Origin: Camelus dromedarius
Lineage: Eukaryota
Reading direction: 5' to 3'
Assembly (NCBI RefSeq): GCF_036321535.1
Contig: NC_087436.1
Span: forward strand, 43,216,001-43,280,000
DNA: 64,000 bases
In this document: piece after piece, positions 1-64,000 of the stretch
Numbering within the stretch: the stretch's first letter is position 1
How the letters are laid out: each line of letters starts with the position of its first letter
Translations under genes and position numbers: made by a program
The notes under the pieces: model-generated
What the model was told of the DNA's origin: nothing
Database searches by the model: none
What the model saw: only the letters and a program-made list of their open reading frames with translations

Positions 1-568
1 CTGGAATATCTAATATTTATTGGCAGTACAAAACTTGTCTGGAGACCAACATGGATTTCAGGATACATGAAAAAGTTGCAAGGCATAACCTTGTGGCAAA
101 CAAAATCAAATCAAAAAGAAAAATCAAAGTAAAGTTAAAGTGTGGCAAATCCACGTAATTGAAGGAGAATTTGATATTAAGTTAAAAAAAAATCTCCTAA
201 TTTTGATATATCTCTGGTTAATCATTTGATATCACTGACTTAATATTTTAACTAAAATTACCTGGAATACAATTCACTCAAGCAAGTAGAGTAAGCCCTG
301 AAGATTTTATTCCAATCAATCATTTATTCAAGTTCAAGTACATTTGTAAAATGTATTTTTTTTAATAAGTGGATTTAAGATGCATGCAGATGTTCAATTC
401 ATCTGTACCTTCAGGAAGCTGGAACAGTCTTACTCCACAACTTCCATTTTATTTTTTTAAAACATTTCTTACCCCAGGGAGGGTCTTTTCAGCGATGTCC
501 TAGCAACTGTTTCAATAATATGTTATCATGGGGGCTCTTCTCAAAGCTTGGCTGCTGAGCTTTGGTCA

Positions 569-610
569 GACACACACACACACACACACACACACACCCC
601 TACACACACC
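569..610. repeat. (CA)n microsatellite
   Basis: Directly visible. Confidence 0.95.
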
Positions 611-667
611 CGCACGCTTCCTCTCGCTCTTCCTCCCTGTGGTTATTCTGACCCAAGCCATACTCAC

Positions 668-766
668 AATGTTAGTGACATCTGGAGAGGCTCCGTTCTG
701 CAGCAGAAGGAGGACAATGTTCAAGTGGCCCATGAAGGCAGCCACATGTATTGGTGTGAGGCCAGA
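668..766 (-). CDS. ANK2: ANK2 exon 13 (99 nt): [33 protein letters not shown]
   Basis: Manual translation; acceptor cag, donor gtgagt. Confidence 0.96.
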
Positions 767-930
767 CTGCGAAACAAAGCAACAGCGGTTTTACTCCCCT
801 GCACCAGTGGGGCTCTGGGGCTTCTTCAGATAAACAACACTTGAGTGAAGAGGACAGAAGATGGGCGGAAGGAAAGGGGAGAAGGAGCAAGAGCAGGAAT
901 GTTTCATGACAAGCTGAAACATTTTTCTAC

Positions 931-1029
931 CTCTGTTATAGCTTGGATTGAAGCCCCATATTTCACCAGCAGTTCCATGACTTTGATGCGGTTTTTCTTG
1001 CAGGCAATGTGCAGTGGAGTAAAACCATT
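931..1029 (-). CDS. ANK2: ANK2 exon 12 (99 nt): [33 protein letters not shown]
   Basis: Ankyrin repeat translation; acceptor cacag, donor gtagaa. Confidence 0.96.
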
Positions 1030-3223
1030 CTGTGCAAAAGACAATCAAGTTAGTCAAAAACATGCAGAAACGATTCTCACACAACTCCATGCTGGCACAT
1101 TGCAGGCAATAATGTTACATCATCACATAAGGTCACCGTTTCTTCAAACGTGGTCGGTGTTGGGTTTAGAAAGTGGTGGTGTCCTCCTGGAGGCTCTGAA
1201 CTTGGCTTATATGTGGTGGGCAGGTGTGTCATTGTTTGTGTGGTTACAGAGAAAACAAAAGGGAAGAAAAGTCCATGGGCCTACCCTTCCAAGAGAGAAA
1301 AGTGAGGCAATTATACTTTAGAAGTTCTAAAATGTTTTCAAGTAGACTGATGGGTCAGATTATAAAAGTTTGAAGATGCATCACAGATAAGCAAGTGGAT
1401 TTCTGATGATGGGCTATTTCTTAGAGCAGGAAATCATTACCTGTTTTACTTCAAAAATCTAAAGACATGACTGCCTCTATAATGAATGTTTCAGCTTAGC
1501 TAACGTTTTCCTTAGGGAAGAGGTGTTGTAAATTAATAGAAATCATTATTTATGTTGATAATTTTTTACACCCAGAAGTTATATTGTTTATATTAAAACA
1601 TTTTTAGAAGGAGTTGTTGGATATTGCTGGAAATCATTATTTATGTTGATAATATTTTATAGCCAAAAGTTATATTTCTTATATTAAAATGTATTTATGA
1701 CATACGCCAATCAGATACATTTTATTTTAAAAAGAAATGATTATTAAGTTCCTGAACAATTTTCAAGAAAAGTATGGAGGACTTCTGGAGTAACTGGAAG
1801 AAGATATCTCTTAGAAGCAAAGGAACGTGGAGAGTCTTTAAGGTACTTCCTAACTTTCTGTACTCAGCTAGCGTGCAGGAATTGGGGGAAATTACATAAA
1901 AATTTGTTAACTAACCCCATGCTTAATCCTTATGTGTTATATTTAAGCATTATATTTTTATTTGAATAATGATGTCTCTATATAGAATAGTTATGCCTAT
2001 TCTGCTAATTAACAATTTTGCATGTCTCAACAGGGACCGTTTATCAGTCAGTAGTTTTCTACACTAGCAGTTCTCAGGAAAGTACACAATTTTATTTAAC
2101 CTAATGACATCACTGTTCACAATATTTGTTAAGTAATCTCCCATTTATGAGCTAGGTAATAAGCCAGGTGTAAATAACCACATGTACATGCTGCCCTTAA
2201 AAGATCTGCAATGATTAGACTATGACATTTCACAAGCTTACTGATCACTATCCAATTGAAAGTGAGTCCTTTCCTCCTTGTAAGAAAATAAATATCCTCA
2301 CATAATGGCACATAACCCTCAAAGTATAGTTGCTTCCCAGTCAATACTGAATAAATTGATTCCAATGGAAAATTTCTAATAATAATAATATTTAATATTT
2401 GCTAATTCTAATGACATTCTCTTAAATGACTGTCCGATGACTAATTTTCACTGACATAAACCATGTAGACATAGAAGAAAGGACTGCTTTTAGTTTGAGA
2501 ATTAGGAAACAAGAGGCATCCATTAGTACAGGCCTAATTCTTCCAGTGATTATGGTTAGAACGTAAGTGAAGCGAGGCAGACTCATTTGTTATTAGACCT
2601 TGGGAGAAGCAGAGCTGCTCTATGGACAGCCTCTTGCAGATTCTCTTGAGCAATTCCTGAAATAGTCTATATAAAACCCTTCCTGAAGCAAAAAGACACT
2701 AAGCATTACTCTTCTATTAGCCTATGGTTGAGTAATCAGGTCAATAAGGAAAATCTCCAAGTGAATCTTTCACAGGCTTATATTTTACGTATCTTACGTA
2801 GTCAAATCTATTCACCACTTTAAAACCTTTTTTTCCCAAAAAAGATTAATGAAGTTCCACTTTTTTACAATTTTACTGTGACTCTATATACAAGTGTCTA
2901 GAACTTATTTTTTAATTGCCTATTTTTCACCTTCTACTTTCCATGTGAAAATGAGTACCACTCCAGAGGTTTCATAGCTATCTACAACTTGCTGGTTATG
3001 GAAATATCACCTTGGTGTTCTCTTAAATCTACCCCTGCTCACCGACATTTAATAGCAAACTGTGAAGGCATGAAGTAGGCAGGCAGCTTGTGGGAGGTGA
3101 CAAACTTAGACTTAACTACATATCTGTAACCATGCATTGCTGGTGTCTGCAACCATTGGTCAATCAATGTGGGTTTGCTTGTGTTGATCTATATTCAGTG
3201 AACGTGGACTGGGCCAGGTTTAC

Positions 3224-3421
3224 CAGGGCTCTGGCGTTCGGATTGGCTCTCTTGTCCAGAAGAAGTTTGGTTACACGGTAGTGGCCACAGTGTGCGGCAA
3301 CGTGGAGGGCCGTCAGGTAGTCCAGGGTGACATCATCAACAGGTGCCTTGTGCTGCAGCAGGTGCTTCACACATTCCATGTGGTCCCCCTGTGCAGCCAT
3401 GTGAAGTGGAGACAGCCCATT
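3224..3421 (-). CDS. ANK2: ANK2 exon 11 (198 nt): [14 protein letters not shown]...[10 protein letters not shown]
   Basis: Two ankyrin repeats within ORF 3164..3454; acceptor cacag, donor gtaaac. Confidence 0.97.
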
Positions 3422-4774
3422 CTGTGCAACAAAACAAAACCAAACCAAGTCCACATTTTAGTCATTACTTTCAGGATTCTGAAACACAACAGCCAATTCT
3501 TGATCGCTGGCACAGTTGGCAGCAGAGAAAAATAACTACCATTAGGTATCTAAATATGCAGTAGATTATGTTTGGCAGAGAAGGAAGTAAGAGAATGTTT
3601 AATTTCATAACTATGCTATTCTTGGGCAAAAATAAATTATGTCTTTCATGAATGAACACATCATGTGTGCAACAACTCCCTGGCTCTCACAATTATTAGG
3701 GAGATATTAGATGTACAAAAACAAGTAGTAGCTGATGCTTAAATGATCTGTATCTAATCCCATATATAGACATCTATATTCAATTAATCTCTCTGCATGA
3801 ATTTCTTTACTTCTAAATGGAGAGGGAGGTGGGTGCTGGAGAAGCAAGTGGGTGGGTCAGGGAAAAAAGATTTTGGTCATCCCTTAGATTCATGCTGCTT
3901 TGAAATTCTGTAACTTCTTTTTTTCTGTCATGAGACATGAATTGCACTTGGAGAAAGCACTCATGAAAGAGCTAGAAAAGTGTGAGGCAAATGGGGACCA
4001 TGTGTCAGTGACCTCCCAACTTTAAAATTTTGAGGATAATCTAAATTAACATCGATACTACCAAAAACAGCTTTAGCCTTCATCCTCAGAAGGTCAACAG
4101 CAGGAACACAAGACAGCAGGGTAACTCACTGCTAATTATTAGTCTAGGTAAAACTCTCACTTTTTAAAGATAAATAAATAATCTTATAGGGGAAAAGTAC
4201 ATAAAATTAGTAAAGAAACTTAATTAGAAAATGTTAAAGAGAGAGGATTATTGTCTTTTCTTCATAATCAATGCAAATACAGTGACAAGAAAATAACTGT
4301 TGACCAAGTATTTAGTCTGGCAGCCACTACATTTAAAGAAGCAGAAATTGTCTAAGAAGCCAGAATAGGTCCAAGGCCCAATATTTTCAACAAGGAAGGT
4401 ATTTCAACAGTATAGGAAGGACAGCTAAAAACAAATACATCAAAATCTTAATTGTGCTGGTTTGTGGATAGTAGTAGTATACATAATTTTTAAATTATTA
4501 ATATTAGTATTTTATTTTTGAAATACTCTTTATAATTATTAATTTTATATTGGTAAATTCATAAAGTGAATTTAGAAAACAGAGTCGATGAGAAGCTAGT
4601 TATGCATTATGGGGAAGATAGTACAAAGGGCAAAGTACAGGAGAAATTCAGGCCTTGGCAATGTTTGGACTGGTGTGTCACATGCTTCTCTGTCAGTCGG
4701 TTTATCAATCTTTAATGCTGTTTAATCCATTTAAAGATTATGTGAAAAATAAAAGCCTTCACCATTTAATCTTT

Positions 4775-6790
4775 TATTCATTTTTACAAATACTTACTGA
4801 GCACCTGCTGAAGCCCTGTTCGAGTACGAAGGCTACAGCAGGGACTACGACAGACAGGGAGCCCCTGTCTTCATGGAGGTTACGTCTAATGTGGTAGACA
4901 CGCAGGTCAAAAAGAATAAGAATTAAAATATACAGTACGTTAGAAGGCCATCAGTGCTCAGAAGAAAACTAAAGCACAGGATGGCCAAGGGAGTTTGTGT
5001 ATATGAGTGCAATTTTGGATAGAGTGGTCAGAAATGGCCTCACTGAGAAGGTGAGCTTTGATGAAAGACATGATGAAAATAAGAAACCTGGTCTATTGAT
5101 CTGAAGGAAGAGCTTCTGAGGTAGAGGAAAAGGTGCAAACAGGTCCACACCTGGGCACAGTCGATTCACAGTAGGAGAATGTGGCTTAAGGCAAGTAAAT
5201 GAGGAGGATTTACAAGGAGATGGATTCTGAGATGTAGGAGACCCTGCCAGTCAGCGCAGGGCCTTTGACTGTTACTCAGAGTGAGATGGGCCCTGTTGGA
5301 AAGGTTAGGACAGCAGGATTACTTGAGTTGTTGTGTTAAGAGTAGACTGATGGGGTTAAGGGAGAAGAAGGAAGGCTCATTAGCGGCCTTTTGCAGTCAT
5401 CCAGTTGGGTTGATGGTGAGCTGGACCACAGTGGTAGTAATGAGACTGCTGAGAAGCTGCCGACTTAGTGATATGTTCTGAAGGAAGAGGTGACAAGGTG
5501 TGGTGACAGGATGGAGTGAGAAAGGGAGAAAGAGGAGAGCCAAACACTGCATGATGAGAAACCGCAAGTATGGAATGGCCACTCACTGTAGAGAAGACTA
5601 CAAAGGGGTTAAGTGCAGGGGTGGGGGAAATATCTGGAGCTGAATTTTGAACTTACTAAATTTGAGATGTCCAATGGACACCCAAGCAGCAATGGTGAGC
5701 TGACACCTCAATGTAGAATTCTGGAGATGCACATTTGTGAGTCATCAGCATATAGGTAGTATCTAGAGGTGAAACTGGATATTTCTTAGTGAGTGAGCAC
5801 AGACAGAGAAAAGACACAAACACTGACCTCTGAAGGTTCTAACACTCAGAGAGCTGAGAGTGAGGAGGAGGAGCTAGGAAAGGAGACTGAGAAGTGACAG
5901 CTAGAAACACAGAAGGAAAGCCAGGAGACTGATGTCCCAGAGGGCAAATAAGGAAAGTGTCTTGAGAAGGGAGGAGTAAGCAGTTGTGCCAGATGATAGC
6001 AAGAGGGAAGAACAGACTAGGGGCTCTGATTCATGTCACTGTAGAGATACAGAGGTGGGAGCCTGTAGAAATTCTCTTCCAATTGCTTCAAACTTCTCAG
6101 TGTTGTGGGAAGTGAAGACAAGGAAACGAGTGTATGAAGTTGGAAGAAAAATGAAAAAGTATAGAACGATCAGACGGCAAGGAGTAAGAGTGAGCAGATT
6201 TGGGGAATACAGGGTATTGTTAGGCGATTTGACATTAGGGATCATGAATTTAAAGTCAGTCCGGTAGGTGTGATTGTGTGGTTTCTGCAGCTGCCTTCAG
6301 CTGCAAAAACAAGAGTTGGATTCAATCAGGGTGAAATGTAGCAAGTGTGTATGAATACATCTAGAAGTGGTATAAATACCAGTGGAATTTATGCTGGGCA
6401 GAGCTGAGGGCATAACATGAATGAGGGACAGTTTAACAATGGCTGATGGAGCCAAGAAGGGAAAACGAATTTCTGGAGTTGGGGTTCCAGAGAGAGTGAG
6501 ATGCAACATGGAAGGAGGTGGTGAGACAGTAGGGAGGTTAAAACCAGTCACTACAGAGGGTTTACAGTCACCAAACTGAGAGGCCAACTAGAAGGATCAT
6601 CTACTGCTCTTGCCAAGATTATTCAAGTCATCAAGAATTAGAACAGCGGTTGTGGAGAAGAGGCACAGTTTGCCGAGAGTTTGAATTTTCAAAGAATGAG
6701 GGAGAGCGACCACTAGATAGATGAATATTTGCTTGAAGAAGGAATAATGGATGATTCAAAATTGGGAGTTTTTATGGAGAAGGAGGGAGA
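4775..6790 (-). mobile_element. Long degraded LINE-2 fragment
   Basis: Starts with an antisense L2 3' end (ttcatttttacaaatacttactgagcacctgc) followed by a purine-rich L2-like body; boundaries approximate. Confidence 0.65.
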
Positions 6791-6879
6791 TAGTCCGGTA
6801 TTAGGTGCCTCTTCCCTTCCCAGCCTAGTAGGATCACCTCACGCCAAGCTGGTTAGTTCATTTTCCTCGTGTTCCTTAC

Positions 6880-7052
6880 CCTGCACATAGCTCTACTCTT
6901 TGTAATTATCTCCTTGTCTATCTTACCTACTTAAATTTTGAGCTTCTTGAAAATACAGACTGCAGATTATTTATCTTGAGAGTCCCTTAGTGACCAGAAC
7001 ACTGCCTGGCACATTGTAGTGACTCACTATGATAGTTGGAAGCATGAATGAA
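6880..7052 (+). mobile_element. L2 3' end
   Basis: gagcttcttga...ctgcctggcacattgtag...atgaatgaa. Confidence 0.6.
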
Positions 7053-8156
7053 TATAATCATGCAGACCTAGATGCTTTATGCTGGATCCTTATATATGAC
7101 TGACATTTGATTTTACAAGAAGGCCATTAAAAATTTCCGTCTCGGTAATCCATGGTCTTCATTAGTGATACGACAATTACTGACAAATTCTGTAGATGAG
7201 GTTATTTTATAGTTTGTGGAAGAAACTGTAGCATATCTGCCTATCTTCAGTTTGATACAGGCTTTTTATTGGTTATAACATGACTGGTCTGAAATTTTGT
7301 TATTTCCATTTAAATTTAAATCTGTTTCCTCAGCAAAACAATTATCTCTGCATTAGCCAGGACAAAACATTGCATTTTAAAGACAGAGCTCTACAACATT
7401 CACAGTATAAGTATGAGAATGAAAATAATGCAGATGATTTATTTCTCATCTTCATACATTTCTGATCTGAAGCCACCCTTTCGTGGTCTGTGGAGCCCAC
7501 CTCTAAAGACTGAGTTCATTCTATGTAAATTTTGAATGTGTGTGCTGGTTTTTGCTCCAAATGATTTCAATTAAACATTCAATTAAAATGTAATATAAGT
7601 TGAAAAATATTTGCTGTGTAGGCTGCCTTATTTTTCTCAGCTTACCCTAGTAACAGCATCAGTTGATGCAAACCATGTTCAAGGGGTGGGGAGATGAAAC
7701 AGAGAGAAAATGTAAGAAATGTCCCTTGTCTAAATGTTTGTTGTATTTAAGGATCCAAGGGTTGTTGCATTTCCCATTTCATAACTCTGTGTCATTATCT
7801 TCAATTTCTGTCTCATGATATTTTCTGGTAACCCAAAGAAAACCTCCAACATATCAGCTCATCACTTGGTTTTTATTTATATGGATAAGAGTTCTCCCCA
7901 TGGCTGGGCATATGGATGAAATGAGACAGGAAGTGTTAGATGTGCTGTGCCAGAGAGAACAATATGTTTGTTCACTGGTCCTTTGTAGATGGCCTCTCCC
8001 AACTCGTGCTTTCTAGATCACCTATAGTCCCAATTATAATCAACCAACACCAATGGTGAGTAATTCTTCTTACTAGTTTTGTCCAAGTGATAAAGATTGG
8101 AGAGTAAAAAGACTTATCTTGTATTGCTACTTGTGCTGATTTAAAAGATAATTTTA

Positions 8157-8230
8157 ACATAGAAAACAAACTTATGGTTACCAAAGGGGAAGGGGGAGGG
8201 ATAAATTAAGTGTTTGGGATTTGAATATAC

Positions 8231-8289
<59 letters not shown>

Positions 8290-8456
8290 TCTAATATATA
8301 GCACAGGAAACTATATTCAATATCTTGTAATAACCTATAATGAAAAAGAATAGGAAAAGGAATATATACGTATATATGTGTGTATATGTATAACTGAATC
8401 ACTATGCTGTACACCAGAAACTAACACAACCTTGTAAATCAGCTATACTTCAATAA
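8157..8456 (+). mobile_element. 5'-truncated L1 3' end with internal (TA)n expansion (8235-8284)
   Basis: L1 3'UTR motifs; 14-bp TSD aaaagataatttta at 8143-8156 and 8457-8470 at a TT|AAAA site. Confidence 0.85.
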
Positions 8457-8860
8457 AAAAGATAATTTTATACATATTTTATAGCCATCTCAGAGTATCA
8501 TAGAAGTGTAAACTAATAGAATGCAAGATATATTCTCATTTACATATAATATTCTTATTTACATATAATACAGTAATATTCATATTTCCATCTGCACAGA
8601 GAATAGCAGGTAAAAACATAGGAAGAATGTGAAGTTATACATTTAATACTTCTCAATGCATATTTTTTGCATTAATCAATGCATATATTTTAAATTTTTA
8701 AACAGTTTAAAAAGTTTGATATATATTACTCATTCCTAGCACACAGACATTGAGCAACTAGAATATGCTTGGCTGATGCTCTGATTCCAGGAAGAAAAGA
8801 GACTATCAAAAAGATGTCTTAAAGAGTTTGCTGGACCCTGGCTTACCCATAATGACTCAC

Positions 8861-8959
8861 CTTAGTCCTTGCCAGCAAGGGAGCACCCCGTTCCAGCAGA
8901 AGCTCTACCACTTGGTCATGTCCACTTCTTGCAGCACAATGAAGGGGTGTCAACCCATC
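8861..8959 (-). CDS. ANK2: ANK2 exon 10 (99 nt): [33 protein letters not shown]
   Basis: Manual translation; acceptor ggcag, donor gtgagt. Confidence 0.96.
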
Positions 8960-10114
8960 CTGCCAAGAGAATGAAAGAATGAGACCTGAGTTCACTTTTG
9001 ATGAAAACTAAGATTGCACCCATTGCCAATCTGAAGAGAGGGTTTCCTAAACTCAGTCATAGCAACTCAGTAGATAGGTAATAGGATTCCTATCAGTGAA
9101 ATGATAAAGAAGAGTAAGAGAGAAAACAAGACAGAGCTTGACAGAGAGCCAGAGAAAGACAGAGACAGAACAGAAGAAGCAGGGAGAGAGCAAGAGAGAT
9201 CCTATGTGTGGAGGGTCAGCATAAAAAAGACTGTGGCTCGTTATATGTTTGGCAAGCCCAAGAAGATGGAAAAGCAGAGTACGCTGCATTGTTGAACTTG
9301 AAAATCCTACTTGCCTAAAGCCACACCTAGAGATTCTATTGTTACATTATTTTCATTTTGATTGTCCTAACACAACTTCCACCTGAAAATTCTTCTTAAT
9401 CCAATTTGTCCATCTAGCTTCTCCTTTGAATTGTCACTATTTTCATAAATTCTCCTGAAGTGCTCTCTGAGGCTCATAAAAGAGAAGGGTCCTTTTTTCA
9501 TTCTTCTAAAGGTTTCCATTCATGTTTTTCATTATCATTTACAAATTACATAATTACTGCTCAAAAATGGAATCTATTATCAATAAATAGCATTAAAACA
9601 GCATCAAATAAAATTATGGCACAACTATACATTTCGTTATTTATGAAACTTTCTGACCTTGATACTTCAGGCACAGTTTCTGATTCTCGAGCAATCTCCA
9701 TATACCCTCTGTCTTTTGGATTTTATTTCTTTTTAGGGTGATATGTCCCCCAAAAAAGCACAGTGGGTGGGACATGTGAGGCAAAATATAAGAATAATGG
9801 GCAAGAAATGAAAGAGAAAATAAAATCCCAAGTTCATAAATTAACTGATGATTTCAGGCTTAAGAGAGAAAAAAAGGCTGTCACAGGGAAAGAGGTTGAG
9901 AAGGTAGGTAGCAGTAGAGAAAATGAGTGGGGATGAATAGTTAAGAGGACTTTACAAGCTTCTGATTTATCCAGATCTCTAATGGCCCATCTTTTGTGTC
10001 TCTGCTTTCAGGATCGTATCTCTGGGTCTTGCTTTCCTCCTAATACATATAATTCATCTGGATTACAATGCTCTTCCTGTTTCCACATTCTGGGATTTGT
10101 AAGCTAACTATATT

Positions 10115-10555
10115 CTATCTGCCCTTTCAGATCCATGCTCTACCCTTCTCTACTCCGTTTTGCATCCAATGGTCTGACCTCCCTAGATTGTATCACTGGG
10201 CTACCTTGCCCTCTGCTTAGGGTTGGGGTTGGCCAATGGGGTACACAGCAAGCCGTGGAAGCAACTTCTTTGAGGATCTCCTAAATCTGGCTGGGACTCT
10301 TTATCCAAGGTTAAGCTCCCTTCAAAGCAGCCTTCCCATACAATTCTCTCCTTTGAAGGGCTGATGACCTTTTCCACTTCTCATCTTGCAGGTCTAGGGT
10401 TGGTAATGAGCCTGGCTGTTACCAGCCCAGGGTTACCGCATTATCCTTTGTGCCTCCCCTTCAATCCATCCACAATGTTATAAGTAGGCCCTTTAAAAAT
10501 CTCTATTTAAATTATCAAATTTGAGCATGTCATCTGTTTTTGGCTCGAACCTTGA
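10115..10555 (+). mobile_element. ERVL LTR remnant (LTR33-like)
   Basis: Remembered similarity: ccttgccctctg..gggttggccaatggg..tttgagcatgtcatctgttt. Confidence 0.55.
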
Positions 10556-11744
10556 TGTTAATTATTCCTTGCTTTGTTAAATCTATTTAGCCAATATTAA
10601 GATATTAAATAACCAAAACAGATCGTACAGTTTTGAATACCTGAGAATTAGCATGAAAAAACTGTCTTTTTACCAAAAAAAAGATGTAACTACTGTAGTT
10701 GGGATGCTAAGTCATTGTAAAGTTTGTCAGAGAGGAGCTTAAAGGAGAAACTGTGTGGGCAAAGTGATTACAATGATTATGCTTTTGTATCTTGGTATCA
10801 GTACCCTGCGGTGGAACTATACAGCATTAGTTGCTATACCAGTTAAATAACAATTAGATAGAGCCTGATTTTTCAAATATATATTTGGTGGGGGATTCAG
10901 TGAGATCTAGAGTTGGAAAAATCCAACACAGTGAACGAAGTCATGGTGTGCAATCCGGAATCACGGGGCTCTGGGTGTGAGTTTCAGGTCAGCCTGCCCT
11001 GGCTGAATCCCTCTGATGTTCAGCTTCACAATATGTAAAATGAGGATGATTTTTCTCACCTTATTTAACTTACAGCCTTGTTTGAAAGATGAAGGGATGC
11101 TGCCTGAAGTCATTTTTAGAAAAGGCAGAGTATTGTTTTTGATGGATTACATGAACTATTCATTGAGTACTCATGGTGAAACCTCCAAAATGCTCTCAGT
11201 TCAGTAGAAAAATGTGGAGAACACTTAATAAACCCACAAGAACATCAAGGAATGATAAGGATTATATAGGTGGTTCTAAATCTTACATTTTAGTGATGCC
11301 ATTTATCTGCCCTTATAAAGGAGGTGCTAATTATATCAAATTCAAGTTGCCCAACATGCTCAGTCTGAGTAGATTTTGGGTATTTTCTACAAAGCACAGC
11401 ATCTTGTTATTTTTTTTAAACTCTTAGGGGCTATGATCTGTTCATTATCTTTTTTTTTTTATTTATTTACTTAAGTTCTTAAGAGTGTGTCTGAAGGTTA
11501 CATTTCCCCCCTCCAGGGTCCCCTTCCCTGTGTTCTCTTTTTTTCTTCACTAGAATCAGTTCAGATTACAGTGTGATGTCAATAATTCTTAAAAGGGAAG
11601 GTCAATCAACATTAGAGGAACACCATTTATATAGCTGGTAACCCACAGTAGTAGCTTCTCACCACCATTTCTCTCCTTATCTTTTCCTCTCTTCCCTCTC
11701 AGTTTAGATTATTCTTCCAGCAATGTATCCTGAAGTCAATGTGT

Positions 11745-11985
11745 TAATCTAGGCTCTGCTAATTACTAAGCTGTGCATCCTAGGTCAAGTTATATTACTC
11801 CTCTGAAGCTCATTTTGCCCACTGAGTCTCATTTCTCAGATGGTGACTTCCATATTTTCTCAACAAGAAAATAATCCACACATCATAAACTGTTAGGAAG
11901 GTGAATTAAGATGATATTCATAGAGCACTTAGCAGGCTGCCTAGAACATTTCGTGCTTATGACAATTGGTAGCCACTATTCTTAT
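11745..11985 (+). mobile_element. MIR SINE
   Basis: aatctaggctctgcta..ggtcaagttat..ctctctgaagctca..agcacttagca. Confidence 0.65.
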
Positions 11986-12989
11986 TACTTTAATTACTAC
12001 TTCTAATAACAAGTAGCAAGGGTGATCCCTTATTCTGATGCATTGTTTTTTGTTCAGCATCCTTTAATGTTTTTGTATACTTTTACTGTTTGCATTGAAA
12101 TATGGATTTCAATATTTTAACCATAATCCTTATATGAAGTATTTTCACAATTAAATAATAAATAAGTTTAAAAATAAAAAATAATAATGCCTTTAATAAA
12201 GCTTGAATTAAAAATATCATTTTTAACTAGCTATAAAGTTTATTTTTTAACACTAAAATGAAATTTTGCAGATACCAGCAAACCAGGGCTCTGGTGAAAA
12301 TGTCTCAGGGTTTCACACTAGTCTCTAGTCAATGATGAGAATGCCAATGAGATGCAGAACGTCTCAGTGATGGACACAGTGCTGGTGAAAGTAGGGAAGA
12401 AACTGGCTACGCTTTTTTTTAATTACCCCAAAGCCTCTATCTGTCTTGCTTTTCTCCAGATAATGAAAACCTTATAAGTGAGAAAAGAAGATCAAGTGAA
12501 AATTCTTGACAGAATATACCAAATTCAGAATGTTTATGGCTAATTTGTTACTAGGGGAAATTGAGACCTCTATGATTAAAAAATGAAAGAATGATATTAA
12601 TAGTATTTTAATTCCATATACAGAAGCTCTATTGTATTACATAAAGAGATAGTCAAAAACAAGGACAATTTTTTTTATTTTAAAATACATTTTCAAAGAA
12701 CAAAAGAAAAAGCAAATCATAGTGTTTCCTTTCAGCAATTAAATATGGTTCCAGCATTGGCCTCCTAATTCTAGACTACAGTCCAGGATTTCAGTAGTTA
12801 TCTCCTACTTGATTTTACTTTTGGTAAGGAGGAGATAGGACTGATAGTTATAGCCAAAATTGAAAGAACTTAACTGTTTATAAAGTCTCACTCCTTTGAA
12901 ATGAGGAAGTATTTTCATTTATGGGAGAAAGTTCAGTGCCACCTTTCAATATTGTGACTGATTCTGGGGTTTGCTAAAACCTGTTTGCA

Positions 12990-13187
12990 CAAACTAGTGA
13001 GAGTCATTTTTTTGCACATGTCTTTCCAATTCTGCATTCAGTGATACCACATTGGTAGCTCTAATTGGCCATGATGAAAGTATGGAAGTATTTACATGAT
13101 GGGAATCAGCAAAGGCAAAGGTTACAAATCAGAGCTTATATTTTATTTTTTTAAAGAGCTGATTATTAAACTTCCACCAGCACACTG
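12990..13187. mobile_element. hAT (MER63-like) remnant
   Basis: Terminal gagctgattattaaacttccaccagcacactg resembles a remembered MER63 end. Confidence 0.4.
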
Positions 13188-14599
13188 TTAACCTAATCCT
13201 TTGGGTACTGTTGATTTGCATCTCTGAGTGCAGGGATCTAGTCTATCTGGTTAACTGCTGTTATCTCTAGGGTTCATAGCACCAAACAGGAACTCAAAAA
13301 CTATTTGAGTTTTTGAATGAACAGAATGTCCACACAATGTACACAATTAGAAATCTATTTTCACTGTATAAATTCTTGAATGAAATTCAATTTATTTGCT
13401 ATATTTAAAGGCCACACTGTCCAAATAACCCCTTCAAGAAGAAAAACACAAGGCTTACATTTCATTGTTAACTTGCTCAAGGACAATTTGTTAATGGCAG
13501 AACTAGCATAAGGATCCATTTCTCTCCATTTCTTGGTACTCTTTTTATGAAAAAGCAATGCCTATTTGGAGTTAAACCTTTAAATTGAATTTGCAAATGT
13601 GTGTAGGGCATGCAAATTAGAGTATCTTTTAAAGAACAAAGCAAATATTGTAATGATCAGTAAGAACAAAACCAGTAGCCTCAATAATGAATGAATACTC
13701 CAGGAAAGCATTAATAAGAGCAATGAGCATCCATTAGACAATGGCCAAGATAAAATTTTTTGCATTTACAAAATGTTGTCTTTCCACTGGTGTTCTCAAT
13801 TATTAGAGAGTCTCAATAGAAACAGAAAGGTAAGTGTAAAGGGACACATTATGTTAGTAATGTACCTAAAGGAAGAGGTACAGAAACTCTTTCCTTCAAA
13901 CATAAAGAAAAGTAAGCAAAGCACACTGCATTATAAGTAATTTTTCCAAATTCGGCAGACCTATAGCACAGCAAGGGAAAAGGCATGCCAACAAAGCAAA
14001 GATATAAACCACATAAAACTCTGATGCAAAGACACTGGACACCACAACAAAGATCTTGACAGACAAAGCAAACCATACCAGAACTCCCACTTGATAATAT
14101 GACACAGAACCAAATGTCCTAGAGAAATGGGATTAAGAAAGCAACGTTTCCTAAGATCATTAAAAACCAAAATGAATAGTCTAGGACTGGTGTAGTTTCT
14201 AGAAACTCAATGATGATAAGGCTTATTAAACAAAATATTTGTTAGCCTCAAGTCTGCCTCAAGAATTAGATTGGATCTTTATTCCTTGGACTATGAGAAC
14301 ACAAAGTCCCAGAATTAAACAAACTGAATATGAAATATCACAAGGGACATATTCTATTTACCATCTTCCATAGACTTCTTCTGCCATGTATTTCAACATT
14401 TTATATACTAGGAATGTTTAAAGTTTTGCTCAAGTCTATGATTAATCAAATCTACTCCAGAGAACTAATACAGAAGTACTAGTTTAATTTAATGTTTAAA
14501 CAAGTAATTGCACATAATTTCAGAAAGATAATAAAAAATTATGAGTAGCTAAGTAATTTACACACCCTGCTTAAAATAAAACCAAAAACACTAAGAGCT

Positions 14600-14750
14600 G
14601 ATTCTCACACAATCCTATGAGGTAGGTAGTATTATTAGCCTAAGCTCAGAGAAGGTAAGTACACTGCCCATATCATTCAGCTAGGAAGCAGCAGAAGTAG
14701 GATTTGAAATCACATGGTCTGCCTTCAGAGTCTGCACTTTCAACAATGGT
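14600..14750 (-). mobile_element. MIR SINE
   Basis: aatcctatgaggtaggtagtattatt..gctcagagaaggtaagt..ggatttgaa. Confidence 0.65.
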
Positions 14751-15370
14751 ATTGTCCTGCCTAACTTACTATTTGTTGGGAGTGCATAAAAACTCAGAAT
14801 CAAATTCGAAATGAATGAAGGACACTGCCTCTTACTAACCTGACACGAGAAAAAGTACAACCAAATAACTGTATCTTTTTTCCATAAGCGTAACAGGAGA
14901 TCTCCTACTCAGGTCCGTATAGCACAACCACTTAAGAAAAATGATTTAGGAATGGAAAAGTTGGAAGCAAAAGATTTTCAATATGTATTAAAATATTTTA
15001 TATAAAATCCACACTCTCACAGCTTAATGTACACTAATGAGTTTGGGTTCCTGATATTGACAACTAACCAAATCAGAGATGAGCAAGTTCAGCCTTTGAT
15101 CTTTGTTCACAGAAAATCAATAAGCAAGGACTGGTAAAACTGTCTCACTGAGGGACTAGCATTCTGTTCCTCCCCAGCACTTGTGAGCAAATATTAATTC
15201 CACCTTATGATGTGAAACCTTTAAATATTGTATGAGGTTTAAATCAAATCCAAGAAAGCAATTTCCTTGAAAATGCATTGCCAGTGTTGAGGGACTGGTA
15301 TTTTAAAGTGTGTGTTAAAAGAATACAAAAAATAATAATGGTAGGAAATTGAAAGAACAGAGACACTCAC

Positions 15371-15469
15371 CCTAGTTTTGGCATCGATCTGACCACCACG
15401 ATCCAGTAAGAGCTTCACCATGTTTGTGTTTCCCCTTTTGGAAGCCACATGCAGAGGAGTGATTCCATT
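15371..15469 (-). CDS. ANK2: ANK2 exon 9 (99 nt): [33 protein letters not shown]
   Basis: Overlaps ORF 15239..15448; acceptor tgtag, donor gtgagt. Confidence 0.96.
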
Positions 15470-16683
15470 CTACACCGTGGAAAGACCAAACAAGAGCATG
15501 TTGGGTATGACCAGGCATGATGGTGATAACTTTGTGTTAAAGAGCACAAAGGAGATTGTGACTTATTTTGCAATTTTATCCGAGGTTCCTATGGTTTAAT
15601 GCTTTTGATTTTTAAGGAACAAAAAAGCACACAAAGCACAAAACACTGTAGAGAATGAAAAATGGAATGAAACTGCATAACTAAGTCAATAATTACAACA
15701 TAGGTACTGAATGTACACATTACAGTCAAGAGACAAAGGGAGAACTTGCACATAATAGAAACAAATTTTCAGATCCTACCTAGGATAGAGCCCTAGTCCA
15801 AAGTCTATCTTTCTTATCATAATATCCATGCACTTAAAGATTCTGGAATCTTAAAGTTTCCTATGCTTAAAAATAGAATACACATAAACACATCAAAATT
15901 CAATGGATAAGATGATTCTTAAAGACACCTTCTTCACAATAATTCAGTATGAAAAACTTGAAAATAACATTTCAGTCCAGAAGACTTCTAAGGACAAAAA
16001 TAACACATACATGAATTATATATATTTCTTTTATTAGCTAACATATATCATCATAATGTCAAGGATATGTACCTGATTTTTTGATATGTTATAATTTTGC
16101 AAATATTCGAGTATTACGTTTACTGATTCATATTAAGTATACTGGGTTTTATAATTGTCATGAAAGTGAATTCTTTTCAATAAAAGCATACCATTAAACA
16201 TATATAATACAACATGATGTCTTTTTATTATTTTGGTAAGACTCTTCATACAGGCAAATTCTCAATTCATTAAAAAATAATCCCTGTCAATTAGTGTGCC
16301 CTATATCATTATTAAGACATAGTATAAATATACTTATACATTTTATACTTAATATTTTAACCGTTTAATCATTTATTGGCTTGAAGCTGTTCATTCATGA
16401 TTCATGGTGTGATCTTTAAACATAACTGTTCATACTGATGTCAGAATTAACATCCTCTTTATTGCAAATGATCTGTGGGCATGAGAATTTACACATTCTT
16501 ATCTTTCACTTGGGTCACAATGACTTCCTGTGATTTGAAGAACAAAACATGGAAAATCTAATATCTTCAAGCAGACAGATCCAGGTAAGGAAAAAGAAAT
16601 AAAATCTTTATTGTTGCTAATTGTTACTTCAGTAAAACGCCCACTGACTGCTACCTAAAATGAGAAACTGTTTTAATTCATAC

Positions 16684-16782
16684 CCTTGCTGTGAAGTCCA
16701 CTGCAGCTCCCCGGTTCAGAAGAAGAGTTGCCACGTTGACGTTTCCATAGTGGGCTGCGATGTGCAAAGGGGTAAAACCACT
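16684..16782 (-). CDS. ANK2: ANK2 exon 8 (99 nt): [33 protein letters not shown]
   Basis: Manual translation; acceptor catag, donor gtatga. Confidence 0.96.
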
Positions 16783-19700
16783 CTATGGAAAACAAGGAAA
16801 ATGACAGTCAGTAAAGCATTTCACCTCCATATGCTGCAGTCACTGGATTAGTGAAGAAAATCACATGGTAACTGTCTGCCTAATATGTGATCAATGCAAT
16901 TCAGATCATAAATGCTTTAATAAGACTCTTTAAGCTTTAGTGCTATCATTTAAATTTAGTGGTAAATAAGTCAATATATAAACAGGAAAATAAATATCCT
17001 ACATTTCTTGGTGACACTATTTCTGATTACCTTAACAATTTATCTATTTATGACATTTGTTGTTTATAGAAAATCATGCTTCTTGAGTTGGTTTAGCTTT
17101 AGAGCAAAACAGAATATGATTAAACAACATATTTTTACAGCCATAGAATTAAAATAATTACAAATAAAAATGTTTTCTCTAGGAAAAAAAACTCAAAACT
17201 ACTGTTTTCTTTTTGTTTGTTTTTTGGTTTGGGTTTTTTTATTTTAATGAAAAACAGCATTGGTTGGTATTGTATCTTTGGAACTATGAAAATACTGTGA
17301 GAAATTCTTACAGAGGATGTACAATTCATCCCACATCATTGACACTATCCTGATATTTCTACTCTCTTTATCTATACAGAGTTTAGATAGACTACGTTGT
17401 TCTAATGAAAAAAAGTTAAAAAAAACAAAAATTAAACAATATGCGTGTAATCCATATGAACATAAAATAAAGAAAAAATGAAGTGGAACCCATTTTTGAA
17501 TGTTAACTAAGCTAAATTTTATCAGTAAAATGAGACTGATATGAAATAAGCAAGTTAAATCAATTATATGGGCATTAGAAAACTACTCTCTGAAAGTTTG
17601 AAAAATTAGTCTGAAAATCTAAAATGGAAGAAAAGCACATTTCCTTTCATTTCTTTTTCAAATGAAAATTTAGCTAGAAATTTTTGCCATTTTTACAGGA
17701 GAAACATATTCATTCTTTTCTTATTAAAGTATGAAAGATGTATTATTCTTGCTCTCCATAATGTTCATTGTTTAATAAAAGATTATAGGAAAAATAAAGA
17801 CTGTTCCCATAAAACTGGATATCAGATCCTGCAGTTTGAGGTTATTTTTTATTATTTGCTTTTATTTGCAATGAACTTTGATGTGTATAATACTGTTTTT
17901 AAGAAATGCTCTAAATCACCATCATTATTTTTCTATTCATTTGATATATATCAGCTTTGGTAACTTTGTTTGCAAAATGGCCTAAATAAGCATTCAGATA
18001 CTTTAGGTAATAGAAATTCCTCTGTGCTAACAGCCAAATTAGCTGCAAATAACTTCTGACTGTAGAGAAGCCGGACACAAAGTAAGAATAGTAACTATCA
18101 ATCCAAAACCTACCCTTGCACTCATGATATTTTTATTTTGTGTCAACACGATGCCAAGTACTCACGTCAATAGAGAGGGGAAAAAAAAAATCACTCTACA
18201 ACCTGGCTGTCATTTTATAAAATGTCAAACTTTTATATTTTAGGAAATAATCGACTAGATGTTTTTCATTTTTATCTTGATACTTCCTGTTGCCCAGTCA
18301 TATCCTGAATATGCATCTATTCTTCAAGTTACAATTTAATTTCAGAAAAACACAGTGACTGCTGATGAATCATTTTCAAATTATTCAAGTATAATAATAT
18401 TATTTTTCCCATTTGTAGAAATAAACTAATATATCATCTGACACAGCCTCACTGAAAATCCATAATGATGCCGCAGGCTGCGGCTCTGGGATCAGCACGA
18501 GACTGGTAAAAGCCCCTCAGAGGAATGTTTCCCTGATTAACCTGGAGGTGGAAGGCAGGGGTCACCTTCTTACAGGATTATCCATGGAGGGGTTTCCCCT
18601 CTTTGTTAGTCTACTGTCCTCAAAGAAATATTGCTAACTCAGTATGTATCTGTTCAAATTACTGCTTTCAACAGAATGATTAGAGCCAATACTGCTTTCA
18701 AAAATGTACTTTAAACAATTACCAAAAATCACCTAAAAATAAAAAGTATCAAAATCACCAATTAAGATGTCAATTTGTATGATTCCAGTCTTGAGCAATT
18801 TCACCAAACAGTTGTGGCTTTTTAAAAATAATCTCTGACCTAAGTTCCATACACAGATATGGAACAGAAGACATGATATGAATAATTCAACTATAGTCAC
18901 ATCTCAATGGGTAAATTTGTTAATAAACAAGATAGGAGTTTTAAAAATATACTACACTTGGTAAATGCTAAGTATGAATGCTCAAAACCCCCATAGATAC
19001 ACAACCCAGTCATCATATGAGATGTTAGTCTAAAGAATTCCCTCAGCAAAGTAAAAATCAACCTACATAAGTAGTCACTTGCCTTTGAATACAGGTTAAT
19101 TTTTATAATATACTGTCAACAGTGTTTATGTCAGTGCCTCTCAGTAGCCTACGATCAAGGAGAGACCACTGCACGCACTCACGTGCACACACACACACAT
19201 ACATTCAGAGGCTTCTGAACGAAGTGTTCTGTTGATTTTGTTGATTGATAGTATTTATTTAGGTATGTGAAAAATACATGATTTCATGACAACTATTGTA
19301 AGATAGCAAGATAAAAGCAAATGCTTTGCTTGTGATATGCTCAATATCACTACTGATTATATACAATGTGGTAAAAAAAAATACAGAAAAAAAAAAGGAC
19401 AACTAAAATTAGATAAAAGGATAAAACAGTGGCAGAGAAACCTCCTTAAATCATACTTTACTAAACTCTAAATTGAGAATTCTCATTATGAAAAGGAGGT
19501 CACATCTCTCACAGGCAAAAAGTTCATAATAAGCTCTCTTAGTAAAATATATATTGCAGAAGAATCTTGTTTCAATGCTCTAATAAGCTATTTAAATAGT
19601 ATCATTGATTAAATAATGCTTCAAATATATGCTACATTAAATTTTTTGAATTATCCATTTGCCTTAATTATGGGCAAAGTTTCCAAGTTAACTTCCTAAT

Positions 19701-19808
19701 AATGAAAGTTCCAGTCATTAGTATGAATTAGTGAGCATTTATTCTAATTGGACAAAAAATAAAATAAATAAAAACAAGGCATATTTTGGCGTAACCACAA
19801 TACTGTAC

Positions 19809-19832
19809 CTCGGTTGTCCTATTCACCATCAT
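19809..19832 (-). CDS. ANK2: ANK2 exon 7, 24-nt microexon: MMVNRTTE
   Basis: ATGATGGTGAATAGGACAACCGAG between a pyrimidine tract ending ttcag and a gtacag donor; matches the known ANK2 insert. Confidence 0.92.
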
Positions 19833-20270
19833 CTGAAGCAGTGTTGTGTGGGAAAAAGAGGGAAGATATTACACAGTGCAAAATTAAGGAAACAATCAGT
19901 CCGCTCTCTGCAATTGGGTATACCATTCCAGCATGCCAAAATGCATTCCACTGAGAAAAGACATCCATAACACTATACAATTGTATCTTTCTAACTCTGT
20001 TTCTATTACTTTTTACCATAAATAGAATAAATAAGCAGATTTCCAAAAAGCTGAACCTCATCTTTTAAAAAAAAATATCTTTAGGTTTTTTGTTTGTTAC
20101 TATACCCAATAGACATCCCCTTTTTCTCTGAAATACCTCTGAAAGTAATTTATCTCTTTTGATGAGCAGAAGTAATTTTGCATTATCACCACGGCCTACT
20201 TCTTTGTCATCCCCCAGGAGGAATCTGGCGGCACGACGAGTTCCTCTCCACCAGTGTGTTCAGCTTTTAC

Positions 20271-20456
20271 CTTGGATTGTACGTCAGCGTTGTGATCATT
20301 CTGAAGCAGGAGTGCGGCAGATTTGGTGTCATCTTTCCTGGCTGCAATATGCAGAGCTGGCAGCCTCACTTTTCCTTTGGTGTCATTCTCCAAGAGGATG
20401 GCCACTGCCTGGTTGTGTCCTTGCTGGAGTGCCACAGCTAGGGGCGTAAAGCCATC
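20271..20456 (-). CDS. ANK2: ANK2 exon 6 (186 nt): [14 protein letters not shown]...[10 protein letters not shown]
   Basis: Within ORF 20196..20528; acceptor tccag, donor gtaaaa. Confidence 0.97.
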
Positions 20457-23400
20457 CTGGAAAAACAGAAGGAAAAATCTCCCATAAACTTTCGGGAGCC
20501 TGGGAGTCAACTCCAAGAAATAGTGCATCTCGTTTTTAAATTAATGATTAAAATTGATAAGAAAAACAAAAGGATTAAGTATTCCTGTGACAAGTAAAGC
20601 AAATTATAGTCATTTGTTATACTCTGCACTGGCTTCATCAGATTGTTTTTTTAATTTCTAGTCTACATATTTTTTAAAACATCTGCATTCCCTAACAAAG
20701 AATACTGCACATAGCACATGTTCAAACGTGTTTTGAATGTGAAAATAAAAATTAGAACCAACCCTACAGAATGCCTGCTTATGGAAAGGAAAATGTGGGA
20801 AAGGTAGAAATAATACAGACCACGTCTGACTGAGAATCAGAGATATGGTAGCCAAGACAGGGAAATAAATTACATGATTAACTATGCAACTTGCTAAGTA
20901 TCTCTACATTAATTAGGGAAAACAATAATAACTGTTAATGGAATGGTCTATTACCAATTAATTTGGGAAATTTGGGACATATATGATTTAAAATTCTTTG
21001 GAAAATAAGGCTACTTCATAAATTAGTTGAATTATATTTTATTTAGATCATTTAGATATAAAATTGTATGTGCTAAGTAATGCTAAAAAAAAAATCAGCC
21101 TTTCAATTAGAAATTAAAAAAAAAAAAAACCCACAATAGCACAGATCATCAAAGTTGGAGGAGCCGGGGTAGATGGATAATTATGCTGGAAAACTTGGAA
21201 GCCATGTTTCCTCTCTAGAAACAAGTATTCAGTTAATATAAAGGTGATAAATAAGTAGAAAAAATATATATTCTAGGCTCTATTTATGTGAAAACCTCCC
21301 TTAATTCACAAAAGCTTGAAAACATATCTCAAAGTTAGATGCTTCCATTCACAGAGAGGAGAGATGAGGGCAATCGGATGGTATATTTAATGACTACGTT
21401 CTAGAGATAATGGCAATTTACCCAAATCTAACTACTCCATTTGTTTTCAACAACCATATTTAAAAAGGTAACTGTAGACTTCTGAGGGAAAATCATTTTC
21501 CTCAAATGCATATCATATATGCACTACCACAATAAGAATTGAATATTTTAAATTAGAATTGAATTTTAAATAAGCACATTACTTAGTGAAATGGAAGAAT
21601 AAACCATGTCGTGTTGTAAGGTAAAAGACAGTAGTCTAGATTTAGAACTTTATTTGGCACAAACTAAACCCTCTGTGAAGGAGGAAAGAGCAAGTTCATC
21701 ATGATTTGCATACTTAATTTGATTTCCCCACAACACTGTGATAGTTGATATTAAAAGAGAGTGAACTTTATTTTTCTGTTAGAGACAAAGCATTTGCTGA
21801 CAGTATCGAACCTAATTAAAAAGTTTTTAGCCTTTAATTTTGGTAATATTCAGGGAAAAGGAAGAGAGTAGAGAATTATAAAGATGGTATTGGAGGGACA
21901 CAGAACTCTCTTCAGAGAATTTAATTTAAACTCCACCACATGGCTTCCATTTTAATCTACACTTCATGGGAGAAGGATGAATATTTGAAATGATTTTTTT
22001 CAAGTATCTCAACTAGCTCTATGAAAAGGAAATCTATATTAAAATTTAGTAGCTTCATTTTTCATCATTTATTTACAGGTGCCAATTGTTATAATTATGG
22101 GAAATCTCAAAACTTTCAATATTTCTTTTCAAACATGAGTTTCATTGCCATATTGAATGATCTCAAAATTATCTGATTTTTAAAGTAGTCACAATGTCTT
22201 GATTAGTAATTAATTTTTGCAAATTAGGGCTACTAGTGGGTTCAGGGTAAGCATCTTCTCTTGGTATATTCAAACATGTACACATGACTCTAGGGGGTGT
22301 TTAGCAATGCAACCTTAAATATCAAACAGCAATCAACTGTGTAGCCCTGTGAAGATGTTATGTTCAATTACAGAATGACAGCTTAAAAGGGAACATGCAA
22401 AGGTTTTTCCATATGTGTATTTCTTGATAATCATTAGGACCAGCAGTCTGGAATTAATCAACTAAGTTTATATTTGTCTGGTCAGGAAAAATTAACTAGG
22501 AAAAATTAATTTTAGTTATTTAAATAATTTTTAAAAAATGAAACAAATAACAGGCGTATATGTGTCTAAGCTAGGAGTCAAAAACCTTACGTGATTTACT
22601 TGCAAAAGCTGCATTTCTGTGTGGAAATCAGAGACAGTTTTAATTTTCTGAGAATCACAGTGCCACATGGCCTCTGCTGATGCAACATACATAAAGGGGT
22701 ATTTCTGGAACCAGACTGAGATGCCACAGAGGTCTGGACTGGAGGAGCCTTGAGACAGCTGAGAATGCCATCAGGTTGTGTTTCTCTAAACCACACACTA
22801 GAAATATTGTCTATTTGATAAGTAGAACTCTGTAGTGTAAAAGTTTCTCTAGGTAAACGATTCTGCTTTCAAGGAAATAAACACAGATTTCCTTATTTTA
22901 GTACATTCCTCAGAGGCCCTAATGCAGAGATAGTGTCTCATATTGTTACCCAAGCTTTGCCTGAGATTATTCACACGCTACTCGTTGAAAGAATTAGTGT
23001 CTCAGAAAGTCACAAAATAAATCATAAAACCATAATCATAAAAATCACACTGTAGCCATGTGTTAAGAGTGTAAAATCTGTGTATGTTGAATAGAGAACA
23101 GGAAATCATTTCATATTAGGTAGTTGTGCTTTCTTTTCATAAACAGGAAGCATGGTCCCATTAATAGTGATGTCTTGGGATTGTTTTTAACTAACGAGAA
23201 TAAGCTGTCAGAAAGTTATTTTGATTGGTTCCATAATAAAAGTTTTCTCCCAAAGGGCCTGGACATGAACTTAACAGATTATAATGACCTCTCCCCACAA
23301 TGCAGGGTAGAAGGGATTTCATGTTTATTTCACCTAAAGACTCAATTGTTCAGAAAGGAGGTCATATTAGACATTCAAAATGATTAAGATAGGTTTGGGG

Positions 23401-23846
23401 GGGAGGGGTGGAACAAACACCTGCCATTTATCTTTTACTCCAGGCCAGGAGTTTTAAAATTTTATCAGTGGAGCCAGAGAATGTGAAATAGGAAAAATAA
23501 AGCCTGTGTAGTCTGGTTGAAAGAGATGAGGAGAGGGTGTCCCAGTGGAGCTCTCTTCCCCTCCCCTCCTGTGTCTCCTACTCCTAACCTTTCAGTGGCC
23601 CCTGAGGCATTTTCACCAAGCTCAAGAACTTCTTGAGCTTCACTTAAAAGTCAATGTTCTAAATAATCATTGAATTCTCTCCTTAAACTGCCTAGGCAAA
23701 AATGAGAAGGAAAATACAAAGCATGTTCTGTTTACTGGAGGACACTCACAGGAAAAGGAAAGTCATGTTCTAAGTTGGCCCACTCCAACCCCTTTTTATG
23801 TCTAGATGTTCTGAATGTTTTGAAACAGGATTGATTTGGAACATTC

Positions 23847-24445
23847 TGAAACAGGAGGGAAGAGGGCAAGGCACAACCATTAAAAGAATGACACAGCAAT
23901 TAGCACCAAGATGGCAGAAGACTCCGCTCCCAGGAGACCTTGAGCTCACTGTAATATATTAACATGGTAAATGGCACATCCACAGGTGCCTTGAAAGTTC
24001 TGAGGCTAACCATAGAAGGCCAAAAAGTAGGCGGTGGCCCAATTCCTGGGAATCCCTGCCCCTTCCCCAAAGTAGCTGGAATAATCCTCCCACTTGTTAG
24101 TATATGAAGCTACCAAGCCCATAAAAACTAACAACTCCACACCTTGTGGTCACTCTCTCTTGCCCTCTGAAACAGCCCACACTCTTCTGCAGACAGAGTG
24201 TGTATCTACTTTTACCTTAAACTAAATACCTCCCACACTTTTCGGTCTTTCTGGCCTTCTGAGAGACAGCCTGCACTCTGTCTATAGGGTATATATCTCT
24301 CTGAATCTACCTTCACTCTATTATGGCTCACACTTGAGTTCTTTCCTGCACAAAGCCAAGGACCCTTACCTGGTGGGGCGCATCCCAGGGACTTGCCCGG
24401 GACCTGGGACACTGTCATCCTCTTGTGCCCATTTTTCCTGTATCA
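23847..24445 (+). mobile_element. Solo LTR, ERV1-like
   Basis: TG...CA termini; 4-bp TSD attc at 23843-46 and 24446-49; TATA-like cataaaa near 24120. Confidence 0.85.
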
Positions 24446-24938
24446 ATTCTATTTAGTTGTTGCCATAATCATAGTCATACAACCAGATGTCATAATTTGT
24501 GGTTATGAACAGCTTTTTAGTGACACATTCCTCATGAAATTGTACAAACATAAATAACCATGAATTAGTGATAATCATTAAAAATGTTCCTTTAAGGAAT
24601 TGTATTAGATCCTAACAAAGATAAAATATTAACAAAAAGGGATGGGTAGAGTTTACTATAATCTAATTTTAGAACAGTATAAAGTTCCTAAAAGCTAGAG
24701 AAGGGCAAACTAATAGAAGCACAATTTCGTGTAAGAATAAATTGACATGAATCCCAAATCAACGCATAAACTCATTGAACTCTGTGCACTGGGTCATTCG
24801 TTCATGGCCACTGTTGTAGGTTGCAATAGTAACACAAACACTCCTAGGATAAAAGGCAGGGAGACCCTTTGCAGCTGGATGCAAAGAATATGGACACTAA
24901 GATCAAAGAATTCAAGTCTTTCAAGTTGACAGTCTTAC

Positions 24939-25037
24939 CTCAGTAGCAGTGCTCTGATTAGCTCCATTTTCTAGCAAATATTTCACAACATCAACGTGGT
25001 TCTCTTGGGCAGCCATGTATAAAGGAGTGAAGCCATT
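24939..25037 (-). CDS. ANK2: ANK2 exon 5 (99 nt): [33 protein letters not shown]
   Basis: Manual translation; acceptor ctcag, donor gtaaga. Confidence 0.96.
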
Positions 25038-26857
25038 CTGAGGACAAACAGTAAGACAGGTATCTTCAATCATTTGCAAAGTTTAAACCAGGAAACAGTA
25101 CAAGACAAGGGAAGAGAGAATACTATGAAGCAGAACTTTGAGACGGTAAAAATGTATCTTCACGCTGAAGAAGTCATACATGTATTTGCCACTATAAAAC
25201 TAGACAAAATCACAGTTAACCAATTCCTACACACAATTTTTTAAAAAATGAGGAGAAAGGGAAGAAATATCTCCCTCATTTCCTGTCTTCATTTCGGTAC
25301 CAGAGATTCACATTTCTCAACACCTAACACATATTTAGTGTCTTAACAGCTATATAATTCTATAATAATAGAATTCTCACTATATATAATATCTATATAA
25401 ATTATTTGTATAGTATCTCCTGTATTTATCAATTAATAAACTATTTAAACAGATGACCATGACCTTGAATATACACAGTTTAATACTCTTGAAGGTATAA
25501 ATTATTACTCATAGCAGAATAGGCTGGGAGAGATTGCAAATCTGATTGAAAATTTTAAAATCTATATTTCAACACTCTGATTGAGGTAGCATGATTTACA
25601 CGGAACATCTTTCCATTGTTCTTTTTAAAAGCCATTCTGAAATTCTATCAGTCATTAATTCTCATATTCACTTAATTATTTAGTAAAAATCCAAGCACTG
25701 GCAGCTGGACCATCACTGGAGACAACTGTAAACAAGACAGACATCTGCCCTCGTGGAGCATATACTATGGTCACATGATAACATTATGTAGTCATAGATT
25801 CTTTTTTAAAAAGCACCGAACTTTTATAACATGAGTTTGAAACTAAGTTTAAATTGGCAAATTTTCTTTTCATTAGGTCCTCTGCAATATGTAATATTTC
25901 ATTAAGGTAAAAATCTACCAAACTTTATTAAAAAAAGAAAACTTATCAAATAATTCATAAACTCTCAAAACACAACAATTCTCTCAAAATTATGTCAGAG
26001 TCCTAAATACAGTTGATTCCCTTTAAAAATTCCACTCATGAATGAGAAGAAGTAAAAACAAAGATGAAACTTCAGGGATTTTCAAAAACTTACAAGGAGA
26101 GCAAAATAGCTTTTTCAAAAAATTCTGTATATGTGTGGAAACATTATTCAACATGGTCAAGACACAGTAAAGTATGGAGGATACAAGAAGAACAAGAAAA
26201 GTAATTTTAAATTTAATTACAAAAGAAAACCTGTAGGTTTCAAATGATGGTGGAAATTTTTAAAGCAAGAAATATTACAAGAGGCATGAACTGACAGTTT
26301 TGTAGGATTCAGGAATAACTTGCTAGCTGGGTGACATATTTTTTAAAATACAGCAAACAGGTGAAATCTTGTGTATTTTAAGAACTGAAGAGGTGGCGGA
26401 AGGATGGAATTAGAGATTCAAAGGAAGGGAAAGCCAGTGAGGATGGTTAAAAACATTGTGTGGGTTGGAATGGAGCTCTTTCACGACAAGTAAAAGGCAG
26501 GGATGTAGAAAGAAAAAAAGAACTTTGAATAGAATAAAACAATTTGCATACATGTTTTCCTCTGACAGAATCTCGTGTATAGATCAGGAGAAAGGGAAGT
26601 TGCCGGGGTTGCCAGATGAAAAGGGGGGAGGAGACTTGTGATCCTTAGGCTCCTGTCCTGGGTCCTGAACTTTAAAGGGACCTCCTCTCTCTGAGCAGCG
26701 AGGGGATCCAGAGGGCCAAGGGACAAGCCCGTCTTGATCCTGCAGCTTCCCTGCTTCCAGACCACACACCACACATGGAGCCCCAAGTGTGGTTCCAGCG
26801 CTTGCTCAGACTTCCTCCTTGGGTTCATTTTTCAAGGGTCCGCTGGTGTGCACACCC

Positions 26858-27210
26858 TGCAGTAGTCTGAACAATGGATCCCAAATATGTCCACATCCTA
26901 ATCCCTGGGAGCTGTAAATGTAACGTCATATGACAAAGGGAATGTTGCGGATGTGACTAAATTAATGGGGAGATTATCCAAGTGGGTCTGATGTAATCAC
27001 AAAGGTTTTTATAAGAAGGAAGCAGAAGGTCAGAGAGGAGAGGAGACACCACATCGCTTCTCACTCAGAGCCTCCAACAGGAACCAGCAGTCCCAATACC
27101 TTGGTTTTAGCCCTGGGGATCTAATTTTAGACTTCAGACCTCAAAAATTATAAAAGAATAAATACGTGTTATTTCAAGCCACTGCATTTGTGATCACTTG
27201 TTACAGCACC
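26858..27210 (+). mobile_element. MaLR LTR (MLT1-like)
   Basis: gtccacatcctaatccctgg..gagattatcc..tgtaatcacaa..ataaat..aagccact..ttgttacagc. Confidence 0.75.
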
Positions 27211-28049
27211 ACCAAGCCTCTACTGAATTGGACTCTCCACATATGAAGCCCAAGCACATGCGTATTTTTTTTAAAAAGCTCAATTTTTTAAATCACTTTC
27301 AGGACTTTGTTATAGGTGATGCAGAAGAACTGAATGGTTTGGGGCTGGGGTCACATTTCCATTTCAGAAAGTTCACTCTGGTGACCACAGACGCCTGGGT
27401 TTGGGATGGTGGGAGACAAGGAGAGAAGTAAGAGATGAATCCATTTTTGCAATCTTTCCAGTAGCGTATTTAAAAGATGAAGGCAACTGGAGCTAAGATA
27501 ACATCCTGGCTAGAGGAAGGGGAGCTATTTACTGTCACCAAACATATAAAGTAAGAAGGCAATAAAGATTTACTCCAGGTCCTAAAGACGTGGGAAATTA
27601 TCCTTCCTTAACTTACTGATGCTATTTCAGGAGAGAATAGTCCACCAGAGACTGTGACGCATGCCTCTGGATAAGTGGGGCAGGGCTGGCAGCACTTTGA
27701 CGCCACTGCAAATTCCATAGGCAAGCTTTTATCTTCTCACATAAATCAACAACACAGGATTATGGGACCCTGTGTCCATGCCTCGAGGTGCTTTCCAATA
27801 TATTGTTTCCATGTTTTCCTAAAATAGTCTGGTTGCACGTAGGTATGAGAGTACACATATTTTCTCCTCGTTGGTATGAAAAAAACAAAGAGATTCGCAG
27901 CCTGGGTTGATACCTGGAGGGTGCCAATAAGTACAGCATTACTTGTCGTTACAGTAGTTCCATTGCGACCAATAGGTGCCTCTACCAACTGGTTATTAAA
28001 TATTTTCAATGTTATTCCTCTCCATGGCAAATTATTAATTATTTGCCAT

Positions 28050-28720
28050 TCATTTATATTTGTTCCCCAAAACTGTGTTTGGTGACACTTCACTGCTCGG
28101 CACTGTGTTCAACTTTGGTAATTCAGAGATGAAAGCTCCCTGTTTTTTTAGGAGCTTACAGTCCAGACGCTGAGATGGGCAAGTAAGCAAACTACTGTAT
28201 TACAATTCAGTGAACACATACGTTAATTTCTTTAATTAAAAAAAAAAGTGTTGGCTATAAGGAGAACATACAAGGACACAGAGCTCAGCTGGATAAAAAA
28301 TGACATCCGAAGGAAATCACTGGTTCTGACACTTGGAAGATACTGGGAGTGACTTGGTTTGAGCTGAATTATGAAAACCCTGAATTTAGGCACAGAAGCA
28401 AGAAAGGTATTTCAAACAGAGGAAACCCTGTGAGAAGAGAAAGCACTGAACATATAGCACTCTTCTGATAATTCAGTGTGACTAGTTGAGGGAGGAGGCT
28501 GAGACAGGCAGTGATCAGCCCCCTCCTGTCATGCAGTTGAGTCTGAATTTTATTCTGAAATCTTGGGAGTCACGAAAGGGTTTTAAGCAGGGGTTTGACA
28601 TGGTCACATTTGCATTTTAAAGAAATTAATTTGCCAGAGCTGGGGAGGATGAATTGGAAAATGGCCAGAGTACAGTCTGGGAGAATAGAAAGGTTTTTAT
28701 AATAATTCAGATGAGAAGTG
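28050..28720 (-). mobile_element. L2 fragment
   Basis: ggcactgtgttc..ggagcttacagtccag..ttttaagcagggg..tttgcattttaa. Confidence 0.55.
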
Positions 28721-29404
28721 AGGATTAGAAACATTAATATGATTTTGAGATTTCAAAATGTCATTTAGTATTCACGTATTTATATTCCAGTTAAAGACTA
28801 TAAATGGTTTCAGTCTGCATGATTTATTTGTCATTGATAATATTTCTGATTTATTAAAGTTGTAAAACTTTTTCTTCAAACCCAGAAATTATATCATACT
28901 TTAGAGAACTCAAACACTTGTAATATTACCAAAAATGTTTTTACTATTTTCGTTAGTGATTTAATGATGAACCAGTAATCAGGCTTTAGCCATTGGAAAG
29001 AATTTTTTTTGGTAACTGGATAATCTGAGAAAATTGAATGAACATGAGCTGATAAATTTCCTATCAAATGTAGACTTATTACAGCTTGGGGGACATTTTT
29101 ATGCAAGTAGAGTCCATTGATATTTATATGTTACTTCAAATAAACTATACAGAGACAAATAATGTCAGTATGAAAAGTAAGGAATGATTTAAAATCAATG
29201 TCATGATTTTTGAAAATTGTAAAAACTATCATTATTACCAATTTTTAAAGAATCTTAACTTTTCAGACTTAATTTTGTCAGTACATAGAGCCTTATTCTT
29301 TTATTACACAGATCAAAATTTATCAGTTGGATGACTTGAAATAATAAATCATTTAAAATTACTTTACCCTTAACATGAGTCCATGTTATTTTTCATTTCA
29401 AAAA

Positions 29405-29575
29405 ATCTTTTTTTAAAAAAAAAGTGAGATATAACTGACATATAGCATTATATTAGTTTCAGGTGTACAACATGATGATTTGATGTTTGTGCACATGGAG
29501 AAGTGATCACCACAATAGGTCTGGTTAACATCTGTCACCATTTATAGTTTTTCTTTTGATGGGGGCTTTAAAAAG
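29405..29575 (-). mobile_element. Short L1 3' end fragment
   Basis: gagatataactgacata..attagtttcaggtgtacaacatgatgatt..atcaccacaata. Confidence 0.7.
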
Positions 29576-30818
29576 TATTTTTAATAGCACCAAATTTGTT
29601 CTAAAATTTTTCATCTTGGCACTGGACTAGGTGTTTTGAGAGTAACAAATATGGACGGAATATTGTTCCTGCCTTCAAGAACAAATAATGAAACAGAATT
29701 CACTGAGTATACATATACAGAAACATTTACAGCACAAGACATACCATAATTGCCAAAAGAGAAGTGTAAATAAAATGCTGTCAGAGCACTAAAGAGTGAG
29801 CAATTAATAACATGAAGAAAGGTGTCTCTGGCCCAAGCCAACAGACCTGAGAGGAATTAGGAAGCCTTAATGAAATCAAGGTGGTAAATCTAGAGAAAAT
29901 GAAATGTCCTTTGCCGTTTTTTGTTTCGTTTTGTTTTTCTTCCCTATTCTTGTTTCATTCTCCCTGTCTCTCAAAAAATGTATTTGGGCAGAAGTCGGAG
30001 TGCATTTACAAAAGGCATGTATCTCACTTGGGGAATTCTGCTCCCTAAGCCTAATACTGAGCCTAGTGGATGAAAAAAAAAGAACTGGAAGTAAAATTAC
30101 CAAACATGAGTAAAAGCTCATGCAAGAATGCATCTTGAAAAGAACTCTTACAGGTGTACAACTCTTAAGGTCTAAATTTTTTTAAAAAAAGAATTCAAAG
30201 ATCTCTTAACCAGACTGTTAACATAGATAACTGCAATTCATATATAACCTATTACCACCCAGCTAAAGATATGCTTTACATAATTTCACAGATCAAGTGT
30301 GAGCTAAAAGAGTAAAAACTGACTATGGAAACTTCAAATGATGTATTAATTAATTTCTTTGTAAAAGCTCATTGTTATTTTATTTGTTCTTCCTTTCAGT
30401 TCTATCCTGCTAAAATTAAGAAGATTTCAATGATTAAAAGAGATTGCCCTATTTTTCTAGCTGAAAATGTTACAGCTAAAAGGGGATTTATCATTTTACA
30501 GTCGAGAAAATTGTAACCCAGAGACTGAGTCAACTGTTAAGTGGACTCGCCAGCTACAGAGGTTAAGGAGAGACCAGGAGTTTAGTAAGAAGTAAATGGA
30601 CATATTTACTGTGGACAGAAAGTAAAGTAGAGGCAAAGATGCTTGGAAACTCTAACCCTTTTCTTTTCATCTTTCAGGCCTTGACACAAGTGTCACACTC
30701 TCTGATAAGCCTTATTCAATGCCCATAGCAATGCTTAGCACATAGTAGGTGTTGAATAAATATTTGCTAAATGGATGAATCAATTAAGTGGAAGAGGATC
30801 CAAGTTTCTTTTTATGCC

Positions 30819-31352
30819 TGTGGTGGTTTTAAAATGTGTCTGTAAATTCTCTGACACTCCTCCCTTCAAAAAGTGGAGGTTAATTCCCTTCCCTTGAATG
30901 TGGGCCAACTTAGTAATTCGCTTCCAAAGCATCAGTTATGGTGGAATTGACGATGCGTGGCTTCCGAGGCTAGTGGTTAAAGTCACTGCCCTGCTACCAG
31001 TCTCTCTTAGATCACCTGTTCTGGAGGAAATGAGCTGCCTTGTCATTCTGACATTCAACCGGCCTGTGGAGAGACTCACATGAGAAGGAACTGAGACTTC
31101 CCACCAACCACCAGCACCAATCTGCCAACTATGTGAAAAAGCTACCATGGGAATGAATGAATCCTCCAGTTCTAGGAAAGCCTTCAGATGGCATCAGCTC
31201 TGGGAAACATCTTCACTACAGCCTCATAATTTCACAGCTAAGCCAGGGCTGAATTCCTGGTCCACAGAAACTGTGATAATAATATATGTTTATCGCAATT
31301 TTTAAGTCACTAAGTTTTGGGGTAATTTGTTGTGTGGCAGTAACTAATATAA
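30819..31352 (+). mobile_element. MaLR LTR (MLT1F-like)
   Basis: tgtggtggttttaaaatgtgtc..aaaaagtggag..aagccttcagatg..aagttttggggtaatttgtt. Confidence 0.75.
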
Positions 31353-32033
31353 TATCCAACAAGGTCATATATGATCTGGCTACGGCCTCCCTTGGGAACT
31401 ATACCTCTTACCACGCTTACTCTGTACTGCTTCCTTTCTCTTTAGGAAAGAAATTCAGATCCTAGACAGTGTTTTCTTTTTTTTTTTTCTTCAAACTTTC
31501 TAGTCATATAACTCTCTTCAAATGCTATCTACCCTAGAAACTCTGAAAATAAAATATTAAGCATGGCTACTCTATTTGATGTTAAGTGAGTTATGACTGT
31601 TCAGCAATGTCTTCCTTACTTCCTAACTACCAGGACAATGGCTTGTAAACTGTTGTGTTCCAAGGAGGTACATCAGGGATCCTTCTACAAGAATGGTGAG
31701 TTTTGCGAGCTATCACTGTTGGAAAACACAAAGACGAGGCAGCCTAACATGGCAGTCATGTGTTACTTTCCTTTACGGTATTTTGCAACTAGAAAAGATA
31801 GAGTCTTTGCATTTGTAAGAAGTAATGTGTGAAGTAGGGAGGTTGTGTACATTTGCTTAAATGGAGCAATCTGTATCTAACAGAGTTTGAAAATTACAGC
31901 TTTAAATATTTATAATACCCTTCATTCCATATGCCATTTGCCAGTTAAAAAGAACATCACAAACAGTCTCTACATCTACCGGAAAACACATCAACAAATT
32001 ACTCAGCCAATTCCAACAGCAGAAAACGGCATG

Positions 32034-32625
32034 GAGGGGAGGAGCCAAGATGGCAGAGTAGAGCCTCAGCTCACCCTCTCCCACAAATACACCAAGACTT
32101 ACACCTACAAACCCACTGAACCCCACGGAACACTTACAGAACTCTAGCAAAGTGTCTCTCGCTTCGAAATACAGTAGGATTCTCACAAAACCTGGCAGGA
32201 CTGAGATTGGTTACGACCTCAGACAGAGAGGGTGTATTTGCTCTCTCTGGACCTTTCCTGGACTCGCGCCTCTGGAACAGGCAGCGAGCTGAGTTCTGGC
32301 GCCTTCGCTGGGGGCAGGGCGGGGGCAGGGCGGGGGCAGGGCGGGGGCGGGCATTCACAACAGGCCTGCGCACGCTGTCCGCGGAGGCGGGGCGGGGGTC
32401 TGCGCCCACGCTGTGGCGCACCACTGATAAAGATGAACCGCAAATTTATGCTATATAGCCCGGGGAACAGTATTCAATATCTTGTAGTATTGTGGTGAAA
32501 AAGAACATGAAAACGGATATATGTATGTTCACGTATGACTGAAACATTGTGCTGTACACCAGAAATTGACACAACACTGTAAACTGACTATAGTTGAATA
32601 AAATACATATATGGCAATTAAAAAA
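32034..32625 (+). mobile_element. Bipartite non-autonomous L1 derivative (L1 5'UTR ~400 nt joined to L1 3'UTR ~190 nt and an A tail)
   Basis: Begins gaggggaggagccaagatggc (L1 5' start) and ends in an L1 3'UTR (tatagc..ggaac..tattcaatatcttgta..tgtacaccagaaa..aataaaa). 13-bp TSD agaaaac(g/a)gcatg at 32021-32033 and 32626-32638. No ORF1 or ORF2. Confidence 0.85.
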
Positions 32626-35069
32626 AGAAAACAGCATGATTATAGATAGCTCTGTGTTTGCACTTAGGGAAAGCAGCATTCGCCTTTTGATGAAAACTTG
32701 TCTTTCGCAAGAAGGTCAGTGTCGAGATTTAGGTGTTTTCACAGAGCAGAATTCTTCAGGAGCCGTAGCTGTAACATGCCGGGAGGCCTCTGTCACACAC
32801 AGGTTAGCACTGGTTGAGAATTACTATTAAGCTTCTATCCCAGATACTATGTAGTGTCTCCTTTTGAATTAGCATTATGAAAGATAAGGTTGGGAAGCAT
32901 CCCAAAATTATCATGCAGTTTTAAAGTCAGGATGATTCAAATTATTTCCCTAAATATCTCGTAAATGTGCAGCTGCAAAGGATGTAAAAAACGAATGGGT
33001 ACTAATTGTAGTCACAAAAATAAGGACTACTTTGTGTACTCTGGGGGTATGCTTAGGCAAAAGAACAAAAGATATGCTTGTCCGCGTGCTCAGTAGTTAA
33101 AAAAACATTTTATTAATTAAACTGTCATACAAATTTTCTCAGATAATCTGAATATGACAATTCTTTCCTAGAGTTAGGATGTTACAAATTATCTTAACCA
33201 TCTTCTCTCCAAAGGTCCTCTTTAAAGGATTGTAGCTAGGCTTACAGCTAAACTATTAGATGATATTTAAATGATTAATGTACTAAATCTTTCTAAGAAG
33301 GTTAAATTTTATGGGGTGTTTACTATGTCCTCTTGTGTTATCCCCACCACTATGCTATTAGGGCCATTTAAGATGATGGCTCATAGTCACTTACCCAAGG
33401 GCACAGTGACAAGCGGTATGATCTGGGTCTGAACCCTGAAGGACTCCAAACTCAGAGCTCCTTCCACTCCCCTCAAACTGTCCCCTTCACCTGGGATCAA
33501 ACTGACCCAGAGAACAATCACACTTTTCTCTGGTAATCGAACACTTAGCCTTCTCCTAAGCCATTCACTTGAGATGACAGTATTGGAAATGTCAGGCCTT
33601 GCTGGATGAAGACTGTCGAAGTGCACTCTTAGGCACCAGAAGTCTTCCAGTTTTTATTTCCAGTGGTCAAGAAATTTAGGGTAGTGGTAGAAGAGAGAGA
33701 AGGCTGCACATTTTATATTTGTTATTTAACCCTACCAGCCCAGTGAAATAAGTAAGAAATCCCTATATGTCTCAAGGAAATTAACATTCACGGGGATTAA
33801 GAAGCATGCCTGAAGTTCCACCCCACTTACAGTGCAGAACTGAATTTGAACCCACACATAAACGAATTCTAGAGCTCATGTTCTTTCTACTACAATATTC
33901 TGTCATGTGTTTTAGCAGTAAATCTGACAACGTTTTGTCATGTCTGGCAATTGTCAACAATCAGAAACACCACTGAAAATGCATCCCCATTGGGTCTACC
34001 ATAATCACCGTTTTCACCTCCTCACGGATAAATTACCAAGAATTTATGTGGATAATTTTACGTATTTCACGGAACTTGCTCCAGTGCACCCTATACATCA
34101 ACCTGAACTAACCTTCCTAAAAGCTGTTTCAGCAAACTACTTTCCTACATTGATTGTCATCTTACCAACCATGATTAATGATCGGTTTTCACAGACCATG
34201 GCTAAAGATGAAGATCTTTTAGATCCTTTTCCCATTGTCGTATTAAGAACAAACCTTCAGTGTGAATTCTGATGTTTTTCCAGACCAGCTTGTCTTGCCA
34301 ATATTTCTACACTCACCAAGCTCAACTGTACCTCCTACCACTCTTGTAACTAATCTTCCTGTAGAAAGTCTTCTGTTTCAATTTCTACTCTGCAGACCTT
34401 ATCTCCTTTTCAAAGCTGGGCTCAGGTTGTCTATGAATTTTTCATTAACAGAATTTAGGCAATTTCAACCTTCCTCTCTAGATCTAGTCTGTTCCATACA
34501 ATTTAGTACCAAATCATCTACCATCTTCTGCTGTTTGCCTTTGTTTCTTGTGTGCTTGTTTTGACTTTGCATGCAGCCTGTCCATTTTTTAAAAGCAGCT
34601 TCCTGCCTGGCACTTGTTTAGAATCCTCCAAAGCAGTGAGAACTCTGCTGAGTACATAGTGAGCACCCAGTAAGCAGCTTCTGAATAACAACTTTACTCT
34701 CAGTTCCTGACAACTGTAGATAACTTAGATTTGACCTTTTCTCCCTTATTCAAGTTTAAAATTTAAATTTAACCAGTGACTTATCACTAGTTCATTCTAC
34801 AAAGGAGCTGAAGTGGTTGGTGGTATTTTATTTATTTTCACATGACTCCATAATGTTGAAAATATGTATCTCCATGTTTCACTTTATAAAAATGAACTGT
34901 TAAACTATGGCTGCATAATTTTATAGGTTATGTTCTTGGATTTGTAAACAAAAAATAAGTCAAATGAATTTTTAAATAACCATAGGTAAAGCAAATGAAT
35001 TTTAAAAGAAAGTAAATGAAATTTTTTAAATGAAGAAAGCAAATGAATTTTCAAAATGGAATGCCCAAG

Positions 35070-35643
35070 ATACAGTAGTAGGTATTTGTTGATGCCTACT
35101 CAGGATCCTGTCTCTTTTTTGAAAGCATCCTGGTTTTTCCCTAGAGTATCTATCCTTCCTCATGTAATATATGTCATTCCAAGAAGCTGAACTTCTCTCA
35201 ATCTTCTAGCCTGAGGAAGAGCCTCAGATGACTTAAGCCAATCAACACACTCCATTCTCTTGGATACAATGACTGGTTCAAGTTTAGGCAAGAGATGTCC
35301 CAGTCAGTCAACCTCAGGATTCTCTTTTGGAAAGCTGGGACAAAGTTCTCTTATTTTAACTCTGAACAAGAAAATGTCTGGCTCTAATCTTAAGTCCACA
35401 AGGCAAGCCAGCCTAGAATAAAGCTGGCTTTGCAGAAATGACAGCAAAGATAAAAAGAGAATTTGAGCCCTTGGTTATGAATAAGAAGCAGAGTGAGGGG
35501 ACAAAAAAAAAGCCCATATAGTACTAGAGCTTACCTTATATTTGAACTTTGTATTCATGAAAGCTAAGAGAGTCCATTTTTTATCTACCCAAATATGCAT
35601 TAAGTTTTTTCTTGTTTGCAATTTAAGGCATCCAAGTTGATAC
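35070..35643 (+). mobile_element. Old MaLR LTR remnant
   Basis: aagccaatca..gactggttca..and a MLT1-like 3' end gtttgcaatttaaggcatcc..gatac. Confidence 0.5.
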
Positions 35644-35739
35644 TGACATCTATACTAAAATATAGCTTATACTGCCATTAGTTTAAAATAAAAGCATTTT
35701 CCAGGAAATCTGGAGTATCACAAAGTGTCTCACAAAACT

Positions 35740-36032
35740 AAAAGTATTCATAGGGATGTAATGTACAACATGAAGACTATAGCTAACACTTCTGTATGGT
35801 ATCTAGGATAGTTGTTAAGAGTAAATCCTATGAGTTCTCATCACAAGGAGAAAATTTTTAAAATTTTTTCTTTCTTTTCTTTTTATCATATCTATATGAA
35901 GATAAGTGTTAGCTGAACCTATGTGGTAATCATTTCACAATATATGTAAATCAAACCATCATGCTATACAACTTAAACTTACATGGTCACATATGCCAAT
36001 TATTTCTTGATAAACTTGGAAAAATAAAAATA
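35740..36032 (+). mobile_element. Old L1 (L1MA-like) 3' end
   Basis: gtacaacatg..agagtaaatccta..gttctcatcaca..ggtaatcatttcacaatatatgtaaatcaaaccatcatgc.. Confidence 0.7.
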
Positions 36033-39000
36033 TAAATAGACTTTTAAGAATGAGGTTAAACTATAAAAAAGCAAATGGATCATTTTGAGTAAGGAAATGC
36101 ATTTGCTCCTCCAAGTGATAAGATTTTAAAATACTTCTGTTCTGTGTGAGTGACAAATACAAAATAAAGTATTCAGTGATAGGTTTTCTTCCATTATTAT
36201 TTTTGCACATATAATGCTAACTTCTATTTAAGCTGTTGATAGAAATGACAAGTTTATCTAACCCTGGATTAAATGCTTCCTCACTATATCACATAAAATT
36301 TTATAATAATCTATATAAATGCCTTTATATTGTATATGTAATAAATAATTTTAATGGTAACAACTAAAATTAAATTTGCAGATGTTTTGCCCTGACTAAT
36401 CTCTATAGAAGTAATAAAAATGCCTCAGTATCAGAGATGAAACTTTAACATACATCTAATTAATATTTGAATATTGAAATTAAGTGGAAATTAATTCTCG
36501 GGTACATTTTCTTTAAATAAGTTTTTTCTAGATGTTCAAATTGCTGAACAACATAGATTACTAGGATCAGCTCTTTAGTATGTATTACAATTTACTTGGT
36601 ATATGTAGCAAATGCTTTTAAAATGTGTATTTTTGAGCAACCTCATAAATGACCCAGAAGCTTAGAAGCAAGAGGAAATGTCACCTCCAAAAGCAAAAAT
36701 ATTGACTACTCTGTATAAGTTCATACTATTGAGAAAATTAAGTCAATAACAATCACTGTATGGTGCTTTTATTTTCCCCAACAGAATAAAATCTATAAAC
36801 CTGAAGTAATTATTTTGAATTCAGCTACAGTACTAATTTAATTGGTTACTGTTTTATTATTTTGAGGTTGATTAAATCTAACAAGGATCAAAGAATTTTG
36901 ACTCACTAGATTAAAATACTCAAAATAATCTATAGTTCTTTTACTTCTCTCACACATTATACAAAAAAAATTAAATTAATATTTACCAAATAGTTTTCTT
37001 ACTTCTACCCAACTAGCCTTTGAGAAACTAAAATGCTGCTCCAAGTTTTCAAAAATACATCTAATATCAAAACACTATATGGTTTATTTGGACCAATGTA
37101 TATAAAGCCACATTTCTTATAATCCTGTCAACAGCTGCAACTAGTAGACTTAGCTTTGTTAATAAATATAGAAGGTGATCAAATAGCAGTTTTTATTGCC
37201 TGAGACACGCATCCAAAAAGTTTAAATATTTAATGAAATGACATTGCTTCCTTCAGCAATGTTAATTATTTTTTTGCCATTTAATGTTAGAGTACTTTGC
37301 ATGCTAATTTAAAAATTAAAACACAGTTGAGGGCACGCAGACACAGACACAGTGACAGACTCCGTTGGGATTCAAACATTCTTTCTTAGTCTTTACAAGT
37401 AAAAGTTTTCTTTCTTTTGACTCCAAAATATTTGCTGTAAGTTTTCTCAGTCACTCAACACTAGTCAGACTTCATTGCCATTCTTACCTTTTGTGTGATA
37501 TTAACAATTCGGGATATAACCAACATCTCATTTCCTATCATATTACACCAATAGAAATTAGAACAAGACATGGGGACATAAACAGGTCCATTAATATTTG
37601 AGCAACAGAGTAGTTTAAGGGCAATAAAAGCCTTACTATAGGACTCTTCCCCTACTAAGTGTGGGTTTTTGTCTGTGCTGCTTCACCCTTATCTGAGCTC
37701 TTTTAAAAGCTGCTAGGGAGTTAGAGCAGACAGTGCTCTCAGGCAGTGTTGAGACCAAGAAAGGAAATAGATTCATTAAAATAACCAGCCCCAAGTGATA
37801 TACTCAATATTTAACAGCTGCTTAACACATCTGAGTTCACAAGTTGCCGAAGATAACCTCAACGAATGACTAACATCAATGTAATGATCCAAAAACTCAT
37901 GTAGACAACACATGAAACCATTCGGTCCTGTTCCCAGACTCAGTGTCCTTTGGAGTATTACTTCTAATTGGTAATTCCAAACATATTCACATTCACAAAG
38001 AACTTTAGGTTACTTAAAATACTTTAGGTGCACACATCGTTAAAATACATAATCTGTAGTCAAGAGAAGGCTATCAAGGCTTCTATGAACAAACTCTGGT
38101 TGCAGAAATCCAGTGGGGGGATAAGCAGGACCAAAATGAACTGGTGCTATAAGAACACTTGGATTTGGCAGCCACAGAAATAAGGGAAATGTGATAGATG
38201 GTGGGAATTGTCATTTCTGGGAAAAGAAAACTTGCTGATTGCCGTCTAGAATCTTGAGTTCATACAAGAGACAGAGAAGACACAGAAGTTGGTTGTCTAA
38301 ACATGCCTGAGGCTGCTCTTTGGAAGAGCTGTCTCAGGTGCATATATATGTCAGGGGAAGAATTGGCACTGAATGGAGAGCGAGTTCTCATCCAGGAAAA
38401 TAAACTCTGATTAGCATCTGAGGTGACAAGGTTGATTCATGCTATTTCTGAAACTGCGAGTGTGACACATCCTTACAGAGACAGAGTCTGCCCTACTCCA
38501 ACCTAGAGGTACCTACAGCAGCACTTTCCTTCAAAAAATGTTATTAGATCTGCTTAAAAATCTGGGTGCATAGAGTTCTTGATCTCAAACTAGAAAAGCT
38601 ATAATTTGTACCCAAACGATTTTGAGGGAAGATGTAACCCTTCAAAGCTCATCCATAAGAGGCTGTATGTATGCCCCATCCACCTCTTATTCTTCCATTA
38701 AAAATCAGATTTTAAACAAAAATATATTCTGATAGTCCTGCCTGAATGCAGTGGCTTCAAAATGCACCCAGAAACAAACACCAGGCTGGTCTGTTAGATG
38801 TGCTTTCTGGAGCATGCCTGCCCAACAATTGTCATGGATGCTGAGATAATTATTATTATGCTTTCAAATGGCAATCTTTTAACAGACTAATTGCAAAAGG
38901 GAAAACTAGTTTGTGTTCATAAGGCATCATCAAAGAATTCTTATCTTTCTTTTGGTTGTGGCAAGTGAATTTTTACTAAATCATGTAAGTGCACAATCAG

Positions 39001-39989
39001 GTTGTTTAGATGTAAGTACCTTTAAAGGTCTAACATTAGAATTTGATTTGTCAATAGAGTGTTTTCCTTTCCTAACGCTATAAACTACACCCCTTGAGAA
39101 AGCTTGTATTGTGTGAGATTGCTCATAGCATCCTGTAGGGTGGCCTCAAACAGTATCTAATTACAAAATCAGAAGGTGACCAAAAAAAATTGGTAAAATG
39201 GTTTGTGAAAATTTATACTGCTTTAAATGATTTTCTCAGTAAATTGAAAGATTATGGCAAATACTAGTAATAAAATCATTCTGCCAAAAATTGCTTTTTC
39301 CTTATATACAGTAATGTATTAAGAGGCTGGGACTTGAAATATACCAAGAAGATGCAGAGAGTAGTTTGAACAGTTGAAAGCGAGAAAACAAGGACTTTTC
39401 TAAGCAAGCAATTTTTTATCTTCAGCCTTCAAAATGTGTCTTTCATGTGTAAGAAATTAAAAAGAAGCATTTACTCTTTTATTAAATCATATTTAAGAAA
39501 ATTTGTTAAATAAATACTGGGATGAAAAATGTAAATTGTGTTAAAATAACAGAAAAGAGAAAATTAATTATTTAAGATAACACAAAAGAAAAGTGATATT
39601 TTTAGTTTGGTTGTTTTAACTACCAAAAAGTGAATAAAACAGAAAGTGTTTCATTGCATCGCCAACGGCAACAACAGTACGTGGCACATGGTATGTGTTC
39701 AATAAATATAATCATTTTTCTTTCTTGTTTGTAGCAAGTGCTTTTTTTTAATTATTCAGCTTCATGCCCTTTGCTCTGAACCTGTATCACACTAAGGAAA
39801 AATTATATATTGCTAATCACTAAAGATGAAATGCTGCATAATCTTTTCTCTACCTCTCCTCCAGATAATAATGATCTCATAGCTCCAATGGACAGTCAGT
39901 CAAAATAACAGATATTGCCCTCAATTGATCTCCAGAATATTTATTGCTTATTCCATAACTTAAGTAGGTAATACCATTATACCTAATAA

Positions 39990-40200
39990 TTAGGGTAATA
40001 GCTAACATTTACATTGCATTTATTGTGTACCAGGCACTGTTCTAAGCACTTCACAGGGTTCTAAACCACCTCATCTTTATATTGACTCTGTGTAGTAAAT
40101 ATTATTATCCCTATTTTAAAGTTGGGAAACTGGAGTCACTGAGAGGTTAAGTAACAAGCCCAAGGTCACACAAACAGTAAGTGACAGAATAAAGATTTGT
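39990..40200 (-). mobile_element. MIR SINE
   Basis: aatagctaacattta..ccaggcactgttctaagc..ggaaactg..gagaggttaagtaac..cccaaggtcaca. Confidence 0.75.
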
Positions 40201-43064
40201 CAGGACTAGACTATGGCATCTCTCAAAGTCTACATCTCTGCATGTAGACTTCCTGGATTAAGTAACATATTTCATTGCCCTTTTTCTCTTATTCAGAAGT
40301 AGAGTGGAATGTGCCCTGTTTCTGTGTTTGTGTCCACCTAGTGACATCCTTATCATGCTCTCCTGAAAAGATACATCATTACTGTTTTGCATTTTAATGT
40401 CAAGGTTTTATTCTACTGCTTATGTTTCCTGCTATTCCTGTCTTCAAGCCAATATGTCATTTAAACCTAAAGTTGTCTAAGGGTTACAGTTTAAAACATT
40501 GTACCAAGTGTGTTCAGACAAGCATGTGTGAGAATCTCTTGTACAATCAGATAGTTAATAAATGTCTTTTGATGCCATTTTTGGTTCACATGTGTTTCAA
40601 TTTCTGAAAATTGAAAATTTTAAAGGGCTGCTGGTTGTAAAGGAAAAGATGTATACTTTCACAATGATTTGACTTTGTGATCTTTTAAAACCATTAAACA
40701 AAAAACTTCCCAATGATTTGAAAAGAACAAAAAATCTGGTTGAAGTCAGTTACATGAGCACACTCTGATGAAGCTTTAGACTGTGCTTCACAAATCTAAT
40801 TTCATATTGAATATTTAAAGACCTAAGCTACCATTTTTAGATATGAAACTTACTACTTTGCTTCCATATTTAACTTTTTAATTATTTAAGAGAATAATTC
40901 ATTTCAGCTTTCATACTGAAGACTATCTTAGCTGAATACCATGAAAGGACATTTCTGTGAGGCATGGGACAGAATTATGCAGACAGTAAGTTCTTAATAA
41001 ATTAGTGAATGTAAACATATTTTAACAATTGATTAGTTTTGGATTGCCTAAATAATTATATCTTCTATAAAACCACATTTTTGTCTTTTTTCCCCCCATT
41101 CATATTCTTATTTCATTGCATTGGCTAGGGCTTGAATGCAATGCTGAATAGCATCACTGACACGAGTTTTTTCTTGTTACTGGCTTTAATGAGGATACTT
41201 CTAATACTTTACCATTTAGACTGATTTTTGCAGTGGCTTTTGGTATATTTCCTCCAAGAGCAGCCTGATATTACTAGTTGGGTAATTTTTTAAGTTATTA
41301 AAATTAAAATTATTAATTTATATACATATTTAACACATCATTTTAAATAATATTAAAATCTTAGATACAAAAACATGTGTAGTGGAGGGCTAAAATGATC
41401 CATAATATATCACCAATTCATCCTGAAAAGTGGTATCTGCCCAAATAATAGGTGTGGTATAGAACTTTACATTTAATGAAAATCAACCCATATCGATCAA
41501 ACACATTAGATATTTTTTTAAACTATTTAAAGTTGTTTCTCTACACCTTCCACTTGTAACTAGCCTCACTGTTACTTGTTCTAACTACAGTATACTACTG
41601 CTATATTTTAAATGCTTCAAAAATCTTTTTATTATTGTACCATAAGCAAATGTAAACAATACTTTTTAGGTTTATGTGTTCTATTTACAATTTTCCACAT
41701 TTGGAATTCACCTCTGAAAGTGATTTTTAAAAATAATAATTGGTTATGACCACATTTAGTTAGTTGTACTTTAATTTTCATCATCCAGAATACCTAAGTT
41801 GAGAATTCTTATTCTTTAATGAAGCTTTTATGAAGCTGCAAGTGCCTCTAAGTGATTGATGTTTGTACACTAAAAGTCCTGATCACTGAATTGCTTAAAC
41901 TAGTGAATGACTATCATATCTGCGCTTAGGATAATGCAACCTCATGCACCCAAATTGACAGTGTTTCAAAGAGCATGTGGGAAAAGCCAGTCATTTGAAC
42001 TATAGATTTCACTTTTAGTAGCAAAACCTACATCAATGAACTGGCAGTTGCATTCTTCACCATGCTAAGAACAGACAGCCATGGGCTTGCAGAACGGCTG
42101 TCCTTACACAAATGCCCCATCACTGAATCTGGCGACAATGACAGCTACCAGTCATTCAGCTCTCATGCCAGTGTTGTTCTACATGCTGTACGTGAATAAA
42201 ACAGTTTAATTTTCACAACAACTTCTATGAAGAAGACACTGAAGCATTGTTACATGAGTAGAAAGTAGAAGAGTTTGATAATCTAGCTTCAGAATTTGTA
42301 TTCCTATCCACTTCGGTATGCTGCCTACCTATGCTATGTCAAAAGGGATCACTGGCAATTTTAATGCCTTAAAAACATGTATTCTCTTTCATGCATTCAA
42401 CAGAGTAGAAATAATCAGAAGATTTCAGTTACAACACATCAACAGTTAGCTATAGTTAACAGTGTAATATATTTGTATCCAAATTTATAGTAAAATATTC
42501 AATAAATTATTAAGCACTGCAATTAAGGAAATGCATACTTAAGATATTGGTTAAAATAGGACTTGAAAAAGAATTATGAGGAATTGCACCAAATATCAAG
42601 TTAAAAAAAATTAAAACATAATGTAGATGCTAATGTTCATCTTTCTATGGTTTTGTAATTAATCAATGTTTGGAGTACTAAAAAATCACCTGGGACCATG
42701 AGTGTTACCTAAACTCTTAGTTTCCTCTCTATAAAATGAAGAAAGCAATGCCTGATCTCTGTGCAAATAATGCAGCAAAGAATAATAAAATATTCTCAAT
42801 AAATCTCCTATGCTTTTCAGATTTTTAGACATGCACACCTGAAAAATTCCATCAAAGAACAATAAAAATGTAATTGCTCATGAAGCATCATAATGTGATA
42901 TAAAGGGAGTTTACCTGCATAGAAAGAAACTAGAAAAATAATTACTTCTGAGGAAGGGCATGGTAGATGGGAAAGGGGAATTATGCTTTTTGTGACATAT
43001 ATTTTTGCACTGTTTTGATTGTTTAAGTATAAATTCACGTGTTATTTGTGAAGTTAAGACTGAT

Positions 43065-43115
43065 GATAGATAGAAAGGTAGATAGACAGACAGACAGACA
43101 GATAGACAGATAGAT
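43065..43115. repeat. (GATA)/(GACA) tetranucleotide repeat
   Basis: Directly visible. Confidence 0.9.
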
Positions 43116-44049
43116 ACTCAAATTATATGTAACTTTTTAACCAGATATCAAAAGACTAGGGTCACCAATACAACTCTGGGTAAGACACTGACTGTGTTGA
43201 CTTCAAATTCATATAATAACTGCTATAGATACAATGTCTTTAATACTCCCATCCAGTTCTAAACTACAATAATTTAGTGAGGGGCATAATATGGGGAGAA
43301 TGCAAGGAACTCATACTCCCCAAATAAGGCCAACTACTTAGTAGTTCATCCATGGGAGACATCCTCAAAATAGAATACTGTCCCCCTTCCTACTGCCTCT
43401 ACAATTTTTGTTAAAGCACAAAGCACAATGCTAATTTAGAAGGTCAAAAACTTTTCAAATATCTTCAGAAAAAAGAACATCAAAGTATCTATGTAAGATG
43501 TAGTATGTGGAACCTAGTTCCAAAATGCAAAGCTGTTTGATTGCTGATCAATGGCATTAGAATAAAGAAGGAAAAGAAGGGCTACCTCTAGTCTTTGCAG
43601 CCGGTGCAATCATCAAATGTTAGTTATAAACGAGAACAATGAACAAATCCATGACTGGTAGAATTTTTGTCATTAGCTGCAATACATGGTGTGCACATTG
43701 AAACAAGAATCCTTTTTTGCTCAGACCAGTTGAAAGAGGCATGCTAGTAGAAGCTGTAAATCTGATATAGCTGGATATTTTTTATTGTCTCTGGGCTTCT
43801 CTTTTTTATCAGTTAAGTTCCCAGGTTTCTATTAGTTCACACTGGTCTCCCCTCCTTTCTGCTGTGCTTGACTTGTGAATGCAAACCTAGACTGCCCTAT
43901 GCTCTTATTCTTAAGAATCGATATATCTAATAAACAAAGGGAAAGTCATTCAGGACCTAATGAGTCAGTAACAACTGAACCACTGCTTCCCACATAGTGA
44001 AACAGCCTTCCCATGCCCATGACCCTAACACCAAAAACAATAAAAATAA

Positions 44050-44285
44050 CAACGGTATCTAACAGAGAGTGCTTACTACATGCCATGGATGGTGCTAGTT
44101 CCTTTGAGCGTCAAAATAACCCTAAACTTTATGTACTAGAAAGACCCCTGTTTTACAGGTAAGTAAATCCAGGCATAGATATGATAAGTAACTTGTCCAA
44201 AAGCACAAGGTTAGTGGGTGGGTGTTGGAGCAGGATTCAGGATTCCAGATTATCTGACTCCAAGTTGTTGATCTTAACTACTGCT
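44050..44285 (-). mobile_element. MIR SINE
   Basis: gagtgcttacta..ttttacagg..aagtaacttgtccaa..tctgactccaa. Confidence 0.65.
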
Positions 44286-44539
44286 ACGCTGAAGCCTGTC
44301 AAGCTAAAATCAAATGCTTATTACACTGGCCTTGGTTGGTTCTCATTCTAATTTTTCGAAGCCTGCTATTTTTCACTCATTTTACGTTAAAGACTCAGAG
44401 TCCTCTGGACAATTACTAGAACTTTTTCAATTTTTTGGCTATATGTCCCAAATTTGCTTCATCATCTCATTTCCTTCAATATGAAAAATTTCCCTAAAAC
44501 CTAGACCCTCTTTCACCTTTCCCTGGCTTCACTGCTTTA

Positions 44540-45330
44540 GCAGTCTCATTTAAGTCCATTACTTCAATAACCACTTCCGTCAGATGATCCATAAATGTCT
44601 TCATTTCATTGCAGAATTCTCCTTTAAGCTCCAGACCTGTAGCTCAAACTTCCCGTTAAAATCTCCTCTTGGATGTATATATAATGCAGCTTGTGTTCTC
44701 TAACCTCCTTCCCATCAAACCCAAAACAAAAATAAAACCCTGTCCTTATCCAGTATTCTCTGTATCAGTGGACTTCATCACCATGTCCACTGATAAGTAA
44801 GGGAGAAATCCAGAAGTCATCCTTGTCACCATCCTCTTCCTCACCTTCCATATGCCATCATCACCAAGTGCTCTGAAATAGGTCTTACATCTTTTTCAAT
44901 GCAGTCCCCTTTCTCCATCACCCAAACCACCAGCACTCCATTCTAAGCTAGTATCACCTATTGTCTAGAGTCAACCTCTATAATAGTCTCCAAATAGCTT
45001 TGCATCTGCCCTGGCCTCCTTCAAGTTGTTCTCCAAACTGCACCAGGTGACCTTTTCAAAATCTAAAGCTTATCTTGTTCTACCTCCCACTTCCACCTCA
45101 TACTGGGCTTAGGATAAACACCTTAAAACAAAATCCTTCGTATGGCTTACAAGGTCCCAAAAGATCTGACTTTCTCTCTGAAGCCACATACATACCATAT
45201 TTCCCCTAAATGTTTCAGCTCCCAGATTTCTTTTAGGCTCTTGAATGTACTCTTTCATTTTCCCACAGCACACTTTATCTCCTCTTACATCTAAGTTTCA
45301 TATCAATTCCCTTCTTTAAGAGAACAGTTC
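44540..45330 (+). mobile_element. L2 fragment
   Basis: Pyrimidine-rich L2-like body (ctccagacc..tctcctcttggatg..gtcatccttg..atggcttacaaggtcc). Confidence 0.55.
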
Positions 45331-45334
45331 CCTG

Positions 45335-46330
45335 GAGGGCATTATGCTAAGTGAAACAAGTCAGACAGAGAAAGACAAGTACTACGTGGTATCACTTACA
45401 TGTGGAATCTAGGGGGAAAAAAAAACAAACTCATAGGAACAGAGCATAGGAAAGTAGTTGCCAGGGCCTGGGGCAGAAATAGAGGTTGGTAAAAGTATAT
45501 GAACTTTCACCTGTGAGATGAATAAGGTCTGAGGATCTAATGTATAACATGGTTACTATAGCTGGTAACATATATAACTGAAATTTCCTAAGAGAATAGA
45601 ACTTACATGTTCTCCCCCAAAAAAAAGAAAAAGAAAGAAAGAAAAGAAGGAAGGAAGGACAGAAGGAAGGATGGAAGGAAGGAAGGAAGGGGAAGTAAAA
45701 GAAATATGAGAGGTGATGGATGTGTTCATCAACTTGGTGGAGGAGAATCCTTTCACAAAGTACATGTATATCACATCATCACGTTGTACACTTTGTGGGG
45801 CCAACTTGAGTCCTTCAAAGTCCAAAGACTCCCATTCCTGGGACCTCAGATGTCTGCCTGAGATTCCTAAACAGGTAAAATACATTCTTCCCTGGGCATG
45901 TTTGCCCTAACAAACTAATAGCCCTAGGTAATGCCTAATCTCACAATAGCTCAGGCTGGTTTGTTTCAGCTCACCTTATCAGAGTCATAAACCCCATCAC
46001 CCTTCACAAACCCTAAACTTCTTAACCTCACCTACAACCAATCAGAGACTTGTGCATGAGCCAATCAGGCACCTTGTGACCTGACCTTATAAAAGACCCA
46101 AACAACCGGCCCTCGGTGCTCGCACAGGCACCTCTGTCTCTGTGGTCCACTGTTATCTGTGACAGCGTAACTACTAAACTCCCTTCCTGTTCTCATTCTT
46201 TGTCTTTGGTAAATTCTTTTATCGCCCACAACACTGGCCTGACTTGTTTCAGGACACACTTCATATATCTCACAGTTTATTTGTCAATTAAACCTCAATA
46301 AATCGGGGGGAAAAGTAAACTAAAAAAATA
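45335..46330 (+). mobile_element. Older L1 (L1MA-like) 3' end interrupted by a solo LTR; internal (GGAA)n
   Basis: gagggcattatgctaagtgaaa..agacagagaaagacaa..; the L1 resumes after 46256 and runs to ctcaataaa. Confidence 0.8.
45794..46256 (+). mobile_element. Solo ERV LTR nested in L1
   Basis: TG...CA termini; 5-bp TSD cactt at 45789-93 and 46257-61; CCAAT at 46038 and 46061; TATAAAA at 46088. Confidence 0.85.
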
Positions 46331-46699
46331 AAATAATCTATGAGTATAAAAAAAGAGAGCCACTTAGACATCACTTCCTCAGGCTCCACCACCTCCACCC
46401 CCACTGCATCACTGTATCTCTGGCAAGCATTAGACAGCACACCTTAAATCCCCAAATACCTGCTGAGTGAGTGAGGGAAGGAGGAAGGGGTTGAATGATT
46501 ACTTCCAACAATTTTCTATTGGTAAGTTTTATCACATTTTTACAATTTGTTTTTTTCTGCGATCCTTGCCTTGACGGATCATTGCTTTGAGGTCTTCCTG
46601 ATGGTTCCACTTAGCATCTTAGTTGTTGTGGAACAGACACATTCAGCTGTGAGATCTGAAGTAAGAGGCAGACTGCTACAGCTCTATTTTATTTTACTT

Positions 46700-47191
46700 A
46701 ACTTTTTTGTTTGTTTTTCACTGATTATTTTTAATTAAAGTATAGTCAATTTACAATGTTGTGTTAGTTTCTGGTGTACAGCATAGTGATTCAGTTATAT
46801 ACACATATATTCCTTTTCCTATTCTTTTTCATTATATGCTATTACAAGATATTGAATATAGTTCCCTGTGCTGTACAGTAAGATCTCGTTGCTTATTTTA
46901 TATATAGTAGTTAGTATCTGTGAATCCTGAACTCCCATTTTATCCTTCCCCACCCCTTTCCATCCCTGGTAACCATAAGTTTTTTTTCTATGTAAGTCTA
47001 TTTCTGTTTTTAAATAAGTTTGTGTCATTTTTGTTGTTGTTGTTTTTAGATTTCATATACAAGTGATGCCATATGGCATTTTTCCCCCTATTTCTGGCTT
47101 ACTGCACTTAGTATGATAACCTCTAAGTCTATCCATGTTGCTGCAAATGGTATCATTTCATTCTTTTTTATGGGTGAGGGGTATTCCATTT

Positions 47192-47224
<33 letters not shown>

Positions 47225-47625
47225 GTGTGTGTACACACACATCCTCTTTATCCAATCATCTGTCAGAGGACATTTAGGTTGCTTCCATGTCTTGGCTATT
47301 GTAAATAGTGCTGCTATGAACACTGAGGTGCATGTATTTTTTCAAAATAGAGTTTCCTTCAGATATATGCCCAGGAATGGGATTGCTGGATTATACAATA
47401 AGTCTACTTTTAGATTTTTAAAGAATCTTCAACCTGTTTTCCATAATGACTGCACCAAACTACATTTCCACCAACAGGGTAGGAGGGTTCCCTTTTCTTC
47501 ACACCCTCTCTAGCATTTATCATTTGTGGGCTTTTTAATAATGGCCATTCTGACTGGTGTAAGGTGGTATTTCATTGCAGTTTTGATTTGCACTTCTCTG
47601 ATAATTAGCAATATTGAGCATTTTT
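46700..47625 (-). mobile_element. L1 3' fragment (end of ORF2 plus 3'UTR) with internal (TG)n
   Basis: Typical antisense L1 sequence: ttccatgtcttggctattgtaaatagtgctgc, gggattgctggat, ccattctgactggtgtaagg. Confidence 0.9.
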
Positions 47626-48504
47626 TCTATTTATATATTTACTGCCAGAGTAGCTTATCCTTCATATTAACTTGGAAGGAGAGAAAAAGAAGGGTCTCCT
47701 GTATGAAATTTGAGCTCTACATTATTAAGAGAAATTTGGAGCTATCTTTGCCATTTTACTCTTCTCCCTACAAGTCTTACCTCACTACAAATTTAGTTCC
47801 TTTAAAATGCAATAATATTGGACTTAGATAGGCTTGTGAAGGAATAAATAAATGGAACATTTACCAAAGATTTAGATTTTATGATGTTTAGGCCTTAATT
47901 CATTCAGGTTTCAGGACAAAATGACAACTAGTATTCACTTTCCATCCCACTTGTACCCAGATAAATGAGCATAAAGACAAAATATGTGTATTAATTTTAT
48001 TTCAAAATTGAAAAATTGCTTTATCTTATTACAAATGAAAATAGTATCATGTCTTTTCAGATATGTGTATGTGTATTTAGCAGACTTGTAATTTTAATGT
48101 TATTTTTCTACTGGGATCTGAGAAAATAGTTCTATCCAATGCAAATTTTTAAAGACATCAATTCTCATCATTTCTCCAAGCATACTGGAGAGTGAAGAAA
48201 GCATATTTGCTTTGTTTAACTTGGAATATCAAGGAACACAGATGCTTTTGCAAACTTGGAATCACCCAATGAACTGATTTTCAGAGTCAAAAAGACAACA
48301 AAAATGTCCTGATTTCTTTCTTATTCCTGGCCAAATGCAAGTACATTCCATCATCTTAACTTCAGAAAATTTATATTACAACAATAATTTTCCAAAAAAC
48401 CAACAGACCGATTAAGAAAGAACCATATTTATATATTTGTGGGAGGGAAGCTGAAAACAAAATCTTATTTTGGAATCTGTGATGAGAGATCCCACTTCAT
48501 ACTC

Positions 48505-48538
48505 TGTGTGTGTGTGTGTGTGTGTATGTGTGTGTGTG
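48505..48538. repeat. (TG)n microsatellite
   Basis: Directly visible. Confidence 0.95.
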
Positions 48539-50879
48539 ATAGAACGGGATGTTCCACTATGAGTTTCTACTTTAAGAGCCAAGGATGGCTTGATGGCCAT
48601 ACGGAAGCAATTCAGTGTAATGGGCATGGTGGCCAACTGTGTAGGCTTTCTTCCTCTTCACAGTCCAATTCAAATTCTTCATGACAATGAGCAAGAGCTA
48701 ATGAAGAAAAAATTACTGGAAACTACACCTGAAAAGACATTTATCATTGCATGTAGTAGGTGTATGCACCCCTAAAATTCTGGACGTGTAATCAGTGGCC
48801 ATGCAACCTTGTAACTGGCATTAATGGTCATGGTCTAAATATCTGAAAGCTAATAAAATAATAGCCTGATCATGTCCATGTTACAAATAGAAAAGTCTTC
48901 TTCTGGAATGAAATCTCCAAGATTGAAAGAACAAAGAGTGGTGAACATAAAGTAGGCAAAAGGATTCAATGAAAATAGACGTAAATTTTCAGTAAAATAT
49001 AGGATCAAGAATACCAAATCAGAATATTTTATTTGGACTCACTTACCATTAAAATAAAATAAAAAGAAAAATATAGTGTACCTGAAGTTCTCATAAAAGG
49101 ACTAAACACAAAACACACTAAACACAAAAGAAATTCCAAGAAAAAGTACAATAGTATAGACATAGATCAGAAAAATGAATGAAAATGATCACAAACCATA
49201 TTTCAGAAAATATAGTCTTCCAGGTGTTAAAAATCATTTGGTAAAAGAATACTCTAAGAGAATGTGTGACTGAGTGTCACAGGGCTCATGAATCCCTAAA
49301 GGGTAAACTTCCTAGTTGCCTGCTTTTGTGCAATGCTTTTAGTGTCCCCGCACCAGAGTGACCAGACCAAGAGAGAATGGATGGTGTCTAAGTCAGGGAC
49401 CTGGCCCTCATGGTAGGTAGGTAGGGTCTTGGATCTCTCCGGTGGAGACAGAAGGTATGGAGACAGCTAAATGGGAAACAGTATACTATGCTGAAGATAA
49501 CTAAAAGGAATGGGCCCATACCAAATGGCCATAGGTCTGTGGCTCCATCACTATTTTGTAATAAGACCTTGGTTTTCCTATTTGTGCCTCAATTTTACCC
49601 ATATCCAAAATGAAAATAATCATTGCTGATTCACATCATTAGAAAGATAAAATGAAATTAAATAACACATGAAAACACTTTTTAAAATAAAGAGTCTTAA
49701 GTGCAAGATACTACTATTGGGCTGTAGTTGTTTGGCATCTGAAATATATTCCAAGCCAAACTCAGCTCCCTGGACACACACTTTTTAAAGTGTCTCCTGG
49801 GAGCTTCTAACCCATTCTTTCTTCTAATGAAATTGCATTTTCCTATCTAGATATGACTATCAGGTAACTCAAACATTATGCACTCCATTGAATAAGGTAA
49901 AAGATAGAGAGCTGCAACTGATCACAAGTCCTACTTTATCCACTCTCCACAATTTTACTTAGCTCTGCAGAGATATCACTGATTCTAGGATTCAGTTTGC
50001 CTTTTCCTTTAACTGTAGTAAAATATACATAACAGAAGCCAGTTTGCTTTGTAAAATCAAAAAACAAATACATATTTTTAAGGTCATTTTATTCTATTAC
50101 ATTGGTTATTCTGATTTTAATGATTTTACATAGTGACTGCAATAAAGATCTAAAGAAAAAAAATACTCTTATATGAGAAACAAGAAGTCACATTTTTGTA
50201 GAGAAAATTAAAGAGAGGAGATTTCTCAGGCCAGATTTTCTTGGTAGCAACAGCACATGTTCATATTTTGAACACTGTGCAGAAAGAGAGCATTTATAAC
50301 TCACAAAAAGGACTAAGTAAAAATTTTTCACCTTAAACCTTTTGCATGGATTCCACTTCAAAAGAATCAGCTCACTTGGACCCTAATACGGTTTGGGCCA
50401 GAAGAAAAAGAAATTTGAAAAATTATTCTCTGGGGTCTGTAGCAGAGGTAGAACTGTTATGTGAACTAGGAAAAGCAGTTTTGCCTGGAGATGAAAATTA
50501 TGAGCAAGTGAATGATCGTCTTTGTCTCAGTTTGTCATCGATAATGACAGAGCAAATGAAGATCAAAAGAGATAATGTACACAATGCACAAGAGACAGTG
50601 CCCAGGAGTGCCCAGGAGTCAACATTATTATTTATACTATTATCAATGTTAATATCTACTGTTAGGAATGATTGGAATACACACCAAAGCTAATTCTTAT
50701 ACCTGAAGAGGATACATGCATATGTTTAGCCTCCAATCATATATGAGCAAGGCATTACGCCACATCCTGAAACTATTAAGAAGTGTGAGAAAAATAATCT
50801 GCTTCCAAGAAGTTTACCATTTGCAGAAATTTTAGATGTACTTTTTAAAATATGTGATCTTTTAAAAAAAATTATTGTG

Positions 50880-51028
50880 CAGGTGGGGAGGGGTAATTAG
50901 ATTTATTTATTTATTTATTTACTTACTTACTTACTTACTTATTTATTTTTAAGTGGCAGTACTGGGGATTGAATCCAGGACTACATGCATGCTAAGCACA
51001 TACTCTACCACTGAGCTATACACTTCCC
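50880..51028 (-). mobile_element. tRNA-derived SINE (Vic-1-like, camelid type)
   Basis: Minus strand has A box tagctcagtggtagag, B box ggattcaatccc and a (TAAA/TAAG)n tail. Confidence 0.8.
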
Positions 51029-53026
51029 CACTGTAGATAAATTTTTAAAAAATAAACCTAAGATGGGCAAATATCAACAGGCAAAAAATGCTACCAAAAT
51101 GTAAAGAAACTCACCACTCTGAGAATATTTTAAAACCTTTTTAAAAATATAATTTCTTTGATAATATATAATTGGGATGATTTTTTAAAAGTCGTATCTC
51201 TGAGTCTAGTAGATTTACAGGTTATAAAAGTGACAAATGTCTGTACAGATAACTAGAAAGCATTCCAGCGTCCTTTATACAGGACTGTTTAGAAGATGTT
51301 AATATGCTTAGATTTTATGAACGTGTCTGTACTTTCAGAAAGCAAGCAACCACCCCCAGGGCAAACAGTGTTCCTCAAATCACTCTAATTTGACTCCCAG
51401 CCCCATTATTCCACCAAGACAGCTTTCACTGATGTCTTGATGAGACCTGCATGCCACTAAATCCAGGAGACCAAAGAACCAAGCCAGAGAGCTCCATGGT
51501 CGGGGCAAGGCTTAAAATTGCACCAAAAACTTGCTCAGTAGAAATGACACTGCTACAACGGAAGCACAGAAATGGAAATATTTGTTGATTGTTATTATAT
51601 TAATCACATAATTCTATTTAAAATACTTAAACTGCTCCTACTGGTGTTCTGGAATTTCTTCACAAATTATAGCACTGCCTATCAAAATTGGCACAGTGTC
51701 ACTTGAAGGTAAGCCTCACATGGGCCTCACAGATTATGTAGAGAATACAGAAAATTCCATAGAGGCACAACTCTGCACAACCTAGAAGCCTGTAAATGTT
51801 TACTGAATAGTTGTTCCCTGGAGCTTTTCAGAGAGTTTTTCACCTTCTTAGTTCAACAATAACCTTAGTGCTCCATTTCCAAATAATTTGGAAGTTCACC
51901 AAATGCAAACTACCATGCAGTCACCCACATTCCTATAATAACAGACTATCCTGCACTTGTTTTGCATTGTGTTCTTACAAAGATGGAGGAGAAGGTGTAA
52001 CTTGAGAACAAAATTCAGAATTTATGTTGTGCATGTGGGATACCTGTGCCCTTTCTCTGGCTCTCAAAAGTGAGTGACTGTCCAATTATTATAATCATGG
52101 CTCCAACCAATTCACCCGATATCCATCGCTGTCACACAAGAAATCTGTATCTTAAACAGGACACAACAGAGAAGAATCACACATGGAGAAGGACTCATAT
52201 TCACCCCCAAAAATCCTTAAAACCATGCCTTTGGAATTTGCTCTCTCAAAAGGCAAAATAATCAACCTGCTTTATATAAATTCCTGCATTTTAATTTCAA
52301 TTATTAAATTATAAAATATTCTAAGTAAGTAATGATAGTTTTTATTAATTGGTAATGATGGCTACCTAAATTTAATATAGCAAATAAGGTTACAGGTCTT
52401 ATCAAATGACTTAGACATTTAGAAAAAAATCCCCAATTGTAATTATTAATTTTTCTCACTCTAAAACTTTTTCTCAATATAAAAATCAGTGTGAAGCTAT
52501 CTGTCAGGATTCCCTACGATATAAATCTAAATTGAGCTAACGGAATACAGTACAAATAAAGACTATCTTAATCTCTTAATGATAATATATATCTTTCTTA
52601 AGATCTGTTATGATCTGGCATGATTGTAACTCTAAAGCACAGGCTCACTGATACTGAAAGCAAATTACTGATTAAATGATTTTAGCTTGTTCTCCTGGAA
52701 AAGTCCCCAAAGCATATACATTTCTAACAAACACAGCATAATAACTGATATAACTTTTAACAAGCTTTTACCTTGCAGCATTTTTTGAAATCACTGTGTT
52801 CAACCAGTCATTTTGAGGAAAATAATCAAGTTCTTTTTATACATATTAACAGTGCCAACATACAAGTGAACTTCCCATCAAAAGAAACCTCCTACAGTCA
52901 ATTCAATGCTTTCATCTCTATGCTTTTTTAAGTACACAAACTATTGATTCACACAGGTTGTGGAATCTATATTTAGACAATATTGCTGCAATATTCCTAC
53001 ACCCAGTTTTCTCTTACAGTCTCTAA

Positions 53027-53200
53027 AGCAGTGCTTCTCAAAGTGTGGTCCCTGGACCAGTAGCATCAGCACTACCTGAAAACTTGTGAGAAATTAACAT
53101 TCTCAGGTCCCTCACTGGAAGTGAATCAGAAACTCTGGGCTGGGACCCAGAAACATGTGTTTTAACAAGGCCTACAGGTGACACAGGTGATGCTGTTCTA
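53027..53200. mobile_element. MER5A-like hAT DNA transposon remnant
   Basis: cagtgcttctcaaagtgtggtcc..agcatcagc..gaatcagaaactctggg..ttttaacaag. Confidence 0.75.
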
Positions 53201-54543
53201 AAGCAAAAAAATGTTGTCTAGCTATCAAAAAAAGCTTTGGAGCAGGAGATTTTGTAGTGTCCTATGTCTCCAAGCTCAGGCTGCCATACTCTATAGAATA
53301 TACCAGAGTACTTTACAGATGATATCAATTTTTACAATTTTTCATTTAATAAAGATTTTAGAATATGGCATATTCTCAGTAAGTGTTCAAATATTGACGT
53401 GCATTTAACCAAAAATTTGGGTTGTAAGGAGAAATGTGATCTTTTAAAACAGTATGATATTATAGAGATAAAAATGGATCATGTTATGTCTCTCATCATT
53501 TCAACAGATTCTTCCCTACAACTGAGGTCAAAGGACATAGGGGTGATTCTAATTTTTCTCCATTAGTATTTTCTGGGTCTAGAACTTGTGCCCTTCATAC
53601 AACTAGAGCCGTGTCTAGATGATGGATGAATGAACAACACAGGTAATAGATATTCCTATACAAAGGCCTTTAAAGGAAAGCCGGTGAGGTTATCCCAAAG
53701 AATGGATAGAGAGGAACTGGTTTATTTTGCCAACAGCCCCTTGGTGTGGTCTATGTTATTAGAAAGGTTAAAGACTTTAAAAAATAGAGAAAAGGAATGG
53801 ATCTGATTATAAATATATGCATCTCAATTTCTGCATAAATACATTTTAGATACCAAGAGTAAAGTTTTGGCCAAAGCAAAATTTTCTTCCCACTTTCAAC
53901 CAGAAAAATAAAATAGGGGTCAAGTTTATAGTATGATATATTTTGATTATGCTCTTAAAATTGTTAATTTCATTTAAAAATATCATTTCCTATCCTATAT
54001 AACTATTATTATATACATCATAAGGCTGGGGGTCTCAAATTTTCCTGTTTCCCTCAGGAGTTTTGTAAAGCCCACATTTGACATGTGAAGTACCCAAAAT
54101 AATGCAATTCCCATTTCATAGCAGATTTCCCACTGGAATACTAATCTTTTGAGAATTTATAAAATTTAAGGAGAGAAACTATTTTTATAGAGTATATATA
54201 TAGAAAGTACTTTTATAGAGCAATACAACTTGTATGAATAATTCATATTGCACAGATGTCACTGTCATTCTAGGAAAAAATACTTTATATTCTTTTTTAA
54301 TGTACTTAAAGAATGATAGACTGTGCACTTGTCAAATTTTCAGTTATATTAAGAGGGAGATCATGATACACAAAGAAAAGAAGAAATATCATGGCATGGG
54401 TTAACAAAATAATTTGGCTGAAACAAATCAGAGTGTTTATAGTAAACTTATCTTCCCAACAGCTGGCTAAACCCATTAAATCAATTTCACAAAGCTGTTC
54501 TAATTTAAACTCATTTACATCAGAGAAAATCTGAATGTCATAC

Positions 54544-54642
54544 CTGAGACTGTGCATTAATATTGGCTCCTTCCTTAACGAGAACTTTGACAACTTCTGC
54601 TTGTCCAGCCAAAGATGCAATGTGAAGAGCAGTATTTCCTTT
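54544..54642 (-). CDS. ANK2: ANK2 exon 4 (99 nt): [33 protein letters not shown]
   Basis: Manual translation; acceptor aacag, donor gtatga. Confidence 0.96.
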
Positions 54643-56783
54643 CTGTTTTGGAGAAACAAAATAGAAAATGTTAGTTTCCAAATGTAAAAATCAAAATCGA
54701 CAGGCACTTTCAATTTTGCTGATTACTTCAAGTGGTTAAAACTTGTCATTCTATTGAGACAGCAGTCCACCTTGGGAAAAGATAATTTTTATCATCAATA
54801 CACTGGCCATCTCATATAGCGTCTTTCTTTTCTATCCTGAACAATTCCAGTGTAGTGTTAAGAACACTAGAAGGACTGAGTTCTTAATCAAATAACTTAA
54901 GGGGGGAGGGGGTATGTGTATATGTGTTTATGTGACAATATTATCATTTGTGTTATTTAATTAACAATTAAAGAGTCCTACCCCAAGGTAAAGTTAACTG
55001 AAAAAAAGCTTATCTGAACCACTGAGTTTATTTCACCTTGCAGGGAAACCTAGGAATTTTAAGCGGTAAAGAAACTGACAAGTCTGTTATATGTCGAGTC
55101 ACCAGAGCACATGGTTGTTCAAAATATTTTGGGAATAAAATAGTAAATTTTGTGTGAACTATATAATGTTACCAATAATTTCTACCATTTGCTACATCAA
55201 AATTTACCATCCACAGTACCAAACAAAAATGAAAAATAATTTAATCTTTTCATAAAAAGAAAATATAGGCTAAGAGATTAAAAGATGCCTGTGACATGAT
55301 TAAAATAAATAACAAAAAGAAAAAATTAAAAAACAAATAAATCTGTACATTCAAAGCCATAAGTTTTAGACACTAGTTCTTTTTGTTACCAACTGACTGT
55401 GGGCCTCACATACTGCTTTGAAGGCTCAGTTGCCTCCTCTTTAAATGAGGAGCTTTTCATGAGATTTTTTTCTGTGTCTAAATTGTAACCTGTGATTAAA
55501 AGTGAACCCATATTTTAAAACATCAATAGAGTTTAAAAGAAAAGGAAAAATGATAATAAAATAAACACTTAAGCAAGAAAAAGTGTTTGGTTTAATGAAG
55601 ACATAAATATGAGCAACTCAGGGAAAGCAAATAATTCGATACACGTTCAAATTGACATTCTTTAAATATATGTATAACATTTATTTGATGTGGACAAGGG
55701 AAATGTTAATAAAAATGTTTATTCTCTATGTTTAAGGTAAAGAATATACTGCATACAGTGAACTTATATTTTAACTTTGAAATTGCCAAAGAGTTTTTTA
55801 TTTTGTTTTTGTTTTTAAATTTTGACTAGAACTGCTGTATTACTGTGAGCAGGGTCATTCTACATTTTGGCAATTATGCATGAGATATTGGAAATCTGGG
55901 TTAACTGGCCATACTCCTAATTTATTCCAGCACTCTTTTTGTCTATCCCTGGTTAGGTTAATGCCTCAGCTAAAGGTCTGAATGACTGTCACTTCTCTCT
56001 GCATTTCCCACAACCAAATTATCACACCCTAGCCCTGGTCAGCAGGCTTGATTCTGATTGGCTACTGTTTTTTTTTTTCCAAATTAAAATTTCACCTTCT
56101 GAAGACAAAGATTTGTCATCACTGATGCTATTTCTTAAAATATCAGTTATTTCTGAAATGATTCCCCAAAGGCAAAGTTCAAATATATTTTAGCAAAAGC
56201 AGTATCAAGAAGGAAGCAATAGTTCTAGTATACCAAGCATCTTGTACATTTCTTTAAAAATGAATCCAATTTTTTACAAACACACATGATAGTGACAAAA
56301 TGTAATTTTACCCTAATAATTCAATCCATGATCCAAAATCTCTTTTCCATTATAGTATAAAGGATCTGTATATTATTTTACCAAGTTAACTGAGTACATT
56401 AAAAGACATAACAACTTAAAGCATGAAAATTACTTGCTCCTTTCCACTGAGTTTACTATATCAATTTATTAAAAAAAAAGAATTAACTTTGGGAAATTAG
56501 GTGCTATTGTCTGCAAAGGAGTATATCAATCTAGTCTCTGTGAATCAAAGGGAAAAAGATAAAATATTAGAAACTAGAGATACAGAATTCTTCAGTCTCT
56601 ATTAAGTCCCTAAAGGAAACAATTCAAACTTTGCAAAGTTTAATGGACAGGGTTTCTATTTCATTTCTGCATTGTTAAGAATCTTGGTGTTCTAGCAAAC
56701 CTCCAAAATCTATAACCAGGAAAAGAAGCCGTAAATCACTTCCTCTCTTCCAAGGAAATAAATTCTACCAGCATGAACATTAC

Positions 56784-56882
56784 CTTAGTGGCAGAGTCCA
56801 CAGCAGACCCTCTTCCCAGCAGCTCCTGAACCAGCCCCACATGGCCCTCCTTGGCAGCCAGATGGAGAGCGTTGAGTCCATT
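56784..56882 (-). CDS. ANK2: ANK2 exon 3 (99 nt): [33 protein letters not shown]
   Basis: Manual translation; acceptor tctag, donor gtaatg. Confidence 0.96.
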
Positions 56883-57762
56883 CTAGAACAGAGGCAAACA
56901 AGGCTCAGAAGTGGGTAACGACGAGGTAGACAGTTGCTGACCTTATGCAAGAATATAACCCAGAGGACAGACTCTCATCCCTTCATTTTCTCTTTCTTTT
57001 TGCATTAGCTCGAAGCTACTAATTTCAGAGAGACTAATTTCCAGTGGTTTTAATTCAGAGAGGCAAAGAGGTAAGAAATGTGGATTCATAAGAAATGTGG
57101 ATTTGGCAACTTCATTTCAACAAATTTCCTTTTAGACTAAGAAATATCTAAATACTTTTCCAGTGAGGAAGGAAAAAAAAAAAAAGATCAACCCTGTATC
57201 ATTTGTTGTGCCAGCCAGAAATAAAATTCTGTCCAGTTTTAGAACATAGAAAGCTTTAAATAAATCTCCTAATAAGGTATTTTAAGTATTTTAAGTAAGG
57301 TATAAAAGTATTATAACAAATGGTAGGGAAATACCCTTTTCACAAAAAGTGAATAGACCCGTAGGACAATTTCTAAGGTAACACAACTTTGTAATGACAA
57401 CATTGTACTTAAAAGACATTAAGTACTATGTCACTAATTTGTCTTGAGTTTTTTTCCAAAAATTCAAGTTATTTTATAATCCCTGATAGTACTGTAATAT
57501 CTGGTTTCCCACCTATCTAAATTTCTGAAAAATAGTCACCATTGCATTGAAAAAAAAAATTGAAAATTTCACTAAAATGATATCTACATGTATTACACTG
57601 ACATAAAGTCTGAAACTAGATCTTGTCATACATGTAAAAAAAATACAAATACAAACTGCTATATGGAAGATTTCCTGTTTGTGATCATTGTACATCTTAC
57701 ACTTAATGATTTTCTTATGAAAAGCATTCAGGCTCATATATTTGACTCAAAAATAAAGTAAT

Positions 57763-59484
57763 CTTTTATCTCTATGCAAAATATTTATTCAATCTTCAAA
57801 TTAAAATTATAGAAATTCATCTTAGCTTATTGTTTTAGACAATAAAAGACATAAGCCTGTATATATTTTTCAGATGGAATAAAGTGATATTTTCCCTCCT
57901 CCCAACGACTAATAAGGATGATAGTAACATCCTTTCATTTTAAAACCCATGTTAGTTTTAGAACATTTCAAAAAATTGTTTTTGTGACCATGTCTCAACA
58001 AAAAGCCTCTCCGTTTGTATTTGGAAAGTTTCAAATAGTGTCAATAAACTGTCTAGTACAAAAAAAAAAAAAAGAAAAAGAAAGAAAGAAAGAAAAGAAA
58101 AGAAAAGGAAAAAGATGTACACTGTATTTTTAAAGGCCTTTTGCCTTTTGGATTGTGTTTAGTAGGAAGCAGGCCGCTGGTGTATCTTGGGAGAGGTCAA
58201 ACGGTGCTGAGTAAGGGGAAAACGAGGTGGCTTTTCATTCCTGTGTGCATGCAACAAGCAGCAAAACAGCAAGTTACTCCAGGTAGCTGGGACTCAGCTG
58301 TGCTTTCTGCCAGCAGGAGATCCATTTAATGAATTTGGAAGATTTGGGACACTGGACCCTACGGGAGGATTTGAGCTTCCCTGCTGAGAACTCCCACTGA
58401 CCAGGCTCCCGTTACCTTTGAGGATTCCGGTACATTTCCAATTGTCCATGTAATTAGCTTTCCATAGTCTCATACAGCCATCATCGCCTGAGGATGCCAG
58501 CACTACACCTATTATATTCTAACTCACTCGCCAGACCTGAGAATTGTAATTATCAAACCGAGCCACTACGTGGATTTCAAATTTTGTCAGCCCACCAGAG
58601 GATGTAAGTTCTTTCCTGCCCACAGGCTTTAATGTAAAACTCCTCACATCTTTGGTTGCTATGGCTAGAATGTGGAAAGACCTTCCCAAGTTTGGAGCAA
58701 ATGCAATCTCATGTACAGGCTCTGTGACTGTCATAAGGGTTTCAGCTTTTGCATATTTCCTGGTGTTTTCACTAAATTTGAAAATCTGAACCTTGGCCAT
58801 TGCGTTTGGACTGCTGTCGTCACTTCCTACCGCGATCATGGCGGGTGAGCACCACAGCTTGAAGGGTTCCAAGAAATACAGCTGCAGCTCAGCTTGCTTG
58901 AGATCTTGTGCTGCAGAGACCACTGGCTAAGGTTCGTGACATCTGGTGCCTCATACACCCTCACGATACCATCTGCTGAGCAGGTCGCTAACATGAAGCC
59001 CATGTGCTTAGGAGCGAATTTCACATTGGTAATGGACATTCTACTGTCCACTAGAGTTGTCCTCTTCACCCAGTGGCTCCGTCCTCATAGTTTGTCATTC
59101 GACTCTCATAGTGTTTCTTCCCATACGGCAGCTGTTCGGTCAAAAGAACAGGAGGCCAAAACCTGTCCAAATTCAGGATGGGGCCATGTCACACGCCACA
59201 CAGATCCACTATGTGTCTTCCAGCTAGCCGCGCAATGCCAGTCCCCACTTTCACCGCAGACCTTGACTGCTCTGGTGGCTGGAGCAGGTGGCCACTCGCC
59301 GCCCGTGGAAAACGAAAGACACACCGTAGATGAAGTCCTTGCAGACCGCCGCGATGCTGCGTGCCACAAACTGGCTGCGCCGGGCTCATTCTGCCTCCGA
59401 GAGGGCGGCGCGGGGCGCGTGGACCGCAGCCACCGGGAGTGGCACCGGGGCGCGAACGGTGGTGCTTCCCGCTTGCTGCCCCGC
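57763..59484 (-). pseudogene. SEH1L: Processed pseudogene of SEH1L (nucleoporin/GATOR2 WD40 protein; isoform ending GRKHS) with 5'UTR, CDS ~58294-59372 and 3'UTR
   Basis: Intronless FVARSIAA...[35 protein letters not shown]...[13 protein letters not shown]...GRKHS. ATG is reduced to AG (59371-72); frameshifts near 59268 and 58840; stops at 59106-08, 59085-87 and 58519-21; AATAAA at 57784-89 on minus; TSD caaaaataaagtaat at 57748-57762 and 59485-59499. Confidence 0.95.
58060..58113. repeat. A-run and (AAAAG)n repeat inside the SEH1L pseudogene 3'UTR
   Basis: Directly visible. Confidence 0.9.
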
Positions 59485-62400
59485 CAAAAATAAAGTAATA
59501 TTTGTTTTTCTTTATAAAACTTGGTCCTGGTTTCTCACCAACATAGTTGTATTATTAATACACGCATGTTGTGGTTTCTATATATTTACTGGTACAACGT
59601 GGTAAGTATTAAAGCATTTTTTAAATTTATTATTAGGTACATTCCTAGAGAATTTAACAAATGAATCAACAATATAATGAAACTTGAAAAAGATGGAGCT
59701 TTATGACACCTGCATTCTATCAGCATGCAAATGATGTTAATGGTGTTGACTATACACAAATGATTCAACAAAGAAAAATTAATCTTCACTCCCTTTACTA
59801 GACCAAGGAAAGTGCTACATTTTAAAGTCGTCTTCTGAGCCAATTACTCCACACCCAGTCTCTTTGGTAACAGGAAGTATTTAATTTAAGTAGATGTAAT
59901 CTACTTCACAAACAGTAAACTCATTCTAACAGTCAAGTATGACCATAGGGTAGGAATTTTTAAGAGGCTAACTAAACTTTCCTGGTATCTTTTTTATTTT
60001 ACACATTCTTCAGCATGACCTCTATCAGTTTTCCTAATTTGTTTACAGGAAGAAATCTTTTACTCTGTCTCATGAGCCATTACTTAAAATGCTTTTGGAG
60101 TGTGGATCTATTACTTCAGTCAGTAAGAATCAAATGTTCCAATCATTGGGAATTGTCTAAATGGCATAGCAAATTAACACTTAAAGAATTTTGCATTTTG
60201 AAGTGTTTATTGCAAGAAGTTGCCTTTCCTTTTCCTCAATTCCTATCTCTGACTCCATCTGAGATTTCAGAACCTGAGAGTCCGAAGGGACCCTGAAGAC
60301 CACCTAGTCCAGTGATTTCTTCACCTAGCTCTCAGCCCCAGGCTTGACACATAGTATCTACTCTATAAATACTGTTGGATGAGTGAATGAATATAAAGAG
60401 AGCATAACAGAATATCTTGATAAAGATTATGTTTGTAAATAATCAACACAATGTAATATATTTGAGAGAAAAAGATTGAGTAGTCCCTGGAATTTATAAG
60501 CTATTTTTTAGTATTTTTGTCAAAATGGGAATAAAGATACATGGTTTGGAGCTATTTTTTCCAGGTGCCTAGGGAACAACTGGATTTATTCTGCCCAGGA
60601 ATTGTTATCTTCTTTCTAAAATATGATGCCATATAATTATTAGTAAATTCTGACTTAAGGGACAAACAGTTATCTTGCTCAAATAACAAAATCTCTCCAT
60701 GTGTGACTTTCTGTATGGATCCATTTTTTATGAAGTTCCTCTCCAAGACTGGAGGAATAGGGAATCATTTTATTTGTTCTTCTGCAATTCTCTATCTTTC
60801 AGTTAAAAAAAAAATTCCTTTCTGGTGACTTTTATACTCCATTAGAATTTTCCCATTGGATCACTTTTACTTTTTAGAAATTATTTGATCTTATGTCAAT
60901 GTATATTTAACTTTAAAAAAAAGTGTAATCTGTAAATTGAAACTGCCAGCTGAGGAAACATGGAGGATTTCCCACCTTAAGCTTTCTGGAGCCCTTTAAC
61001 CACCCCAAACAGATCAGATCTTCCTGGACTAAGCCCATGGCTTCTGAGCTGTAATCAGCTGAAGGATGAGGAGGAAAAGGAACAGAAGAAGAAAGCATTT
61101 CTTCAATATTTGTTGGTGACTTCTCTCCTAGTTTCTTAATTTCCCAGTATTTCCCAGTATCACAACTTCCTTTCCTGTCATGGAAATATTTTACTATGTA
61201 AATCCACAAATAATATATATCAGGGCTTTTTTGCAGCTCCACACTCCACCCTTCCCCTGCTAACCCAGGCCAGATGAACTGGAAAAATGTCTCCCCTATT
61301 GCCAATTACTCTAAGGTACAGTAAACTGAATCTGGTTTTCACTTATCTCTAAAATGCTATAACATGGGCAGCATGTGGGATAAATCTACAGGGAATCTTG
61401 TTTACATTTTTAATAAAGGGTCAAGCATTATTAACTAATCATCAATCCATTATTTAAAACAAGTCCTCTGCACTGGCTTGAAAATGATCTCAAGAGTGCG
61501 TTCTGAATGTAACTTTCTACAAATTTAAAATAGAAAGGTTTGAGAATTAAGATTTTTAAAAGGTGTACATTTTTCTTTGATTCCACGAGTGACCAATTTT
61601 CTGAAGTTGGAGTTTTACAATACTCTTCTCAGCCTCCCCTCTGAGAGATAGCCCTCCTCTCCCGCTACAGCATTAGCTCAGTTGCAAGCTTTAACTTGCT
61701 GTGACCAGACTACTAGAATGCTAAACTTCCTATTTTTATTTCTCAATAAATATGGATACAATGTTTTTAAAATTAAAGTTAACAAGACACCATCTCAAAT
61801 AGAATATAGTTGACATAATCTAAAAGCTTATGAAATTGAAATAAATATTTAAATTAAACAGTTTCAGGAGAGGTTATCCTAAGGAGCCCTCTGATGTCAA
61901 ACTGTTTATCTTAGTTTACCCCACAGAGCTTTCTTTTCATGATTTCAAAATGTAGCTGACCTCAGTTTAATACAAACCCACAAAACAAAAAACAAAAAAC
62001 ATTCAAATCCACAAAACAGGATAGAGTATTTTTTTCAATAACTGGCCAGCTTTCTTCTCAATTAATTACAAGGCTGAGGCTCTAAATTAAAAGAATTTTA
62101 TGAGAATAAAGTACCTATTGGTGGGACACAACGATCCCACTACAAACCACTACAATATAGTTGCATTTTATTTAAAAAATCACCAAGAATATAATTAAAA
62201 ATTTCTATATGAGGGATTAGTTCAGAAACTAAACCATGCATAATATGTAAGTCAAATTCAGGACATACATGTGTCTTCAATTTCTGTAACACTGCCTACT
62301 AAAATTAGAGTGGTTATAAAGACACAGATGATGGTTGAAATTCTAATTATAAATGTTCTAAATTTTTAATCTGCCCTCTTTTAAAATGCAATCCAATCGG

Positions 62401-63562
62401 GACTGCTGTCATATCATGGAATTCATGTCTTTCAACCGTAGGAAATAAAAGATAAGTAACTGTCTTTACACTAATGTTTTGATTTTAGAATTTCTAGCCA
62501 AAAATATATTTAATTAGCAACTGAGTATGTTGGGTAATTGTTATCAGAAAAAAACAACTCGGCATCAACTGGACTTAACACCAAAATGTTTTATCTTGTG
62601 AATGTGAGCTAACATATAAATTAATCATATTTTAAATGGCAAGTGATAAATAAACCCATTCAATAGGACTCAGCTAACTCCCTGAGAATATACTTTGCAG
62701 TTAACCCATTTTGGTGAGTCCTTCAAGTTATGTTTCTAAAATTCAAATTTCCCCCAGGAGCTACACTAATCCTCTTCCCGCTTACCAAAGTCAATTAGCA
62801 ATAATGGCCCACATTCCAAAGGATGTTTTGTTGTTAGATATTTTTTCACTTTGTGCAGGTGGGAAGGAGGTAGATATGCAAAACAGGTCACACCTTTTAT
62901 GTTTGGGTTCAAATACAGGACAGAGCCTGGTACTTTCCCAGTAGTGCCTCCTATACATACAGTGTTTGAGGCACACAGGTCTTTTTTTGTATCACAGCAT
63001 AAGATACTGTCAGTTTCTGCATTTATTAGAACACTCATCATGAGTGTACTGAGTTCTGACCAAAGAGTGTTCTGAGATAACTTATATTGAACAGAAACAT
63101 GAACTATCCATTCTGCAAGATTAGTATCAGGGTAGATGGTCAGTGACATCACCAAAAAGCAATGTACCTCGGGCATGTTATCTCTATCCACTACAGAAAT
63201 GGCTTCACTGCATCGTGAAATATTACTACACATTTGGTTTTCATATAAAGCAGATATAAGAAATGTCCATTTGAGCAATATTAATGTCCTTATGTCTATT
63301 TTATATGGGATCTCTTGATGAATTATAGTTGAGTTCAATAACAGGAAAAAGTTTAGAATAGGAAAAGCCTCTATGCTTGTTTTCACTAATCTTTAATTTA
63401 GGAAAATTGCATAATTCAATGTGTTTGGCTTTTTTCACTAGTTTACAGGAAACATAGCATAAATTCAGTATCCATCAGAATTAAGTAACACAAGTCCTTA
63501 TTCCTCTCTTCTTTTTACTTCATTTTGCTTTTGTCTTATTTAGTTTCATTTTTAAATACTTC

Positions 63563-63692
63563 TTTTTTGGTGGAGGGAGGCAATTAGGTTTATTAATTTA
63601 TTATTTTTTTTTTTTAATGTAGGTACTGGGGATTGAACCCAGGATCTTGTACATGCTAAGCACACACTCTACCACTGAGCTATATCCTTCCC
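63563..63692 (-). mobile_element. tRNA-derived SINE (Vic-1-like, camelid type)
   Basis: Same structure as the 50.9 kb copy (tagctcagtggtagag...gggttcaatccccagtac); flanked by tttcattttt(ttt)aaat direct repeats. Confidence 0.8.
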
Positions 63693-63697
63693 TTTCA

Positions 63698-64000
63698 TTT
63701 TTTTTAAATTTAAGTAGAGTTGATTTACAGTGTTGAGTTAGTTTCTGGTGTACAGCATAGTGACTCAGTTATACATACATATATGTATTCTTTTTCATAT
63801 TCTTTTTCATTATACATTATTATAAGCTACTGAATATAGTTCCCTGTGCTATACAGTAGGACCTTGCTGTTTATCCGGTTTTGTGGAGTTTTTTTTGTAG
63901 CTTTGCTGTATAAGATCTTCTGCCAGAGTTCAGCAGGTATTCTGTGAGAATTTTTCCACATGTCAATATATTTTTGATGTATTTGTGGGAGGAGATGAGC
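63698..64000 (-). mobile_element. Second bipartite L1 derivative (5'UTR start joined to 3'UTR end), cut by the window edge
   Basis: Minus strand reads gctcatctcctcccacaaatacatcaaaa...cacaaaaccgg|ataaacagcaaggtcctactgtatagcacagggaac...A tail. The 5' part is similar to 32070-32195. Confidence 0.8.

Follow-up and report, generated by a model that had tools for sequence, protein, structure and literature searches.

Within a 64,000-nt stretch of the dromedary genome (Camelus dromedarius, NC_087436.1, 43,216,001 to 43,280,000), referred to here as the window, one insert consists of the 5′ end and the 3′ end of an L1 element without its coding part. We were interested in how such an element arose, and whether it copies itself. 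A preliminary description of the window had read it as an L1 RNA spliced from the 5′UTR to the 3′UTR, reinserted in trans and acting in effect as a Pol II SINE.

Anatomy of the insert and splice signals of its parents

The insert was measured at 592 bp, close to the ~590 bp first given, and is flanked by a 13-bp target site duplication (TSD) with 12 of 13 letters identical (92%), the mismatch lying at a CpG. With the same scoring, a TSD score of at least 10 was reached by 19 of 35 sister copies and by 5 of 150 pairs of mismatched flanks. The window copy itself scores 10, and the TSDs of the insert and its sisters are more than chance. The loss of both ORFs was confirmed, since the longest ATG frames have 21 codons (+) and 47 codons (-) and blastn found nothing in the insert that matches the ORF region of a full-length L1. 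At the 3′ end the polyadenylation signal stands as described, and the A tail is reduced to 6–7 A after an AT-rich stretch. No Rfam match was found within the insert and its head is L1 5′UTR, so it is not a SINE with a small-RNA head and a Pol III promoter. The coordinates are collected in Table 1.

Table 1. Parts of the two presumably spliced L1 copies, numbered from the first letter of the window
Feature	Position	Strand	Remark
Left TSD, 13 bp	32021..32033	+	direct-repeat call, TSD scoring
Exon 1, first 161 nt of the L1 5′UTR	32034..32194	+	unspliced copies continue with GT (mostly GTAAG); CAAGATGGC at 32046
Exon 2, internal 5′UTR segment, 238 nt	32195..32432	+	~+743 to +958 of the parent
11-bp G-rich unit, copy-specific expansion, three copies plus	32310..32351	+	absent in 16/16 parents
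Exon 3, last part of the L1 3′UTR	32433..32625	+	AATAAA at 32597-32602, short A-rich tail
Right TSD	32626..32638	+	direct-repeat call
Second spliced L1 copy (L163), older lineage	63697..64000 (element to 64036)	-	exon 1 of 162 nt; 36 nt lie beyond the window end

Comparison with a full-length 7-kb L1 of the same genome divided the insert into three parts, namely 5′UTR exon 1, internal 5′UTR exon 2 and the end of the 3′UTR. The switch into the 3′UTR at 32432|32433 lies where it had been placed. The 5′ part, taken at first for a single piece, maps to two separate places in the parent, so ~577 nt are also missing at 32194|32195, a junction that had been overlooked. This parent (L102) is a natural full-length L1 of 7.05 kb between its own 9-letter repeats (TSD), and it holds all three segments in order on the minus strand (184-345, 924-1037 and 7020-7222). 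Between the segments lie ORF1 (Transposase_22, E 4e-13) and a reverse transcriptase (RVT_1, E 3e-17); the endonuclease domain (Exo_endo_phos) was found in the sister copy L088, and the Pfam profile search gave nothing in two of the five L1 fragments. At loci with a normal 5′UTR, element positions 14-175 and 174-415 match ~580 nt apart. The motif in exon 1 listed in Table 1 is presumably a YY1-type site.

The parental L1s were read for splice signals. GT follows exon 1 in 15 of 16 unspliced 5′UTRs, and AG precedes exon 2 in 10 of the 16. Exon 2 is followed by GT in 7, by GC in 2 and by other or decayed letters in 7 of the same 16, a pattern which suggests an ancestral CpG at this donor. The acceptor before exon 3 reads YAG in 22 of 29 unfused 3′UTRs, and 12 of those 22 carry a TACTAAC branch point with the branch A 19–27 nt from the splice site; the pyrimidine tract is missing there. 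These 29 3′UTRs are the best matches to the window copy, which biases any exon 3 comparison of fused with unfused copies, and the columns that differ were not used as diagnostics. By these counts both gaps are bounded by a GT donor and an AG acceptor in the parent L1. The expected GT/AG at 32432|32433 was borne out on the acceptor side and only partly at the donor.

The first junction is exactly in GT/AG register with the parents. The second is the weaker of the two: exon 2 departs from the parents at three of its last 11 letters (a chance of 0.09 if divergence is 10%), and blastn can extend the 3′UTR 2–6 letters leftward across it. The three-exon isoform may be rare because the second donor was a weak GC site, or because GT arose there only in aged source copies; either would explain it.

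Several other L1 copies with an intact 5′UTR were incomplete. L087 (~2970), L088 (~3800) and L089 (~1820) all stop within ORF1 or the endonuclease domain or shortly past them, and among 12 further such L1s one (L102) had a matching 3′ end at the expected distance. Premature polyadenylation and later rearrangement are candidate causes. In L063 the 5′UTR is apparently joined early to ORF1-like sequence ~1160 nt from the 5′ end, possibly a 5′UTR/ORF1 splice of the human SpIRE type.

Copy number and recurrence of the join

The assembly searched comprises 2.3 Gb in 171 contigs. Genome-wide DNA and pattern searches found both window junctions as single copies. The DNA search across the second junction gave five matches, four of them 5′UTR only, and no further three-exon copy; the patterns for the first junction matched the window alone. 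For the second, 32 matches stood against 9 in the control, and except for the window they were read from the listed letters as chance or other joins. The junction first described, at 32432|32433, is thus unique; a different donor, 238 window bases upstream, serves the multi-copy family.

In that family exon 1 is joined directly to exon 3 (fused copies), as was seen at 15 of the 29 non-self loci that exon 1 retrieved. For the exon 1-exon 3 junction, 174 matches with at most 3 mismatches were obtained, and none in the reversed control. The unspliced donor gave 287, with a slightly looser pattern and some unrelated repeats among the rows, and the unspliced 3′UTR acceptor 23,340, so that fused copies make up ~0.7% of acceptor-bearing 3′ ends. 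Among the first 100 of 196 exact exon-1 ends, counted by hand, 62 continue into exon 3, 38 into the intron and none elsewhere; these rows come from contigs C1-C15 and their last letter is not G, which gives a slight bias toward fused rows. Individually checked were the loci of 58 of the 62 fused rows and of 20 newly fetched among the 38 unspliced rows.

The first 35 fused copies are all 325–338 nt long and begin at the L1 5′ end. Of 40 further copies, 36 also extend to both ends, which brings the count to 71 of 75 fused loci. It is this exon 1-exon 3 form that consists of the 5′ and 3′ ends only, lacks ORFs and is multi-copy, whereas the window isoform itself is single-copy and tripartite. The non-CpG distance between copies is ~11%, which points to activity ~25–30 million years ago at the mammalian rate that we assume, and no young copy was seen among the copies compared.

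Deletion of DNA after insertion of a full-length L1 would suit an isoform that is single-copy and old, and it was considered for the window copy. Two deletions would be needed, both falling on GT..AG (rough chance 5e-5 with register slack, assuming GT at the second donor), and one of them would have to hit the acceptor that at least 174 independent insertions share, which makes this origin scarcely credible.

The copy at the window's right end (L163) belongs to an older lineage. Its exon 1 is identical to exon 1 of the first type at 108 of 166 positions and is joined at 63875|63874 to the same 3′UTR acceptor position. With this copy as query, 36 of 40 scored matches (of 1315 candidates, itself included) span the junction, and all six fused copies of the lineage that were fetched join the same acceptor position. 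Among four unspliced copies, the homologous donor reads G|GTAGG in two and is decayed in two. The older lineage made the same join independently, and therefore the splice recurred in two L1 generations. The 3′ flank of L163 contains a tRNA-headed SINE at 63604-63692 (Rfam tRNA at 63620-63688), and another at 50939-51028 (-) is 82% like it. Ordinary 5′-truncated L1 3′ ends of the same broad lineage lie at 8291-8464 (+) and 46725-46896 (-), the latter with TACTAAC kept upstream.

L1 has a cis preference, and a template jump in cis would agree with it: ORF2p would copy the terminal 190 nt of the RNA that encodes it and then jump to the 5′UTR at a short homology, with neither splicing nor a trans step. 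G.TAA is indeed common to the donor and the start of exon 3, G stands at +1 in 5 of the 62 fused rows, and a few rows are without 8–14 letters of the exon 3 start. A G at +1, however, also occurs in the unfused 3′UTRs (1/29). Moreover, two lineages whose donor flanks differ both show the join in GT/AG register, with a textbook branch point in front of it, and the first window junction uses a different acceptor, again in GT/AG register. We consider such a jump improbable as the source of the fused copies.

Self-copying family or repeated splicing

The fused copies could also descend from a few spliced copies that kept the exon-1 promoter and became masters of a self-propagating 330-nt Pol II family, of which the window copy would be a side product. 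The copy number of at least 174 speaks for this, as does the share of fused copies among intact 5′ ends, which is about half (15/29; 62/100; 174 vs 287), against ~2% for human SpIREs (131 of 6,609 full-length L1s in the accessible part of Larson et al. 2018, PMC5860796), a comparison that needs care because a 330-nt RNA nearly always inserts whole. Shortness alone explains the excess: spliced copies rival or outnumber intact full-length 5′ ends because the short RNA nearly always inserts complete.

The exon-1 alignment was then searched for marks of such masters. Over 157 columns, no fixed difference separated 75 fused from 36 unspliced copies. Among the fused copies, two haplotypes show linkage between exon 1 and exon 3 (p 3.5e-5; 8.7e-9), and the same exon-1 haplotypes are linked in unspliced 5′UTRs (p 0.009). 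Both 3′ haplotypes are present in unfused 3′UTRs, and L102 has one haplotype at both ends. Rare alleles were shared within a class at 0.555, compared with 0.559 +/- 0.028 after label shuffling, in a set whose four 5′-truncated fused rows and few truncated unspliced rows add flank noise. Pairs sharing at least four rare alleles numbered 12 against 9.8 +/- 3.4 simulated, in a test that is blind to masters without private changes, and none of 2775 fused pairs was nearer than 3%. By AU tests, a single clade of fused copies could not be rejected (p values of 0.10 and 0.18, with 137 and 150 columns), the exon 1 and exon 3 trees being too short to decide monophyly.

One pair of fused copies, L082 and L083 (G000:C19, 2.3 Mb apart), shares five rare alleles, and a motif with two of these alleles has exactly two matches, both fused copies. 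The pair is a candidate for source and daughter, for a common source locus or for gene conversion. The unrejected clade and this pair would suit a self-copying family, but the two copies still differ by 8%, and the second lineage made its join independently. With neither a fixed diagnostic site nor an excess of shared rare alleles, the description as in effect a Pol II SINE is not upheld, and self-propagation appears unlikely. The fused copies mirror the parental subfamily mix without an excess of private mutations, and therefore look like products of repeated splicing and trans-mobilisation.

This reading, that repeated splicing of L1 RNA and trans-mobilisation made the fused copies, is the one we hold to be probable. 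Full-length L1 transcripts would be spliced from a strong donor at ~+165 of the 5′UTR to an acceptor ~190 nt before the poly(A) tail, which would remove a 6.7-kb intron carrying both ORFs. The resulting 330-nt polyadenylated non-coding RNA would be reverse-transcribed, like a processed pseudogene, by ORF2p from other L1 RNAs; splicing precedes translation, and an ORF-less RNA would have to borrow the enzyme. Several L1 subfamilies, and two or more successive L1 lineages, would have fed this process repeatedly. The window copy would be a rare isoform of the same process, in which the 238-nt 5′UTR cassette exon was kept and introns of 0.58 and 5.9 kb were removed. From the anatomy, the collinearity with one parent, the splice signals, the copy numbers and the subfamily mixture, we infer that the RNA was spliced, was mobilised in trans and probably gave copies that did not copy themselves further. 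The insertion of a spliced L1 RNA in trans by the L1 machinery, as first proposed, agrees with the splice signals of the parents and the loss of both ORFs.

Given the cis preference, 0.7% of 3′ ends is high for a trans-mobilised RNA unless the spliced RNA is abundant. According to the consulted sections of two papers, L1 mobilises mRNAs and SINEs in trans (PMC5860796), and human tissues including testis can contain more spliced than full-length L1 RNA (PMC2896524). Such abundance could offset the cis preference.

Relation to known elements and CpG richness of the window copy

The insert and its sisters appear to be a new, ORF-less variant of SpIREs. In the available sections of PMC5860796, SpIREs are likewise retrotransposed spliced L1 RNAs with a 5′UTR donor and TPRT hallmarks, from several L1 subfamilies, and SpIRE97/622 has an intra-5′UTR splice like the first window junction. 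Human SpIREs described there splice within the 5′UTR or into ORF1, whereas the camel fused copies use a 3′UTR acceptor and have lost both ORFs; the window copy is doubly spliced. A TSD and an A-rich tail, as in SpIREs, were found, but not a splice within the 5′UTR or from 5′UTR to ORF1 with ORF2 retained. The same sections report that human SpIREs lose most of their promoter activity. A survey of human L1 chimeras (10.1101/2025.02.02.635956) describes one SpIRE revived by a host promoter and, in the part available, no element of the present shape.

Among ORF-less bipartite LINEs, RIME, NARTc, Bov-A and RTESINE likewise consist of the 5′ and 3′ ends only, measure ~330 nt and have many copies (Kojima 2018, PMC5786205). 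The portions of that survey at hand report such elements only from RTE, Ingi, Vingi and R2 and ascribe them to internal deletion; the fused copies differ from them in coming from L1, probably by splicing, and in showing no sign of masters of their own. The string "splic" occurs 0 times in that paper, and 0 times in the main text of a camelid repeat survey (PMC8605555). HAL1 is also a non-autonomous L1 derivative with both UTRs, but it retains ORF1 according to the portions of PMC5786205 at hand, whereas the insert has no ORF. Processed pseudogenes are likewise spliced, polyadenylated Pol II RNAs inserted in trans by L1 with a TSD; they derive from a host gene, and the fused copies from L1 itself at many loci. 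Listings and abstract beginnings of the open literature searched gave no description of the fused family, which may already be present in a repeat library such as Dfam or Repbase under a different name.

The fused copies preserve, as a natural record that can be counted, how L1 was spliced and how cis preference leaked during tens of millions of years. They extend ORF-less bipartite LINE derivatives to L1, which the consulted portions of the 2018 survey (PMC5786205) do not list, by a route not mentioned there. Counts of "full-length" L1s by 5′ ends in the camel genome are inflated about twofold. Two questions become testable. One is whether L1 splicing is a restriction from which L1 cannot free itself, since its donor overlaps the promoter; the other is whether L1 RNA needs no more than its 5′ and 3′ ends for efficient trans mobilisation.

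The window copy is rich in CpG. Its exon 2 has 19 CpG (o/e 0.72, GC 0.68), whereas 15 of 16 parents keep 0–8 in this region; the remaining one, L053 (G000:C11:5.567 Mb), an unspliced 5′UTR which also retained its CpGs, keeps 18. Five GGGCGG boxes are present, against 0–1 in the parents, four of the five lying within the G-rich expansion. At other sites the window copy is more diverged than its sisters (0.075 and 0.108 vs 0.050 and 0.072). The CpG retention would fit lasting germline hypomethylation and perhaps promoter use. Parts of 31700-33000 were present in 20 of 24 listed sequencing runs, two recorded as RNA (shares 0.21–0.23) and four guessed to be RNA of another organism (0.55–0.71); these shares are no evidence of expression or conservation.

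A bolder interpretation, which we regard as doubtful though worth stating, is that the lineage kept a functional 6.7-kb intron over both ORFs for at least two 5′UTR generations and so made a 330-nt subgenomic RNA in abundance, which ORF2p mobilised with much greater efficiency than ordinary mRNA. The fused copies would then be the first ORF-less bipartite L1 family, made by splicing, and either a decoy limiting L1 or a Pol II proto-SINE, some of whose copies were masters; the CpG-rich window copy with its added GC boxes might serve as a host promoter.

Elsewhere in the window, 58519-59534 (-) contains intronless, broken WD40-repeat frames with a CpG-rich 5′ end (59001-59600), the Pfam WD40 match (E 1.4e-4) lying below the cut-off. 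It looks like a processed pseudogene, which we take to be one of the nucleoporin SEH1L.

Follow-up and report, generated by a model that had tools for sequence, protein, structure and literature searches.

The window analysed here, a stretch of 64,000 nucleotides from the dromedary (Camelus dromedarius, contig NC_087436.1, positions 43,216,001 to 43,280,000), ends in a short element composed of the two extremities of what we recognise below as an L1 retrotransposon; such elements will be called mini-L1s. The copy at the window end lies on the minus strand, has a whole length of ~340 nt and extends ~39 nt beyond the window edge. When the locus was extended into its flank (L001), the 5' end was found at ~64039, close to the point ~35 nt past the window where the original prediction had expected it. 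The 5' piece (63875..64000, continuing to ~64039 outside the window) corresponds to the first ~165 nt of the L1 5'UTR of a subfamily designated A, and the 3' piece (63703..63874) consists of the final ~175 nt of the L1 3'UTR followed by a short A-rich tail. The predicted passage from 5'UTR start to 3'UTR at 63875|63874 was confirmed on the minus strand, where ...CACAAAACCGG (63885-63875) is joined to ATAAACAGCAAG (63874-63863). In parental elements, GT follows the donor side of this junction (63874..63875) and AG precedes its acceptor side in the 3'UTR. An 89-nt contig spans the junction without differences in three DNA runs from three studies, with 28 letters on its short side, slightly below our bridging bar of 31 letters. 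No empty-site allele of this copy was seen in the assembled contigs of sequencing runs.

Around the window-end copy, a candidate target-site duplication (TSD) of 11 nt with one mismatch was recognised by eye. Its upstream copy lies outside the window at ~64040-64050 of the extended locus, and its downstream copy (63692..63702, minus strand) appears again at 63543-63553, past a tRNA-derived SINE (63554..63691, minus strand) that interrupts it. As this SINE was inserted inside the downstream duplication, it is a separate element and younger than the mini-L1; it presumably belongs near the camelid Vic-1 family, which it resembles. A tRNA-like match at 63619-63688 is confined to the SINE, and the mini-L1 itself carries no Pol III head derived from a small RNA. 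A second copy of a tRNA-derived SINE is found in the window at ~50942-51028. The mini-L1s have no long reading frame, the longest ATG frame ranging from 5 to 93 aa in 43 copies. Antisense to the L1 5' piece, a match to the Rfam family mir-9235 was recorded (L001 1769-1837, plus strand; 34 bits for a cutoff of 95), and this family may be derived from an L1 5' end.

The window contains a second mini-L1 at 32 kb, on the plus strand, bounded by a 13-nt TSD (32021..32033 and, with one mismatch, 32626..32638). This copy is built of three pieces: the 5'UTR start of another L1 subfamily, designated B, which ends at the homologous donor (32034..32194), an internal 5'UTR exon preceded by CAG and followed by GT in parental elements (32195..32432), and a B-type 3'UTR end with an A-rich tail (32433..32625), which is entered at the same acceptor base. 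The original prediction that the 3' piece begins 21 nt before TATAGC in both copies held true (at 32433 in this one). It had also been claimed that the two copies use different 5' breakpoints, the 32 kb copy having no GT at the homologous position and running on to a later break. This was found to be mistaken, since subfamily B carries GT there in 27 of 29 unspliced rows (among the first 100 of 238 matches) and the 32 kb copy uses the homologous first donor, skips ~455 nt and continues with the internal exon. The skipped interval became apparent upon alignment with an unspliced relative (L092), which resolved the copy into three blocks. Directly before the internal exon, CAG or TAG with pyrimidines upstream is present in most family rows (first 100 of 294 matches). 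At the second break, the last 14 nt of the exon align with three mismatches, and the position is followed by GT in two of three gap-free relative rows and by GC in the third. On these comparisons the 32 kb copy was most likely spliced twice, the second donor appearing as the least secure link of this reading, and the corrected three-piece anatomy favours splicing more strongly. The first junction of this copy is a genome-wide singleton at up to 2 mismatches. At another locus (G000:C4:86860689), comparison with L095 showed the B donor joined to a different internal 5'UTR AG, which makes it a classical intra-5'UTR spliced L1.

Other features of the window were noted in passing. Ordinary 5'-truncated L1 3' ends, unjoined upstream and with local changes at the acceptor, are present at 8157-8464 (plus strand) and 46725-47400 (minus strand). 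A 91-bp tandem duplication at 1520-1697 and a 34-nt unit that occurs four or five times (1004, 3396, 16757, 25012) are possibly exons of a repeat-domain gene.

The identity of the parent element was examined at loci where the 5' piece is unjoined. In L091, the same 5' piece continues through ~1.2 kb of 5'UTR and an ORF1-like frame that is broken, and then into the beginning of ORF2, the copy ending at ~2.75 kb. The ORF2 start gave a match to the PF03372 endonuclease family with an E value of 0.002 and 18.3 bits, below the Pfam cutoff of 24.5. From this sub-threshold match and from the general look of the element, which we take to be of the L1 clade, the parent of the mini-L1s is recognised as an L1. 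Donor and acceptor sites were read together in L044 and L053, where the 5' piece and the 3' piece each lie beside their natural neighbours; both copies are internally deleted elsewhere and are not intact parents. These two loci (L044, 1497-3097; L053, 1510-3123) extend from the 5'UTR to late ORF2/3'UTR with other breakpoints, and L044 apparently has an inverted piece at its deletion join.

The parental L1s carry sequences resembling splice sites on both sides of the missing interval, as had been anticipated. Directly after the 5' piece, GT is present in 6 of 8 unjoined A loci, in addition to the 27 of 29 unspliced B rows given above. The exon end varies between CCGG, CCAG and CTGG in the A loci, which fits the decay of one CpG. 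On the acceptor side, the unjoined A-type motif, with AG before the entry base, had 2150 exact matches in the genome and its control 0. In a set of 29 B-type 3'UTR loci, 20 have AG, 16 have a TACTAAC-type branch motif, and 10 have both; in these 10 the branch A is located at -18 to -21. No pyrimidine tract precedes the acceptor in these 29 loci, and this A/T-rich context counts against a strong splice site. A recurrent 3'UTR variant in which CAG replaces TAG at the acceptor (~25-30 of 100 rows, first 100 of 276 matches) is possibly a stronger site.

The junction is exact to the base in 42 of 43 joined A loci and shifted by one base in the remaining one; the 3' piece opens with AT in 33, GT in 6 and AC in 3. 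G occupies position +1, where the 3' piece starts, in 9-10 of ~90 joined rows and in 4 of 100 unjoined ones (Fisher p 0.09-0.15); against a 5.7% A-to-G background, the p value was 0.03-0.07. Given this mild excess, a small share of the copies may have been joined a few bases later, in the manner of a template jump; alternatively, parents with an AG/G acceptor may have been spliced more often.

In order to compare joined and unspliced 5' ends, patterns blind to what lies downstream of the donor were counted, and the rows were sorted by eye, the first 100 being classified for each of the patterns used in this work (of 157, 238, 2150, 294 and 276 matches). The B pattern had 238 matches for 40 in its control. 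Of its first 100 rows, 45 are joined to the 3'UTR at the entry base, 29 are unspliced, 25 are unrelated and a single one is joined to another internal AG. The A pattern, in which RTA was fixed after the donor, had 157 matches for 61 in its control; ~39 of the first 100 were joined with A, 5-6 were joined with G and ~27 were unspliced, 8 of the latter being identical copies in duplicated segments. Joined 5' ends thus outnumber unspliced ones by 45:29 in B and about 45:27 in A among these first 100 rows, i.e. ~60% of the 5' ends counted. Identical L1 5' ends lying ~0.5 Mb apart in both orientations at G000:C6:88.5-91.5 Mb and C22:0.77/1.32 Mb appear to form a recent segmental duplication cluster.

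In joined B rows the 3' piece is B-type in ~41 of 45, A-type in 2 and unclear in 2, and a B-type 3' piece is found in none of the 43 joined A loci. An intermediate pairing is present in locus L029 and in some rows retrieved by the acceptor. When unusual upstream partners of the acceptor were inspected, ~12-14 of 100 were L1 5' pieces (first 100 of 276 matches; a figure that does not amount to a count), the other rows being flanks of unique sequence or 3'UTRs altered by mutation. A tree was built from 50 5' pieces, 41 of them joined and 9 unjoined, with B represented by 3 rows and the bootstrap not fully settled. On this tree the label "joined" needs 8 changes, at least 3 of which are forced by well-supported branches, and it is not clustered, 212 of 500 shuffles being as low. 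One origin for all joined copies was rejected as a single clade (p-AU 6e-56). These comparisons argue that the two subfamilies A and B each made their own mini-L1 at the same two bases, in line with the predicted recurrence of one 3'UTR entry base across L1 subfamilies.

The size of the family was estimated in the assembly of 2.31 Gb (171 contigs). Of the best 40 DNA matches among 4626 candidates, 34 span both pieces, including the window-end copy; the 33 others show 77-85% identity, and the remaining 6 matches cover the 3' piece only. An exact 19-nt junction motif was found 39 times genome-wide, and its backwards control 0 times. The 5' piece alone retrieved 30 loci, 22 joined and 8 unjoined. 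Combination of the two genome queries gave 43 distinct joined and 8 unjoined A loci, after omission of 8 duplicate loci and of L028, which has no 5' piece. Among the 43 joined loci, 8 match the 19-nt motif and 13 match the A donor pattern, from which about 210-230 A-type copies are estimated, a lower bound because these loci are near the consensus. For joined B copies, about 107 exact matches were found, and we estimate that B-type mini-L1s exceed ~107 and number a few hundred. The whole family would then comprise several hundred to perhaps a thousand copies, which is not on the scale of a SINE and represents, by rough inference, about 1% of L1 3' ends. The inference of a high copy number from two copies in 64 kb was not supported, the 32 kb form being itself a singleton. 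Even with 1000 copies, the chance of two in one window is 4e-4, so their meeting here is a coincidence.

With respect to TSDs enclosing both pieces, the prediction stood for the family and for the 32 kb copy. Of the 39 joined loci whose 5' end is intact (4 loci with no intact 5' anchor being left out), 19 reached a TSD score of at least 9, vs 10 of 234 mismatched-pair controls (p 7e-12). It stood less well for the window-end copy, whose 11-nt candidate was missed by the scoring script (score 7, below the threshold). The divergence of the 5' piece from the majority letter is 11.2% in joined and 10.6% in unjoined copies, or 9-10% outside CpG-like columns, which suggests that mini-L1s are old and of the same age as their parents. 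A metagenome scan for the junction gave 2 matches, both due to chance, with no bearing on other species.

The reading that accounts for this anatomy, for GT and AG in the parents, for the base-exact junction, the TSDs and the several origins, and to which we assign a probability of roughly 80% from sequence comparison, is that the spliceosome removed both ORFs from L1 RNA and that the product was mobilised in trans by L1 proteins. In successive active L1 subfamilies, a 5' splice site would have lain ~165 nt from the start of the 5'UTR, and a branch motif with AG ~175 nt before the 3' end. Occasionally, the spliceosome would have excised everything between them as one intron of some 6 kb, both ORFs included. 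The resulting short polyadenylated noncoding RNA would have been reverse-transcribed and inserted by ORF1p and ORF2p; since mini-L1 RNA codes for nothing, these proteins would have been supplied from other L1 RNAs. Being short, this RNA would escape 5' truncation, so that the copies retain the L1 5' end, which may explain their excess over unspliced 5' ends. The frequent mobilisation of an ORF-less RNA counts against this reading, given the cis preference of L1 proteins.

Splicing could also have produced only a few master mini-L1s, whose first 165 nt still worked as a Pol II promoter and which were then re-amplified in the manner of a SINE. The entire 5' end is retained, including what we take to be a YY1-type motif, and a few weakly linked variants unite small groups of copies, as such amplification would predict; furthermore, joined 5' ends outnumber unspliced ones, far above the ~2% reported for human SpIREs in the available part of PMC5860796. 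However, once shared polymorphism is set aside, no alignment column tells joined A copies apart from unjoined ones, and linked variants are no more numerous than expected by chance (35 of 5660 pairs at p<0.01). Joined and unjoined copies are interleaved on the 5'-piece tree, and the doubly spliced 32 kb form was never amplified. The column comparison and the tree each leave out 4 rows and the linkage test 6, and all these tests are low in power for pieces of 160-350 nt, copies diverged by ~10% and 8-9 parents. Re-amplification from masters is thus regarded as doubtful, and we favour mini-L1s as one-off products of many parents, with which small master lineages would be compatible. The copies with G at +1 were considered as such a lineage and rejected: they are not mutual kin (mean distance 0.158 vs 0.160-0.165).

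In principle, the junction could have arisen not by splicing but through recombination at short homology or a template jump of the reverse transcriptase. The sequence G-(G/A)-TA(A) is common to donor and acceptor around the break, G is slightly in excess at +1, and internally deleted L1s with unrelated breakpoints do exist (L044, L053). We nevertheless consider this origin quite improbable, as in ~90% of the junctions the break directly follows the single shared G instead of falling within the longer TA(A) that is also shared, three different junctions are all located at GT-AG, and the kinship test of the G(+1) copies was negative. It is likewise improbable that the full-length RNA first bound its own ORF1p and ORF2p in cis and was spliced once back in the nucleus, before reverse transcription. 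Such an order of events would explain the abundance of mini-L1s, by inference only, with no breach of cis preference, but splicing is mostly co-transcriptional. Finally, the weak TSD of the window-end copy could be seen as a sign of two L1 fragments juxtaposed by chance or by an assembly artefact; the dozens of copies scattered over the genome that have this one junction and TSDs, together with the 89-nt contig recovered in DNA runs of three studies, make this negligible.

Mini-L1s can be compared with several known systems. Processed pseudogenes arise when L1 proteins insert, in trans, a copy of a Pol II transcript that has been spliced and polyadenylated. The proposed mini-L1s would follow the same route, with the L1 itself as the source transcript. 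According to the available text of Larson et al. 2018 (PMC5860796), the human L1 copies named SpIREs (spliced integrated retrotransposed elements) represent 131 of 6609 (~2%) full-length L1s; they are of the intra-5'UTR or 5'UTR/ORF1 class, keep ORF2 and were called dead ends. Like mini-L1s, they lack a GT-AG interval from a 5'UTR donor, use several acceptors per donor, recur over subfamilies and have TSDs. In mini-L1s, by contrast, the acceptor is in the 3'UTR (~175 nt from the end), both ORFs are lost and ~60% of the counted 5' ends are concerned.

In anatomy, mini-L1s resemble the bipartite ORF-less LINEs (Bov-A, RIME, RTE-N and Vingi derivatives) treated in Kojima 2018 (PMC5786205), which also keep nothing of the parent LINE but its 5' and 3' ends, contain no ORF, are short and multi-copy, and are presumably transcribed by Pol II. 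In the accessible sections of that paper, the sources then reported were only RTE, Ingi, Vingi and R2, whereas the parent of mini-L1s is an L1, and splicing is not mentioned there as a source of bipartite LINEs. In addition, bipartite LINEs form families of their own, whereas mini-L1s have no visible master lineage and a single origin is rejected. HAL1, described in the same sections, is likewise a non-autonomous L1 derivative with 5' and 3' ends; it retains ORF1, whereas the ~340-nt mini-L1s retain no ORF. Thus, mini-L1s work like SpIREs, look like bipartite LINEs and fit neither described class fully. Full-text searches, covering few of the subscription journals, listed no paper describing ORF-less spliced mini-L1s, and a consensus may already be present in Repbase or Dfam. 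No such element appears in the available portions of PMC8605555, which deals with camelid repeats, bioRxiv 2025.02.02.635956, PMC7245038, PMC13756887 or PMC4408412.

As the copies are old (~9-11% diverged), their present-day effect is probably small. Repeat annotation is expected to break them into two fragments, which would inflate counts of L1 promoters. They widen the reach of L1 splicing, which in human is a rare dead end (~2%), to a class comprising more than half of the 5' ends counted in two subfamilies. They also supply an L1 case of an anatomy for which the consulted sections of PMC5786205 name only RTE, Ingi, Vingi and R2 as sources. Mini-L1s could serve as a natural test of cis preference, i.e. 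of how an ORF-less L1 RNA recruits L1 proteins, of whether splicing acts as a host brake or as a source of L1 parasites, and of one mechanism for the "internal deletion" seen in LINE derivatives. A bolder reading, which we regard as tentative and rather unlikely, is that mini-L1s represent the first case of bipartite ORF-less non-autonomous elements in the L1 clade, each subfamily having shed a promoter-bearing parasite of ~340 nt that was re-amplified in trans. If this were true, the L1 lineage would have kept an intron over both ORFs through several subfamilies, and LINEs would have given rise to Pol II SINEs by splicing more than once, perhaps also in related mammals with the same 3'UTR.
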